Below are positions 1 to 64,000 of a DNA stretch of 64,000 nucleotides, piece after piece. The stretch comes from an uncultured Desulfospira sp. (GTDB lineage: Bacteria; Desulfobacterota; Desulfobacteria; Desulfobacterales; Desulfobacteraceae). The position numbers and the translations under genes were made by a program. The stretch covers positions 5,152,001-5,216,000 of the forward strand of contig OY760175.1 of NCBI GenBank assembly GCA_963663165.1, in the 5' to 3' direction. Position 1 is the stretch's first letter. Every line of letters begins with the position of its first letter. Under the pieces are notes generated by a model that saw only the letters and a list, made by a program, of their open reading frames with translations, did no database searches and was not told the DNA's origin.

Positions 1-1361
1 ATGGGAATATGGTTTTTTCCTTCCAGGATCTGCCAGGTCAACGGTGACCATCCCCTGCCCGAAGGAAGGTTGCTTTCATGAACTACCAGGTTGTGGGTAT
101 TCCTGGCCAGCAGATCGTGGGGGATCATCTGTCCGCAGCCTAAAAAAAATGCCGCGTCGCCTTCTTTCAGGTCCGAAACAAGGTGGCCGCTGTTGACCTG
201 GTGTCCCCTGGCGGTAAGGTCGTGTTCAAGTTGCTGGACAAACGGGTTTATCCAGGACTCTTTGTCCGAGACAATATTAATTTTCAGGTTAAATCCCCGG
301 GTGCCGTGCATCAGGGATAAAATGATTTTCTGCCTTCCTTTGCCGTCAATAAGGCGGCCTGCGTTATGACTGATTTTTTTTCTTAATTCTTTATTTCCCA
401 GCAGGGAATTTATTTTTTTGGCCGCTGCTTCTATGGAAATGCTTTCGTGCCAGCCACCGTTTATGCCGGCATTGGCAGTTTCGATCTGTTCAACAATTCT
501 TTTTTGATTATCGGCAATAACAAAGAAAAGCGTCGGAACGTTAAAATATAAAAGTTCCAACGCCGTGCTGCCCCCGGCAGAAATGGCCGCATCTGCCCAG
601 ATCATAAGTTCGGGCATGTTGGATGCATTGTCAATCACCTCAATGTCGTGAACAGACGCCTCGGCTTCTTTGGCCACGGATTCATGGTTCTGATTTCCGG
701 GACCTAGGGCCACTTTGATATTAAGGGTTAAGGCAGGTAACCGGTTTAGGGCTTTAATGGTTTTTAGAGTGACATTGTCAGGGTCAGATCCGCCCATGGT
801 AACCAGGATATTGGCAATGGGTTCTGTTTTGGGTATATCCGGCCTGTCAGCTGCTAAAAATTCGTCTCTTAACAGGGTGAAATCCGAACCCAGTAATGGT
901 ATGGTGCCGGGCAGGGTGTGGTAGGGGATGGTCTGTGCCCCGATATTCTGGTTTAACAAAATATCGGCATGGTAAAAGGGCAGGTGGTTATAATCATCAA
1001 TGAGCATCAGCTTTATGCCGTGTGTCCTGATTTTTTTATGATAATCGCAGGTGAACTGGTATCCATCCACCACCATAACCCTTGCGTCCCTTTGGGCGGC
1101 CATGGAAAGAGCGGTGTCAATGTCCGCGGGGTCAGGGCAGCTTTTTTCAATGAGGCAGGTTTCAAAATTCAAGGATTGAAGCCGTTGCAGCAAAGCCTCG
1201 TTTGACAGGCAGCAGATAAACAGCACCGTGCCGCCCTGCTTCACCCATTCCTGGGCCAGGGCAATGCACCGCATGATATGCCCTGTTCCCATTCTGTCAT
1301 CTGCATCGGCCCGGATAATAAGGGTGTTTTTGCCTGAGCGGCCGGGTTGCCCATTGGTCAC
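1..1361 (-). CDS. pseG: PseG/SpsG-like UDP-diacetamido-sugar hydrolase fused to a C-terminal formyltransferase domain (3' end runs off the window; absent from the ORF track)
   Basis: Manual translation of segments in the frame starting at GTG 1361: IIRADADDRMGTGHIMRCIALA, WADAAISAGGSTALELL and LIDGKGRQKI (PseG-type motifs), then in the same frame NLVVHESNLPSGRGWSPLTWQILEG (formyltransferase N-x-H-x-S-x-LP-x-x-RG-x-x-P-like motif). Confidence 0.85.
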   Translation of the reverse strand, partial: MTNGQPGRSGKNTLIIRADADDRMGTGHIMRCIALAQEWVKQGGTVLFICCLSNEALLQRLQSLNFETCLIEKSCPDPADIDTALSMAAQRDARVMVVDGYQFTCDYHKKIRTHGIKLMLIDDYNHLPFYHADILLNQNIGAQTIPYHTLPGTIPLLGSDFTLLRDEFLAADRPDIPKTEPIANILVTMGGSDPDNVTLKTIKALNRLPALTLNIKVALGPGNQNHESVAKEAEASVHDIEVIDNASNMPELMIWADAAISAGGSTALELLYFNVPTLFFVIADNQKRIVEQIETANAGINGGWHESISIEAAAKKINSLLGNKELRKKISHNAGRLIDGKGRQKIILSLMHGTRGFNLKINIVSDKESWINPFVQQLEHDLTARGHQVNSGHLVSDLKEGDAAFFLGCGQMIPHDLLARNTHNLVVHESNLPSGRGWSPLTWQILEGKNHIP

Positions 1362-1643
1362 GATATGCGCCCCTTTTTGGTCATGGGTTTTTAACACATC
1401 AAAGGATATTTAACGGTTGCCATATGCTATCAAACATACGGCCGTATATCAATAAATCGGTCATGACGTCTTTCGTTTGGGAGAAATGGCCGGAAATTCA
1501 ATTTTTTTCTTGTATTTTATCCGGGTTTTAATGATAACCCATAGGACGGGGAAAGACCTCTTATAAGAAACTGGAGACAAGAGACAAGAGGGCGGAGTAC
1601 CTGCGGTGCCCAATTTATAGCCTGCTGTTGCCGGTATCTTCAG

Positions 1644-1701
1644 TTTCATTATTTGTTGTGGGCGGGTCTTGATTGGATAACCAAGACGGCCCGTGGCCGT
1701 T
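1644..1701 (-). repeat. Dispersed two-hairpin intergenic element, copy A (partial, first hairpin only)
   Basis: Reverse complement AACGGCCACGGGCCGTCTTGGTTATCCAATCAAGACCCGCCCACAACAAATAATGAAA aligns with the copies at 8637, 8727, 22137 and 29448. Confidence 0.85.
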
Positions 1702-1737
1702 CAAAAGAAACGCCTGTTTGAAATATGGATGAATGAA

Positions 1738-2424
1738 ATGACCAATATCGCCATCATACCGGCCAGGGGCGGATCAAAACGGCTTCCCATGAAAAATATC
1801 CTGCCGGTGCTGGACCGGCCCATGCTGTCCTATCCGGTAAAAGCAGCCCTTGACAGCCATCTGTTTGATCAGGTGATTGTGTCCACGGAAGATGAAACCA
1901 TTCAGGCGGCCGCCCTTCAAAGCGGGGCACGTGTTCTGGTGCGCCCTGGCGAACTGGCCCGGGACCGTTCCACAGTTGCCCAGGTCTGCGAGCATGTCCT
2001 CAACACCCTTGCCGGGGAAGGCGTAAACCCGGCATGGTTCTGCTGTGTTTACGCCACGGCCCTGTTTTTAAAACCCGAGGATTTCAAGGCGTCTTTTAAC
2101 CTTGGGAAAACCGTTCCTCAAGCCGATGTCATCATGGGGGTTTCCCGGTTTAACCTCCAGCCGTTGCAGGCCATGGAAAGAAAAGACGGGTTTTTAAAGC
2201 CTAAATGGCCTGAATACAAGCTGCAATCCCAGTTTCATCCGGACCTTGTGGCCAGCAACGGCACCCTGTATTGGGCCAGAACAGATTCGTTTTTAAAGAA
2301 AAAAACCTTTTATACCGACCGGCTGACAGGGTATGAAATTCCCTGGATCCGGGCCATTGATGTGGATACCCCCGAAGATTATCAAAATGCCCAAATGCTG
2401 GCCCCCCTTATTTTGGACCGGTAA
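1738..2424 (+). CDS. pseF: CMP-nonulosonate (pseudaminic acid) cytidylyltransferase, NeuA/PseF family
   Basis: IAIIPARGGSKRLPMKNI, IVSTEDE and IDVDTPED motifs; next to pseG and a NeuB-family synthase; start set at the ATG of MTNIAII (ORF open from 1693). Confidence 0.85.
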   Translation: MTNIAIIPARGGSKRLPMKNILPVLDRPMLSYPVKAALDSHLFDQVIVSTEDETIQAAALQSGARVLVRPGELARDRSTVAQVCEHVLNTLAGEGVNPAWFCCVYATALFLKPEDFKASFNLGKTVPQADVIMGVSRFNLQPLQAMERKDGFLKPKWPEYKLQSQFHPDLVASNGTLYWARTDSFLKKKTFYTDRLTGYEIPWIRAIDVDTPEDYQNAQMLAPLILDR

Positions 2425-2482
2425 ATTTCAAGGGGACACACAGTAAAAGGGCGTTGGCAGAATTTTTTAAAAAAGAGGTCTC

Positions 2483-3547
2483 ATGAATGTTCAATTGGAA
2501 AACAAGACCATTGGGGACGGCAACCCCGTATTTATCGTGTTTGAGGCGGGCCCTACCCATGATGGCCTGGATTGTGCCAAAGCCCTTGTTAAACATGCCG
2601 CAGCGGCCGGGGCCGATGCGGTCAAATTCCAGATCCTGGACCCGGACCGGCTGGTGCCGGATAAAACCCAACGCTTTTCATATGACATCCTGCTGGACAA
2701 AGAGACCGGCCGGCGGGAAATCAAAACAGAACCCCTGTACGATATTTTAAAGCGGCGGTATCTGACATTTGACCAGTGGCGGCAGGTTAAAGCCTGTTGC
2801 GACGAGCTGGGAATCATCTTCTTTTCTACGGCCACGTTTAAAGAAGAAGTGGATTTTTTGAAAGAAATCGGTGCCCGGACCATTAAAATCTGTTCCGGGG
2901 ATATTAACCATCTTCCCTTTATCCGGTATTGCGCCGGGACCGGCATGGCCATCCAGCTGGATACGGGAAATGCCACCATTGGCGAGGTTGAACGGGCCTA
3001 TGACGAAGTGATCCGGGCCGGCAATCCCAATGTGATTATCCACAACTGCCCTTCGGGATATCCGGCCCGCCTTGAAAGCATCAATCTAAAGATGATTCCC
3101 ACCTTAAAACAGATGTTCGGGTGCCCGGTGGCTTTCTCAGACCACACCCCGGGATGGGAAATGGATATTGCCGCAATTGCTTTAGGGGCCAATATGGTGG
3201 AAAAAACCATTACCCCGGACCGGACCACCCCGAGTGTGGAACATCTGTTTTCCATTGAGCCCCATGAAATGAAAGCCTTTGTAACATCGGTCCGGGATCT
3301 TGAAACGGCCCTGGGAGATTCAAGAAGGTGTCTTAAACAAGAGGAGCGCCAACGGGGAATAGGCGTTCGCAGGTCCATTGTGTTAAACCAGGATGTCAAA
3401 AAAGGCCAGACAATAGACAGTTCAATGATCGATTATGCACGGCCCGGAACAGGGATCTCCCCTGACATGGCCGATGTGGTGGTGGGGAAAATATTGACCA
3501 AAGACCGGACCAAAGGGGGAATCCTCCAATGGGGTGACTTTGCGTAG
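2483..3547 (+). CDS. pseI: Nonulosonic acid synthase, NeuB/PseI family, with C-terminal SAF domain
   Basis: GADAVKFQ, KICSGDINH, FSDHTPG, VEKTIT and RRSIV...RPGTGI motifs; pseI rather than neuB/legI is inferred from the pseG/pseF context. Confidence 0.75.
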   Translation: MNVQLENKTIGDGNPVFIVFEAGPTHDGLDCAKALVKHAAAAGADAVKFQILDPDRLVPDKTQRFSYDILLDKETGRREIKTEPLYDILKRRYLTFDQWRQVKACCDELGIIFFSTATFKEEVDFLKEIGARTIKICSGDINHLPFIRYCAGTGMAIQLDTGNATIGEVERAYDEVIRAGNPNVIIHNCPSGYPARLESINLKMIPTLKQMFGCPVAFSDHTPGWEMDIAAIALGANMVEKTITPDRTTPSVEHLFSIEPHEMKAFVTSVRDLETALGDSRRCLKQEERQRGIGVRRSIVLNQDVKKGQTIDSSMIDYARPGTGISPDMADVVVGKILTKDRTKGGILQWGDFA

Positions 3548-3574
3548 CTTTAAAGATAAGAAAGAGGAATAAAC

Positions 3575-5050
3575 ATGTCCCTGGTGACCTTGGGTGACTT
3601 GCTTCAAAAAGGACTTGCCTGCCATACGGCAGGCAGATTACAGGAAGCCGAAAAAATATACCGGCAGATTCTCGCACAGGTTCCGGAACATCCAGACGCC
3701 ACCCATTTTATGGGGGTTCTGGCCTACAATGTCGGAAAAAATGATGTGGCCAAGATTTACCTTAGAAAAGCCATTGCGCTGATGCCTGAGAATTCCGCAT
3801 GCTATTGCAATATGGGCAATGTGTTTCAGCATGAAAAAGCGTACGCCAAGTCAATGGTATGGTATAAAATGTCCATTGAATTGAATCCTCAAAACCAAAA
3901 GGCCCACAGCAATCTGGGCGTGGCATATCTCAGGCTTGGGAAATTGGAAAAGGCCTTGAAATCTATTGAGACGGCCATTTCAATTGATCCTGAATACACC
4001 GATGCCCTGGTCAACTACGGTGAAACCCTTAAGGCCATGGGGGATTATGATAAGTCCCTGGACGCATATGATAGGGCCATTGCCATTTCCCCTGAATCCG
4101 TTGACGCCCACTGGAACCGGTCTATTATCTGGCTTACCAAGGGGAATTTCAGGGACGGGTGGCCGGAGTATGAATGGCGGTGGCGCCGTCCGACAACCCG
4201 TAAGCGGATGTTTGCCACGGGAACACTTTGGCAGGGGCAGCCCATTGCGGGAAAAACCCTGTTTGTTTTTGAAGAGCAGGGGCTTGGGGACACCATCCAG
4301 TTTGTCCGTTTCCTTCCCATGCTTAAACCATTGGGCTGCCGGGTGATTTTTGAGGTGGGGTTCCCCCTGATCCGGCTGATGAATGACACGAAATTATATG
4401 ACCGCCTCTGGGTTGGGCTCAAAGATGTGGATACCCGGCCTGTGGACCGGTTTGATTTTTACGCGCCCCTGTTGTCGTTGCCCGGGATTCTAAAGACAGA
4501 GGTTAAGACAATTCCAGCCCATATGCCATACCTTAAAGCGGACTTAAATCTTTGCCGTATCTGGAAAGGCCGGATGGCCCGGGATAACTCTTTTAAGGTG
4601 GGGCTTGTATGGGCAGGTCATCCGGATCATAATAACGATGCCAAGCGGTCCATTCCGTTACAGATGTTTCAGGAACTTGCCCATATTAAAGGCGTTTCTT
4701 TTTACAGCCTTCAAAAAGACAAGCATGACCAGTGGACGGATATGGACAGCCTGAAAATATTTGAAAAGGACTTTGGCCCTGAAATTTCAGACTTTGCAGA
4801 TACGGCCGCCATCATTGAGAATCTGGATCTTGTCATATCCGTGGACACGTCCGTGGTTCATCTGGCCGGTGCTTTGGGCAAACCTGTCTGGACCCTTATC
4901 CCGTTTGAACCTGACTTTCGCTGGCTGCTTGACCGGGAGGATTCCCCCTGGTATCCGACCATGAAACTTTTCAGGCAGCCGGGCTACGGGGCGTGGGAAC
5001 CGGTTTTAAAACGGGTTGCCCAGGCCCTTTCAAAAAAAATTCAGGGGTGA
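3575..5050 (+). CDS. TPR-repeat protein with C-terminal GT-B (GT9-like) glycosyltransferase domain
   Basis: N-terminal TPRs; GWPEYEWRW, EQGLGDTIQFVRF, KVGLVWAG, LDLVISVDTSVVHLAGALGKP and DSPWYPTMKLFRQ motifs. Confidence 0.85.
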   Translation: MSLVTLGDLLQKGLACHTAGRLQEAEKIYRQILAQVPEHPDATHFMGVLAYNVGKNDVAKIYLRKAIALMPENSACYCNMGNVFQHEKAYAKSMVWYKMSIELNPQNQKAHSNLGVAYLRLGKLEKALKSIETAISIDPEYTDALVNYGETLKAMGDYDKSLDAYDRAIAISPESVDAHWNRSIIWLTKGNFRDGWPEYEWRWRRPTTRKRMFATGTLWQGQPIAGKTLFVFEEQGLGDTIQFVRFLPMLKPLGCRVIFEVGFPLIRLMNDTKLYDRLWVGLKDVDTRPVDRFDFYAPLLSLPGILKTEVKTIPAHMPYLKADLNLCRIWKGRMARDNSFKVGLVWAGHPDHNNDAKRSIPLQMFQELAHIKGVSFYSLQKDKHDQWTDMDSLKIFEKDFGPEISDFADTAAIIENLDLVISVDTSVVHLAGALGKPVWTLIPFEPDFRWLLDREDSPWYPTMKLFRQPGYGAWEPVLKRVAQALSKKIQG

Positions 5051-5144
5051 GGTTTTCAGGCGCTAACACTGACATGTTTTAAAAGAACAGCCGTGGGGTC
5101 TGAACCGGTTCCTGCAGGAAAATAACAAAAAACTAAAAAAACGG

Positions 5145-5173
5145 TTGACAATAAATATCAAAACATATAGATT
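5145..5173 (+). promoter_or_regulatory. Sigma-70 promoter for the tRNA pair
   Basis: TTGACA-17 bp-TAGATT, 25 bp upstream of tRNA-Lys. Confidence 0.7.
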
Positions 5174-5198
5174 GCCCCTGTTTTTCGGAACCGCCTGC

Positions 5199-5274
5199 GG
5201 GCCGTTAACTCAGTTGGCAGAGTATCTGCCTTTTAAGCAGAGAGTCGCTGGTTCGAGCCCAGCACGGCCCACCA
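5199..5274 (+). tRNA. tRNA-Lys(TTT)
   Basis: GGGCCGT...ACGGCCC acceptor stem, anticodon arm TCTGC-CTTTTAA-GCAGA, GGTTCGAG T-loop, encoded CCA. Confidence 0.97.
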
Positions 5275-5304
5275 GCACTACTAAGGTGAAGAAAAATCCA
5301 ATGC

Positions 5305-5382
5305 GTCCCCATCGTCTAGCCCGGTCCAGGACACCGGCCTTTCACGCCGGCGACAGGGGTTCGAATCCCCTTGGGGACGCCA
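5305..5382 (+). tRNA. tRNA-Glu(TTC)
   Basis: GTCCCCA...TGGGGAC acceptor stem, anticodon arm CCGGC-CTTTCAC-GCCGG, GGTTCGAATCC, encoded CCA. Confidence 0.97.
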
Positions 5383-5393
5383 CTTAGAAAATC

Positions 5394-5425
5394 AAGGCTT
5401 TCAGCAAATTGCTGAGAGCCTTTTT
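5394..5425 (+). terminator. Intrinsic terminator after the tRNAs
   Basis: AAGGCTTTCAGC-AAATT-GCTGAGAGCCTT hairpin running into a T tract. Confidence 0.75.
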
Positions 5426-5549
5426 GCTTTGTGGGAAATGTGAATCCCAACCTTCCGCTGCCCTCATACGGTAATATTTTCCCATAATCCTTGGCCAAAG
5501 GGAAATATCTTCCAGAAAAACCCAGATTAATAAAGCGATTTTGTTTTTT

Positions 5550-5608
5550 TAATGTGTTGATTTTATGTTGGATATTGTATTTTTGCCTTTTTTGGCATGA
5601 TCATTGCT
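5550..5608 (+). promoter_or_regulatory. Sigma-54 promoter of fliK-flgD-flgE with upstream IHF site
   Basis: TGGCATGATCATTGCT (GG-N10-GC) at 5593-5608; 5550-5562 reads AATCAACACATTA on the minus strand, matching the IHF consensus WATCAA-N4-TTR. Confidence 0.8.
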
Positions 5609-5656
5609 CAATTGATCCTTAACAGGTTTTTCAACAGCTTTATTTGCAGGTGAGAA

Positions 5657-7432
5657 ATGAATTTTAATTTCGCAGACATAAACTCGCTGATGGACAATAT
5701 TATTCAGCATGGTCAGTCCCCAGGGATCAAAAAGGCCCTACCGGAAGGCGTTTCGTCTGATTCCCTGAATGAGTTTGAAAACGGGATTGCCGGGGCACTT
5801 GAAGGAAGCCGGGACAACGGTTCGTTCCATAGTTGCCTGAACCAGGCCATGGAAGGCAGTACGGTAAGCCAGGGCGGACAGAAGACAGTGATCCAGGAGA
5901 CCTTGAAAAAGGAAGCCATCCTGGACAGCATTAACGAAGCGTCCCTGAAAACCCTGGCAAGCTTAGAAGGGTTTAACTTTCTGATGGAGCTGAAAGAGGC
6001 TCTTTTATCTGCCGGCCAGGGAGATCTTAGCGAGATTACAATTGATGCTCAGGGGCTCCAGAATCTTGAAAGCATCTTAATTGAGGCCGGATTTGATTCC
6101 AATGAGGTTCAGGACCTTATAGCCGATCTTACCCTGACCCTGGAAGAAACCTCTACCCTTTCTTTTGCTGATTTTATGGATGACCTGTTTGAGCTGTCCC
6201 TTGCCGATGATTCACAGGATGATGCCCAGGCCGTGCTGGCGTCGTCTGCGGTTCCGTTTCTTCAAACCTTGCTGGTCAATCTCGGGATTGAATCAGCCCA
6301 GGCAGAGCAGGTGATTGCTCAGGCCATGCAAGGTGGCCAGGGCATCCGTCTGGATTCCCTGATTGATGAGCTCAAGGCCATTCAGGATGCCGCTCTGGTT
6401 TCAAAACAGTCTTACACAGCGCTTGAGGGAGAGGAGCCGTTTGCCGCCCTTTTAAAACAGCTTGGTATTGATTCCAGTCAGGTTTCAGGGACATCATCTG
6501 AGTCTGCGTCATTGGTTTTAGCATCGTCAGAATCTGCATCCAATTCCGTTTCCCAGGGGCTTAGCCTTACGGAATTGATTTCACTGCTTGAAGCAAAACA
6601 ACAGGAAATCACCGGTCAGACACCGGATCCTCAGACCGGCTCCGCACAGCAGGCGGGCCGTCTGGAAGCGTTGTTTCAACACCTTGAGACCGATGGGAAA
6701 TCCGCCACGGCCGCCGGGACCCTGGAAATGTCATGGGAACAGCCGCCGGATACCAGGGAATTGCCCCAGGCCGGCATAAAGGAAAATATGGGAACCCTTT
6801 CCCAGGTGATTGAGACCACCAGTGATTCAGGGCTTGGACAGGGAAGCACCAAAGACGGCTTCAAGGGGTTTGAATCTTCCACAGGGGAAAAATCAAATAC
6901 GGTAAACCTGGTTCAGATGGGGACGGCATCCGATTCAAATACCAGTGAAGCAAGCTTTGGCCGGGAAGTGTTAAAGTCGGCCTCACAATCCTTTAAAAGC
7001 CTTCCCAACCATGTCATCAACCAGGTGGGCAAAGGAATTGTCCGGGCTGCCAATCTTGGAGAGAAAACCCTTACCCTGAAATTAAATCCGCCCGAACTCG
7101 GGCGGGTGAATATGACCATTGAACATAACGGCAACAGTATGAAGGTCAATATTGTAACGGACAACCATGCGGCCAGGGAAATTCTGACATCCAATGTCAA
7201 TGAGCTCAAAACCGTGCTGGCCTCTTCAGGGATCAGTCTGGATCAGTTTGAAGTGGACATGAACAGCAACTTCAGACAGTCCATGGCCGATGCTCAGGAC
7301 GGCCAGTTTCAAAACAATCAGAATAAAAAACAAGGGGCATCGTTTGGGAACGGGGAAGCCGATGACACCGCCACCGAAGACATTGCCTTATCCGGAATGG
7401 AAACTCCGGGATCATACCATTTTGTAGCATAA
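5657..7432 (+). CDS. fliK: Flagellar hook-length control protein FliK
   Basis: Low-complexity N-terminal region and C-terminal Flg_hook domain (LKLNPPELGRVNM...LKTVLASSGISL); directly upstream of flgD. Confidence 0.9.
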   Translation: MNFNFADINSLMDNIIQHGQSPGIKKALPEGVSSDSLNEFENGIAGALEGSRDNGSFHSCLNQAMEGSTVSQGGQKTVIQETLKKEAILDSINEASLKTLASLEGFNFLMELKEALLSAGQGDLSEITIDAQGLQNLESILIEAGFDSNEVQDLIADLTLTLEETSTLSFADFMDDLFELSLADDSQDDAQAVLASSAVPFLQTLLVNLGIESAQAEQVIAQAMQGGQGIRLDSLIDELKAIQDAALVSKQSYTALEGEEPFAALLKQLGIDSSQVSGTSSESASLVLASSESASNSVSQGLSLTELISLLEAKQQEITGQTPDPQTGSAQQAGRLEALFQHLETDGKSATAAGTLEMSWEQPPDTRELPQAGIKENMGTLSQVIETTSDSGLGQGSTKDGFKGFESSTGEKSNTVNLVQMGTASDSNTSEASFGREVLKSASQSFKSLPNHVINQVGKGIVRAANLGEKTLTLKLNPPELGRVNMTIEHNGNSMKVNIVTDNHAAREILTSNVNELKTVLASSGISLDQFEVDMNSNFRQSMADAQDGQFQNNQNKKQGASFGNGEADDTATEDIALSGMETPGSYHFVA

Positions 7433-7444
7433 AGGAGGCATAGC

Positions 7445-8602
7445 ATGGCCGTAGATTCAACAAGCAGCAGCACGCTTTCAAGTATCAGTTCATCCTATGT
7501 TTCGACAACCACGGAAGATACGAAAGATTCAGAATATCTGGGAAAAGAAGATTTTCTGTCTTTGCTGGTGGCCCAGCTTCAAAACCAGGACCCCTTAGAT
7601 CCCAGTGAAGGAACCGACTTTGCCACGGAACTGGCAGAGTATTCCCAGCTCGAACAATTGATGAACCTCAATGAAAATATCGAAACCCTGGTCACCACCC
7701 TGAGCAGCACAACCGACGGGGATGCCACCGATTACCTGGGGAAAACCGTAACCGGCAATGTCAATACCATGGATGTCAGTGACGGGGAGGTGACCAGCGG
7801 ATTCTATAACCTGGCCCAGGCCGCCGAAGTGATTGTGGATATTTACGATGCCGACGGCAATACCGTCAACCGTCTCTATCTGGGCCAGGAAGAGGCCGGC
7901 GGACAGCTCATTGCCTGGGATGGCACCGACAGTGACGGCAATGCCGTTGAAGACGGAACCTATACCTATAAGGTTCTGGCCGACTACGGCTCTGGATTCG
8001 AAGAGGTTGAAACCAGCGTGACCGGGACCGTTGACGGTGTGGTGGAAAACAATGGGAAGACCTATCTGGTGGTCCAGGGTGTTCTGGTGGCCCTTGAAAA
8101 CCTGACAGCTGTTACTGAATCCAATACAACAGATTCAGAATCCCTCCTGGATTACCTGGGACTGGAGGTGACCACCAATGCCCCCATCGTTCTGGTGGAG
8201 GACGGTGCGGTTTACGGTGAGGATTTAAGCTTTGAACTGGAAACGGCTGAAGATGTAACGATCCGGATTTATGATCCCTACGATGAACTGGTGAAGACCA
8301 TTACCGTTTCAGCGGATAAGCTTTCGGCAGGAACCAACACGGTTCACTGGGATGCGGTTGCCGAGAACGGTTATGCGGTTTCCGACGGGTTGTATTACTA
8401 TACGGTCATGACCGATTCGGGTGAGTATGCCGACACCATTGAGTCCGGGACCGCCGGCGCTATTTTAAACGTGAACAGCAGCCAGTACCTGAAGCTGGAT
8501 GAAACCGGCCGGCTGGTCGCTTTGACCGCCATTACCAAGGTACAGGAAATTGCGGGCGATGAGGAGACTCAAAGTGATGACACCGCAAGCGATAGTGAAT
8601 AA
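7445..8602 (+). CDS. flgD: Flagellar hook capping protein FlgD with duplicated C-terminal module
   Basis: LGKEDFLSLLVAQLQNQDPLDP motif; WDGTDSDGNAVEDGTYTY Ig-like motif occurs twice. Confidence 0.93.
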   Translation: MAVDSTSSSTLSSISSSYVSTTTEDTKDSEYLGKEDFLSLLVAQLQNQDPLDPSEGTDFATELAEYSQLEQLMNLNENIETLVTTLSSTTDGDATDYLGKTVTGNVNTMDVSDGEVTSGFYNLAQAAEVIVDIYDADGNTVNRLYLGQEEAGGQLIAWDGTDSDGNAVEDGTYTYKVLADYGSGFEEVETSVTGTVDGVVENNGKTYLVVQGVLVALENLTAVTESNTTDSESLLDYLGLEVTTNAPIVLVEDGAVYGEDLSFELETAEDVTIRIYDPYDELVKTITVSADKLSAGTNTVHWDAVAENGYAVSDGLYYYTVMTDSGEYADTIESGTAGAILNVNSSQYLKLDETGRLVALTAITKVQEIAGDEETQSDDTASDSE

Positions 8603-8636
8603 CCCGAAAGCAACACAGCACAAGAACGTAATATAA

Positions 8637-8816
8637 ATAACGGCCATGGGCCGTCTTGGTTATCCAGCCAAGAACCGCTCACAACAAAGAATGAAAGTCT
8701 TCTCAAGATGTTAGTGAGACTTTCATATAACGGTCACGGACCGTCTTGGTTATCCAACCAAGAACTGCCCACAACAAATATTGAAAGCACTCAACAGGTT
8801 GCTGAGTCTTTCATAT
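8637..8816 (+). repeat. Dispersed two-hairpin element, tandem copies B (8637-8726) and C (8727-8816), period 90 bp
   Basis: ATAACGGYCAYGGRCCGTCTTGGTTATCCARCCAAGAACYGCYCACAACAAA...TGAAAG-loop-CTTTCAT occurs twice, filling most of the flgD-flgE spacer. Confidence 0.9.
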
Positions 8817-8835
8817 AAAATTCAGGAGAAAAACA

Positions 8836-11631
8836 ATGTCTTTATCCAGCGCACTTTTCACAGGAACCAGTGGATTGAAGAATATGGGCAACGGCATGCA
8901 GGTGGTTGGTAACAACATTGCCAACACCAATACCGTTGGATTCAAGGGGGCTGCCTCCACGTTTGCTGATACCCTGTATGAAAATGTGGCCACCCAGGCC
9001 GGTACCGCACAGATGGGGCGAGGCATGTCCGTAGGGGATATTGCTACGGATTTCAGCCAGGGATCTTTTGAATCCACGGGCAATACCACGGACCTTTCCA
9101 TTGGCGGTGACGGGTTTTTTATCGTCAGCCAGCCCGATTCCGAAGAAAAATATTACACCCGGGCCGGTAATTTTTATTTTGATGAAGACGGTCAGCTGGT
9201 GAATCCGGAAGGGTATGTGGTCCAGGGCTGGGAACTGGATGAAGACACCGGAGAGGATGTCGGGGCCATCGGGGATCTGGTTCTTGAAGAGTTTACCTCT
9301 CCGCCAAAGGAAAGCACCACGGTTACCGCCATTACCAACCTGGATGCCGATGCGATTTCCCAGGCGGTTGTTTTGTCCAACGTCTGGGACTCTTCTGAAG
9401 ACGAATATATGGGGTCGGGCAATTATGAATACCAGACCGTTATCCAGGTATATGATTCCCTGGGGTCCACCCATGATGTGACCATTTATTATGATAAAAT
9501 TTCAGGCACGGAATGGGAGTACATCATTACCTGCAACCCGGAAGAAGACATGCGCAATCTGGTGCAGGGGACTGATGCCCAGGGCCTTTTGGCAAGAGGT
9601 TCCATTACCTTTAGTGAAAGTTCCGGTGATATCCTGGACCTGACCCTGGAGGAATTTACCGGCCGGATAGGGAATTTTACCGCCAACGGCCTGAACACAG
9701 TGGATGAAATTGAATACAATATTGTGGATTATGACGCCCTGTCTTTAGACGGTTACGGGTTCCAGTTCGAGTATGACGGCGCCAACTGGGGTTTTGCAGA
9801 CATTGATGGTGACGGCGTGGTCACCTCTGCGGATAAACCGGCCAACTATCCCAATGCTTATATTATCTATTCCGATGCCACTTCAGTTGAAATCTCATTT
9901 GACGGTTCAACTGATGAACCTGACCTGAAGATTGAGTTGTCCCAGCCGGCTGTGGCAACAGATTCATTCGGATTTGATATCAACGGGGAAGAAAGTATTC
10001 ATATTCAGGGCATTGAAGGGCTGACCTATACCGGAGATACGGCCAATGACAACACCAGCCTTTCCATTAACGATCCCGGGGTCATGACCCATGATACCGA
10101 GGATGTGGGGATTGTCTGGAATCCCGTGGCCCAGCAATGGTACTGGAGCAACCCGGAGCAGGCTGAAGATGAGGGCACCCTGCTAAGTGACGCCACCCTT
10201 GGCGGAGTGGACCAGGATGAAACCACATTTTTAAGCATAAAAAACGCATCGGAAATGGTCATGCTGGCCGATGACGTGACCCTTGCCGTGGACTACCGGA
10301 CCGGGGAATGGGACTGGAACATGCCGCTCAAAGCCGATGATTTTATAAATGAAACCTTTAATATCGGCCAGGGAAACAACAATCCCAGTGTCACTGTGGT
10401 GACTCAAGGAACCCAGGGCGCCATCGCCTCTACAGATGCCGGCGGCACATCCACTGCCGTCACCCTGACATGGGACGGGGCCGCCTGGGCGGCCAGTTCC
10501 GGCGGCGGACAGACCCAGATTGTCATTCTGACCTCCAGCAGCGACGATTCCACAGTTCAGTTCATGATCTGGGAAGCCGATGGGTCTACAACTCCCAGTA
10601 ACGGGGCATCCGTAGTCAAGTATTCCTTTAATACCCCCCTGACCACCACCGGCGGGGACACCATTGAGTTTACCATTGATCCGTCGCCTCCGGCAGAATA
10701 CCCCAATGCCGTGCTGACCACCTCCGGGGCCACCACCCTGGGCATCGGGATTGATCTGGACAATGATTCCAGTGTGGACCTGCAGATGATCACATCGGCC
10801 TCTGGTGCAGTTACAGTGCTTTCCGGCGGGCTGACCGCCACCTTTGACATTGACCCGGATACGGAACCGCCCAATTACTCGAATGCCACCCTGACCGGGG
10901 ACCAGACAGAGGTGATCATTGATCTTGACGGGTCCGGCAACGAAGGAGATGATGACGACATCGTCTTTACGTTTGAAAAGAACCTTGATTATGGTGCCAA
11001 CACGGATGTTTACGATAACCGGAGTGTTATTAATTTTGATATCCTGGGCTCTACGGCCTGGACCGCCATTGAAAAGGCCGGTATCACCAATACCGGGTAT
11101 TACTCGTTTACCGTAGATTTTCTGGGAGGCGATTACGGCACCACGGAAATGAACCTGGCCCTTGATTTCGGCACCCAGTTTGATGGTGAAAATTTTGTCA
11201 ACGACTCGTTATCCACCACCCAGTACGCCAAATCCTCTTCAACGGTATACCAGGACGCAGACGGGTATGCTGCCGGGGACCTGACCGGTGTGGATGTGAA
11301 TTCCGAAGGGGTGATTACCGGCATCTACTCAAACGGTCAGCTGATTCCGTTGTTCCGGGTGGGCCTGGCCAAGTTCTACAACAATTACGGGCTGTCCAAC
11401 GAGGGCGGCAACCTTTACTCCGAGACCAACGAGAGCGGCAACGCCATTACCAACAAGCCCGGAGAGAATGGCCTGGGCACCATTTCCCCCAATTCCCTTG
11501 AAATGTCCAATGTGGATATTTCAGACGAGTTCGTTGCCATGATCGAAATCCAGCGCGGGTACGAAGGAAACTCAAAAACCATCACCACCGTGGATGAAAT
11601 GATGGAAACCGTTATCAATATGAAACGGTAA
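8836..11631 (+). CDS. flgE: Flagellar hook protein FlgE (long, 931 aa)
   Basis: N-terminal GNNIANTNTVGFK and YTRAGNF; C-terminal LEMSNVDISDEFVAMIEIQRGYEGNSKTITTVDEM. Confidence 0.95.
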   Translation: MSLSSALFTGTSGLKNMGNGMQVVGNNIANTNTVGFKGAASTFADTLYENVATQAGTAQMGRGMSVGDIATDFSQGSFESTGNTTDLSIGGDGFFIVSQPDSEEKYYTRAGNFYFDEDGQLVNPEGYVVQGWELDEDTGEDVGAIGDLVLEEFTSPPKESTTVTAITNLDADAISQAVVLSNVWDSSEDEYMGSGNYEYQTVIQVYDSLGSTHDVTIYYDKISGTEWEYIITCNPEEDMRNLVQGTDAQGLLARGSITFSESSGDILDLTLEEFTGRIGNFTANGLNTVDEIEYNIVDYDALSLDGYGFQFEYDGANWGFADIDGDGVVTSADKPANYPNAYIIYSDATSVEISFDGSTDEPDLKIELSQPAVATDSFGFDINGEESIHIQGIEGLTYTGDTANDNTSLSINDPGVMTHDTEDVGIVWNPVAQQWYWSNPEQAEDEGTLLSDATLGGVDQDETTFLSIKNASEMVMLADDVTLAVDYRTGEWDWNMPLKADDFINETFNIGQGNNNPSVTVVTQGTQGAIASTDAGGTSTAVTLTWDGAAWAASSGGGQTQIVILTSSSDDSTVQFMIWEADGSTTPSNGASVVKYSFNTPLTTTGGDTIEFTIDPSPPAEYPNAVLTTSGATTLGIGIDLDNDSSVDLQMITSASGAVTVLSGGLTATFDIDPDTEPPNYSNATLTGDQTEVIIDLDGSGNEGDDDDIVFTFEKNLDYGANTDVYDNRSVINFDILGSTAWTAIEKAGITNTGYYSFTVDFLGGDYGTTEMNLALDFGTQFDGENFVNDSLSTTQYAKSSSTVYQDADGYAAGDLTGVDVNSEGVITGIYSNGQLIPLFRVGLAKFYNNYGLSNEGGNLYSETNESGNAITNKPGENGLGTISPNSLEMSNVDISDEFVAMIEIQRGYEGNSKTITTVDEMMETVINMKR

Positions 11632-11667
11632 GATGGGTCGTTAGGCTGAAGACATTTTGACTGAAGG

Positions 11668-11705
11668 CTGGAGGATGTCCGTCCAAGGGGCATCCTTCAG
11701 TTTTT
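11668..11705 (+). terminator. Intrinsic terminator after flgE
   Basis: CTGGAGGATGTCC-loop-GGGCATCCTTCAG followed by TTTTT. Confidence 0.75.
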
Positions 11706-11852
11706 AATTTTTAACCCCGGTTCACCGCCTCCTTTTCATTGTCAAATCTTTGGCGTCTTTCGTTTGTTTCGCCAAAAAACCATCCATTCTTGCAGTGCCC
11801 CTGTGCCATTCGATCGCAACAATTTAAAATTTTGTTAAATTGCCCACCTAAA

Positions 11853-11875
11853 GGCGATTCATGAATCGCCCCTAC
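11853..11875 (-). repeat. GTAG-type REP-like palindrome
   Basis: Minus strand GTAGGGGCGATTCATGAATCGCC: GTAG foot followed by a perfect GGCGATTC/GAATCGCC palindrome. Confidence 0.6.
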
Positions 11876-11900
11876 AACCGCCCCGATAACACCGCCAATT

Positions 11901-11963
11901 CGGTCTCCCGTTTCCGGTCTCCGGTCTCCGGTTTCTTGTTTCTTGTTTCTTGTCTTCTGTTGT
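11901..11963 (-). repeat. Heptamer tandem tract (minus-strand ACAAGAA / ACCGGAG units)
   Basis: TTTCTTG x3 and TCCGGTC units; reverse complement of the 15503 tract type. Confidence 0.8.
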
Positions 11964-11987
11964 CCTATAATTGAGCCATATCTTATC

Positions 11988-12003
11988 TGGCACAAGGATT
12001 GCT
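11988..12003 (+). promoter_or_regulatory. Sigma-54 promoter of the fliL operon
   Basis: TGGCACAAGGATTGCT, a canonical -24/-12 match. Confidence 0.85.
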
Positions 12004-12129
12004 TAAATTCTTAATGAACTTGAATATGCGGTGACCTTTTAAGGCCTTTGGGCCGGATTGGCTCAACGGCAGCCCAACATGGGGCGGTGCCGGGAAATTT
12101 CCGGTATCCGGCCCGGATCGGGGGAGATT

Positions 12130-12723
12130 TTGTTTAAAAAGAAATCGAAAAAAGAAGCGCCTGAAGAAAATAAAGAAGAAAAGGCCGAGGATGCGCCGGA
12201 TCAGGAATCAGGAGAACAGCCGGAGAAAAAATCAATCATCAAACGGCTTCTTTCAAAAAAAATGATATTGATCATTGGGGGTGTCCTGATCCTTGGCTTA
12301 GCCGGGGGCGGGGCCTGGTTTTTCTTTTTTTCCGGGTCTCCTGAACCGGAAACGGAACCTGCGACTGAACAGGCGGCCGCCGGGCAGGAAGGGGAAACGG
12401 TCGTGCCCGAGATCCTGTTTGAAGATATTGTTACCCTGGAACCTTTTGAGATGATTCCATTAAAGTCGGGATCTTCCATGCGGTCTGTGACGTTGAATGT
12501 TTCCATTGAGATCTTGGACCCGGAATCCCGGGCACAGGTGTATTCAAGGGAAGACCGGATACGGATTATCATCCAGGATAAGGTCAGGGAATATACCTGG
12601 CTTGACCTGAGAAGTGCTGAAGGAAAGATCCGGCTCAAATACGATCTTCTCCAGAGTATCAATCACCTGTTTTCAAAACCCATGGTCAGAAATTTGTACT
12701 TTACAACCCTTATAATGCAGTGA
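12130..12723 (+). CDS. fliL: Flagellar basal body-associated protein FliL
   Basis: Single TM (ILIIGGVLILGLAGGGAWFFFF), DLRSAEGKIRLKYDL and VRNLYFTTLIMQ; precedes fliM; TTG start after GGGGAG assumed (ORF open from 12058). Confidence 0.88.
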   Translation: MFKKKSKKEAPEENKEEKAEDAPDQESGEQPEKKSIIKRLLSKKMILIIGGVLILGLAGGGAWFFFFSGSPEPETEPATEQAAAGQEGETVVPEILFEDIVTLEPFEMIPLKSGSSMRSVTLNVSIEILDPESRAQVYSREDRIRIIIQDKVREYTWLDLRSAEGKIRLKYDLLQSINHLFSKPMVRNLYFTTLIMQ

Positions 12724-12730
12724 CAATGCC

Positions 12731-13723
12731 ATGAGTGAAATTCTATCCCAGGACGAAGTTGACAGTCTATTAGACGGCCTTGATTCAGGAGAGGTAGAAA
12801 CTGAAAAGGACGTGGCGGAAGCCCCGGAGGCTTCCGACGGTGTCAGCGTCTATGATTTTACCAGTCAGGATAAGGTGGTCCGGGCCCGGATGCCCACCTT
12901 TGATGTCATCAATGAACGGCTGTCCAGAGAGGTTCGGGCCACGCTGTCCTCCTTGCTCCAGACCAATGTGGATGTGGGGGCCAATCCCTTTGACACCTTG
13001 AAATTTTCAGAGTTTGTCAGAAGCCTGCCCGTTCCCACAAGCCTTCATGTGTTCCGGTTGGAACCCTTGAGAGGGCACGGCCTGGTAGTGTTTGAAAGCC
13101 AGCTGGTTTACAACCTCATTGATACCTTTTTCGGGGGAGAGGCCCTTGGAAAGGCCAGGGTTGAAGGCCGGGAGTTTACCACCATTGAAGAGGTCATGAT
13201 CAAAAAGGCCGTGGTGGCGGTGTTAAAAAATATTGAAGCGTCCTGGGCCCCCATTGAACCGGTTAAAACCTCTTTGATCCGTTCGGAAATGAACCCTCAG
13301 TTCACCGCCATTGTTCTGCCCACGGACCTGGTCATTGTCACCCGGTTTGAAATTGAACTGGAGCAGGCCGCCGGAAACCTGGTGGTCTGTTATCCTTATT
13401 CCATGATCGAGCCCATGCGGCACAAGTTGTCTTCCGGGGTCCAGGCGGAGATTGAAGAAATCGATACCACCTGGCAGAAAATGATCCGGGAGGTCATTCT
13501 CAACTCGGAAGTCGATTTGAAGATTATGCTGGGCAAGACGGAAATTACCGGGGAACGGTTGCTTTACATGCAGAAAGGGGACGTGATCCAGCTGGATAAC
13601 GACGCGGCAGACCCCCTGACCTGCTATGTGGACGGTCTGGAAAAGCTTAAAGGGTATATCGGGGTCCAGAGGGGATTCCAGGCATTCCAGATTATCGAAA
13701 AATTAATAACGGAATGTGGGTAA
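12731..13723 (+). CDS. fliM: Flagellar motor switch protein FliM
   Basis: N-terminal [11 protein letters not shown]heY-binding peptide, [26 protein letters not shown]. Confidence 0.96.
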
Positions 13724-13724
13724 A

Positions 13725-14063
13725 ATGGCTGAAGAAGATTTTGCAGAAGACCAGGAAGACAAAGGCGAGGAAAGGTCCGAGGAGCAGGGATCCAGGGAGC
13801 TGGATTTTATTTTAGATATCCCGCTTGAGCTTTCTGTGGAGCTGGGCAAGACCAAAATGCTGGTCAATGACCTGCTTCAACTGGGCCAGGGCTCTATTGT
13901 GGAGTTAAACAAACTGGCCGGAGAACCCCTGGAGGTGTATATCAACCGCAAGCTTATTGCCCGGGGGGAAGTGGTGGTGGTCAATGAAAAATTCGGGGTC
14001 AGGCTCACCGATGTCATTACCCCCATTGACCGGGTCAAGTCACTGGCGGCAGAGGAAGAATGA
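13725..14063 (+). CDS. fliN: Flagellar motor switch protein FliN
   Basis: [13 protein letters not shown]...[13 protein letters not shown]poA domain. Confidence 0.96.
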
Positions 14064-14455
14064 ACACGGATTCCGACATATGGCTGGCCTTTGCCCGGAC
14101 CTTTTCAATGCTGTTTCTGGTGCTGGCCCTTCTGGTCCTTGTGTTTTATCTGGTCAAACGGATTTCCAATTCAAAGGCAGGGGGCATGGGTGCCGGTCAG
14201 CTCATCAGTGTGCTGGCGGTTCATCATATCTCTCCTAAAGAAAAATTTGTCCTGGTCAAAGCCCTGGACGAGGTGGTGCTGGTGGGGGTCACCCCGGGCC
14301 ATATTTCCAGAATTTCGACATTGGATGCTACAGGCATGGGCCTGTCCGAAGGCGTAAACTCGTCCCCTGGTTCTTTTGCCGGGCTTTTAGGCCGGGCTAT
14401 GAAAAAAAAAGAGGCCGGCATTCCGGCGTTCAAAGGAGGACCGGATGACGCCTAA
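14060..14455 (+). CDS. fliO: Flagellar biosynthesis protein FliO
   Basis: N-terminal [13 protein letters not shown] motif, position between fliN and fliP. Confidence 0.85.
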
Positions 14456-15230
14456 TCCTGTCATCTCCCGTCTTCTCCTGGCCTTCCGGCTCCTGGCCCT
14501 GGCCGGGCTTTTTCTGTCGCTTTTCAAGGGACCGGCCTTTGCCGTCAATTTCCCCATTCCGTCCCTTGAACTGAACGTCAAAACCGCCTCAGAACCCGAA
14601 GAAATCGCCGTTGTCCTTGAAATTATCGCGTTATTAACCATCATTGCCCTGGCACCGGCCATTCTGATCCTCATGACCCCGTTCACCCGGCTGGTGGTGG
14701 TGTTCCATTTTCTGCGCCAGGCCATGGGCATCCAGACAAGCCCGCCCAACCAGGTGATTGTGGGGCTGGCCCTGTTTATGACTTTTTTTATCATCAGGCC
14801 GGTGGCTGTAGAGGTTTACAACACGAGCCTGAACCCTTACCTGGAAAGGGAAATATCTTATGAAACCGCCTTTGAAGAGGCCCAAAAACCTATCCGCAAA
14901 TTCCTTTTGCTTAACACCCGGGAGGCGGATCTTGCCCTGTTCGTCAAAGAGGCCGGGCTCCAGAAACCGGAAAACCGGGACAATGTGTCGTTGCTGGCCC
15001 TGATTCCGGCCTATGTGATCAGTGAATTGAAAACCGCTTTTATCGTCGGGTTTATCCTTTACATTCCCTTTCTGGTTATTGACATGGTGGTGGCGTCGGT
15101 GCTGCTTGCCATGGGCATGATGATGCTGCCGCCCATCATGATCTCCCTGCCCTTTAAGCTGATGCTCTTTGTTCTGGTGGACGGGTGGCATCTGATTGCC
15201 GGCTCCTTGTTAAAAAGTTTTGGAGTGTGA
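14445..15230 (+). CDS. fliP: Flagellar export protein FliP
   Basis: PPNQV and ISELKTAF...PFLVIDMVVASVLLAMGMMMLPP...KLMLFVLVDGW. Confidence 0.97.
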   Translation: MTPNPVISRLLLAFRLLALAGLFLSLFKGPAFAVNFPIPSLELNVKTASEPEEIAVVLEIIALLTIIALAPAILILMTPFTRLVVVFHFLRQAMGIQTSPPNQVIVGLALFMTFFIIRPVAVEVYNTSLNPYLEREISYETAFEEAQKPIRKFLLLNTREADLALFVKEAGLQKPENRDNVSLLALIPAYVISELKTAFIVGFILYIPFLVIDMVVASVLLAMGMMMLPPIMISLPFKLMLFVLVDGWHLIAGSLLKSFGV

Positions 15231-15233
15231 GAC

Positions 15234-15503
15234 ATGACCCCTGAATTTGTGGTTGAATTTGCCAAGCAGGCCATTACCTTGACCATCCTTCTATCTTTGC
15301 CCATGCTGGGTTTGGGCCTTGTGGCGGGGCTGATCATCTCCATATTCCAGGCCGTTACCCAGGTCCAGGAAATGACCCTGACCTTTGTGCCCAAAATTCT
15401 TGCCGTTTTCTTAGGCCTGCTGTTTGCCGCCCCCTGGATGCTGGAAAAACTGACCACGTTTACCACCCATGTGTTGGAGAATATTCCCATGTATATCAGG
15501 TGA
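15234..15503 (+). CDS. fliQ: Flagellar export protein FliQ
   Basis: ISIFQAVTQVQEMTLTFVPKI. Confidence 0.97.
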   Translation: MTPEFVVEFAKQAITLTILLSLPMLGLGLVAGLIISIFQAVTQVQEMTLTFVPKILAVFLGLLFAAPWMLEKLTTFTTHVLENIPMYIR

Positions 15504-15735
15504 CAAGAAACAAGAAACAAGAGACAAGAAACAAGAGACAAGAGACAAGAAACAAGAAACAAGAAACAAGAAACAAGAGACAAGAAACAAGAGACAAGAA
15601 ACAAGAGACAAGAGACAAGAGACAAGAGACAAGAAACAAGAGACAAAAGACAAGAGACAGGAAACAGGAAACAGGAAACAGGAAACAAGAGGCAGGAGAC
15701 AGGAAACAAGAGACACGGGAGGAAACAGGTGACAA
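15503..15735 (+). repeat. Long heptamer tandem array (ACAAGAA/ACAAGAG grading to ACAGGAA), about 30 units
   Basis: Directly visible purine-rich 7-bp periodicity filling most of the fliQ-fliR spacer. Confidence 0.95.
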
Positions 15736-15792
15736 GGTTCAAAGAACAAAAATGCGGCAGCTTCTGGTATCAGGTATCTTCTTTATAGTTTC

Positions 15793-16587
15793 TTGAGCAT
15801 GGAAATCCTCAACATCATAGATCCCATCCGTTTCAGGACGTATATGCTGGTGCTGATGCGCATCAGCGTGATCCTTTATTTGATGCCTGTTTTTTCCTCC
15901 GAGGCGTTTCCCAGCATGCTTAAAACCGGGCTTGCCATGGTGGTTTCCCTGGCCTTGTATACGGTGGTCCCGGTGGATCTGTCACGGTTTCCCATGGATG
16001 TGGTGTCCACGGGTCTGCTGATAGGGGGCGAAGTCATGATCGGGATGACCCTGGGGCTTTGCATAAGGATTTTTTTCGGATCGGTTCAGCTGGCCGGCCA
16101 GGTCATCGGGTTTCAAATGGGGTTTGCCATGATCAATGTGGTGGACCCCCAGACCGGTTCAAATGTGTCCATCATGGACCAGTTGGGATACTGGGTCTGC
16201 CTGATCATTTTTCTGGCCTTTAACGGCCATCATGTCATGCTCACGGCCCTGGTGGACAGTTTTGACCTGGTTCCCATAGGTTTTTTTGCCCTGGACAAGG
16301 CCATGCTGGCAAAGATGACGGCTATGATGGCCCACCTGTTTGCCCTGGCCGTTAAAATCGGGGCACCGGTCATTGCGGCGTTGATTTTTGTATCTGCCGG
16401 GTTTGGGTTGGTTGCCAAATTTTCCCCCCAGATGAACGTCATGATCGTGGCCTTCCCCTTGAAAATAATCGGGGGGCTGGTGTTGTTCAGCCTTTCCCTT
16501 GAAATTATTGTCAGGGTCACCCGGGACTACGTCCAGGGGTTAAAACAGCTGTTGATGTCTTTTTTGTATATTATTGGCGGAGGGTAA
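15793..16587 (+). CDS. fliR: Flagellar export protein FliR
   Basis: AGQVIGFQMGFAMINVVDPQ and PQMNVMIVAFPLKI; start could be ATG 15799. Confidence 0.95.
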   Translation: MSMEILNIIDPIRFRTYMLVLMRISVILYLMPVFSSEAFPSMLKTGLAMVVSLALYTVVPVDLSRFPMDVVSTGLLIGGEVMIGMTLGLCIRIFFGSVQLAGQVIGFQMGFAMINVVDPQTGSNVSIMDQLGYWVCLIIFLAFNGHHVMLTALVDSFDLVPIGFFALDKAMLAKMTAMMAHLFALAVKIGAPVIAALIFVSAGFGLVAKFSPQMNVMIVAFPLKIIGGLVLFSLSLEIIVRVTRDYVQGLKQLLMSFLYIIGGG

Positions 16588-16590
16588 TCC

Positions 16591-17661
16591 ATGGCTGAAG
16601 ATCCCGAGAGCGGTGGAGAGAAAACCGAAGACGCATCGTCGCGAAAGCTTGACAAGGCCAGAGAAGAGGGGCAGGTTGCCAAAAGTACGGAGATTCCCTC
16701 CGTATTCGTCCTCCTGGCCGGGGTCACCTCTTTGTATATGGTGGCTTTTTATTCCTATGCCAATCTGACGAGCATATTCCGGTATGATTATATATTTGAA
16801 ACCATTCCGAACTTGACCCGTGTGGATGTGGTCCACCTGCTGTTTGTCCATGCCCAGCGCATGTTTTTGTTCTGCCTGCCCTTTTTTGCGGCCGTGGTGT
16901 TGGTGGCCCTTGCGGCCAATTTTGCCCAGGTCGGGTTTACCGTGTCCTGGAAATCCCTTGAACCCAAGTTCTCAAGGCTTAATCCCATTACCGGCTTCCA
17001 AAACAAATTTTCATCCAGGGCTGTGGTTGAATTTGTAAAAACCCTGTTCAAAATTGCGGTGATTTCCCTGGTGGCCTATTTTGCCATCAAAGGGGCGCTG
17101 ACCGATATTTTAAGGCTCCATGATACATCGGTGGGCTTTATTCTGTTGTTTATCCTTAAAAAGGTTTTCTGGATTGTTGTAAAGGTATGCCTGATCATGC
17201 TGGTTCTTGCTTTTCTGGACTATGCCTACCAGAAATGGAAATTTCTGGAAGACCAGAAGATGACCAAAAAAGAGGTCAAGGACGAACTCAAGCAGACAGA
17301 GGGTGATCCCATGGTCAAGTCCAGGATCCGGCAGCTTCAGCATCAGGCCGCCAGAAAACGGATGATGGCCAAGGTTCCCGAGGCCGATGTGGTGGTCACC
17401 AACCCCACACGGCTTGCCGTGGCCTTAAAATACGACAACGAGAGCATGGACGCTCCGGAAGTCCTGGCCAAAGGGGCCGGCCCTGTGGCAGAAAATATCC
17501 GGAAAATCGCCCGGGAAAATGATGTTCCTTTGGTGGAAAATAAAGAACTGGCCCGGAATTTGTATAGAACTGTAGATATCGGGCAGCAGGTGCCCATGGA
17601 ATATTACCAGGCCGTAGCGGAACTGCTGGCGTATGTGTATAAACTGAAACAGAACCGATAG
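16591..17661 (+). CDS. flhB: Flagellar export switch protein FlhB
   Basis: EKTEDAS, EGDPMVKSRIR, and TNPTR at the autocleavage site (canonical NPTH). Confidence 0.96.
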   Translation: MAEDPESGGEKTEDASSRKLDKAREEGQVAKSTEIPSVFVLLAGVTSLYMVAFYSYANLTSIFRYDYIFETIPNLTRVDVVHLLFVHAQRMFLFCLPFFAAVVLVALAANFAQVGFTVSWKSLEPKFSRLNPITGFQNKFSSRAVVEFVKTLFKIAVISLVAYFAIKGALTDILRLHDTSVGFILLFILKKVFWIVVKVCLIMLVLAFLDYAYQKWKFLEDQKMTKKEVKDELKQTEGDPMVKSRIRQLQHQAARKRMMAKVPEADVVVTNPTRLAVALKYDNESMDAPEVLAKGAGPVAENIRKIARENDVPLVENKELARNLYRTVDIGQQVPMEYYQAVAELLAYVYKLKQNR

Positions 17662-17751
17662 CGGTGAACGGCAACTTTCTGGCACATCGGTGTCAATAGT
17701 TTAATCAGATTTGCCCCTTGAGGCGGAAAAACCCATAACCGGAAGAACTCA

Positions 17752-19857
17752 ATGGCAGCAGCAGAACAAACCGGATTTATAGCCGGATTAAAAAGAGAAT
17801 CATCAGACATTCTAATGGTTGTCGCCTTTATCGGCATTCTCATGGCCATGATTCTCCCGTTGCATCCCATTGTTCTGGACTTCTTTCTGGCTCTGAACAT
17901 TTCCCTGGCCATTGTGGTTCTCATTGCCACCATGTATACCACGGCCCCCCTTGAATTTGCCATTTTCCCCTCTCTGCTGCTGGTGCTGACCTTGTTCCGG
18001 CTGTCTTTGAACGTGGCGTCCACAAGGCTGATCCTGCTTCACGGCAGTGAAGGCCCTCTGGCGGCCGGTGCCATTATCATGTCGTTCGGCAACTTTGTGG
18101 TGGGGGGCAATTATGTGGTGGGGCTGGTTATTTTTGTGATTCTGGTGCTGATCAATTTTCTGGTCATTACCAAAGGTGCCGGAAGGATCGCGGAAGTGGC
18201 CGCCCGGTTTACCCTGGACGCCATGCCCGGCAAGCAGATGGCCATTGATGCCGACCTGAACGCGGGAATGATTGATGAGGTTGAAGCCGGAGAGCGCCGG
18301 GCTGCCATTGCCAGGGAATCGGAATTTCACGGGGCCATGGACGGTGCGTCAAAATTTGTCCGGGGGGATGCCATTGCCGGCATTGTAATTACCCTGATCA
18401 ATATTGTGGGCGGGTTTGTCATCGGCGTGGTCCAGCAGGGCATGGAAATGGGGGAAGCCCTGACCAACTATACCCTGCTCACCGTGGGTGACGGTCTGGT
18501 GTCCCAGATCCCGGCCCTGTTGATTTCAGCGGCGGCAGGCCTTCTGGTGTCACGGTCCGGGGCTGAGACCAAAATGGGCAAGGCCTTTGCCAAACAGCTG
18601 CTGTCCAGTTCCACCCCGGTGTTTATCGGTTCGGTGATTATCTTCTGCATGGGGCTGATTCCGGGGCTGCCCTCAATTCCCTTTATGACCTTAGGGTTAA
18701 CCATGGGAACCCTGGCCTGGTATTTTCTCAAAGGCGAGGAAGAAAAAAAGGTGGCCAAAGAGCTGGAAAAAGCCAAAGCCGAAGCCCAGCCTGAAGGAAC
18801 GGGGCAGCCTGAAAACGTGGACCACCTCCTGTCTTTGGACACCATCGAGCTTGAAGTCGGATACGGGTTGATTCCCCTGGTGGACAAGCAGCAGGACGGC
18901 ACCCTTCTGGGCCGGATCAGGGCCATCCGGCGGCAGTTTGCCACGGAAATGGGGATTATCGTTCCCCCCATTCATATCCGGGACAACCTGAATTTAAGCC
19001 CTGCCCAGTACCGGCTCATGATCAAGGGGGTTGAAGCGGCCGGGGCCGAACTTATGGTCAAGCATCTGCTGGCCATGGATCCCGGCGGGGTGGCCCAGAA
19101 AATTGAGGGGATCGAAACCATTGAGCCGGCCTTTAACCTGCCGGCCCTCTGGATTCCCACAAACCGGGAAGAAGAGGCCAAATTTGCCGGGTACACCGTG
19201 GTGGACAACTCCACAGTCATTGCCACCCATTTAACGGAGATTTTAAGGGCCAATGCCCATGATCTTCTGGGCCGGCAGGATGTCCAGCACCTTATGGACA
19301 ACCTGGCCAAGACCAGCCCCAAGGCCGTGGAGGAACTAGTGCCCAACCTCTTAACCATCGGGGCGGTTCAAAAGGTCCTCCAGAATCTGTTAAAAGAGCG
19401 GATTCCCATCAGGGATCTGCTGACCATTGTGGAAACCCTGGCCGATTTCGCTCCCAAGGGAAAAGACCCGGACCTGCTCACAGAGTATGTCCGGCAGCGC
19501 ATTGCAAAGGGGATGTTAAGCCCATATCTCCAGGAGGGGAAGGTGCTGCACGTCCTTACCCTGGACCGGAAGCTCGAAGAAATTTTAACCAAAAATGTCA
19601 AGCGCACGGACCATGGGGCCTATCTTGCCCTTGATCCGGGCATGGTCCATGAGGTGGTCCAGGCCATATCAAAGGCGGTTGAAAAGCAGATTGCCATCAA
19701 CACCCCGCCGGTGATCATGACCTCGCCGGTCCTGCGCCGTCATTTAAGAAAGCTCATTGAGGCATCCCTGCCGACTGTTTTTGTGGTATCCCACGCGGAA
19801 ATCGTGGATGATATTAATTTAAAGGCCAGTGGAAAGGTGGTTTTAAAAGATGAATAA
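17752..19857 (+). CDS. flhA: Flagellar export protein FlhA
   Basis: EVAARFTLDAMPGKQMAIDADL and GAMDGASKFVRGDAIAG. Confidence 0.98.
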   Translation: MAAAEQTGFIAGLKRESSDILMVVAFIGILMAMILPLHPIVLDFFLALNISLAIVVLIATMYTTAPLEFAIFPSLLLVLTLFRLSLNVASTRLILLHGSEGPLAAGAIIMSFGNFVVGGNYVVGLVIFVILVLINFLVITKGAGRIAEVAARFTLDAMPGKQMAIDADLNAGMIDEVEAGERRAAIARESEFHGAMDGASKFVRGDAIAGIVITLINIVGGFVIGVVQQGMEMGEALTNYTLLTVGDGLVSQIPALLISAAAGLLVSRSGAETKMGKAFAKQLLSSSTPVFIGSVIIFCMGLIPGLPSIPFMTLGLTMGTLAWYFLKGEEEKKVAKELEKAKAEAQPEGTGQPENVDHLLSLDTIELEVGYGLIPLVDKQQDGTLLGRIRAIRRQFATEMGIIVPPIHIRDNLNLSPAQYRLMIKGVEAAGAELMVKHLLAMDPGGVAQKIEGIETIEPAFNLPALWIPTNREEEAKFAGYTVVDNSTVIATHLTEILRANAHDLLGRQDVQHLMDNLAKTSPKAVEELVPNLLTIGAVQKVLQNLLKERIPIRDLLTIVETLADFAPKGKDPDLLTEYVRQRIAKGMLSPYLQEGKVLHVLTLDRKLEEILTKNVKRTDHGAYLALDPGMVHEVVQAISKAVEKQIAINTPPVIMTSPVLRRHLRKLIEASLPTVFVVSHAEIVDDINLKASGKVVLKDE

Positions 19858-21217
19858 ACGGGTATTCAAAGCGGCTAATATCCAGGAGGCCATCGCCAGC
19901 ATTAAAGAGGAACTTGGACCGGATGCCATGATCCTGTCCACCCGAAAAGTGCCAAGGAAAATCAAAGATCCTTATGCCGGGGACTTAGTGGAGGTAGAAG
20001 CCGCCTTAGATGAAGAAGCGGCCGCTGCCGCCCCCATGAGACAAGGTGTCTTTAACAGATCCGAACCCCGCAGGTGGCCCCTCGGGGAACCCCTCAGGGA
20101 AACTTATAAGGAATCCCCCAGGGAACCCCGCAGGGATCCGTTCAAGGCGTCTTCCCGGGGGGCTGTTGAAGATCCTGTAAGGGGCAGCCGGACAGGGATG
20201 GGAACCTTTCCCCAGGATCTGCTGGACCAGGTCCGGGACGATATTTCCCAGATCAAGGATATGATCTCATTTGCCGGCTTAGGGTTCGGTATCGTGGACA
20301 TGGCGGCTGGCAATTTTGAAACCAAGGGGATTCTGGCCGCTTTCTTAAGGGCCGGGGTCAGTGAAACCCTTGCCTGTTCCCTGATCCGGGACGCAAGCCG
20401 GGCAACGGCCAGGAATGTTGATCCCAAAGCCTTATCCCCAAAGGACCGGTCAGAGCGGATACGGGAGATCAAGAAAAAGGTCATGGCCCTGTGCCTTTCA
20501 CGGATTCGTGCCGGGGAATGGTTTGAACAGCCCGGCAAAATCCCGGGAAGCCGGGTGGCGGCATTTGTAGGCCCCACAGGGGTGGGAAAGACCACCACCA
20601 TTGCCAAGCTGGCCGCATTTTTAAGTTTCAAAAAGAAGTACAGGGTGGGGCTGATTTCCATTGATAATTACCGGATCGGGGCATTTGAGCAGCTCAAGGC
20701 CTATGCGTCCATTATGGGGCTTCCCTGTGTCCAGGCCTTTAATGCCAGGGATCTGGCCTTAGGCGTGGACCGGATGGCATCCATGGATATGGTCCTGATT
20801 GATACGGCCGGCCACAGCCACCATGACCGGAAAAAACTGGATGAAATTTTAAACCTTATCCGGTCGGATTTTCCCATATCTGTTCATTTGGCCTTGAGTG
20901 TTACCTCTGAATTGATTAATATGAAAGAGGCGGTTTCGGCGTTTTCAGCTTTTGATCCGGATACCCTTGTATTCACCAAAATAGACGAGACCAGACGGTG
21001 CGGCAAAATACTGGATCAGCTGAATGCGGTGAATCTTCCGGTTTCCCTGGTGACCAACGGTCAGAAAGTGCCTGAAGATTTGATTATTCCCGACCGGCAG
21101 ACCCTGTTGAGAATCATTCTGGGGCAGGGCCCTTTATACGGGATTGACACCCTGGCACCGGCAATGGAACCATTTGGGGAAACCCAAAAGGGGCAGGCGT
21201 TACCCAAAGGAGCGTAA
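19850..21217 (+). CDS. flhF: SRP-family GTPase FlhF
   Basis: GPTGVGKTTTIAKLAA, DTAG, TKIDE and TNGQKVPED; follows flhA. Confidence 0.95.
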   Translation: MNKRVFKAANIQEAIASIKEELGPDAMILSTRKVPRKIKDPYAGDLVEVEAALDEEAAAAAPMRQGVFNRSEPRRWPLGEPLRETYKESPREPRRDPFKASSRGAVEDPVRGSRTGMGTFPQDLLDQVRDDISQIKDMISFAGLGFGIVDMAAGNFETKGILAAFLRAGVSETLACSLIRDASRATARNVDPKALSPKDRSERIREIKKKVMALCLSRIRAGEWFEQPGKIPGSRVAAFVGPTGVGKTTTIAKLAAFLSFKKKYRVGLISIDNYRIGAFEQLKAYASIMGLPCVQAFNARDLALGVDRMASMDMVLIDTAGHSHHDRKKLDEILNLIRSDFPISVHLALSVTSELINMKEAVSAFSAFDPDTLVFTKIDETRRCGKILDQLNAVNLPVSLVTNGQKVPEDLIIPDRQTLLRIILGQGPLYGIDTLAPAMEPFGETQKGQALPKGA

Positions 21218-21222
21218 AACGA

Positions 21223-22104
21223 TTGGATCAGGCAAAAGGCTTAAGGGATTTGGCGAAAACCCGGCAACAAAAAAGGAGTGTTCACCCCATGGCAGCTCAA
21301 AATGCCCCCAGGGTCATTGCCGTCACCAGTGGAAAAGGCGGTGTCGGGAAAACAAATATTGTCGGTAACCTGGCGGTTTCCCTGGCCCGGAAGGGCAAAC
21401 GGATCGTTATTATTGACGCCGATGTCGGGCTGGCCAACATTGATATCCTTTTTAACCTGCGTCCCAAATACAGTATCCGCCACGTGGTGACGTCTGAAAA
21501 GCGCCTGGACCAGGTCATGGTCACCTCTGAGCACGGGATTAAAATCATTCCCGGCGGATCAGGGTTTGCCGACCTGACCAACCTTACCCAGGGAGAAAAA
21601 CTCAACCTGCTCAGTGAATTTGAAACCCTGGCCCCCCAGGCGGATCTGATCCTGGTGGATACCGGTGCCGGGATTTCTTCAAACGTTCTATACTTTAACT
21701 CAGCCGCCGATGACTGTGTGGTGGTTTCCACGGCAGAGCCCACATCCATTACCGATGCCTATGCCCTGATGAAAGTCATGTCCCAGGAATACGGGACAAG
21801 ACGGTTTAAGCTTATCGTCAATGTCGTAGAGTCTGAAAAAGAGGGCAAGCGGGTGTTTGCCACCTTAAGCCAGGCCCTGGACAAATTTTTGAAAAATGTG
21901 GTCCTGGAGTTTCTCGGATATATCCCTTTTGATAAACAGGTTCAACAATCGGTCCGCAAAAGGAGCCTGTTCATGGACATGGTTTCTGATACCCCGGCCG
22001 CTCTGGCCATGGACCGGATTGCCCGTGATCTTGAGAACAGTCCCAGCAGGGGTGACGGAAATTTGACGTTTTTTATGGACAAGGTGTTCCGGACCGGAAC
22101 CTGA
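21223..22104 (+). CDS. flhG: MinD-like flagellar number regulator FlhG/FleN
   Basis: N-terminal DQAKGLR activator motif (supports the TTG start), SGKGGVGKT and EPTSITDAYA. Confidence 0.95.
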   Translation: MDQAKGLRDLAKTRQQKRSVHPMAAQNAPRVIAVTSGKGGVGKTNIVGNLAVSLARKGKRIVIIDADVGLANIDILFNLRPKYSIRHVVTSEKRLDQVMVTSEHGIKIIPGGSGFADLTNLTQGEKLNLLSEFETLAPQADLILVDTGAGISSNVLYFNSAADDCVVVSTAEPTSITDAYALMKVMSQEYGTRRFKLIVNVVESEKEGKRVFATLSQALDKFLKNVVLEFLGYIPFDKQVQQSVRKRSLFMDMVSDTPAALAMDRIARDLENSPSRGDGNLTFFMDKVFRTGT

Positions 22105-22136
22105 TAACAAAATGTTATCTTCAGGGTTTGTTCAAA

Positions 22137-22229
22137 ATAACCGTCACGGACGGCTTGGATTATCCAACCAAGAACCGTCCGCAACAAGAAAATGAAAGTC
22201 TTCTCAGGATGTTAGTGGGATTTTCATAT
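22137..22229 (+). repeat. Dispersed two-hairpin element, copy D
   Basis: ATAACCGTCACGGACGGCTTGGATTATCCAACCAAGAACCGTCCGCAACAAGAAAATGAAAGTCTTCTCAGGATGTTAGTGGGATTTTCATAT, close to copy B including the loop. Confidence 0.9.
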
Positions 22230-22252
22230 AAATTTTTAAAGGCTGTCAGCCC

Positions 22253-22294
22253 GCTAACAGCTAAAGGCTAACAGCTAATAGCTAAAAGCTGAAA
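22253..22294 (+). repeat. Heptamer tract GCTAAnA, about 5-6 units
   Basis: gctaaca gctaaag gctaaca gctaata gctaaaa gctgaaa immediately before fliA. Confidence 0.8.
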
Positions 22295-22296
22295 AA

Positions 22297-23046
22297 GTGA
22301 CCAGAACAGAGAAAAGCACATTAAAAAAGGATCATGCCTGGCGTCAGAACGCCATTGTTGAATATGCGTTTCTGGTGAAGCAGATTTCCTCCCAGTTTTC
22401 CATGAGACTGCCTTCCAGCGTGCTGTTCGACGAACTGGTGTCGGCCGGGTCCCTCGGCCTGATCGATGCTGTGGACAAGTTTGACCCTGAACGGCATGTC
22501 AGCTTGAAAACCTATGCCAAGTACCGGATAAAGGGTGCCATTCTAGATGAGCTTCGAAGCATGGATACCTATTCAAGATCCATGCGCAAAAAAATCCAGG
22601 ATATTACCAAAGCCGTAAAATTAATTGAGGACGAAAAGGGCGCGCCGGCCACTGATCAGGAAACAGCAAACGCCTTAGGCATTGATCTTGCATCTTATCA
22701 GGATATGTTAAGGGATATTCACAGTGCTGCGGTTTTGAGCCTTGATGAGTTCATTAAAACAAAGAAAAACGATACATCCTCCCAGACCCGGTTCCAGGTA
22801 GGGCTCAAGGGAGAAGAAAACCCGGCAGACGATCTGGCCAGAAAAGAACTCAAACAGGTTTTAGTGGATACCATAAAGACCCTGACCGAAAAAGAGCAAA
22901 TGGTGGTTTCCCTGTATTATTATGACGAGCTGACCTTAAAGGAAATCGGTGAAATGCTTTCTTTGACCGAATCCCGGATCTGTCAGATCCATACCGGCAT
23001 ACTGGTTAAAATGAAGGCCAGGATGCAGGGGTACTTAGGGGAATAG
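22297..23046 (+). CDS. fliA: Flagellar sigma factor FliA (sigma-28)
   Basis: GLIDAVDKFDP, YRIKGAILDELR and LYYYDELTLKEIGEMLSLTESRICQIH; follows flhG. Confidence 0.95.
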   Translation: MTRTEKSTLKKDHAWRQNAIVEYAFLVKQISSQFSMRLPSSVLFDELVSAGSLGLIDAVDKFDPERHVSLKTYAKYRIKGAILDELRSMDTYSRSMRKKIQDITKAVKLIEDEKGAPATDQETANALGIDLASYQDMLRDIHSAAVLSLDEFIKTKKNDTSSQTRFQVGLKGEENPADDLARKELKQVLVDTIKTLTEKEQMVVSLYYYDELTLKEIGEMLSLTESRICQIHTGILVKMKARMQGYLGE

Positions 23047-23174
23047 CCCGAAGGCTGAAGGTGGATAGGCAGACGGCTGGAGGCAGCTTACACGAGGGAA
23101 AAATCAGGCCATGAAAGTGATACCCTTCAGCCTAAACCCCTTCAGTCTAATAGACTAAAAAAAAGAGGTAAATC

Positions 23175-25052
23175 ATGCCCGAACAAGAAGAAGATCTAAT
23201 CTCCCAGGATGATATTGACGCGCTGTTGGATTCATCCCTTCTTGGGGGTGATGACGAAGACGAAAACTCGGATGAAGATTCGGCTGAAGATGAACTTGGG
23301 GAATTGTCCCAGGATGATATTGACAGCCTTCTCAACGGTCCGGGACCGGATTCGGGCGGTGATGGGGATGATTCTGGTGGCGATGATTCAGGCGAGTTAT
23401 CCCAGGATGACATCGACCGGATGATGGGCGGGAACTCTGAATCGGAGGCGGATACTGCAGAGGAAGAAGAGGCCGGGGAGCTGTCCCAGGATGACATTGA
23501 CCGGATGATGGGCGGGAACTCTGAACCGGAGGCGGATACTGCAGAGGAAGAAGAGGCCGGGGAACTGTCTCAGGATGACATCGACCGGATGATGGGCGGG
23601 AACTCTGAACCGGAGGCGGATACTGCAGAGGAAGAAGAGGCCGGGGAACTGTCTCAGGATGACATTGACCGGATGATGGGCGGGAACTCTGAACCGGAGG
23701 CGGATACTGCCGGGGAAGAAGAAGCCGGGGAACTGTCCCAGGATGATATCGACCGGATGATGAACTTTGATGCCCCGGCAGAAGAAACCGGGGAGGCTGA
23801 CGAAGAAGATGTGGAGCTGATCTCTCAGGAAGATATCCAGCGCCTGATGAATACTTCGGGTGATGACGCCGGGGAAGAACCGGCTGCCCAGGAAGATAAC
23901 CCGCCGGCTGATGAAGAAGACATGGAGTTAATCTCCCAGGATGATATTGACGGCCTGATTCCGGAGGATGCCCCCCCGGAACCCGAGAGTATTGTCCCGG
24001 AAAGTGAACCCGAGGAGGCGGTTGAGGATGATTTTATCATTGACGAATCTGAAGCCGTTGATCCCGCAGATGCCCTGATTACCCAGGAAACCATTGATGA
24101 ACTGCTTGCAAAGGGGCCTGAACCTGAACCGGAACCTGAGCCGGAAGAACCCCCTCAGGCTGAAGATTCAATTGAAGACTTGGGCGAAGACTCCAGTGAG
24201 CCCATTGTCCTGGACGGTGATGAAGCGCCTGATGATCTGGATGATCTGGACGGGGTGTCCCAGGATGATATTGACAGCCTGCTCCAGGATGAAGATGACG
24301 ACGCCATGGGGGATGATGACGATGATATTTTAATATCCCAGGACGATATTGATACCCTGCTCATGGCGGCGGATCAGGAGGATGAAGATGTCCTTGGCGG
24401 CTTATTGGACGAAGAAGACAAGTTAGAAGGCTTTGATGAAGACGATGTTTTAGACGGTGATGACGAAGGCGACCAGGTGGTCCTGGAAGGCGGTGACGAG
24501 GTCCTTGATAGGGAAGGGGATGATGCAGATGCGCCGGTCAAGAAACGTTGGTATAAATCCAAGCTCATGGTGGCCATGCTGTCGGGAGTTTTGGTTCTGG
24601 GCATCATGATTCCGGCGGCCTATTTCCTGTTTTTTTCAAAACCGCCGGTCAAGATTCCTGAAAACCAGCCCGTTCAAACGGCTGATGTTCAGGATGTGGC
24701 GGTTGAAACCGTTACCCTTGATCCAAAGCCCTACGTTGAAATAAAAAAATCAGGGTCCATTGAGTTGAACAGTTTTCTGATCCTGGCATCCGATGAAGCA
24801 AGCGGCATTGCCTATGTCCAGGCAGACGTCACCATTGATTATACCGATCAGCGGGCATACCATGAAATCCAGGGGAACCTGCCCTTTTACAGGGATTTGA
24901 TTTTCGAGTCCATTCAAAAAAGCCTGGACCGGGACAAGGAAAATAAAGTCACCAAATCGGATTTGATCTGGGAAGTGGAAAATACCTTGAAAAAGGTGTT
25001 GCCGGCCCATTATATAGAAAGGGTGAAGTTTACCGTATTTAAGACGACTTAA
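23175..25052 (+). CDS. FliL-like membrane protein with a ~450-aa acidic N-terminal region carrying 12 [LIV]-[ST]-Q-[DE]-x-I-[DQ]-x-[LM]-[LMI] motifs
   Basis: Motifs counted in the translation; KKRWYKSK precedes one TM; the C-terminal ~110 aa (IELNSFLI...FYRDLIF...IERVKFTVFK) resembles FliL. Confidence 0.7.
   Translation: MPEQEEDLISQDDIDALLDSSLLGGDDEDENSDEDSAEDELGELSQDDIDSLLNGPGPDSGGDGDDSGGDDSGELSQDDIDRMMGGNSESEADTAEEEEAGELSQDDIDRMMGGNSEPEADTAEEEEAGELSQDDIDRMMGGNSEPEADTAEEEEAGELSQDDIDRMMGGNSEPEADTAGEEEAGELSQDDIDRMMNFDAPAEETGEADEEDVELISQEDIQRLMNTSGDDAGEEPAAQEDNPPADEEDMELISQDDIDGLIPEDAPPEPESIVPESEPEEAVEDDFIIDESEAVDPADALITQETIDELLAKGPEPEPEPEPEEPPQAEDSIEDLGEDSSEPIVLDGDEAPDDLDDLDGVSQDDIDSLLQDEDDDAMGDDDDDILISQDDIDTLLMAADQEDEDVLGGLLDEEDKLEGFDEDDVLDGDDEGDQVVLEGGDEVLDREGDDADAPVKKRWYKSKLMVAMLSGVLVLGIMIPAAYFLFFSKPPVKIPENQPVQTADVQDVAVETVTLDPKPYVEIKKSGSIELNSFLILASDEASGIAYVQADVTIDYTDQRAYHEIQGNLPFYRDLIFESIQKSLDRDKENKVTKSDLIWEVENTLKKVLPAHYIERVKFTVFKTT
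23391..23762 (+). repeat. In-frame 84-bp tandem repeat (28 aa, ~4.4 copies) inside the FliL-like gene
   Basis: Units start at 23391, 23475, 23559, 23643 and 23727 and encode GELSQDDIDRMMGGNSEPEADTAEEEEA. Confidence 0.95.
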
Positions 25053-25092
25053 ATTGCCGGAAAAGACGTAAATATCTGCTAAGGAGGGCACC

Positions 25093-25386
25093 GTGACAAC
25101 CATTCCGGGCCACAATCAGGTCCTGCAACATTCCGGGGCTGCCCAGGAAGCCAGCCAGCAGGCCCATTCCCCAAAACCATCCCCTGAGCATGCCGCCGGG
25201 ACGGCCCAGGCCCAGGAGGTTATCCGGAATTCAACCATTCAGGCATCTGACGAGTCTGAACGATTGAAAAAAGAAAAAAAAAAGGAACGGGCAGAAGCCG
25301 CTAAAAAGAAAGCCTCTGCTGACCCAAAGGAAGATCAGTTCCCGGATCCGGATGCCCCGGGAGGCCTGTTGGATACAATTATATGA
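25093..25386 (+). CDS. Small hypothetical protein in the flagellar operon
   Basis: AAGGAGG RBS, GTG start, stop overlaps the next ATG (ATGA). Confidence 0.7.
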   Translation: MTTIPGHNQVLQHSGAAQEASQQAHSPKPSPEHAAGTAQAQEVIRNSTIQASDESERLKKEKKKERAEAAKKKASADPKEDQFPDPDAPGGLLDTII

Positions 25387-25988
25387 CCCAGTTGCTCTCA
25401 ATTGAATTTTTAGTTGCCGCGTTAATAATTATAAACTGTTTTCTGGTTATTTTTATATGGATCATTATCCGGCGGGTCAACCGGATCTGTGTCGAACACC
25501 AGGCGGGCAGCAGGGCAGCAGAGAACCATGAACCGGATAAGGAGGGTTTAGAGGCGGTTTGCGGGTCTTCGAGAAAAGTGCTGGATCTTTTGGAATCCCT
25601 GGTCAGGGAGGCAACCGATGCGGCCCAAAATTTTGAAGATCAGATTAAAGAAAAACGGACCGTATCCAAAAAGTTGAACAAGGCCCTGGACTCACGGATT
25701 ATCAGTATCAACCTGCTGTTGTCCCGGTCCGAAGCTCTCCAGAAGAAGTTTGAGGAACAGCAGCTCAAATGGCTGGACCAGGCCGCCCTCAAAACAGCCT
25801 GCCAGCCCGTGCCTTTTTCAGGCAGCATGAACATCCTGGACCAGCAGAACCGGATTATTGACCTGTACCATGGCAATAAAGACGTGGATACTATTGCACA
25901 GACCCTTTCCATTCCCAAAGAAGAGGTCCGGCTTGTGATTGACCTTAAGGAAAAGTTCAGGGCAATGGAGCAGGAGACAAGAGAATAG
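25383..25988 (+). CDS. Membrane-anchored coiled-coil protein with C-terminal HTH-like segment (DUF2802/SwrB-like)
   Basis: N-terminal TM, central coiled coil, C-terminal IIDLYHGNKDVDTIAQTLSIPKEEVRLVIDL; downstream of fliA. Confidence 0.6.
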   Translation: MTQLLSIEFLVAALIIINCFLVIFIWIIIRRVNRICVEHQAGSRAAENHEPDKEGLEAVCGSSRKVLDLLESLVREATDAAQNFEDQIKEKRTVSKKLNKALDSRIISINLLLSRSEALQKKFEEQQLKWLDQAALKTACQPVPFSGSMNILDQQNRIIDLYHGNKDVDTIAQTLSIPKEEVRLVIDLKEKFRAMEQETRE

Positions 25989-26025
25989 AAACAAGAGACA
26001 AGAAACCAGATAGAAGAAGGGCAGA

Positions 26026-27657
26026 ATGATCCCGGGCATCCCTGTTGGAAAGGCTGATATGATCCTGGCCCGATCCGGATCTGCCGGGTTGGATACCCTG
26101 ACGGGGGGAAAGGAAAACGCTGTGCTGACCGCCAGGGTCATGGGGATGGCCAAAGGCCCCGGACAGGCCATGCTGATGATCAATGGTCAGGAAACGCTTG
26201 TTAAAACAGAGCTTTCCCTTGTGCCGGGCCAGAAGTTGCGGCTTACGGTTAGCCACCAGGCAAAGGATACCGTTGTTCTCAAGCCTGCAGAGCCTGTGGC
26301 GGTATCCGGAAAAGTAATCCTTGGAACCCAGATTCAACCATCCGATATCGTCCTGCCCCGGTCAGAAACAGCCGGATCATCGTCCCGGCAGATATTCAAG
26401 GAAAACACCGTCCTGACCGCCAACGTCCTGGAGCAGTCGCCCGGTTCCGGACAGGCCCGGCTGATGATCAATGGCCGGGAAATGGTGGTCAAAACCGGCC
26501 TTTCCCTGACACCGGGTCAGGACTTGCCCCTTAAGGTTTCCCAGACAACGGATACCGTTGTTTTCAAACCGGCTGGATCCATGGAGGCATCCGGAAAAAT
26601 GATCCTTGAAACGCATATGGGGAAGTCTGAAATTGTTCTGCCCCGGTCCGGAACGGCCGGATCACAACCCCTTCCGGTTTTTAAGAAAAACACGGTCCTG
26701 ACCGCCAGGGTCATGGGGCAGCCGCCCGGACCCGGACAGGCCCGGCTTATGATCAACGGCCAGGAACTGGTGGTGAAAACCGATCTTTCCCTTGCGCCGG
26801 GGCAGGATTTGCAGCTTCGGGTTTCACAGGCAACAGATACGGTTGTCCTTAAACCGGTGGGCCCCATGGATACCCCCGCCTCCCCGGGCCTTGGCCGGCT
26901 GCTTACCTTTTTTGCAAAAGAAACCGGAATTCAGGATATGTTCAAGGCAGATGATCCGTCCCTGCCGGCGGCCCTGGGCCGGACCGCCTTAAAATCCGAT
27001 AAGGCGGAGCCGGGTTTTCTGCCAAAACTGCTGGAAACCGGGGGATTGCTTCTGGAAAAAAAACTAAGCGCGTTTATCCGGGATGGCAAACTGGATGTGC
27101 TTGAAAAAAATTTTTCAGCCATTCTTGAACAGGATACCAAGGGTGGGGCCATGAAACTTGCCGGGGAGAGCGTGGCCAAAGGCGGTCAAAACAGCCCGGC
27201 AGCGGTCCTGCTGGATACCATTGAAAATCTTCAGATCATGAATAGCCAAGCGGATTCCGGGCGATATCTGCTCGCATTCCCCGTGTTAGAGGATTCCGGC
27301 TTTAATTTCGGGCAGATTTATTTTGATCTGGGCGGAAAAAAAGAAGCCAGAGACGGAAAAGAAGAAAAAAATATCAAGGTCTCTTTTCTTCTGGACATGA
27401 CCCGCCTTGGCCGGGTCCGGGCAGATTTTTCCATCCTGGACCGTGCGGTGAGCGGCCGGTTTCTGCTGGAGACTGAAGATATCTGCTCTTTTACGCAATC
27501 CAGGATATCCGATCTAGGCTCCAGACTTGAAAAAATCGGGTATCACCTGATTAACATAGACTGCCAGGTGGCCCAAAAAAATGAGCTGGCCCCTTATGTG
27601 TTCATGGAATCCATGCAGGAAAAACAGCCGGACCGGGTGGTCAATATTGTCATTTGA
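26026..27657 (+). CDS. Second FliK-like protein with three N-terminal ~95-aa repeats
   Basis: C-terminal VSFLLDMTRLGRVRADF...LGSRLEKIGY (Flg_hook-like); precedes a FlhB C-terminal-domain gene; KENxVLTA...LMING...PGQ.L.L.VS occurs three times. Confidence 0.7.
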   Translation: MIPGIPVGKADMILARSGSAGLDTLTGGKENAVLTARVMGMAKGPGQAMLMINGQETLVKTELSLVPGQKLRLTVSHQAKDTVVLKPAEPVAVSGKVILGTQIQPSDIVLPRSETAGSSSRQIFKENTVLTANVLEQSPGSGQARLMINGREMVVKTGLSLTPGQDLPLKVSQTTDTVVFKPAGSMEASGKMILETHMGKSEIVLPRSGTAGSQPLPVFKKNTVLTARVMGQPPGPGQARLMINGQELVVKTDLSLAPGQDLQLRVSQATDTVVLKPVGPMDTPASPGLGRLLTFFAKETGIQDMFKADDPSLPAALGRTALKSDKAEPGFLPKLLETGGLLLEKKLSAFIRDGKLDVLEKNFSAILEQDTKGGAMKLAGESVAKGGQNSPAAVLLDTIENLQIMNSQADSGRYLLAFPVLEDSGFNFGQIYFDLGGKKEARDGKEEKNIKVSFLLDMTRLGRVRADFSILDRAVSGRFLLETEDICSFTQSRISDLGSRLEKIGYHLINIDCQVAQKNELAPYVFMESMQEKQPDRVVNIVI

Positions 27658-27669
27658 CAGGATGGAAAC

Positions 27670-27939
27670 GTGACCAGGAAACCGATAAAAAAGGCCGTGG
27701 CCTTAAGGTACGATAGAACAAAAGACCCGGCCCCGAGGGTAACCGCCAAAGGCAAGGGGCCGGTGGCACAAAAGATCATTGAGCTTGCCCAAAAACATGA
27801 TATTCCTATAAAAGATGACCCTGACCTTATCGAAGTCCTTTCCACTCTGGATATAGACCAGGAAATTCCCCCGGAACTTTATGTGGCTGTGGCCGAATTA
27901 TTGGCCTTTGTTTATTCCTTAAACAAGGAAAAAGGCTAA
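27670..27939 (+). CDS. Stand-alone FlhB C-terminal domain protein (EscU/YscU/HrcU family, FlhX-like)
   Basis: KAVALRYD...APRVTAKGKGPVAQKII...IPPELYVAVAELLAFVY, similar to the C-terminus of this window's FlhB. Confidence 0.92.
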   Translation: MTRKPIKKAVALRYDRTKDPAPRVTAKGKGPVAQKIIELAQKHDIPIKDDPDLIEVLSTLDIDQEIPPELYVAVAELLAFVYSLNKEKG

Positions 27940-28631
27940 ACTGCGAGGAAAGAAGTGATTTTCTTTTCATCAATTGAGCCGCGGACGTCTTCATGAATAA
28001 ATTTTCCGGATTCAATGACCAGCATCCTGTCTGCAATGGCCATGGTAAAACTGAGCACCTGCTCTGTCACGATGATGGTCAGGTTTTTCATTATCTTAAT
28101 TTCATTGAGCATTCTGGCCATATCTTTAATAATTGAGGGCTGGATGCCTTCGGTGGGTTCATCGAGAATAAGCACTTTGGGCTCAGCCACCAAAGCCCTT
28201 GCAATGGCCAGCTGCTGTTGCTGCCCGCCGGAAAGGTTGCCCCCTTTTCGTTTTCTCATGTCATACAAAACATGAAATAAATTGTATACTTCGCTGAGCA
28301 GTTCGAATTTATTGTTCAGCGTATGTTCCATTCCTGTCAGGATATTTTCCTCTACGGTAAGGGATGAAAATATTTGCCGGCCCTGGGGCACATAGGCCAA
28401 ACCATTTTTCACCCTCATGTTGGCCGGAATGTTGGTCAAGTCGGTGTCCCCTAGCATAATGGAGCCTGATTTTGCCGGGTTGATGCCGATCAGGCTTTTC
28501 ATCAAGGTTGTTTTGCCCATACCGTTCCGCCCCATGATGGCCAGGACTTCTCCTTGGACCGCCTCGAAACTGATTCCGTGTATGACTTCACTCTGCCCAT
28601 AGGCTATATATAGATCATTTACTTTTAACAT
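27936..28631 (-). CDS. urtE: Urea/short-amide ABC transporter ATP-binding subunit UrtE
   Basis: GRNGMGKT, YVPQGRQIF, LSGGQQQQLAIARAL and LDEPTEGIQPSII. Confidence 0.93.
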   Translation of the reverse strand: MLKVNDLYIAYGQSEVIHGISFEAVQGEVLAIMGRNGMGKTTLMKSLIGINPAKSGSIMLGDTDLTNIPANMRVKNGLAYVPQGRQIFSSLTVEENILTGMEHTLNNKFELLSEVYNLFHVLYDMRKRKGGNLSGGQQQQLAIARALVAEPKVLILDEPTEGIQPSIIKDMARMLNEIKIMKNLTIIVTEQVLSFTMAIADRMLVIESGKFIHEDVRGSIDEKKITSFLAV

Positions 28632-28688
28632 CGCACTCTTATCCTTCCATCGGTAAAGGTGAAAGTTTATTGAACATCATGTGGCACA

Positions 28689-29432
28689 TCAGTGTCCCAG
28701 ATATACTTCGATAACTTTTTCATTTTTTTCAATATGTTCCATGGAACCTTCCGCAAGGATTTTCCCCTGATGCATAACAGTGACCCTGTCGGCAATTTCT
28801 TTTACAAAATTCATGTCATGTTCGATTATGAGAACGGAATGTTCCTTGCGGATTTTTTTTAATAATTCGCCGGTTTTCTTTCTTTCTTCCACACTCATTC
28901 CGGCCACGGGCTCATCCAGAAGCAGCAGTTTGGGATCAGCAATCAGCAACATGCCGATTTCAAGCCATTGTTTCTGGCCATGGCTGAGCAGATCTCCGGG
29001 AGTGTACAGCTGGTCTTTGAGAAAGATCAGCTCCGCCACTTCATGAATTCGATCAACAACCTCTTTGTCCTGTTTGAAGGTCAATGCCCCCCACACGCTT
29101 CTGCCCCGGGGATAGGAGACCTCAAGGTTTTCAAAAACGGTGAGTGCCGGATAGATGGAAGGGGTCTGAAATTTTCGCCCTACACCCGCCTGAACAATTT
29201 TTTGTTCCGGCAGCTTGCTGATTTCCTGGTCTAAAAAATTGATGGATCCTGCTGTTGACCGGGTTTTTCCGCAAATTAAATCCAGCAGCGTGGTTTTACC
29301 GGCACCGTTAGGGCCTATCACTACATGCAGTGCGCCCTGTTCCACATATAGTGAAACATCATCCACTGCTTTAAACCCATCAAACGAGACAGTCAGTCCT
29401 TCAATTGAAAGTACAAAATTGTTAAAAGCCAT
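28689..29432 (-). CDS. urtD: Urea/short-amide ABC transporter ATP-binding subunit UrtD
   Basis: VSFDGFKA, GPNGAGKT, GRKFQTPS and LSHGQKQWLEIGM. Confidence 0.93.
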   Translation of the reverse strand: MAFNNFVLSIEGLTVSFDGFKAVDDVSLYVEQGALHVVIGPNGAGKTTLLDLICGKTRSTAGSINFLDQEISKLPEQKIVQAGVGRKFQTPSIYPALTVFENLEVSYPRGRSVWGALTFKQDKEVVDRIHEVAELIFLKDQLYTPGDLLSHGQKQWLEIGMLLIADPKLLLLDEPVAGMSVEERKKTGELLKKIRKEHSVLIIEHDMNFVKEIADRVTVMHQGKILAEGSMEHIEKNEKVIEVYLGH

Positions 29433-29447
29433 TTTCTTTAGCCCTTT

Positions 29448-29541
29448 ATAGGAAAGTCTTGCTTACAGTTTATAAAGACTTTCATTTTTCGTTGTAGCCC
29501 ACTGCTTGGTCGGGGAACCCAAGCCGGTCCGTTGCCGTTAT
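29448..29541 (-). repeat. Dispersed two-hairpin element, copy E
   Basis: Reverse complement ATAACGGCAACGGACCGGCTTGGGTTCCCCGACCAAGCAGTGGGCTACAACGAAAAATGAAAGTCTT-loop-AAGACTTTCCTAT. Confidence 0.8.
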
Positions 29542-29570
29542 ATGGTAATGTTTTTACCGGTAGCCGGCAT

Positions 29571-30740
29571 TTAAGAATTCACTGATTCAGCCGGTGAAGA
29601 CATATCCTGACTTTTTTTTCCTGAAAAAAACTTTTTGATAAAAGCGGAGAAATGCGGCCCGTAATCCTCAATAATGCCGGCAACGCCATTGGGAAATGCC
29701 ATGGTCGTGAGAATAAAGGTGGCACCCATCAGGAACATCCACAATTCAGGGAATAACTCTGAAAAATAGGTCCTGCCAAAACAAACGATCAATGTTCCGT
29801 ATACGGCCCCGACCAGAGACAGACGTCCGCCAAGCGCACAGAATATAACCATATAGATGGATGGCTCAATGGTGACCAGTTTCGGCGACATAAAGCCCAC
29901 GTTAAAAACAAATAACGCGCCGCCGATAGCTGATATGACGGCTGAAAGAGTAAAAATAAATATCTGGAAATTGGATACGTCATACCCTGAAAACCTTACC
30001 CGGTATTCCATATCCCGCGCAGCAATCAGCAGCCTGCCAAGTTTGGAGCGCAAAATAAATTTTCCGACTATTATGACCGCCAGCAAAAGAATAACGGTTA
30101 AAAAATATAGGATATATTGTGCGGATACCGTTCTTATATCCCACCCCAGGCAGGTCCGCAAATCGGTAATTCCGTTAATCCCGCCAGTCCAGCCCTGCCG
30201 GGTGACAAACAAAATTTCCATAATCCAGCATAAGGCCTGGGTAATAATTGCAAAATATACGCCACTGACCCGCCGTTTGAATATGGCCACGCCTACTATG
30301 AGTGAAACCACACCTGGCAGAACGGCGACAAAGATAAGGGTTAAGGGAAAGCTTTTAAACGGGTACCAGATTAAGGGCAGTTCGGTAATCTGGTTCCAGT
30401 CCATGAAATCCGGCAGGCCGACGGTGGAAAGGGCCTTGATCTGATCCGTCCCGGCCTCTTTGGCGATATTGGCCGCCGCTTCCAGTTTGAGAAAAGCCGC
30501 CATGGCATAGCCGCCCAGGCCCCAGAAGACGCCTTGACCCAGGCTGAGAATTCCGCCGTATCCCCAGCATAGAACCAGCCCGACTGCGGCAAAAGCCAGG
30601 CTCAGATATTTACCGATCAGGTTAAGCCTGAAAATATCAAAGACCAGGGGAAATACGATAAACAAAATGAGTGCCAGAATCAGAAATGATATGCTCTGGC
30701 TTTTGTCTCCGGTTATTTTATTATCTAATAAATTCTTCAC
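29571..30740 (-). CDS. urtC: Urea/short-amide ABC transporter permease UrtC
   Basis: WGYGGILSLGQG, LPDFMDWN, GVYFAIITQA and RVRFSGY. Confidence 0.92.
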   Translation of the reverse strand: MKNLLDNKITGDKSQSISFLILALILFIVFPLVFDIFRLNLIGKYLSLAFAAVGLVLCWGYGGILSLGQGVFWGLGGYAMAAFLKLEAAANIAKEAGTDQIKALSTVGLPDFMDWNQITELPLIWYPFKSFPLTLIFVAVLPGVVSLIVGVAIFKRRVSGVYFAIITQALCWIMEILFVTRQGWTGGINGITDLRTCLGWDIRTVSAQYILYFLTVILLLAVIIVGKFILRSKLGRLLIAARDMEYRVRFSGYDVSNFQIFIFTLSAVISAIGGALFVFNVGFMSPKLVTIEPSIYMVIFCALGGRLSLVGAVYGTLIVCFGRTYFSELFPELWMFLMGATFILTTMAFPNGVAGIIEDYGPHFSAFIKKFFSGKKSQDMSSPAESVNS

Positions 30741-30801
30741 GATACGTTTCCTTCTGAATGTTGCCGATAAAAATGATGTATTGCCTTTAACTGCTGATGG
30801 G

Positions 30802-31743
30802 TTATTGACGGATTTTGCTTGAGACCAGCCCCTGGGGACGGATCATGATGATTCCGATAACAATTAAAAGAACAAATACTTTAGCCAAAACTCCGGTGAG
30901 GAAAAATTCAAGAATTGATTGTGCCTGGGCAATGCCGAATGCGGATAAGATGGTGCCGATAATGCTTCCCGCACCGCCAAAGACAACCACGATAAACGTG
31001 TCCACAATGTACAAAGAGCCTGCCGAAGGAGAGACGGATCCAATGGTTGTGAATGCGGCGCCGGCAATCCCTGCCAGGCCGCAGCCCAGTGCAAAGGTGC
31101 CCCGGTCTACGGTTTTGCTGTTAATGCCCACAGCATTGGCCATTTCCCGATTCTGTACGGTGGCGCGGATCCGAAGGCCCCAGCGGGACCGATACATCAG
31201 GACAACCACGATAATGGTCATGATTATCGACATGGCAAAAAGAAAGAGCCCGTTAATAGGAATATCGATGGCATCTGTCGGGGACCAGGATCCCATGAGC
31301 CAGTCCGGCATGGTGGCACTGTCTTCACGGGCGCCGAAAATAAGCCTGACAGCCTGCTGAATTCCCATACTGATTCCCCAGGTGGCAAGCAATGTATCAA
31401 GGGGCCTGTGATAAAGATGGGAAACAACCAGGCGCTCCATGATGTAGCCCAGAATAAAAGAGACCAGAAAGGCCATCAGTATGGCTAAAAAGAAGTAATA
31501 CGGTAACATTGACGGCATGTATTTGGTGACCAGATCTGAGAGCATAACCGTCGTATAAGCCCCGGCTGTCAAGAATTCACCATGTGCCATGTTGATGACC
31601 TTCATTTGCCCGAAGATAATGGCAAGCCCGAGCGCCATCAGCAGGAAGACGGAGAATAAACTGATTCCGGAGAACCCTTGCATGATGAAAATACTGGTAA
31701 GTTCATCCGCGCTGTAATCTTTGAATATATCAAGAAAGAGCAA
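30802..31743 (-). CDS. urtB: Urea/short-amide ABC transporter permease UrtB
   Basis: ALGLAIIFGQMKVINMAHGE and RPLDTLLATWG. Confidence 0.92.
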   Translation of the reverse strand: MLFLDIFKDYSADELTSIFIMQGFSGISLFSVFLLMALGLAIIFGQMKVINMAHGEFLTAGAYTTVMLSDLVTKYMPSMLPYYFFLAILMAFLVSFILGYIMERLVVSHLYHRPLDTLLATWGISMGIQQAVRLIFGAREDSATMPDWLMGSWSPTDAIDIPINGLFLFAMSIIMTIIVVVLMYRSRWGLRIRATVQNREMANAVGINSKTVDRGTFALGCGLAGIAGAAFTTIGSVSPSAGSLYIVDTFIVVVFGGAGSIIGTILSAFGIAQAQSILEFFLTGVLAKVFVLLIVIGIIMIRPQGLVSSKIRQ

Positions 31744-32067
31744 TGGTATTCCTCCTGTGTAAGGCTGTTGACGTCTGTTTTAACAGCCTTGGTTGATTTG
31801 AGACAAAAATCTCCCCTTTTTAATATCTTGAACGTTTTTTTTCGGGGAGCACTCAGACTAAGAATTCACGAAAAGCCAAACCGCTTATTAATTGGTTAAG
31901 TCGCAACTCTCATCATAACTGCCAAGAAGGTTGATTCTCAGTTGTTTTTTGTGGGGTGCCCCTTTCAAAACGGGATTCGATGATCTGATTTATCAAGGGG
32001 CACTCGTTGAAGTTAATTTAAAAATAGGGTGTTCATCATATGGTTTTAAGAATATGATCGCCTTATT

Positions 32068-33345
32068 CTATTTGTAGCCCTCAGGGAACGGATCCGGCTC
32101 AATCAGGTCGTCAGACTCGGCAATAACTTCAAACTGTCCGTTTGAGAGCATTTTTCCGATTTTTGCACGGGACCACAGATGATGGTTTTTGTGAATCCGA
32201 ACATACCCTTCCGGTGCATTGGGGAATTCAATCCCTTCAGAGGCTACAGCGATTTTGTCAACATCAAAGCTGCCGGCTTTTTCAACTGTGTATTTCCAGA
32301 GCCACGGGCCAAGATAGGCTGCCTGGGTTACGTCGCCGATGACAGAGTCATCACCCCACATGGCTTTGAAGTCAGCAACAAACTTCAGGTTGTTTTCATT
32401 GGTAAGACTCTGGAAATATTTTGCACAGGTGTAGAATCCAGCCACGTTCTGTCCGCCGATGCCGAGAATTTCGTCTTCAGTGGTTGAAATGGTCAGCAGA
32501 AGTTTATTTTTCTTGGCCAGTGATTCACCGGTAATGCCGGCTGCGTTAAGCTGTTTGTACCAGGATACGTTGGAACCGCCAACAACGATAGAGTAGATAC
32601 AGTCAGGCTTTTTGAGCTTTACTTTGTTGATCAGCGAGTTGAAGTTGGTGTGTCCGAGAGGATAATATTCTTCGCCTACAACCTTGCAGTCTTTCAGGTG
32701 CTTTTCAATATGGATCCGGGCAATTTTGTTACTCGTCCGGGGCCAGATATAATCGGAGCCAATCAGGAAGAATGTACGGCAGCCCTGTTTGTATGCCCAG
32801 TCCAGGCCCCAGATAATCTGCTGAGTTGCTTCCTGGCCGGTATAGATAACGTTTTTGGATGCCTCTAAGCCTTCATAAAATGTCGGATAGTAAAGCATGC
32901 CGTTCTCTTTTTCAAATACGGGGAGAACCGCTTTACGGGAGGCGGAGGTCCAGCAGCCGAATACAGAGGCGACTTTATCATTCACCAGAAGCTTTTTGGC
33001 TTTTTCTGCAAAGGTCGGCCAGTCACTGGCACCGTCTTCCTGGATAATTTTAATTTTTCTTCCTAAAATACCGCCCATCTCATTGATCTGCTTAATGGCG
33101 AGACGTTCGGCTTCTACGGACCCGGTTTCTGAAATGGCCATGGTTCCGGTTACGGAGTGGAGCTGGCCTACGGTGACATAATCGTCTCCAACGGCAATGC
33201 CGGATGTATTAACAGCTGAAGTCGGGTATTTATCAAGTACGGGATTTTTCCAGTCATCTGCAAATGCTGAAGATCCCATTGCTACAATGCAGGCAGTCAG
33301 TGTGAGTATCATTTTTGCTGCTTTGTTAAAGACGCACTTATTCAT
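32068..33345 (-). CDS. urtA: Urea/short-amide ABC transporter substrate-binding protein (UrtA/FmdD family)
   Basis: Signal peptide; LHSVTGTMAISE, EDGASDWPTFAEKA, GCWTSASRKAVLPVFE, YEGLE and GSDYIWPR. Confidence 0.93.
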   Translation of the reverse strand: MNKCVFNKAAKMILTLTACIVAMGSSAFADDWKNPVLDKYPTSAVNTSGIAVGDDYVTVGQLHSVTGTMAISETGSVEAERLAIKQINEMGGILGRKIKIIQEDGASDWPTFAEKAKKLLVNDKVASVFGCWTSASRKAVLPVFEKENGMLYYPTFYEGLEASKNVIYTGQEATQQIIWGLDWAYKQGCRTFFLIGSDYIWPRTSNKIARIHIEKHLKDCKVVGEEYYPLGHTNFNSLINKVKLKKPDCIYSIVVGGSNVSWYKQLNAAGITGESLAKKNKLLLTISTTEDEILGIGGQNVAGFYTCAKYFQSLTNENNLKFVADFKAMWGDDSVIGDVTQAAYLGPWLWKYTVEKAGSFDVDKIAVASEGIEFPNAPEGYVRIHKNHHLWSRAKIGKMLSNGQFEVIAESDDLIEPDPFPEGYK

Positions 33346-33476
33346 GTGAAAATCCTTTTCAAAAAATTTCCTGTAAGCAGGGATAAGATGGTCCTTTCTA
33401 AATAAAGGTGGGGTATCAAATCCCTGCTTTGGGATTATATCAATTATTATGGTAAAATGTTGATTTTATTGAAGAA

Positions 33477-34484
33477 CTATTTGGGCATGGGTCCTAATTT
33501 GACGCCGTCGGGATAATATTTCCAGCCATCGCGTACTTTGATTTTGTCATCCCAGGGCAGCTTGTATTCGCCATTGGCAAGGTCCTTAACCCAAGTCAGA
33601 TAGTTCTCTTTTTCACCACCGGGTTTGCCTACATAGGCCCTGCAACCCAGGTTGAAAATGTTATTTTCAAGGGCCCAGTTTTCACGGGCTTTGTCTACAA
33701 GGCGGGGGAAAAGTTCTGCGGTAACAATTTCCCACGGATTCCGGTGACCCTGCTGGAGAACATTGCCGTCATAGTTGCAGACAGTTCCTTCACCAAAGTA
33801 GTAAAATACGCCATCATAGCCGGCAAGGTTAACCGCGATGGTATACATAAGGTTTTGCCAGGCATTGGTCCGGTTGGTCCAGATCCACTGGTCATTCACC
33901 TGGGTAGAGTAACCGGAAATACGGATGTAAACATTACATCCTTTGTAAGCGGCTTCTCTGGCCAGTTCCGGGAACATGCCGTCATGGCAGATACAAACGG
34001 CCAGTTTTGAGCCTTTGGGGCCATCGCAAACAGGCATGCCGTAGTTGCCGGGAGACCACGGTTCAATGGGAACCCAGGGTTGGAGTTTTCTGTAATGCAG
34101 TGCGATTTCACCGTCACTATTAATAATGATAGCGGTGTTGTAAGGCGGAAGAGTGGGGTCTTCATTTTTTTCCATTAAGGAAAATACACCCCATACCTTA
34201 TTGCGTACACAGGCCTCTTTGAATTTGGAAATTTCAGGGCTGTCGATGGTCAGCAGCATTTCGTCATAGGTCCAGATGGCGGTATTAAGGCCCTGGGTAG
34301 AATATTCCGGCATGACAATCAGGTCCAGATCCGGGTAGCCTGCTTTAGTGGAATCAATCGCTTTGCAGATTTGGCTAACCTGGGTCTGAATATCTTCAGG
34401 ACCTTTGATGACCGGAACCGGATACTGAATCATTGCAACCAATAGAGCTTCTTCCCAAGCGCTAACACTTCCTGTACTTCCCAT
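33477..34484 (-). CDS. amiF: Formamidase (nitrilase superfamily, AmiF type)
   Basis: MGSTGS start; PEYSTQGLN (Glu), YRKLQPW (Lys), CICHDG (Cys) and [13 protein letters not shown], closely matching Helicobacter AmiF as I recall it. Confidence 0.9.
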
Positions 34485-34653
34485 AGTTTTTCTCCTTGCC
34501 ATATCTTGGCGTTTTAAATGTAAATATTGTTGTCAATGCTTTATAAAAGCAGGCCAACATAAACCTCTAAGTAAATGACCCGGTTGCAAGAAAAGGGGTT
34601 TGTTCTCTTTGTATAAACCGCCAATCTTGCTGATCGAGTCACCATCTTACAAA

Positions 34654-34669
34654 AGCAAATGACGTACCA
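34654..34669 (-). promoter_or_regulatory. Sigma-54 promoter of the amiF-urtABCDE operon
   Basis: Minus strand TGGTACGTCATTTGCT (GG-N10-GC), ~170 bp upstream of amiF, with an AT-rich region upstream. Confidence 0.75.
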
Positions 34670-35279
34670 ACTGAAAAATACAAATTGTAACCACCTAATA
34701 TATTAGCATTATTTTTTTATTGTAGTTGCTTTCTGCGGGGTTGCTTTGGGGATGTTGGCTTTGTTTGCGTGCAATAATATGCAGTAAAATGAATTTATAA
34801 ACAATATTGTTGTTTTATATATTACTATTTTGTAATTTAGATTTAATTTTTTTTAACGCGGCTGCAAATCTTAGTTCTTTTCATTGGTGCCGCAATAATT
34901 GGTTAGGAAAAAATAATAAGTATATTAAAAGGTTATTTTGTCATTTCAAAATAATATAAAAACAGATTTAATTGGGTTGACAAAACCGTTTATAACAAAA
35001 ATGAAATCGGCCCATCTGGTAGCAATCCCAACCGGCCCTCAAATGCCATATCAGGAATCCGGAAATACCTTAATTGATTTTTGGAAATCCAGGGCACTTG
35101 GTTTTAAGGGCTCTGTCATTCCTGTCTGTGAAGGACTAATGGAAGGAAAGAACAGTTTTGAAATAAAAGTGGCGGGATATTGTGCGGCGTTTCACACGGT
35201 GTCGCTGTTGGCCTTATGCCCGGATCCTTAAAATTTGAGGCAGAGACAGGCAAGGGATTTAAAAATAAAAGCGTTAAAA

Positions 35280-35355
35280 TGGAGCCGGCGAACGGACTCG
35301 AACCGTTGACTTGCTCATTACGAGTGAGCTACTCTACCACCTGAGTTACGCCGGC
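35280..35355 (-). tRNA. tRNA-Thr(CGT)
   Basis: Reverse complement GCCGGCGTAACTCAGGTGGTAGAGTAGCTCACTCGTAATGAGCAAGTCAACGGTTCGAGTCCGTTCGCCGGCTCCA. Confidence 0.96.
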
Positions 35356-35698
35356 TTTCGATCGCAAACACTATATATCAGGGCTTCATATGATTTTCAA
35401 TCAAAAAAAGATATCCCGCAAAATAGCGAAAAACAGCCCTTTTTTCCCGTTTCTACGGGAAAAATGCAGGAAAAAAGAGGCGGTTAACAAAGCCAGGCCA
35501 TTTGGGCTTTCAATCAGAAGTTACGGCAGGGCCGACCCCTTCAAATTTAAAACGTCCTGGCCGGATTTTTCTCTTTTCCCCTGTTATATAAGGCAGATCA
35601 TTGATTTTTATGCCAAAGCCCTGTAAGAAATTGACATTAACTGTTTGAGACCTGCGGCTGGCTGTTGCGGCCTCTAATAAAATACGGGTGGAGATTAT

Positions 35699-36394
35699 AT
35701 GCGTCTGGAGTGCCAGGGTCTGGATTTTACTTATCCCGGATCTGATACCGCTGTCCTGGAAAATTTAAGTTTCGTGATGGAAGAACCCGGATTCAATGCG
35801 GTATTCGGCCCTTCAGGGGTGGGCAAAACATCCTTTGCCAAACTTTTGGCAGAAAAGGCAACAGATCCGCATCCCCCTGGTTTAGTGGCCCGGGGCATTC
35901 GAACCATCCTGTATTCCTACAATCTTGAGCGCCTGCCCGGCTGGTCCAGTGCCGGCTCTCATCTGGAAAAAATCTGCCCGGCCGGCAGGGAAGAGTTAAA
36001 AGCTGAGCTGATCCGGATTTTTATGCTGGAACCGGTCCTGGGAGCCCGGTTTTCAAAATTATCCATGGGCCAGCAGAACCGCATGAACCTGATCCGGTAT
36101 CTGTTGCAGGACTTTGACCTGCTGATTCTGGATGAAAGCCTGGCCAACGTGGATGAAAAGCTTCGCGAGGAGATTGTTCTGGCGGTTAAGGCGTTGTTTC
36201 CCGATAAAATGTTTCTTTATATTTCCCACAATTTGATGGAGGTGGCCAAATTCTGCCGGGATATTTTGATTTTAGGGGAGTCTTCAGGGAAAAAGAGCAG
36301 CCGGATGGTAAAGGGGCTGGATTATCAACTGGGGTATCAGCCGGATAAACCGGCCCTGGACAAAGCCATGCTGGAGATCATGAATGCTTTTTAG
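35699..36394 (+). CDS. ABC transporter ATP-binding protein (NitT/TauT-like)
   Basis: GPSGVGKT, LSMGQQNR, LLILDE and ISHN. Confidence 0.85.
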   Translation: MRLECQGLDFTYPGSDTAVLENLSFVMEEPGFNAVFGPSGVGKTSFAKLLAEKATDPHPPGLVARGIRTILYSYNLERLPGWSSAGSHLEKICPAGREELKAELIRIFMLEPVLGARFSKLSMGQQNRMNLIRYLLQDFDLLILDESLANVDEKLREEIVLAVKALFPDKMFLYISHNLMEVAKFCRDILILGESSGKKSSRMVKGLDYQLGYQPDKPALDKAMLEIMNAF

Positions 36395-37148
36395 GCGGAT
36401 GGTTCAGTTCTTAATGGTTTTCTGTGTGGGGCTTGCCTGCCTGTTGCTGCTAAAACACCTTTTAACCCTGTCGGATTATGTTATTCCCGGCATTCCTTTG
36501 ATTATGGAAACCGCTGCCCGGGTATGGAAAGATTATTTTTTTGATGTACTGGATACGTTGTCAGTGACGGTGCTGGGGCAGGGGATTTCCATTATGATGG
36601 CCTTTACCGTGGGGGTTCTGGGCCGGAAATCTTCCTTTGCCGGCTCCATGATAAGGGTAACGGCCTATAATATCCAGGCGTATCCCATTGTGGCCCTGGC
36701 CCCGATTATTTTTATCCTTTTAGGGGACGGTTTTTTGTCCCGGCTGATCATTGCCTCCATGATCTGCTATTTTCCCCTGCTCTTATCCGTGCTCGGGATT
36801 ATGTCGGCCCCGGTTGACGATATTGAACATTTTTATAAGGCCACGGGCCGGATGCGCTGGCAGCTGGAGGTAAAAATTCGCGCCTTTGAAAATTTGAGCA
36901 AGCTGACCACAGTGATCTCCGGTTCTACCACCCTGGCCATGGCCGGGACCATCGTGGCTGAGTTTATTGCAGCCAACGCCGGTATCGGTTATAGTATCCG
37001 TATTGCCCTTTACCAGAGTGACCTTGCCGGGGTTCTGGCGGCGTTGTTTGTGATCGGAATCGTGGTGTCCGTATACCAGGGGGTTCTGGAGGGCGTTGGC
37101 GAGCAGATAAAAACAAGATGGGCTGGTTTAAAGGAAGAAAGCTTATGA
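36384..37148 (+). CDS. ABC transporter permease (NitT/TauT-like)
   Basis: Multiple TMs; YPIVALAPI and IVAEFIAANAGIGY. Confidence 0.85.
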   Translation: MLFRRMVQFLMVFCVGLACLLLLKHLLTLSDYVIPGIPLIMETAARVWKDYFFDVLDTLSVTVLGQGISIMMAFTVGVLGRKSSFAGSMIRVTAYNIQAYPIVALAPIIFILLGDGFLSRLIIASMICYFPLLLSVLGIMSAPVDDIEHFYKATGRMRWQLEVKIRAFENLSKLTTVISGSTTLAMAGTIVAEFIAANAGIGYSIRIALYQSDLAGVLAALFVIGIVVSVYQGVLEGVGEQIKTRWAGLKEESL

Positions 37149-38134
37149 TTAGATTTTCGAAGATGTTCATTCCTTTTATTCTGTTTTTAATGGCAGTCCC
37201 CGGCGGGGGCAGCGCCTCAGATATTCACTTAAACTACAGGCTTAAATGGGTGTTCAACGCCAGTGTGGCCGGCGACATCATGGCCGGTGCCCAGGGGTAT
37301 TTCAGGCAGGCCGGGCTTGATGTCAAGGTCAAGGAGGGCAGTCCTGAAAAAAACGCCATCAAGGAACTGGAGCTTGGGTATACCGACTTTGGGGTAGCCT
37401 CGGCCGATCAGGTCATCCGGGCCCTGGACAAGGGGGCCCATGTCATGGTCCTGGCCCAGATTTTTCAGGTCAATCCCATGCAGTGGATCTACCGGTCGGA
37501 CCGGCCTGAGATTAAGACCCTCATGGATTTAAAGGGGCGGCATATTGGAATCACCTATGGGGGAAATGATGAGTTCATCATGAAGGCGGTGCTGGCCCGG
37601 GCAGGCCTTCATATAAATGATGTCATCCTGTCCGGGGTCCGGTTTGATTTTACCCCGTTCTTGAAAAAAAAGGTTGAAATCTGGCCGGTCTATAGAAATT
37701 CCCAAGGGGTGGTACTGGCGGATAAATTGGCCCGGGAGGGGGAAACGGTCCGTTTTTTTAACCCGGCCCAGTTCGGCATCAGTTTTGTGGCCAACTCTGT
37801 GGTGACCTCCCAAAAGATGGTTGAAGAGCGCCCATTGGTTGTCTCAGCCTTTATGACGGCCCTGTTAAAGGCATGGGAAGCCGCCATGGCACCTGAAAAT
37901 GAACATTTAGTCGTGAATGAAATTTTAAAAACAGATCATATCAATACCGAAGAGACCATCAGAAAACAGATCGCCGCCACCCGGGACCTGGTCCGGCCCG
38001 GCCCCCAAACGCCCATGGGAAGAATTGATGTCCGGGCCTGGCAGCAGACCGAAGACATCATGCTCAAGGAAAAATTGATCAAACAGCCGGTACACATTGA
38101 AACAAAACTGGCAGGAAAAAGTTTATCCTATTGA
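37145..38134 (+). CDS. ABC substrate-binding protein, NMT1/THI5-like family
   Basis: Signal peptide; RLKWVFNA, AQGYFRQAGLDV, LAQIFQVNP and DLKGRHIG; substrate unknown. Confidence 0.75.
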   Translation: MIRFSKMFIPFILFLMAVPGGGSASDIHLNYRLKWVFNASVAGDIMAGAQGYFRQAGLDVKVKEGSPEKNAIKELELGYTDFGVASADQVIRALDKGAHVMVLAQIFQVNPMQWIYRSDRPEIKTLMDLKGRHIGITYGGNDEFIMKAVLARAGLHINDVILSGVRFDFTPFLKKKVEIWPVYRNSQGVVLADKLAREGETVRFFNPAQFGISFVANSVVTSQKMVEERPLVVSAFMTALLKAWEAAMAPENEHLVVNEILKTDHINTEETIRKQIAATRDLVRPGPQTPMGRIDVRAWQQTEDIMLKEKLIKQPVHIETKLAGKSLSY

Positions 38135-38250
38135 TATTCAATCAATTTTCTCATTTTATCTTAATAAAAACGCGGTACCCTATCCCTGATGAACCTAAAA
38201 CGGTGAACTCGCCTGCGAGGCGTTTCACGCGCAATTTCCAAAGAAATGTA

Positions 38251-38646
38251 ATGGGCCAGGGAATTTTGGGAACAATATCTCAATCAGGGGAGATTACCCT
38301 GTTTAACAAAGGCGGACGGCCGGTGGCCTACATCCATCCTGGTGAAGAACCGGTCATCTATTTATGGGGCGGCCGGGCCGTGGCCTATCTGTCCGGCCAT
38401 CATGTCTATGGGTTTAACGGCAGGCATCTCGGGTGGTTTGACCAAGGGGTCATCTTCAACCATTGCGGCGAAAAGATCGGGTTTACGAAAAGTGAATGCC
38501 CCGGCCTGCCCGGTGCGGAGCCCGTTAAAATGGGTAAATTGATTCAGCAGGTCCGGTCCATAAAAGAAACCGCCCCGCCCAAGCCGTTAAGCCCGGTTTC
38601 CATCTCAAATGAAAATTTCGTTTCTTTCCTTACTTCGGGCACCTGA
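38251..38646 (+). CDS. Small beta-rich protein (4-fold beta-flower-like)
   Basis: Four short repeats LFNKGGRPVAY / IYLWGGRAVAY / VYGFNGRHLGW / IFNHCGEKIGF; start uncertain. Confidence 0.55.
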   Translation: MGQGILGTISQSGEITLFNKGGRPVAYIHPGEEPVIYLWGGRAVAYLSGHHVYGFNGRHLGWFDQGVIFNHCGEKIGFTKSECPGLPGAEPVKMGKLIQQVRSIKETAPPKPLSPVSISNENFVSFLTSGT

Positions 38647-38841
38647 AGCCCTGGTTCGGGAACCAGGCTGACGCGACGGTTAATTTTCAATAAAATGGAC
38701 TTGGGACCTGGGATATGGGACTTGGGGATTGCCGTATCCATGGCATCCCCCTAAGCGTCATGGGGCAATGGCGGGCAACGCTACGCTGCTACGCTGCTGC
38801 GCTTTTGCCCGCCCCATAAATTGTATACAACCGGCATTTAA

Positions 38842-39633
38842 TCAGCTGTCCCCTCTCCTAAGACAGATGAGTGCCGTAATTCCGAAGGCCATCATGAGGG
38901 CTGAGCCCGGAAGCGGTACATTGGAAATGGTTAGATTGTCATAATAATGATAATAAGCAGCGTTCCCTACGGCGGCATCTTCATTGGAGATCCGGACAAA
39001 GTTCAGGTTGTCCACTGCAGTGCTGAAGGATATGCTGGTGAGGGAGGCAACTGCGGTACTTGCACCTGTTTCGTATACGTTGATGTCAAATAGGTCCGTG
39101 TCTGTATTTCCGGAAACTTCAACGGTATACCATTTCTTACTAACAAATCCCGTGGTAACGTCCTGCCAGGCAGAGCCGTCGTGGTAGGCCAGTGATGTAA
39201 TGGAATTGGCATTGGTACTCAGCCAGACGGCAATATTTCCACTGCCGTCCGTCAATGCCAGCGAAGACCGGTCTTCAAGTCCGCCGGCACCAGACCCCAT
39301 ATAGATATCATAGCTGGCGGTAAATACCCCTGAAATCTCGTTAAACCGCTTGGTGGAAACCGCGTCATAATTTTCTGTAGTATTCGTGTTGCTGAGTTTT
39401 ACGCTGAAATAACTGCCGTCTCCAGAAAAGGAGCTGCCTAGGTACACCGTCATCCTGTCCGACCTGCCGGTGGTCTGCCAGTTGTTGCTCTCATCGCCCG
39501 GTTGTCCGTGAATGTTTCCCTGAACATAGTCTTCGCCTGAGCTAAAACTGATGGTTGACGTTGCCGCCCCTGCCGTGGAAACCAATCCAACACAAATTAT
39601 CGCCATCAGACAGGCCCGTAAATTTTTTTTCAT
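38842..39633 (-). CDS. Secreted protein with PEP-CTERM/VPLPA-CTERM-type sorting signal
   Basis: Signal peptide, Ser/Thr/Asn-rich body, C-terminal VPLPGS + TM + LRR. Confidence 0.85.
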   Translation of the reverse strand: MKKNLRACLMAIICVGLVSTAGAATSTISFSSGEDYVQGNIHGQPGDESNNWQTTGRSDRMTVYLGSSFSGDGSYFSVKLSNTNTTENYDAVSTKRFNEISGVFTASYDIYMGSGAGGLEDRSSLALTDGSGNIAVWLSTNANSITSLAYHDGSAWQDVTTGFVSKKWYTVEVSGNTDTDLFDINVYETGASTAVASLTSISFSTAVDNLNFVRISNEDAAVGNAAYYHYYDNLTISNVPLPGSALMMAFGITALICLRRGDS

Positions 39634-39737
39634 CCGTTTCTCCTTTTCGGTTGTTACAGAATTATATTATGTTGCTGCTTGACAGGCATCGCTTTTTTAG
39701 AAAGCGATATACATTTTGTTTGTATGAAGGTGATTTA

Positions 39738-39753
39738 TGCATATTCCATGCCT
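39738..39753 (-). promoter_or_regulatory. Putative sigma-54 promoter of the PEP-CTERM gene
   Basis: Minus strand AGGCATGGAATATGCA (GG-N10-GC); IHF-like TTTCAAATAGTTA at 39850-39862 on the minus strand. Confidence 0.55.
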
Positions 39754-40159
39754 TCTTTGGGCTGATGGACAGATAATACAAGGTCATCTAAATAATCAGG
39801 CCCTGGGAAACCTGTTGCCATATAAGGGATTTCAGCTTGTTGTTTTCGTTAACTATTTGAAATATCAGTTTTTCTATCAGCAGCGAGGATTTTGGGAGCA
39901 GCAATGAAACAAAGGGGAGAAATTATCTAAAGAATACAATTTTTTAAGACGGTATTTTAGATTGTTATAGCAGGTTCATATTAATTGTGAAAATAAATTC
40001 ACAATCAACGCACATTTTTTTCACACTATGGGAAGTTTTTTTCATAGTCAACCCGGAATAGGTCAGATATGATGGGTTAGGCAAGCTTTACAAAACCGGC
40101 AAGTCCTATTATGATCAAGACAACAAAAACAACCTGAAAAATCAAATGGCTGGGTATAA

Positions 40160-40480
40160 ATGACAAATGAAAACCAAAGGACTGAGCTCAGGGGCACTGC
40201 CGGGGTCGATTCAAGTGTTGAATTTAAGCCTGTAAATGCGGAACTGGCCTATCTGTTTAAACTCCGGGACTATTCACGAAAGGGTCTTGGTATTCTGGTT
40301 AATGAAAATTCAAAAGTGTTGCAATCCATCAAGGCCGGGGATGAACTGGATATGAAGCTTTATCAGGGCAATGACTCCCCGGCTCCGGTACCTGTCCGGG
40401 CAAGAATCCAGCATATATCCCGCCCGGCCGGGGGGCCGCAGACCAATCATCTGATTGTGGGGCTTTTAATTCTGAAGTAG
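40160..40480 (+). CDS. Stand-alone PilZ-domain protein
   Basis: RxxxR (RTELR) and DxSxxG (DYSRKG) c-di-GMP-binding motifs. Confidence 0.8.
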   Translation: MTNENQRTELRGTAGVDSSVEFKPVNAELAYLFKLRDYSRKGLGILVNENSKVLQSIKAGDELDMKLYQGNDSPAPVPVRARIQHISRPAGGPQTNHLIVGLLILK

Positions 40481-40532
40481 GGTCCCCTTTTTGCCGGTTT
40501 TAAGTCCGGGAATGGGGAAAGGAATAAGTGAA

Positions 40533-41561
40533 ATGAAGACAGCAAAAAGGTCTGTTGCCGGCGCTTGCCTGGCCCTTTTTTTCTGCGTGTTCGCTTATCG
40601 CGGCGTCATGGCCGATTCCAGGGTTATCCGAATCGGTACCGGCGGTAAAACAGGGGTTTATTATCCTGTGGGCAAACTGCTGGCATTTGGGCTCACCCGG
40701 CAGTATGCCGGAAAAGATTTATTCTGGGAAAATGGTCAGGCCAACGACTCAGGGCTTATTGCCGTTGCCCAGAATTCAGCCGGATCGGTAGAAAATATCA
40801 ATACCATTCTTTCTGGCGAAACAGAGTTGGGCCTGGTTCAGGCCGATGTGGCATTTGAGGCTTACAAATCCCTGGGGCCCTTTAAGGAAACACCGGATAG
40901 CGAAAATATCCGGGCCGTTGCCAGTCTGTATCCGGAGAAATTTCAGATCGTGGTCAGAAAAGATGCGGGAATTCACCAGGTCAGCCAGTTAAAGGGGAAA
41001 CGGATTTCCCTGGATGAGCAGGGATCCGGAACCCTGACGGTCATGCGGATTGTGATGAATGCCTGCGGCCTTTCAGAAGAAGACCTGCTGCCGGTTTATC
41101 TAAAGCCCGTATTTACCCGGGAAAAAATGCTTGCCGGTGACCTGGACGGGTTTGCCATGATGGCGGGCGTCCCTATGGAAGCCGTATCCGACCTGTCCCG
41201 GATCGGGGTGTCCCTGGTGCCCATCAAAGATGAATGTCTATATAAAATCAATGAAAGCTACCCCCATCTGGTGAGGGGGATTATTCCTGCCGGAATCTAT
41301 CCGGGTATCCCCGATACCCAGACGATTCAGGTGTTTGCCCTGCTGGTGGTTCATGCCCAAATGGATCCGGCCCTTGTGTTTAAGATTACCAAAGGCTTGT
41401 GGAGTGAATCCATGGGGGAGCTGTTTGCCCAGGGGCATCCCCAGGCATCTGAAATTAAACTTCAAACCGCCTTAACCGGGTTGAGCATCCCCTTTCACCA
41501 GGGGGCAAAAAAATTTTACACCAGCGTTGGCCTGTCGGTTGAGGGAGGCTGCCTTCAGTGA
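40533..41561 (+). CDS. TAXI-family TRAP solute-binding protein
   Basis: IGTGGKTGVYYPVG, SAGSVENI, LYPEKFQIVVRKD and IPFHQGAKKFY. Confidence 0.9.
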   Translation: MKTAKRSVAGACLALFFCVFAYRGVMADSRVIRIGTGGKTGVYYPVGKLLAFGLTRQYAGKDLFWENGQANDSGLIAVAQNSAGSVENINTILSGETELGLVQADVAFEAYKSLGPFKETPDSENIRAVASLYPEKFQIVVRKDAGIHQVSQLKGKRISLDEQGSGTLTVMRIVMNACGLSEEDLLPVYLKPVFTREKMLAGDLDGFAMMAGVPMEAVSDLSRIGVSLVPIKDECLYKINESYPHLVRGIIPAGIYPGIPDTQTIQVFALLVVHAQMDPALVFKITKGLWSESMGELFAQGHPQASEIKLQTALTGLSIPFHQGAKKFYTSVGLSVEGGCLQ

Positions 41562-44101
41562 AAAAGGCCTGGCCCATATCCCAGATTCTGTTGCTCAGCT
41601 CCATTTTGATCGCCATCGGCGCTGTGCTGACAACCCTTTGCTGGACCAATGTGACCCTTCGGTCCGTGGGCCGAAACCTTCCCAACACCTTGATCAAAGA
41701 GCTGATCTCCCTTGACAAGGTTCTGGAGCATCTGTCAGAGGTGGTCTTTCAGGCAGAACTGCATGCGAAAGATCCGGTACATTCAAATTTTAACCTTCTC
41801 AAAGAAAAGGTTCAGGACGCCTATGAAGCCGTCAACGGGCTTCGCCGAACCTATGTGTTTGATAATCTGGTCCAGGCGTCAAAATTTCATACCGTTGTGG
41901 CACCGGCCATTTCAGACTTGCAGATCTGGCTGGCCGAGGGGATTTCCGGGTACCCTCCCCAATCGGAGATCACGGCGCAAATCATTCTGTCCAGGATAGC
42001 GACGGCCTATGAAAAGGCCCAGGACCTGACCGCAAAATCCCGTCTCAATGCCCAGAAAAGGCTCAGGGATGAAACCGCCCGGCTCGGTCATTTCCAGTAC
42101 AGTGTAAACTGGCTGTTTATGGTGACCCTGGCCATTATTCTGATTATTATAGCCCTTTTTATTCATCAGCATAACCTGAAAACCAGGGAGATCAAAATTC
42201 AGACAGCCCTTGCCGGCCAGAGGGATTTATTAAATTCCCTGTTTGAAAATATTCTTTTGGGGATAACCGTGTGGGACAACAATGGTCAGCTTTTATTTAC
42301 CAATGGATATTTCACAAAGCTGACCGGGTATACGGATCTGGATATAACAAATGTGAAAGAGTTTTTTGACAAGGCCTTTCCTGACCCGGCCTACAGGGAA
42401 AAAGTGCGTGGGGTCTGGAAGGAATCTGTCAAAGAAGGCTTGGCGGTTCGGGAATACCAGATTGTGTGCAAAAGTGGGGAGAAAAAAGATATTGAATTCA
42501 GGGGAACCCTCATGCCCGACAAGCGGGCCCTGGTTTCCATGGCCGATACAACTGCGGCCAACAAAGCCCGGGCTGTCCGCAGGGAAAACCAGCTGCGCAT
42601 GAAGGCTATTCTTGAGGCCATTCCAGATCCCATGGTCATGTACAGCAGAACAGGCCATCCCGAGTATGTGAACCCGTCGTTTACCCGGGTGTTCGGCTGG
42701 ACTTTGGATGAGTTCAGAAGTGGACGGGTGTCCTTTGTGCCGGAAAAAGAACAGGAACTGACCGAAAAAAAAGTAAAGGAAGTGTATGCCACCGGCGGTC
42801 CGGTCCGGTTTGAGACCAAGCGGTATACCAAAACCGGGCAGCTCCTGGATATTTTCATGGGAGCGGCAGCCGCCACCGGGGCTGACGGCCAGCCCGGGGG
42901 GCTGGTGATTAACCTGACCGATGTTACGGAAAAAAATATCCTGGAAGCCCAATATGAGCAGGCCCAGAAAATGGAGTCCTTAGGAACCCTGGCCGGCGGG
43001 ATTGCCCATGATTTTAACAACCTGCTTTCAGGGATATACGGGTACATGGATCTGGCCCGGTTGAAAACCAAGGAACCGAAAATCCGGGAATACCTGGAAA
43101 AGGCCCATGCCTCTTCGGAACGGGCCAAGGGGCTGACCTATCAACTGCTAACCTTTTCCAAGGGCGGGGCACCGGTCAAAAAAGTGGGCCCCCTGGTTCC
43201 GTTTTTGAAAGAAACGGTACAGTTTGCCTTAAGCGGTGCCAATGTGGCGTGCGGCTTTGATCTGCCTGAGGACCTGTGGATGTGTGACTATGACAAAAAT
43301 CAGATGGGACAGGTCATTGATAATTTAACCATCAACGCCCACCATGCCATGCCCCCAGGGGGCAGCATCACGGTAAAGGCTGAAAATATACAGATCGGCC
43401 GGCGGGACCATCACGGGTTGGAACCGGGCAAGTATGTCAAAATTTCCATCGCCGATACCGGCATGGGCATCCCGGTCAAATACCTGTCCAAAATTTTTGA
43501 TCCGTTTTTTACAACCAAACAAAAGGGTTCCGGATTAGGGCTTGCCACTTCCTATTCCATTGTCAAGCGGCACGGCGGGAAGATAGATGTCCAGTCCAAG
43601 CTCGGCTCGGGAAGCGTGTTTACCATTTTTCTGCCCGGCCTTGAGGTTTCTGGCGAGCAGAAGGTTGAAAAAGCCAATGCTGTTTTCCAGGGCAGCGGGC
43701 GGATACTGATCATGGACGACGAAAAAATGATCCGGGAAATGCTGTCCGGTATGCTGGAATACATGGGATTTGAGGTGGAAAGCGTTGAAGAGGGCGGTCA
43801 GGTTCTCACGGCATGGGAAAGGTCCCTGGAACAGGAAAACCCTTTCAGGGCCGTTATCCTTGATCTGACCGTTCCCGGCGGAATGGGGGGAAAGGATGCG
43901 GTGCGTCAGATCCGCAAAAAGGATCAGCATCTGCCCGTGTTTGTGGCCAGCGGTTATTCAGAGGACCAGGTCATGGCCTCTCCCGGGACCTTCGGCTTTA
44001 CGGCCAGCATTGAAAAGCCTTTCACGGTTCTCACGCTGTCCCAGTTGTTTAAGCAGTATCTGCCGGCCCGGAATGTCTGTATAGACAAGGAATCTAATTG
44101 A
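41558..44101 (+). CDS. Membrane hybrid sensor histidine kinase (2 TM, 2 PAS, HisKA, HATPase, REC)
   Basis: LAGGIAHDFNNLL H-box, DTGMGI, FDPFFTTK, GSGLGL, and receiver ILIMDDE...ILDLTVPGGMGG. Confidence 0.93.
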   Translation: MKKAWPISQILLLSSILIAIGAVLTTLCWTNVTLRSVGRNLPNTLIKELISLDKVLEHLSEVVFQAELHAKDPVHSNFNLLKEKVQDAYEAVNGLRRTYVFDNLVQASKFHTVVAPAISDLQIWLAEGISGYPPQSEITAQIILSRIATAYEKAQDLTAKSRLNAQKRLRDETARLGHFQYSVNWLFMVTLAIILIIIALFIHQHNLKTREIKIQTALAGQRDLLNSLFENILLGITVWDNNGQLLFTNGYFTKLTGYTDLDITNVKEFFDKAFPDPAYREKVRGVWKESVKEGLAVREYQIVCKSGEKKDIEFRGTLMPDKRALVSMADTTAANKARAVRRENQLRMKAILEAIPDPMVMYSRTGHPEYVNPSFTRVFGWTLDEFRSGRVSFVPEKEQELTEKKVKEVYATGGPVRFETKRYTKTGQLLDIFMGAAAATGADGQPGGLVINLTDVTEKNILEAQYEQAQKMESLGTLAGGIAHDFNNLLSGIYGYMDLARLKTKEPKIREYLEKAHASSERAKGLTYQLLTFSKGGAPVKKVGPLVPFLKETVQFALSGANVACGFDLPEDLWMCDYDKNQMGQVIDNLTINAHHAMPPGGSITVKAENIQIGRRDHHGLEPGKYVKISIADTGMGIPVKYLSKIFDPFFTTKQKGSGLGLATSYSIVKRHGGKIDVQSKLGSGSVFTIFLPGLEVSGEQKVEKANAVFQGSGRILIMDDEKMIREMLSGMLEYMGFEVESVEEGGQVLTAWERSLEQENPFRAVILDLTVPGGMGGKDAVRQIRKKDQHLPVFVASGYSEDQVMASPGTFGFTASIEKPFTVLTLSQLFKQYLPARNVCIDKESN

Positions 44102-45326
44102 TATTCAGCCTGTACAGGGGATCTCCTACCAGCACCATTTTCCAGGACAAATAGGGAATGCTCAGCATATAGCTTTCCGCCAGGGTCAGGTATCCTTCGG
44201 AAAGCATGCCAAAAAAAAGAACCGGAACCGGAAATGACTGGACATAAGGTTCCCCCACCGGTCCCACGGTTGCGGCAATCCCTTTGTCCAGCATTTTTTT
44301 GCACCAGACATGGCTGTCTTTATTTTTCAGGGTGGTGCATTCACTGGACGCAATGTGAAATCCCACCGAGCCTTTGGCCCAGGTAAAGGCGTCCACATAA
44401 TTTGCCAGTTTGTACCAGCCGCAGTATATGGCGGCATCCGGGCAGTCCCCGGGCCCGAACAGTTCCTGGGTCTGCTCTAAGACAACCGGCATGATGTTTT
44501 TGGTGTTAAAGTGGTTGGCTGAGAGGTGGATGGATTTGTCATAAAACGCATATCCGGACAGTTTCTTATTTCCCGGGTCCTTCCATCGGGCATCAAAGTA
44601 GGCCTTCCCTTTTAACCCCTGCTTTTCAGCCTCAAGGCTATCGTTGATAATCCGTTTGACCACTTGGCCGGATGCCCCGTCCAGACGGCTGGTCATGATG
44701 ACCTCGGATTTGTCAATGGCCAGTTTCTGGTTTTTAAAGCCCGGGTAAAAGGGGTTAGGCTGCCACATTTTGAGCTCGTAATTGTCTTTTTTAACCAGGC
44801 AGAGTTCCGAGTCAAAGGAGGAGACCCGGTCAAGGCTTCGTTTAAACTGTGTATAGGCTCTGTCCGCCTTGTCGCGTTCTTTTTTAAGCACTGCCAGGGC
44901 CGTCTCGTCAAGGGTTTTGCCCTGGTCGATTTTGCTTTGAATGCTCTCTTTTTGTGCTTTGAGCGCGGCCAGCCTTTCCTCCTCGCCGGCGGTATTTTTA
45001 GGCGCGGAGATTCTTAAGGGAACCCCGAACATGATCACGGCCGCCCTGATTTTGGGGTTGGCGGAAAGGGCCCGGCGAATTTTGGGAACCGCCTTTTTTT
45101 CATAATCTTCCCGGGAACAGGTTTCTTTGTCCGTCATCCAGAGCTGGACCAGATTTTCTTTGGGAATGTTTCTTTTTTCCATATAATACGAGGCAAGCCC
45201 CGTGCTGCTGGCCGCATTTTTATTGGCAATCACCATGACTTCATCCGGCGAAAGCGCCATGGCCGCATTATTGAAGAAGAAGGCCGTTGAAAAACAGACC
45301 ACGGCAAGGTAAACAAAATTTCTCAT
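44094..45326 (-). CDS. Exported protein resembling the TIGR03790 family
   Basis: Signal peptide; ALSPDEVMVIAN, LASYYMEKRNIP, DSEL, SRLDG, YCGWY, GFHIASSE, GPVGEPY and LSWKMVLVGDPLY. Confidence 0.75.
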   Translation of the reverse strand: MRNFVYLAVVCFSTAFFFNNAAMALSPDEVMVIANKNAASSTGLASYYMEKRNIPKENLVQLWMTDKETCSREDYEKKAVPKIRRALSANPKIRAAVIMFGVPLRISAPKNTAGEEERLAALKAQKESIQSKIDQGKTLDETALAVLKKERDKADRAYTQFKRSLDRVSSFDSELCLVKKDNYELKMWQPNPFYPGFKNQKLAIDKSEVIMTSRLDGASGQVVKRIINDSLEAEKQGLKGKAYFDARWKDPGNKKLSGYAFYDKSIHLSANHFNTKNIMPVVLEQTQELFGPGDCPDAAIYCGWYKLANYVDAFTWAKGSVGFHIASSECTTLKNKDSHVWCKKMLDKGIAATVGPVGEPYVQSFPVPVLFFGMLSEGYLTLAESYMLSIPYLSWKMVLVGDPLYRLNIN

Positions 45327-45330
45327 GGGC

Positions 45331-46098
45331 TCACAGCTCCTTTGAGATGATCCGCAGCCCATCCAGGGTCAGGTCCTGGTCCACCAGTTCAATAGACTGT
45401 GAGACATCTGCGATAAGGGGGGCCAGCCCCCCGGTTGCAATGACTTTGGGCGATATGCCCATTTCTGTTGCCATCCGGGCCACCATGCCGTCCACCATGG
45501 CGGCGCATCCGTAAATAATGCCCGACTGCATACTCTCAATGGTGTCTTTGCCGATGACCTTTTCAGGGGCCTTGAAGATTTCCACCCGGGGCAGCCGGGA
45601 TGCCCTTTGAAAGAGGGCTTCAGCCGAGATCATGATGCCCGGGACAATGGCCCCGCCAAGGTATTCGCCTTTAGGGGAAATCACGTCAAAGGTGGTGGCG
45701 GTTCCAAAATCAATAATGATCATGCCGGTTTGATACCGGGCAAAGGCCCCCACGGCATTGACAATCCGGTCAGCCCCCACCTCATTGGGGTTGCTGTACA
45801 GGATGGGCATGATTTTTTTAACGGATGCCGAACTGATCCACTCAGGGGCCAGGTTCAGGTACTTTTTGCTGAACCCGTCAAGTATCCTCACCGAAGAGGG
45901 AACAACCGACGAGACCACCACCCGGGTGATGCTGCTCAGGTTGATGTTTTTATCTGAAAACAAGGCCTTTGCCAGAATATTAAATTCATCGGCGGTATTG
46001 TCCCGGACCGTCCGGATCCGCCAGCTTTCTTTTAAGACATTATCTTCATAAACACCAATAACGGTATTGGTGTTGCCCACATCAATTACCAGAAGCAT
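45331..46098 (-). CDS. coaX: Type III pantothenate kinase
   Basis: IDVGNTN, VGADRIVN, IDFGTATTFD and IATGG. Confidence 0.95.
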   Translation of the reverse strand: MLLVIDVGNTNTVIGVYEDNVLKESWRIRTVRDNTADEFNILAKALFSDKNINLSSITRVVVSSVVPSSVRILDGFSKKYLNLAPEWISSASVKKIMPILYSNPNEVGADRIVNAVGAFARYQTGMIIIDFGTATTFDVISPKGEYLGGAIVPGIMISAEALFQRASRLPRVEIFKAPEKVIGKDTIESMQSGIIYGCAAMVDGMVARMATEMGISPKVIATGGLAPLIADVSQSIELVDQDLTLDGLRIISKEL

Positions 46099-46109
46099 GG
46101 CAGGTCTCC

Positions 46110-47045
46110 TTAATGGATTTTAACGGTAAAGACTTTGGGGTCCGCTCCGGTCATGATGAGGCCGGCCGGCACGTTCACATGAACATGCCGGGCATAAATG
46201 CCGGGTTTCATGCCGGCAAGATCAACAAACGCAAACACCTGGTCTGTAATTTTTTGGTTTCCCATGGCCTCAAAAGGCCCTTTTATGGTGATATGTATGG
46301 TCTTGGGTTCAATATGGACTTTGGTTTTGGCCCCGGCATTCCATATTCTGATAGGAATATCCTTAAACGACCGGGTCACCTGTTTCTCCTGAATGGGAAC
46401 CGTGACCACAATAATATCCTGTGAAGCAGAATACAGCTTATGGTCCTCCAGGTCCAGTGGCAGCTTTTTTTTAAAGGTTTCCTGGGCATTGTTCAGATCA
46501 ATGGGTTTGGTTTTTAAGGTATCAATGGCACTAATTAAGGATATCGGGCCTTCCAGGGTGACACCGGAGGGTTCACAGGCCGCCTCAAGGGCGATGTGCC
46601 CCTTGGCGGGTGTCCCGGTATAGGGAACCGTTACCTTAAAGGTTTTGATCAGGTTTTTTTCAAGGTGGACGCTCAGATAGGAAGGGTTGATATCCACTAT
46701 TTTGACGGCCTGATGCACGGGAATTCTGTTCTTGTCAACGGGCAGCAGATAGTCCCCCGGCCGGATGGAATCCGATGCCCCGGCCGGGTCAAATTCCAGG
46801 TCGGTGTACAGATCCGCCGGATACCGGATATTTTTTTTGTTGATCATTTCAATGTGGCGGGGGGAGGCCTGGATCCGGATTTCAATCTTGTCGGTGCTGT
46901 AAGAGGTCAGGACCATGTCCGACGGGACATTGGAAAAGTCCACCGGAAGCAGAAGGTCTGTTTCCACCGGCTCTGGGGTGCAGGCGCTGAAAAGAAAAAG
47001 GAGCAGGAGCAGTATGGCCGCCCCTGCACTCCTTAGATCAGGCAT
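46110..47045 (-). CDS. cdaR: CdaR/YbbR-family protein
   Basis: Hydrophobic N-terminus followed by repeated YbbR-like modules (EPSGVTLEGP, EPKTIHITIKGP, VDLAGMKPG); lies after folP; ATG 47045 overlaps the folP end. Confidence 0.75.
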   Translation of the reverse strand: MPDLRSAGAAILLLLLFLFSACTPEPVETDLLLPVDFSNVPSDMVLTSYSTDKIEIRIQASPRHIEMINKKNIRYPADLYTDLEFDPAGASDSIRPGDYLLPVDKNRIPVHQAVKIVDINPSYLSVHLEKNLIKTFKVTVPYTGTPAKGHIALEAACEPSGVTLEGPISLISAIDTLKTKPIDLNNAQETFKKKLPLDLEDHKLYSASQDIIVVTVPIQEKQVTRSFKDIPIRIWNAGAKTKVHIEPKTIHITIKGPFEAMGNQKITDQVFAFVDLAGMKPGIYARHVHVNVPAGLIMTGADPKVFTVKIH

Positions 47046-47904
47046 TCCTGACAGCGTCAATGATTTTGGTAAATGAAACCGCACGCTCGACATCATGAAC
47101 CCTCACAATATGGGCCCCGTTGGCAATGGATACGGCCAGTGTGGCCAGGGTCCCGATCCCGGTGTCTTCATGGTCCGGCCCCACAGGGGATTGTTGCCCC
47201 CGGCCCAGAATTTTCTGGATAAAGGACTTTCGCGACGTCCCCATGAGCACGGGAAATCCCAGGTCTGCGATTTTTTTAAGCTGTTTGATGATCACCAGGT
47301 TATGGGTAACGGTTTTGCCGAATCCAATGCCCGGGTCCAGGATAATCAACTCTTTGGGGACCCCTTTGGAAATGGCAAACTCAACCCGCTGTTGAAGATA
47401 GGTGGTGATTTCCGCCATCAGGTCGTCATAATCCGGATTGACCTGCATGGTTTCCGGGGTCCCTTTCATGTGCATGAGGACCACAGGGGCTTTTTTTTCG
47501 GCTGCCAGATCGGCCATGGCCGGATCTTTCTCAAAAGCTGAAATATCGTTGATAATGGCAGCACCTGCATCTAAGGCGGCCCGGGCCACGCCTGATTTGA
47601 CCGTATCAATGGAAATGGGCGCATCAATTCGGGGGGCCAGGGCTTCGATGACCGGAAGGACCCGGTCCATCTCCTCCTGTTCGGAGACCGGTGCGGAAAA
47701 GGGACGGGTGGATTCACCGCCGATATCCAGGATATGGGCCCCGGCGTTGACCAGGCTGATCCCCTGTTGGACAGCCGCTGCCAAGGTGTTGTATTTCCCG
47801 CCGTCGGAAAAGGAATCCGGGGTAACGTTTAATATCCCCATAATGCAGGTTTCAGGGCCGAGTTCAAGATTAAAGCGATCAAAATTTAGGGTAAATTTCT
47901 GCAT
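47038..47904 (-). CDS. folP: Dihydropteroate synthase
   Basis: IMGILNVTPDSFSDGG, DIGGESTRP, DPGIGFGK, SRKSF and IVRVHDV. Confidence 0.97.
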   Translation of the reverse strand: MQKFTLNFDRFNLELGPETCIMGILNVTPDSFSDGGKYNTLAAAVQQGISLVNAGAHILDIGGESTRPFSAPVSEQEEMDRVLPVIEALAPRIDAPISIDTVKSGVARAALDAGAAIINDISAFEKDPAMADLAAEKKAPVVLMHMKGTPETMQVNPDYDDLMAEITTYLQQRVEFAISKGVPKELIILDPGIGFGKTVTHNLVIIKQLKKIADLGFPVLMGTSRKSFIQKILGRGQQSPVGPDHEDTGIGTLATLAVSIANGAHIVRVHDVERAVSFTKIIDAVRNA

Positions 47905-47971
47905 ATCGAAAATAAAAATATCTGAAGTTGAAAAACAGGGGGTGAATAATGACACCCCCTGTTAGAGGGTG

Positions 47972-49960
47972 TTATTTGTCTTTGTCCTGGTCACTGCCGG
48001 AATCAGAAAGGTCTTCCGGGTTTGGGTCTTTGGCCGGCGGGTCCGGGACCGCCAGGTCCGGATTACTTTCTTTGGCCGTGGTTTCATCGGGTTCAACCGC
48101 CGGTTCGTCCTGAACCGGATCATCATCCACAGGTCTTTCATTTTTCCGGCCAAAAAAATCAAAATCCGGCCTCATCCGGGCAATCAAATCATCAAGTTCA
48201 GGCCCCATAATGGTTTCTTTTTCCATGAGCAGCTCGGTCAGGGCATGAAGAATATCAATGTTTTCTTCCAGAATTTTTCTGGCGTTCTGATAGGCCCGGT
48301 CAATGATCCGGGTGACTTCGGCGTCGATTTTCTGGGCCGTGGCCTCGGAATAAGCTTTGGCCTGGGTCATTTCCCTGCCGATAAAAATATTGTCATTGCT
48401 TTCTTCATAGGACAGGGGGGCTAAGTTATCACTCATGCCAAATGTTTTAACCATCCGGTTGGCAAGCTTGGTGGCCTGCTTGATATCGTTGGCCGCACCC
48501 GTGGAAATCCGTTTGAAGATGATTTCTTCCGCCACCCGGCCGCCAAAGGCAATGGACAGCTCGTTTTCAAGTTGATCCTTGTATTTGAAGTCCCCTTCTT
48601 CGGGCAGAAACCAGGTCACGCCGGCAGCCCGGCCCCTGGGGATGATGGTGATCTTGTTCACGGCATCGGTGTTGGGCAGAAACCGTGCCACCAGGGCATG
48701 GCCGCCTTCGTGGTAGGCCGTGGTCTTTTTTTCTTCTTCTTTGATGACCTTGGACTTTCGTTCCAGGCCCATGTAGACCTTATCCTTTGCGTCTTCAAAA
48801 TCTCTCATGGTCAGTTTTTCATGGTTTCTCTTGGCGGCCAGCAGGGCCGCCTCATTGACCAGGTTTTCCAGATCCGCCCCTGAGAATCCAGGGGTTCCCT
48901 TGGCCAGGATAGTGGGATCCACATCCTTGCCCAGGGGGGTCTTTTTCATGTGGACCCTGAGGATGCCTTCCCGGCCCCGGATATCGGGCATGTCCACCAC
49001 GACCTGCCGGTCAAACCGGCCGGGTCTGAGCAGGGCCGGGTCCAGAACATCGGGCCGGTTGGTGGCGGCCATAAGGATAACCCCTTCATTGGCTTCAAAT
49101 CCGTCCATTTCCACCAGAAGCTGGTTTAAGGTCTGTTCCCGCTCGTCGTGTCCGCCGCCAAGACCGGCGCCTCTCTGCCGGCCCACGGCGTCAATTTCAT
49201 CAATAAATATAATACAGGGGGCGTTTTTCTTGCCCTGGGCAAACAGATCCCGTACCCTGGATGCGCCCACGCCCACGAACATTTCCACAAAGTCGGAGCC
49301 GGAAATGGTAAAAAACGGCACCCCGGCTTCTCCGGCCACGGCCCGGGACAGAAGGGTCTTTCCGGTCCCCGGATTTCCCACCAGCAGAACCCCCTTGGGG
49401 ATACGGCCGCCAAGACGGGTATATTTTGCCGGATTCTTTAAGAAATCTACCACTTCGGTCAGTTCTTCTTTGGCCTCATCAATGCCTTCAACATTGGCAA
49501 AGGTGACCTTGTCCCCCTTGTCGTCGATGAGCCTTGCCCGGCTTTTGCCAAAGGACAAAGCCTTGCCGCCCCCGCCCCCGCCCTGCATCTGGCGCATAAA
49601 AAAGATCCAGACACCGATGAGAACGATCATGGGCAGCCAGGACACCACAATGGACATGAGCCACGAGGATTCAGCCGGGGGCTTTGCTTTGATGACCACC
49701 CCGTTGTTTCTAAGGATGTGGATCAGTTCGCCGTCGTTGGGAGAAAAACTTTTAAACCTGGAGCCCGAGGAATCCGTAATGTAAAGATCCTGGCCCTGGA
49801 TGACCACACTTTGAATCCGTCCGCTTTCCACCATGGACAAAAATTCCGAGTAGCTCACATCCATCTGGCCACCCTGCTGGTGGTTGAAAATATTGTACAG
49901 CATGACCATCATGAGAACAACCACCAGCCACAGGGAGATATTTTTATAGAATTGATTCAA
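47972..49960 (-). CDS. ftsH: ATP-dependent zinc metalloprotease FtsH
   Basis: Two TMs, [24 protein letters not shown] and HEGGH; TTG start after AAGGA. Confidence 0.98.
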
Positions 49961-50182
49961 TGTATTTCCTTTCAAAAATCATAAAAATGAGGTCCGTAAA
50001 GCTTCCTAATATATAAACATGATCCACGAATATACAACCCAAAAGTTGCAGCAACAGGCATATGCCGGGTTTTTTTCCCGGTATCTTTCCCGGACAGCTT
50101 TGTGCCTGCCCCCCCAATTCATTATAAAATATGGTAAAAAGCTGATCGATGGCGGTGTTGTAGTTATTTTTTCTATGCCCCC

Positions 50183-50220
50183 TTGACAAACTCAAGGTAC
50201 GAAGGTACGATCTTCGTACC
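50183..50220 (+). promoter_or_regulatory. Sigma-70 promoter overlapped by an inverted-repeat operator
   Basis: TTGACA(50183)-17 bp-TACGAT(50206); GGTACGAAG-N7-CTTCGTACC at 50196-50220 brackets the -10 box. Confidence 0.75.
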
Positions 50221-50254
50221 CAAATAAAGAAAATTTAAATATCAAGGAAAAAAA

Positions 50255-51016
50255 ATGGCAAAATCCAGACAGATTCAAAGCTTTTTTAAACCCGTCTCTG
50301 CTAAGCGGAATTCCGAATACATTGCTTCTCAGATTGAGGAATCGATTATTGCGAAGGTGTATGAACCCAATGACAGGCTTCCTTCCGAAAGAGAATTGGC
50401 AACACAGTTTAATGTCGGCAGGGGGGCGGTCAGGGAAGCGTTGCGGATGTTGGATGCATCCGGGTTCGTAGAAGTCCGGCACGGCGGTGACGGAGGGATC
50501 TATGTAAAAGAGCTGGATTCGACAAGAATGATGAAGACCATGCTGGATCTGGTAAGAATCGGAAATATCAGCACCCGGGAAATAACACAAGTAAGGATTG
50601 TTATAGAAAAAAGCATTATTGAATCATGTTTCAGTTCATTAAGGGAAAAAGAAATCCTTGAACTGGAAAAAAATATTGAGAGATGTGAGACCTTGATAAA
50701 GGAAGGAAAGCCGATATTCGGAGAAGTTCAGAACTTTCATGTTCTCTTGTCCTCATTTTGTGACAATCGTCTGCTACGCTATATTCTGGTGTCTCTGGTG
50801 GATATCAGCGACAGCTATATCGAAAGCATAAAAAAAAAGGTGCCCGGGTCTCCGAGCCCATCGGATCACATCGCCCAGCACAAGGCGATTTTATCGGCAA
50901 TCAAGAAAAAAGATTTAGAGGATACCAAGCGGCTTTTAATCGGGCATCTTACTTCTATCAGTGAAGCCATCAAGGAGCTGCTAAAAGCAAATTACGGCAA
51001 TGATTTAGACGAATAA
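50255..51016 (+). CDS. GntR family (FadR subfamily) transcriptional regulator
   Basis: DRLPSERELATQFNVGRGAVREAL wHTH; FCD-like domain with NFH and QHKAIL. Confidence 0.92.
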   Translation: MAKSRQIQSFFKPVSAKRNSEYIASQIEESIIAKVYEPNDRLPSERELATQFNVGRGAVREALRMLDASGFVEVRHGGDGGIYVKELDSTRMMKTMLDLVRIGNISTREITQVRIVIEKSIIESCFSSLREKEILELEKNIERCETLIKEGKPIFGEVQNFHVLLSSFCDNRLLRYILVSLVDISDSYIESIKKKVPGSPSPSDHIAQHKAILSAIKKKDLEDTKRLLIGHLTSISEAIKELLKANYGNDLDE

Positions 51017-51085
51017 TCCGGATGTCTGTGAATCATCCCGTGTCTTTGATTGACTGTTTCCCGGTGATTCACGCCATATTTAGAG

Positions 51086-52489
51086 GTGACCATGGAAAAT
51101 AAAAAATTCGATACGGCAATTGAAGCAATTTCAGCAAACATTACAGAGACACAATTTGAGAATTTTGATGATGCAACTGTGGATTTGGCCAAACAGCGGG
51201 TATTGGATGTCCTGGGATGTGCCATAGGAGGGGCTAACGCTCCCGGGAATAAAGCGCTGCTGAATGTTGTCGGAAATAACAGCACCAGGGGGGATGCCAC
51301 CATCTGGATCCATGGCATTAAATCATCAGCTCAGGACGCGGCCATGGTTAACACAATAATGAACCGGTCCTATGATTTTGAGGTCATGTCCTTTGGTATG
51401 GATGGTCAAATGATAGCGTCCCACCATGCCTCGACCAATGTCCCCACCGCCATCTCCCTGGCAGAGTCCTTGAATGTAAACGGCAGGGAACTGTTAACCG
51501 CGATGATTCTTGGTGATGATACGGCAGCAAGGATTGCCGCTGCATCCGCTGTTCATCCGATCAAACTCGGGTGGGACGGATGCGGCACATTGAGTCATTT
51601 GGGCGCTACCGCTATTGCCGGCCGGTTGCTCGGGTTGGACAGGCACCAGATGAAGCATGCGTTTGGTATTGTCTTAAACCAGATTGCCAGCGCAATTCAA
51701 AGTTTATGGGACGGTGCAACGACATTTAAATTAGGGCAGGGCACCGCTGCAAAAAACGGAATTTTTTCTGCAGAATTGGCAAGGGCGGGATGGACAGGGG
51801 TAATCGACGCCTTGCAAAGCCGGTTTGGTTATTTTGCCATGTATGCAGGGGGCTGCAGTGATCCTGACATTCTAACCCGGGACCTTGGGAAAACATATTA
51901 TGGCGAAGCCTATTTTAAACCTTATCCCTGCGGACTGCCAAATCACGTAGCCATTAAAAGCGCGTTAAGTTTAATGGCGCGTTATGAAATTGATTGTGAC
52001 CGGATTTCCAAAGTCATCATTAATGTGCCTTCGGAAGCTCTTGAAAACAGCTATTATGCGAAACCGTTTGAACTAAGGGATTTCCCGCACGGCGATGCCA
52101 TTTTCAGTTATCCGTTCACTGTGGCTACGACATTGCTGTACAAATCCTGCGGCCTGCCCAACTTTTCAGAAGATGCCATACGTGATCCAAAAGTCGTTGA
52201 TCTCACATCCAAAACAGAACTGATCGAACCTGATTTTGAAACAAAAAGACTTGAGATCACGTTAAAGGTTATCATGAATGACGGTACGGAATACACCGAT
52301 ACCCAGGTTCCAGATTTTGATTGGGTCAAAAATCCGATACCGAAAAAAGAAATTGAAAAAAAATTCTGGCATCAGGTTGAATTTTCAAAAACAGTCTCCC
52401 CTGAGAATGCAGAAGAACTACTTTTGAATGTGGGGAAACTCGAGCAGATAAGGAATATACAAAATATCATCCAGCTGCTGTGCCCCTGA
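51086..52489 (+). CDS. MmgE/PrpD family protein (paralogue 1)
   Basis: LDVLGCAIGG, YDFE, SHH and YFKPYPCG; ~465 aa. Confidence 0.88.
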   Translation: MTMENKKFDTAIEAISANITETQFENFDDATVDLAKQRVLDVLGCAIGGANAPGNKALLNVVGNNSTRGDATIWIHGIKSSAQDAAMVNTIMNRSYDFEVMSFGMDGQMIASHHASTNVPTAISLAESLNVNGRELLTAMILGDDTAARIAAASAVHPIKLGWDGCGTLSHLGATAIAGRLLGLDRHQMKHAFGIVLNQIASAIQSLWDGATTFKLGQGTAAKNGIFSAELARAGWTGVIDALQSRFGYFAMYAGGCSDPDILTRDLGKTYYGEAYFKPYPCGLPNHVAIKSALSLMARYEIDCDRISKVIINVPSEALENSYYAKPFELRDFPHGDAIFSYPFTVATTLLYKSCGLPNFSEDAIRDPKVVDLTSKTELIEPDFETKRLEITLKVIMNDGTEYTDTQVPDFDWVKNPIPKKEIEKKFWHQVEFSKTVSPENAEELLLNVGKLEQIRNIQNIIQLLCP

Positions 52490-52751
52490 AGATTTATGGG
52501 GCCGGCCAAAGTGTGATTTTTGTATTCATGGGATTGTCTTGCGAAGTATTTAAATTTTTTAACAAGAGGGGGCTTGTCTGCACGGGTGAGCAGTTTTCTG
52601 TCTTCTTTGTGGGGAGAATAGGTTGTTATAGAGGTCTGCATATAAATTGATACCCGTTTCGGTATTGTAACTGATCGGGCGGTCTCAATTCATACGCTAT
52701 AAACTATAGTCTGTCTTTTATTTGTGTGACTTTTAAAAACCGGAGGGGAAA

Positions 52752-53795
52752 ATGACGATCAGAAAGGAATTGTTGTGCTTTGTCAGTGTGTTATTCGTTG
52801 CAGCGGTAATGGCCCAGACAGTATGGGCAAAGAAAGATGATGCGATTGTTCTGAAATATTCAAGATGGTCACCGGCTTCCTCAGGGCCTGCCAAAGTGGA
52901 TGCAAAATGGGCGGATCTGGTTCGGGAGAGAAGTCAGGGGCGGCTGAAAATCAAATGCTATTTTGATGGCTCTCTTTCGAAAATGAAAGAAAATTACCGG
53001 GCGGCACAGACCGGGATCGCCGATATTTCCTATTACACAATTGGCACCAATCCCGGATTAACCGAATTGAACAGGGTATTCTCTTTACCGTTTATGGGAC
53101 CTAAGAACGTGGATGTTGCATCAGCAGCATACACAGAGCTGTTAACAAAGTTTGAAGAACTTAGATCCGAATTCAAAGGCATGGTCGTATTTAAGCCCAG
53201 AATGATGCCGCCATTTCAAGCGCATTTTACAAAAAGAGACATAAGGGTTCCGGCGGACATGAAGGGTCTTAAGGTCATTGCCGATACGGTATGGAATATT
53301 CCGTTGCAAAATATCGGTTCTGCTCCGGTCAAGCTGATGGTTGGTGACTGGTACATGTCCCTCGAACGGAATCTGGTTGAAGGCCATATTGTGCATTATC
53401 CGGCTATTTATATTTACAAGACATTGGATTTATTAAAACATCATACGCATTTCGGAGAAGGCGGCGCTGTTGTCACCTCGGATATCCTTTTGATCAATGC
53501 CAGAAAATGGAAACGAATCCCCAAAGACTTGCAGAAAATCCTGGTTGATTCCCTGGATTACCGTAATGCCGAGCAGACCAAAGGGGATATTCATATGATC
53601 AACGCTGCCATCAAGTATGGAAAAGAAAAAGGTCACACGTTCAATGAAGTGACCGAAGAAGAAATTGAACTGTGGAAAGAGGCTGTTCAACCCGTTCATC
53701 AAAAATGGATTGAGGACAACGCGGGCAGAGGACCCTCTCAGGTAATCTACGATAAAGCCCATGAATTGATCGATAAGTATAATAACTTGATGTAG
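52752..53795 (+). CDS. dctP: TRAP transporter substrate-binding protein DctP
   Basis: Signal peptide, ERSQGRLKI, LPF, DMKGLKV and W(KR)IPKDLQKIL; followed by dctQ and dctM. Confidence 0.88.
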   Translation: MTIRKELLCFVSVLFVAAVMAQTVWAKKDDAIVLKYSRWSPASSGPAKVDAKWADLVRERSQGRLKIKCYFDGSLSKMKENYRAAQTGIADISYYTIGTNPGLTELNRVFSLPFMGPKNVDVASAAYTELLTKFEELRSEFKGMVVFKPRMMPPFQAHFTKRDIRVPADMKGLKVIADTVWNIPLQNIGSAPVKLMVGDWYMSLERNLVEGHIVHYPAIYIYKTLDLLKHHTHFGEGGAVVTSDILLINARKWKRIPKDLQKILVDSLDYRNAEQTKGDIHMINAAIKYGKEKGHTFNEVTEEEIELWKEAVQPVHQKWIEDNAGRGPSQVIYDKAHELIDKYNNLM

Positions 53796-53929
53796 CCAAT
53801 CAGCTCTGCCTCAATTGTGCGGCGAACGCAAATTATTTATGCTGCCGCCGCTCAATACATTTTGCATATCCGGTCCGTTTCGGCCTGACATGCAAAAGAT
53901 TACGAGGAAGAAAAACAGGGGGGTAAGAT

Positions 53930-54430
53930 ATGTCTATCTTTAAATCAGTGGAACGGTTCATTTATCTGTTCGCCGGGTTCCTGAATATATTGGGAATCAT
54001 TTCACTACTGGCCATGATGATGTTGACCGTTTCCGATGTCTTTTTACGGTATTTTTTCAGCAAACCGATTATCGGGGGAACGGAACTTACCCAGTGCTTT
54101 ATGGTATGCATGGCTCTGGGACTGGGATGGAGCGCATTAAAGGGCAAAGGGATTAAAATGGACCTGATTCTTGGTCAACTGCCCCTGAAAGCCCAATGGA
54201 TCATCGACAGCCTGACGATCTTGATGGGCCTTGCGATCATAATCCCCATTACAATTGCCTTTTTTGGAGAAATATCCATTGTAAAGGAAATGATGATGCA
54301 CACGGCGATGCTCAGAATACCCGAGTATCCGTTTTATTTCATTATCGGGACCGGTTTGGGATTGTTTTCGATTGTTTTGATTATACTGATTGTCAAAAAC
54401 TTAGCAAAAGTGGTGACTTATGAGCGTTGA
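53930..54430 (+). CDS. dctQ: TRAP transporter small permease DctQ
   Basis: Four TMs, DVFLRYFFSKPI.G..EL. Confidence 0.9.
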   Translation: MSIFKSVERFIYLFAGFLNILGIISLLAMMMLTVSDVFLRYFFSKPIIGGTELTQCFMVCMALGLGWSALKGKGIKMDLILGQLPLKAQWIIDSLTILMGLAIIIPITIAFFGEISIVKEMMMHTAMLRIPEYPFYFIIGTGLGLFSIVLIILIVKNLAKVVTYER

Positions 54431-55715
54431 AATGATTGGTGTTATCGGCATTGTTGTATTGATCGTCCTGTTGTTGCTTAGAATGTGGGTCGGTCTGGCG
54501 ATGGCATTTGTGGGATTCGTCGGGTATGTCTGGATCGCTAATGTTGAAGAGGCCTTACAAATGGCAGTTGCAACTACCCACAGTACCGTAAATCACTATT
54601 CGTTAACGGCCGTCCCTCTTTTTGTACTTATGGGAATGATCGTCTCCAACACAAATATCAGCAGTGAATTGTACGAGTTCGCATACAAAATATTCGGGCA
54701 CATGAGAAGCGGACTGGCGGTGGCTACGATCGCAGCCTGTGGGGTGTTTGCGGCTATTTGCGGATCAAGTACGGCCGAAACCTTGACCATCGGGAAAATT
54801 GCCCTTGGTGAAATGAAAAAATACAATTATGACGATAAATTGTCTACCGGCTGTGTGGCATGCGGCGGGACCATTGGCATACTGATTCCACCGAGCATGG
54901 GGTTTCTGGTTTACGGCATTTTGACCGAGCAATCCATCGGCCTCTTGTTTATGGCCGGTATCCTGCCGGGCATTTTGTTGATGTTGCTGTTTATTGGAAC
55001 CGTTTTTTTGATTTCTTGTGTCAATCCGGACGCCGGGCCTGCCGGAGAAAAAACATCATTACCTGAAAAGATTAAATCTTTGAAGTGTACGATCCCGATT
55101 ATTCTTCTTTTCGGTTTGGTATTGGGCGGTATCTACATGGGGGTTTTTACACCGACTGAGGCTGGTGCCGTCGGTGCTTTTGGCGCCATAGTGATATCGT
55201 TAATCAAAAGGGAATTAACCTTTAAAAATTTCTTGCAGGCGGTATATGAGACGGCGGAACTGACCTCAATGATCATTTTACTCCTGGCCGGGGCATATAT
55301 TCTGAATAAGTTCCTGACCATAACGGAACTGCCCTTCAATATGGCAGAGTACGTGGCCTCGTTTAACATGTCAAAGTATGTGATTCTGACAGTGATCATC
55401 ATCTTTTATATGCTGCTGGGAATGTTCCTTGATATTTTATCATGCATTATCCTTACCATTCCGTTAATTTACCCACTGATCATCAGCCAGGGATTTGACC
55501 CGATCTGGTTTGGCGTGATGATTGTGCTGATTATGGAAATGGGAATGATAACACCGCCATTCGGACTTAATGTTTTTATTTTATCCGGGATTACCGATGT
55601 TTCGATCGGGACCATATTCAGGGGGGTCTGGCCCTTCGTGGCCGCAATTTTTGTCTGTATCATTTTAATCACCATTTTCCCCCAGATTGTTTTGTTTATT
55701 CCACAAAATATGTGA
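54420..55715 (+). CDS. dctM: TRAP transporter large permease DctM
   Basis: AVPLFVLMG, FAAICGSS, GILIPPS, FTPTEAGA and ITPPFGLNVF. Confidence 0.95.
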   Translation: MSVEMIGVIGIVVLIVLLLLRMWVGLAMAFVGFVGYVWIANVEEALQMAVATTHSTVNHYSLTAVPLFVLMGMIVSNTNISSELYEFAYKIFGHMRSGLAVATIAACGVFAAICGSSTAETLTIGKIALGEMKKYNYDDKLSTGCVACGGTIGILIPPSMGFLVYGILTEQSIGLLFMAGILPGILLMLLFIGTVFLISCVNPDAGPAGEKTSLPEKIKSLKCTIPIILLFGLVLGGIYMGVFTPTEAGAVGAFGAIVISLIKRELTFKNFLQAVYETAELTSMIILLLAGAYILNKFLTITELPFNMAEYVASFNMSKYVILTVIIIFYMLLGMFLDILSCIILTIPLIYPLIISQGFDPIWFGVMIVLIMEMGMITPPFGLNVFILSGITDVSIGTIFRGVWPFVAAIFVCIILITIFPQIVLFIPQNM

Positions 55716-55758
55716 GAAAATTGAATGTTTATAACAAGCGATAATGAAGGAGTTTTAA

Positions 55759-57249
55759 ATGAAAGTTCGTACAATTTCCGAGCCCAATAAGTCGATCAAT
55801 GTTGTCAGGGAATGTGACGTTGTTGTGATCGGCGGCGGCCCGGGAGGAATCGGGGCTGCTTTATCGGCAGCCCGGAACGGAGCGGATACTGTCCTTGTGG
55901 AACGGTACGGATACCTTGGCGGTATGGGGACCGGTGGTCTGGTAACGATTATACCCTGCCTATCCGATTTTGACGGAAATATGCAGATTGGGGGAATTAA
56001 CCAGGAATGGATTGACCGCCTGGACCAACGGGAGGCCTGCACCTATCCTCCGCCTGAAATATGGGGGGCGGATGATAAGCGGTTGACCGACTATTGGAAT
56101 GAACGCTCTTTTTTCACCGTCAGAGAAGGGCGTATTGTTTATTCGGCGATTATCGATGCAGAAATATCAAAGTGCATTTTAAACGAGATGGTCAATGAGG
56201 CCGGTATCAAAACCTATTTCCATTCCTGGGGCACCATGCCGATCATGGACGGAAACAGGGCAACCGGCGTGGTGTTTGAAAGCAAATCCGGACGACAGGC
56301 GATTATGGCCAAGGTTGTAATTGACTCTACCGGCGATGGAGACCTGCTGCCCTACACCGGTGTCGGGTTTGACACACAAATTGATCCCAATATCCGGATT
56401 GCCAACCTGTCCCTTTGTTTCTGGGTTGACAATGTCAATTATATGAAATGCGAGGATTTTAAAAGGGATAATCCGGTTAAATGGCGAGAGTTGATGGATA
56501 CCCTCAGAGATCAGGGCGGGCTGCCCATGTTCTTCCGGAGTAATCTCAAAAACCAGGAAAATATCGTCTGGTTTCATCCCAGATTTGCCTGCAGCAGCCA
56601 GATTGATGTGGAGGAACTGAGCCGTGTTGAAATGCTGGGGCGTGAAAAGATGCTGATGTCCCATGATTTTTTTAAAAAATATGTGCCCGGTTTTGAAAAC
56701 AGCTTTATCGTTCTTTCAGCGCCGCAGCTAGGGACAAGAGGCGCAAGGCGGGTTCATGGCGAATATCAGCTTGGACTTGATGATTTGAACTCCAATGAAC
56801 CATTTGAGGATACAATTGCAGTTTTTCCGGATCTGGACAGAGCCGCTGACTCCTTAAAGTACCCTTTGACCTATATCCCCTACCGGTCGATGATACCACA
56901 GAATGTGGAGGGGTTGTTTGTTGCCTGCCGGGCATTCTCATCCGATCAGACCGCAAATAATTTTTTTAATTTGATTCCCCATTGTATTGCCATCGGGGAA
57001 GCTGCCGGAACCGCTGCCGCGCTGTCTATCGATCAAAATTTGGATCTCAGGTCGGTAGATATCCGTGTGCTTCAGAAAAAGCTGGCGTCCCAAAACGTGC
57101 CGTTACCGGGAAATCTTGGGAAAAACACCAGAAAAAATTATCAAGACTACGGTTTTGAGGTTAGAAAATTTGGCGGGGGAAGCTGCCGAAAGTGTGGTAA
57201 TGACTGCCGTGGAACTTGTGACGAAGATATTCAACTTAATCTGCATTGA
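55759..57249 (+). CDS. FAD-dependent oxidoreductase (FAD_oxidored-like) with Cys-rich C-terminal tail
   Basis: DVVVIGGGPGG...AARNGA...VERYGYLGGMGT, IDSTGDGD, YIPYRSMIP and GEAAGTAAAL. Confidence 0.85.
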   Translation: MKVRTISEPNKSINVVRECDVVVIGGGPGGIGAALSAARNGADTVLVERYGYLGGMGTGGLVTIIPCLSDFDGNMQIGGINQEWIDRLDQREACTYPPPEIWGADDKRLTDYWNERSFFTVREGRIVYSAIIDAEISKCILNEMVNEAGIKTYFHSWGTMPIMDGNRATGVVFESKSGRQAIMAKVVIDSTGDGDLLPYTGVGFDTQIDPNIRIANLSLCFWVDNVNYMKCEDFKRDNPVKWRELMDTLRDQGGLPMFFRSNLKNQENIVWFHPRFACSSQIDVEELSRVEMLGREKMLMSHDFFKKYVPGFENSFIVLSAPQLGTRGARRVHGEYQLGLDDLNSNEPFEDTIAVFPDLDRAADSLKYPLTYIPYRSMIPQNVEGLFVACRAFSSDQTANNFFNLIPHCIAIGEAAGTAAALSIDQNLDLRSVDIRVLQKKLASQNVPLPGNLGKNTRKNYQDYGFEVRKFGGGSCRKCGNDCRGTCDEDIQLNLH

Positions 57250-57267
57250 TAAAAAAACGGGTATAAC

Positions 57268-58683
57268 ATGAGCAATATAATTGAAACATTAGCGGAATTT
57301 GTGGCTGGAACGGATTTTTCCGATCTGCCGGATGACGTGGTTAAGGCTACCAAGTATCTTTTTTTGGATTCGATAGGCTGTGCATTCGCCTCTGTTACGA
57401 CTGACAGAGGGAAAATGAGTATTGCCCTGGCCAAAAAGATGGGCGGTCCGCCGGAGTCTTCGATTATCGGAACTGGTGAAAAGGCGTCCAGTGTTACGGC
57501 CTCTTTTGTTAATGCCGAGTTAATCAATTCTGCCGATTATGACGCACTGATTATGCCCGGCGGTCATGTGCCGCCTTACATAATCCCGCCTGCGCTGGCC
57601 ATGGCTGAGAGCCGGAACGCCAACGGTAAGGATCTTGTAACAGCCCTGGCGTTGGGGTTTGAACTGGCCACCAGGGTGCCCAAAGGCATCCGGCAGCAAC
57701 GGGTTATCCAAGACGGTGAAATCAAGAAATTTTCCTGGGGAAAACGGTGGGGCCAGGCATGGAGTAATTTCGGCGCTGCTGCGGGGGCTGCAAAAATGAT
57801 GGGGCTGGACCGGGAGCAAATGTGTGATGCTTTGGGAATCAGCGGGCATCTGAGCCAGGTCTCAACCCATGTGCGGTTTTCATTCAGCGATAACCGCCCC
57901 CTTACCAAATACGGTGTTCCGGGCTGGCAGAATACCGGCGGGATGATGGCCGCCCTGCTGGCTGAAATGGGATATATGGGGGACAGGACCGTATTTGATG
58001 GCGATTACGGGTTTTTTCAGTTCTGCGGTTATGAAGGAGAAATTGATCTGCCGGCCATAACCCGGGATATGGGAAAACAATGGGCGTTTACAAAGATTAC
58101 TTATAAACCTTACCCCTGTTGCCGGATGTTGCATGGCGGCGTTGATTGTTTGTTAAAAACCATCAGAGAAAATCAGATTCGGCCTGAAGAAATTGAAAAA
58201 ATTAAAATTTGGGGACATCCCACCATTGATGTGCCGTGTTTTTGCCATAAAGAAATTGAAAATGTCGTAGACGCCCAGTTTAACGCCGCTTATGTATTTG
58301 CGGTCGCCGGCAATGGGATTCCGATCGGACCTGCCTGGCAGGATGCGGCAACCATGAAAAACCCAGCCGTTCTGGAAATGATGAACAAAGTCGAATTCGC
58401 AGGCCATCCCGAATATTTCAAAAAAGTCCAGGAAGACTTGAGCAAGCAATTCTGGTCTATGGAATTACTGGCAAGGGGACAAAAATATTATGCCCAGACC
58501 TTTCAGCCAACGGGAACGACCGGTACGGAAGGGGCCATGTCTGATCAGGATTTGGAGAAAAAGTTTCGTGTCAATTCGGCCCGGGTTCTGACCCGGCAAA
58601 AGATTGACAGGGCTGTTGAGCAGATTTTGAATCTGGAAAAACTCAACCGGGTTTCTGATTTAATGGAAAATCTTGGATGGTGA
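57268..58683 (+). CDS. MmgE/PrpD family protein (paralogue 2)
   Basis: LDSIGCA, NSADYDA, GGHV, YKPYPCCR and DLEKKFR. Confidence 0.88.
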   Translation: MSNIIETLAEFVAGTDFSDLPDDVVKATKYLFLDSIGCAFASVTTDRGKMSIALAKKMGGPPESSIIGTGEKASSVTASFVNAELINSADYDALIMPGGHVPPYIIPPALAMAESRNANGKDLVTALALGFELATRVPKGIRQQRVIQDGEIKKFSWGKRWGQAWSNFGAAAGAAKMMGLDREQMCDALGISGHLSQVSTHVRFSFSDNRPLTKYGVPGWQNTGGMMAALLAEMGYMGDRTVFDGDYGFFQFCGYEGEIDLPAITRDMGKQWAFTKITYKPYPCCRMLHGGVDCLLKTIRENQIRPEEIEKIKIWGHPTIDVPCFCHKEIENVVDAQFNAAYVFAVAGNGIPIGPAWQDAATMKNPAVLEMMNKVEFAGHPEYFKKVQEDLSKQFWSMELLARGQKYYAQTFQPTGTTGTEGAMSDQDLEKKFRVNSARVLTRQKIDRAVEQILNLEKLNRVSDLMENLGW

Positions 58684-58745
58684 ACATAAATTGAATTTTA
58701 TCACAAAGCTCAAAGAAGTTGAGGGCCTAACAGGATGAGACCACG

Positions 58746-60122
58746 ATGATTGAAAGCAAAAATGAGTCAATAATCAATATAGTTTCAGAAAATGTTTTGA
58801 ATTTGAAGTATGAGGATTTGGATCAGCCGACCATTGATTTGGCTAAAAGCAGAATCATTGATGTGATCGGATGTGCCATTGGCGGGGCAAACGCCCCGGG
58901 AAATAAATCCCTCATTAACCTGATCAAAAGATGGGGGGGGCACCCCGAAGCCAGCATCCCCGTCTATGGCATTAAGGCGCCGGCGCATTACGCCGCTATG
59001 GCCAATTGCATCATGTGCCGGTCTTATGATTATGAAGCCATGATGACCCGGATTGATGATAAGCTGATTCCATCCCACATAAGCGGGACTACGGTCATGA
59101 CGGCGCTGACCATGGCTGAATTCCGGCAGACCAGCGGAAAGCAAATGCTGGTGGCGCTGCTGGCCGGGGATGATCTGGCGGCAAGAATTCTAAACGCCTC
59201 TGATTTTGATTTTTCGCTGGGCTGGGACAGCATCGGCAGCTTAAATGCTTTTGGCGCAACGGCCATTGCCGGCCGAATATTGAATTTGACCCCGGATCAG
59301 CTCAGAAACGCGTTCGGCATCGTAGTCAACATGACTGCAGGGACATTGCAGAGCATATGGGATGGGGCCACTACCTTTAAATTTTATCAGGGAACGGCAG
59401 CGCATAACGGCATAATTGCCGCTGAACTGGCTCAGGAAGGCTGGACCGGTTTATCCGACCCTCTACTGAGCCGGTTTGGCTATTACAAATTATATACCGG
59501 CGGTTGCCGTGATGAAAGTGCCTTAACTCAAGACCTGGGGAAGAAGATCTACCAGGAAGGCGTGTTTAAGCCATACCCCTGTTGCCGGGCTACCCATGCC
59601 GCTATTGACTGTGCCATCGCCATCCAAAAAGAGCATCAAGTGGATGCGGCTGATGTTGAAAAGGTGATACTCAAAGTTCCCCAGCGGATCCTGAATAGTT
59701 TTATCGGCAAAGAATTCATCATTCGGGAGTATCCCCATGCGGATGCCATTTTCAGTCTTAAATATACGGTTGCCATCGCCATTTTGAAAAACGGTGTCCG
59801 GCTGGAACATTTCAGTGAAAAAACCATTAAGGAGCCAGCCGTTGCGGCATTTATAAAGAGAATACAGCTTGAAGATCTGAAAGCGGAATCCGGAGCGGCG
59901 CTGACGCTGCAGTTAAAAGACGGCACAAGCCTGTCCACAAACATAGAGACCGCCAAGGGAGATCCACTGGCAAATCCTATGGTCAAAGAAGATATAACGG
60001 CTAAATTCCTGGCTCAAGTGGCATTCTCCGGTGCCATTAATGAGACCGATGCAAAACAGATTATTTCCCAGGTAGAAACTTTAGAACAAATGGATAATAT
60101 ACAATCACTTGTCCGATGGTAA
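58746..60122 (+). CDS. MmgE/PrpD family protein (paralogue 3)
   Basis: IDVIGCAIGGANAPGN, YDYE, PSH, FKPYPCCR and KGDPLANPM; closely resembles paralogue 1. Confidence 0.88.
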   Translation: MIESKNESIINIVSENVLNLKYEDLDQPTIDLAKSRIIDVIGCAIGGANAPGNKSLINLIKRWGGHPEASIPVYGIKAPAHYAAMANCIMCRSYDYEAMMTRIDDKLIPSHISGTTVMTALTMAEFRQTSGKQMLVALLAGDDLAARILNASDFDFSLGWDSIGSLNAFGATAIAGRILNLTPDQLRNAFGIVVNMTAGTLQSIWDGATTFKFYQGTAAHNGIIAAELAQEGWTGLSDPLLSRFGYYKLYTGGCRDESALTQDLGKKIYQEGVFKPYPCCRATHAAIDCAIAIQKEHQVDAADVEKVILKVPQRILNSFIGKEFIIREYPHADAIFSLKYTVAIAILKNGVRLEHFSEKTIKEPAVAAFIKRIQLEDLKAESGAALTLQLKDGTSLSTNIETAKGDPLANPMVKEDITAKFLAQVAFSGAINETDAKQIISQVETLEQMDNIQSLVRW

Positions 60123-60131
60123 CCCGGGGCT

Positions 60132-60166
60132 AATTTAAAAAACAGTCAGCGGCTGAATTTTAAATT
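60132..60166. terminator. Putative bidirectional hairpin terminator between convergent genes
   Basis: AATTTAAAA..CAGTC-AGC-GGCTG..TTTTAAATT inverted repeat. Confidence 0.5.
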
Positions 60167-60264
60167 CCGACATCAAAGGGATAAAAGATCAATTCCGGTA
60201 TATTCTATGACCGGAGCTTGAGTTTAATTCATCACCTGGCGTGGACAAAATCAAGTCAGCCTGG

Positions 60265-61356
60265 TCACCGGGCCGGTTCGATGGTTGTCCAGTTCTGATT
60301 GGAATTCTGATTCGGGTTAAATCCCGCGTCGTTGGAAAGAATGTATTCACCCAGAGAATTTGTCCAGGCGCGGTCATAACCGCCGGGCAGTTCAACCGCA
60401 TTGCCGTTGGACGGGTCCTGATAGTTTTCCGTGCCCCGGATATATTCGCTGAATTCCCGGCCGGCGCGGTCTTCTGCCTGTTGCCGGGACTGCCATGACC
60501 GGGTCAGGGCTGCGTCAAAGGCATCGTTGCTGCGGCTGATGGCACGGCTTAAGGCCCCGGCGTTGGCTATGCCCTGTTGCCGGGCTGTGATCCACTGCTG
60601 TTGGACCTTGTTGAACCGCGCAAACCAACCCCGGTCAACACGAAATGAATTCACAAAGGTGTTGGCCAGGGGCTTGAGGGCATCAAGGCGACCCTTTTTT
60701 GCCCGGACAGAGAGGTTTCGGTCTGCCTGCCAGAAGATGTTGGCAGGTCCGGTGTTGGGCTGCGCGACCAATACCACACAGTAAAAATCTTCTTCCCAGG
60801 CAGCCCCGTTTTCCGTATAGGCAAACCGGGTACAAGTTCCAAAACCCCGTGTCATGCCGCCGGGCTGTCGGTTTGCGGCAGCAATGCTTTCAGCCCATTC
60901 CGGCAGGTCTTTCTGACTGATCAGCCGGATGTCACGCGCCCCCGGTCTTTGTTGGGAAAGGACAATCTGCCGGATAAACTCAGTGGGGCTGTTGGGAATG
61001 GGCATGACGATCATTCCCAGATAAAGCTGCCCTCTTTGCCACTGTGATTCAATCTGTCCGCTGATAAAAAGATTTGCCGGATGGATAAAAACGCCAGCCG
61101 AGCTGTCCGGTGCGGTAATGGCCACATTGGCGGTCACCAGATTGGCCAGGGCGGCATTCCAGGTCAGACCGCCTGAAAACTGCCAGTCTGCCGGGGCCAT
61201 AACCCTAAAAGCCGGGATGCCGCCCATCTGAGGATCAGTGATCACAAAAGATTTGATGCGCAACGGCACATCCCCTTGTGAGGGCACCGGCATCCCCCCT
61301 GTCAAAATAATAATCAATAACAATCTGTAAAAATAATTCAAAGCGATGCGGTTCAA
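60265..61356 (-). CDS. Hypothetical exported protein
   Basis: 363-aa ORF, GGAGG RBS, N-terminal hydrophobic signal, Q/A-rich C-terminal helix; family not recognised. Confidence 0.7.
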   Translation of the reverse strand: MNRIALNYFYRLLLIIILTGGMPVPSQGDVPLRIKSFVITDPQMGGIPAFRVMAPADWQFSGGLTWNAALANLVTANVAITAPDSSAGVFIHPANLFISGQIESQWQRGQLYLGMIVMPIPNSPTEFIRQIVLSQQRPGARDIRLISQKDLPEWAESIAAANRQPGGMTRGFGTCTRFAYTENGAAWEEDFYCVVLVAQPNTGPANIFWQADRNLSVRAKKGRLDALKPLANTFVNSFRVDRGWFARFNKVQQQWITARQQGIANAGALSRAISRSNDAFDAALTRSWQSRQQAEDRAGREFSEYIRGTENYQDPSNGNAVELPGGYDRAWTNSLGEYILSNDAGFNPNQNSNQNWTTIEPAR

Positions 61357-61642
61357 TTCTCACCTCCGGATATTAAAAAAAGTTACTATTGTAAAAGGCG
61401 GTTGGATGCTTACGCCTTAAGGGGTTAATAAACCCCTATGGAGAAAAACGGCAAGGTCAGTGTTTCAAAATGGTCGCTTGCTTTTATCCGAATAAAATAG
61501 AGGCCTTCTTTTTGTCAAACAAAATATAAATTCATCGTGACCGGCCCGACCGGTCATTTGACCGATTCAGCCATCAAGTGTACAACAGGCAATGTAAAAA
61601 AGGTTCGAAAATACAACACAACCACCATCAGGATGATATAAC

Positions 61643-64000
61643 GTGAAGAGAAAAAAAAAGAGGAAACCGTCGGCACCCCGCCCAAAGTCCAAAAGCCTTC
61701 CTTTTGACATGGAAGACGAGTTAAATCATGGCAAAACCTTGCAGCAGGCCGGCCGCCTGGCCGAGGCGCAAAACGTATATCAAAAAATTCTTGCCAGACA
61801 TCCGAATCACCTTGAAACCCTTCATCTTTCAGGGGTTATCGCTATTCAGACCGGCCAAAACGAGAAGGCCGTTAATCTGATTAAAGCCGCTCTGAGGGGG
61901 GCCCCGGGGAACCCGGTTCTTTATTCCAACCTGGGCAATGCCCTTAATGCCCTTGGCCAAAGGGCCGAGGCCATTGATGCCTACAAGAGGGCCATTCAAA
62001 GCAAACCGGATTTTGCCAGTGCCCACTATAATATGGCAACAGTGCTTCAGGCCTTGGGCAAAACATCAGACGCCATTCAAAGTTACCGGAACGCTTTGAA
62101 GTTTCAGCCGGATTTTGTTGATGCCCACAGCAATCTGGGCATTATTCTCCAGTCCCGGGGAGAATTTTCCAAAGCCGTTGACCAATACCGGGCCGCCTTG
62201 GCCGTTAACCCCTCCCACATACAGACGTTAAATAATTTAGGGGTTGCGCTTCAGAAACAAGGAGACCCGGACCAGGCGGTTGTCTGTCTGGAAAAAGCTT
62301 TAAACATTGCGCCGGATTTTGTTGATGCCCACTATAATATGGGCAATGCCCGGTACGCCATGGGCGATTTTGACGGTGCGGCAGCCGCCTTTCAAAAGGT
62401 GGTTGAGATCCAGCCGGGCCATGCCAATGCCATTTATAATATGGGAACGGTTTTTCAGGAAAAAAACCAACCGGATAAGGCTGTGGACTGCTTTAACAGG
62501 ACCATTGCCCTTCAGCCGGACCACTTTAACGCCCACAACAGCATGGGAAACATCATGATGGACTTGGGGCATCTCACCCAGGCGCTGTCCTGGTTTGAGC
62601 GGGCCGTTTCGTTGAACCCGGATTCCTCCGATGTCCATAATAATAAAGGAAATGCCCTGGAAAAAATGGGGGAACCGGATCAGGCCCTGATGGCCTTTCA
62701 GGAGGCGGTCCGGCTTAACCCTGAAAACGCCATCGCTTATGTCAATCGGGGCATCCTGCTCAAAGGCCGGGGAGAAGCTGATGCCGCTGTTGCCAACTTT
62801 GAAAAAGCCCTGGAAATAAATCCGGAAATGGGCGAGGCCCTGTCACAGCTTACCCACCAGTGCCAGCACCTCTGCGACTGGGAAAGGCTGGCCGTTTTAG
62901 GGCCGCGCCTCAATACACTGACCGCAAAAACCCTGGAACAGGGAAAAAGAACGGCGGAGTCACCGTTTTCCAGCCTGTCCCGCCATCCGGATCCGGCCTT
63001 GAACCAGGCCGTGGCCCGGTCCTGGAGCGACCACATTGTCCGGATGACAGCCAACCTTAATATAAAATTTGATCATCACGGTGGGCTTCATGATGCGGCC
63101 CCGGGCGGCCGCAGGCTGACCATCGGCTATCTGTCCAACAATTTCAGGGACCATCCCATGGCCCATATCATGCTCGGGCTTTTCCGTCTTCATAACCGGG
63201 ACAGGTTCAATGTCTTTTGCTATTCCTCGGGCCCGGATGACGGCAGTGTTTATCGAAAACAGATTGAAGCGGACTGTGACCGGTTCGTTGACCTTAAGGG
63301 GATGTCCACCCTTGATGCGGCCCAATGCATTTATAACGATCGGGTGGATATTCTGGTGGACCTGATGGGGCACACCAAAAACGACCGGCTGGATATCTGT
63401 TCTCTTCGCCCGGCCCCTGTTCAATCCCGGTACCTGGGCATGGCCGGCACCACCGGGGCTGATTTTTTTGATTATATTATTGCCGACCGCATCATCGTGC
63501 CTGAAACGGACCAGCCGTTTTACAATGAAACGCCGGTCTGGCTGCCCCATTGTTACCAGGTCAACGACCATCACCAGAAAATAGCCGATAAAAGATGGAA
63601 CCGGTCTGAATTCGGCCTGCCAGAGGGCTCCTTTGTCTTTTGTGCCTTTAACACTTCCTACAAGGTTGAGCCGGTGATGTTTGACAGCTGGATGCGGATT
63701 TTAGCACAACTTCCCGGGAGCGTTCTCTGGCTTCTGGGTAAAAACCAGACCATTGCAGATAATCTACGAAAAGAGGCCGGGAAAAGGGGGGTGCTGCCCG
63801 AACGGCTGTACTTTTCAGAAAAACTGCCCAAGGATCAGCACCTGGCCCGGATCAAGCTGGCAGATCTGGCCCTGGACACCCGGATTGTAGGCGGGGCCGC
63901 ATCCACCAGTGACGTTCTGTGGGCCGGTATCCCGGTAATCACCATGACCGGGACCCATTTTGCGTCCCGCATGTCCACCAGCATTTTAACTGCCATGGGC
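61643..64000 (+). CDS. TPR-repeat O-GlcNAc transferase-like glycosyltransferase (GT41/SPINDLY family), 3' end off window; absent from the ORF track
   Basis: Manual translation of segments: multiple TPRs, then LTIGYLSNNFRDHPM, VDILVDLMGHT, RPAPVQ..YLG..GTTG, FCAFNTSYKV, DLALDT and LWAGIPVIT; start at GTG 61643 or ATG 61709. Confidence 0.88.
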   Translation, partial: MKRKKKRKPSAPRPKSKSLPFDMEDELNHGKTLQQAGRLAEAQNVYQKILARHPNHLETLHLSGVIAIQTGQNEKAVNLIKAALRGAPGNPVLYSNLGNALNALGQRAEAIDAYKRAIQSKPDFASAHYNMATVLQALGKTSDAIQSYRNALKFQPDFVDAHSNLGIILQSRGEFSKAVDQYRAALAVNPSHIQTLNNLGVALQKQGDPDQAVVCLEKALNIAPDFVDAHYNMGNARYAMGDFDGAAAAFQKVVEIQPGHANAIYNMGTVFQEKNQPDKAVDCFNRTIALQPDHFNAHNSMGNIMMDLGHLTQALSWFERAVSLNPDSSDVHNNKGNALEKMGEPDQALMAFQEAVRLNPENAIAYVNRGILLKGRGEADAAVANFEKALEINPEMGEALSQLTHQCQHLCDWERLAVLGPRLNTLTAKTLEQGKRTAESPFSSLSRHPDPALNQAVARSWSDHIVRMTANLNIKFDHHGGLHDAAPGGRRLTIGYLSNNFRDHPMAHIMLGLFRLHNRDRFNVFCYSSGPDDGSVYRKQIEADCDRFVDLKGMSTLDAAQCIYNDRVDILVDLMGHTKNDRLDICSLRPAPVQSRYLGMAGTTGADFFDYIIADRIIVPETDQPFYNETPVWLPHCYQVNDHHQKIADKRWNRSEFGLPEGSFVFCAFNTSYKVEPVMFDSWMRILAQLPGSVLWLLGKNQTIADNLRKEAGKRGVLPERLYFSEKLPKDQHLARIKLADLALDTRIVGGAASTSDVLWAGIPVITMTGTHFASRMSTSILTAMG

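Follow-up and report, generated by a model that had tools for sequence, protein, structure and literature searches.

A FliL paralogue with an array of FliM-type motifs behind fliA in Desulfobacterales, a candidate motor-anchored dock for FlhG

The gene directly 3' of fliA in the flagellar cluster of an uncultured Desulfospira sp. (gene order flhF-flhG-fliA-X) encodes a putative membrane protein, here called X, with a long run of FliM-like motifs, and the question raised by this locus is which protein such an array would bind and where in the cell. The window, meaning the whole 64,000-nucleotide stretch of DNA analysed, had received a first-pass annotation in which X was proposed to be a CheY~P scaffold at the motor; its features are collected in Table 1. 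The acidic tail of about 450 residues described there is confirmed, with all 12 motifs present as written (ISQDDIDALL, LSQDDIDSLL, LSQDDIDRMM five times, ISQEDIQRLM, ISQDDIDGLI, ITQETIDELL, VSQDDIDSLL and ISQDDIDTLL). A purine-rich AAGAGGT stretch is found just 5' of the X ATG.

Table 1. Positions of X, its parts and neighbouring flagellar genes (nucleotides of the window)
Feature	Position	Strand	Basis or remark
X	23175..25052	+	FliL paralogue bearing an array of EIDAL-like motifs; open reading frame of 625 aa
N-terminal tail of X, aa 1-455	23175..24539	+	Acidic, mostly disordered; 12 motifs
Motif starts	23199, 23304, 23397, 23481, 23565, 23649, 23733, 23820, 23931, 24078, 24255, 24333	+	Residues 9, 44, 75, 103, 131, 159, 187, 216, 253, 302, 361, 387
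84-bp tandem array	23400..23762	+	4.3 units, 95% identity; yields five LSQDDIDRMM copies
Second short conserved motif V-V/I-L-E	24477..24497	+	About 25 aa before membrane helix
Basic patch KKRWYKSK and single membrane helix, aa 456-487	24540..24635	+	Hydropathy, charge bias, model
FliL-fold domain, aa 525-625	24747..25049	+	Probably periplasmic; Foldseek, VIA-align
canonical fliL	12058..12723	+	PF03748, E 8.8e-13
fliM	12731..13723	+	Own EIDAL-type motif at about 12743-12772
flhF (SRP-type GTPase)	19850..21217	+	Sequence and position; still present in flagellum-less clade
flhG (MinD-like ATPase), proposed partner of X	21223..22104	+	Matches solved FleN/FlhG, E 1.4e-60
fliA (sigma-28)	22297..23046	+	Pfam sigma-70 regions; deleted in flagellum-less clade
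DUF6115 membrane protein	25383..25988	+	After X; weak DUF2802 (FipA domain) likeness

Aspartate and glutamate make up 40% of the tail, and 10,000 shuffles of its sequence gave at most 1 match each to the pattern that finds 12 in the real tail. A six-frame scan of the genome with the strict pattern returned X, FliM and a single unrelated 462-codon frame near 2.48 Mb, the last of which looks incidental. In the predicted model of whole X, 10 of the 12 motifs are helical over a short stretch and the linkers between them have low confidence. X has both the consensus and the predicted short helix in a flexible region that are expected of an EIDAL-type docking motif. The consensus of 770 motif copies from the family, LISQDDIDxLL, agrees with FliM at S, Q, D, D, L and L, and the likeness to the FliM N-terminal peptide noted for X is conserved across the family. 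The copies nevertheless differ from FliM systematically, with D for E and I for V; the D is found in 89% of the 770 motifs, at a position that is E in each of the 10 local FliM starts. The 84-bp tandem array is, by its sequence, one recent expansion, and since five of the 12 motifs stem from it the number of independent motifs in X is about eight. In L001, the closest relative, a separate 28-amino acid repeat with a different linker occurs in three units, indicating that copy number changes quickly. The V-V/I-L-E motif is visible in most alignment rows that reach its region, and other short motifs, unlike that of FliM, are also conserved in the tail.

The membrane anchor also agrees with the first description. 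A hydrophobic helix is defined by hydropathy at residues 464-487 and extends over 459-487 in the predicted model; five lysine or arginine residues lie in the 12 residues before it and two after. Because of this charge bias, and because FliL topology has a periplasmic domain (the solved FliL domain is titled periplasmic), the tail is probably cytoplasmic, as had been argued earlier from the positive-inside rule, and X is predicted to have a single N-in membrane helix ahead of the FliL-fold domain.

The claim of a FliL-like C-terminal domain holds by structure and fails the Pfam threshold. X scores 15.1 bits against Pfam FliL (PF03748), below the 24.6 cut-off, and E is about 0.005 against two NCBIfam FliL models; elsewhere in the family 6 of 30 close members match PF03748 weakly and 2 of 14 distant members exceed the cut-off. 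A sequence search of the C-terminal alignment against the sequences of solved structures gave no match. The C-terminal domain is confident in the predicted model, and a structural model of this domain built from 30 relatives returned FliL or a Campylobacter jejuni motor scaffold in all of the top 10 Foldseek rows (best E 8.9e-5, Helicobacter pylori FliL). VIA-align superposed the domain onto two FliL structures with Z 12.2 (rmsd 3.2, 99 aligned) and Z 12.0 (rmsd 3.2, 102 aligned), the next-best matches being stomatin-like domains with Z 8.7. The family profile also picks up the canonical fliL of the same genome (E 7e-8; 95% in profile comparison). X is taken as a FliL paralogue because FliL structures match it best, the family profile finds canonical fliL and two of the 14 distant members pass Pfam. 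The canonical gene that had been placed at 12130 is present, with possible starts at 12058, 12079 and 12130. A third FliL-domain protein of 279 amino acids with a lipoprotein-like start lies at G000:C1:2369736-2370596 (-), not within the flagellar clusters, and passes the PF03748 cut-off with E 2.2e-7.

Some sources automatically label members of the X family as FimV. This identity was rejected, as the Pfam and NCBIfam models gave X no FimV C-terminal domain and no LysM domain; the FimV C-terminal domain was also not found over cut-off in 8 of 8 genomes searched. The CheZ catalytic domain (PF04344) was likewise not matched in X by Pfam.

A search with the C-terminal part of X found 40 family proteins among 505 candidates, and a locus search yielded 30 loci, mostly titled Desulfospira, Desulfobacter, Desulfobacula or Desulfobacteraceae. 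The family profile search gave 156 proteins, 150 of the 156 being listed, and 134 of the 136 family proteins of at least 300 amino acids carry motifs, with 1-16 copies each, which supplies the copy-number survey that had been suggested for relatives. The position of the gene is closely kept: X follows flhF-flhG-fliA in 25 of the 30 loci and flhG directly in 2, with 3 ending too soon, and a DUF6115 gene is downstream in 29. Within a class-wide sample of 201 genomes, 81 match the wide profile, weak canonical-fliL matches included, and 119 have FliM. In the taxonomic family of the source organism 31 of 38 genomes match the wide profile, and the five without FliM are all without X. Twenty regions from distant genomes comprised 13 motif-bearing X, 6 syntenic orthologs without motifs that adjoin an intact flhG, and 1 canonical fliL.

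The tree of FliL domains gathers 27 motif-bearing rows in one clade (100/99) that contains neither the motif-less orthologs nor canonical FliL, the latter being separate; two wrong-protein rows and two mislabelled canonical FliL rows are included in the tree and leave the 27-row clade unaffected. Orthology of X to the fliL before fliM is not borne out, as X falls in a separate clade and the genome has its canonical fliL at 12058. On these comparisons X defines a Desulfobacterales family distinct from canonical FliL. A wider span across the phylum was not supported: 23 matches lie outside the order, and all 8 of those inspected are short FliL proteins beside fliM or fliN. A protein atlas returned a single unnamed cluster at 0.95; a further cluster that is 42% FliL and two that include some FliN_N members count as leads only. 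Among the loci, both X and flhA are broken into two frames at G130:C1:4298860-4305144 (a single-contig genome in which flagellar CheY was not found among the 55 of 127 candidates scored), from sequencing error or decay. L082, from a genome (G194) of the source organism's taxonomic family, has a divergent flagellar cluster with FliM 39% identical and motAB-like genes adjoining fliL.

Several neighbours of X are unusual in their own right. The DUF6115 protein (25383-25988) presumably resembles Bacillus SwrB, whose gene follows sigD. It shows a weak match to the DUF2802 (FipA) domain, E 0.0019 in L022, and FipA binds FlhF according to PMC11620751; the DUF6115 protein may be the FlhF-binding landmark of the group. 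Between X and this gene there is a 97-amino acid open reading frame (25093-25386) without family match; flagellated relatives conserve it, and L015, L022 and L109 lack it. Further downstream, 26026-27939 encodes a 543-amino acid protein that contains internal repeats and matches the FliK C-terminal domain weakly; the protein encoded next is an FlhB C-terminal domain on its own. The hook protein FlgE (8836-11631) is unusually long at 931 amino acids, and two flagellins of 796 and 960 amino acids are encoded upstream of the window.

The FliM motif is the CheY-P site according to PMC6946799, and FlhG appears as its second ligand in three further sources (10.1101/2022.04.21.489128, PMC12826062, PMC12327844). 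The first of these reports that the motif is necessary and sufficient for FlhG binding in Shewanella, that FliM stimulates the FlhG ATPase in Vibrio and that the Vibrio FliM exchange E9A disturbs control of flagellar number and not switching. The E exchanged there is the one that D replaces in most X motifs. CheY-P and FlhG are the two ligands named for the motif in the cited papers. The source genome has both candidates, flhG being two genes upstream of X and cheX-cheY beside the fliF cluster. Two of the three known FliM-binding residues of FlhG are kept in the alignment: all 32 rows have the lysine that corresponds to K177, and the F215 equivalent is mostly kept (tyrosine in a flagellum-less clade and its sisters), while the R207 equivalent is threonine in the source genome and mostly serine, threonine or asparagine in relatives. 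A complex prediction of FlhG with X residues 352-412 scored 0.01 against a mark of 0.32 and speaks neither way.

A conceivable reading of low probability has CheY-P as the main ligand of the array close to the motor, with the array acting as sink or buffer or supplying CheX with CheY-P to dephosphorylate. This reading would explain the use of the CheY-P site of FliM, and it suits both a genome with cheX-cheY, four CheA dimer domains and no match in a search for CheZ and a sample in which a CheY match was obtained for 71 of 80 genomes; it is countered by X orthologs that lack motifs in CheY-bearing genomes (G001, G075, G198 and G199) and by motif-bearing X found both with CheZ-family matches (G005, G022, G036 and G069) and without. 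The same distribution rejects the proposal that X replaces CheZ.

A further comparison comes from loci in which the cluster is stripped. In six (L015, L022, L107, L109, L110 and L111) flhG is joined directly to X and fliA is gone; the four that reach fliN (L015, L022, L107 and L111) have only an flhA stub ahead of flhF, and five of the six show an flhA stub or no export genes between fliN and flhF, where the sequence reaches. Four of the six are in the FliL-domain tree, where they form a clade (100/99) beside loci titled Desulfobacula. Three genomes were searched: G049 (97% complete, 170 contigs), G201 and G202 (2.6-2.7 Mb; the completeness figure is for G049). A single contig of G049 shows clean losses of pilZ-cheX-cheY, of one sigma-54 regulator with flgBC-fliE, of fliIJ, and of the hook genes, the export genes and fliA; it keeps the sigma-54 activator, a TPR gene, fliF, fliG, fliH, a 227-codon frame that we take to be MotE-like, fliL, fliM, fliN, flhF, flhG, X and the DUF6115 gene. 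For G049 an assembly gap was rejected as the cause because the deletions lie within one contig with intact neighbours. The stripped cluster was seen in L081/L022 (G049 contig C124), L015, L107, L109, L110 and L111, with motAB elsewhere. At L121 (G201 contig C198) a second copy of the fliM start is fused to sequence that lies upstream of fliL, the fliL domain itself being absent.

CheW gave 0 matches in the three genomes compared with 9-13 in 4 of 4 control genomes. Neither a flagellar CheY ortholog nor flagellin was found in G049, G201 or G202, the best CheY matches being 34-37% in larger proteins (G049 and G201) against 71-89% in three controls, and FlhA and the CheA dimer domain were not found in G049 and G201. 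Flagellin was missed also in 11 other genomes of 68 and CheY in 6 others of 80, mostly fragmented, so the single-gene absences are weak, and the case for loss of the flagellum and of chemotaxis is carried by the in-place deletions and the total absence of CheW. G049 and G201 both have motAB; the source genome has two motAB-like pairs (G000:C1:1466936-1468525 and 2290327-2291923), of which G201 keeps both and G049 at least one. MinC was found in G201, G202 and the source genome, which has minCDE, and was not found in G049. FliM of the flagellum-less clade still has its own motif, and X carries 4-6 copies compared with 5-8 in flagellated relatives, the first copy being degenerate.

As the deletions are shared, the loss probably predates the split of these lineages, which are separated by dS of 0.14-0.46. 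A cluster that is only decaying is unlikely over this distance, with dN/dS of 0.03-0.28 for seven kept genes: FlhG 0.09-0.19, FlhF 0.16-0.20, FliN 0.03-0.15, FliM 0.16-0.26, FliG 0.28, FliF 0.21 and the DUF6115 protein 0.15-0.21. For X, three disjoint flagellum-less pairs gave pN/pS of 0.32 in motifs, 0.77 in linkers (Fisher p 2e-5 for the difference) and 0.35 in the FliL domain, and two flagellated pairs gave 0.12, 0.33 and 0.13; closer pairs tend to higher ratios, and selecting the motif columns by pattern biases them towards conservation. The motif-to-linker ratio is similar in both groups, and all parts of X are looser in the flagellum-less clade. A tail that is a low-complexity spacer, its copies a by-product of repeat expansion, is highly improbable on these values: the recent tandem origin of five copies, the range from 1 to 16 and the six orthologs with none would suit it, but in many families of the order motifs persist between diverging linkers, nearly all long family members carry a motif and the flagellated pairs constrain motifs more than linkers.

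Purifying selection on the motifs in a clade whose three searched genomes are without CheY and CheW means that they do something without CheY, which speaks against the CheY-P reading unless X survives there as a residue or for another receiver domain. The weaker selection and fewer copies in the same clade fit the loss of one partner and are a point in favour of CheY-P. The part of the first-pass annotation that is not supported is therefore CheY-P as sole partner, since the FliM peptide binds FlhG too and the CheY-less clade keeps the motifs under selection; the FliL fold, the cytoplasmic tail and the FliM-like motifs of the proposed scaffold stand. It is unlikely that the helices bind another of the kept proteins (C-ring proteins, FliH, FlhF, the sigma-54 activator or the DUF6115 protein) or each other as a polar hub, with the likeness to FliM due to descent or convergence. 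All of these candidate genes are kept in G049, the D-for-E and I-for-V exchanges suggest a tuned or different partner and the further conserved motifs of the tail would fit one, but the consensus equals FliM at six positions and the cited papers give this motif CheY-P and FlhG as ligands.

The preferred reading, held at about even probability, is that X is anchored at the motor and docks FlhG multivalently, with CheY-P as a possible further ligand in motile species. FlhG rather than CheY-P is favoured as the lasting partner because X is kept where flagellum and chemotaxis genes are lost. The membrane helix and periplasmic FliL domain would place X at the flagellar basal body, as for FliL, with the disordered cytoplasmic tail presenting many docking helices of the FliM N-terminal type. 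FlhG, which binds the FliM helix in other bacteria, would be gathered beside the existing MS/C ring, and the local excess would switch off FlhF and prevent a second basal body. Where the species is motile, CheY-P may be bound by these helices as well, and one array could serve both. Against an FlhG dock, the alignments show that the R207 equivalent is not kept, that D replaces the FliM E and that six orthologs are without motifs; the lower motif selection and copy number of the CheY-less clade also count against it. A broader proposal is tentative and on balance doubtful: Desulfobacterales may have a second FliL dedicated to the multivalent docking of FlhG, and the Desulfobacula-related clade would keep it in a selection-maintained motor base without filament or chemotaxis (MS ring, C ring, stator, two FliLs, FlhF and FlhG) for a non-swimming job, for instance as a mark of the pole, a guard of division or a load sensor.

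A 2025 review (PMC12826062) describes landmark proteins and partners of FlhG outside the gammaproteobacteria as a question still open. A FliL-anchored array of FliM peptides would be a concrete answer to how FlhG is held at an existing flagellum, and it raises the question of competition between CheY-P and FlhG for shared sites. As a natural deletion experiment, the stripped cluster suggests that a motor base can be kept for a non-motility function. No description of the stripped cluster or of a FliL domain joined to an EIDAL array was found in the open-licence literature searched, in agreement with the earlier remark that no protein of this architecture was known; the parts of X are individually known, and their combination would be a new architecture as far as the search reached.

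Compared with known systems, X is closest in build to FliL (PF03748; 7sgn from H. pylori and 6ahq from V. alginolyticus), sharing the basic patch, one membrane helix, a linker, the same periplasmic fold (Z about 12) and a place in a flagellar cluster. It differs in falling below the Pfam cut-off, in forming a clade apart from the canonical fliL of the same genome, in its position after fliA rather than before fliM and in its 455-amino acid motif-bearing tail. The motifs resemble the N-terminal EIDAL peptide of FliM/FliY as a short helix in a flexible region, and X differs from these proteins by its 1-16 copies, by being a membrane protein outside the C ring and by D for the conserved E. The CheZ C-terminal peptide is a similar acidic amphipathic motif, but X has no CheZ catalytic domain and the source genome no CheZ match. 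HubP has an acidic-repeat make-up, and HubP/FimV carries a LysM domain. Like X, HubP/FimV is a single-pass membrane protein with a long cytoplasmic region, and it is tied to FlhF/FlhG placement in PMC12826062 and 10.1101/2022.04.21.489128. X has the opposite topology, a FliL domain in place of LysM and no FimV C-terminal domain, and the comparison is one of role and not of homology. For the stripped clade the comparison is with C. jejuni, where the block on polar division depends on FlhG, FlhF, FliF, FliM and FliN, export and rod genes playing no part in it (PMC3228812). C. jejuni is flagellated, unlike the clade, and a division role of this type is uncertain here because MinC is found in G201, G202 and the source genome; the clade nevertheless keeps the same five proteins, FlhG, FlhF, FliF, FliM and FliN, and has dropped the export and rod genes.
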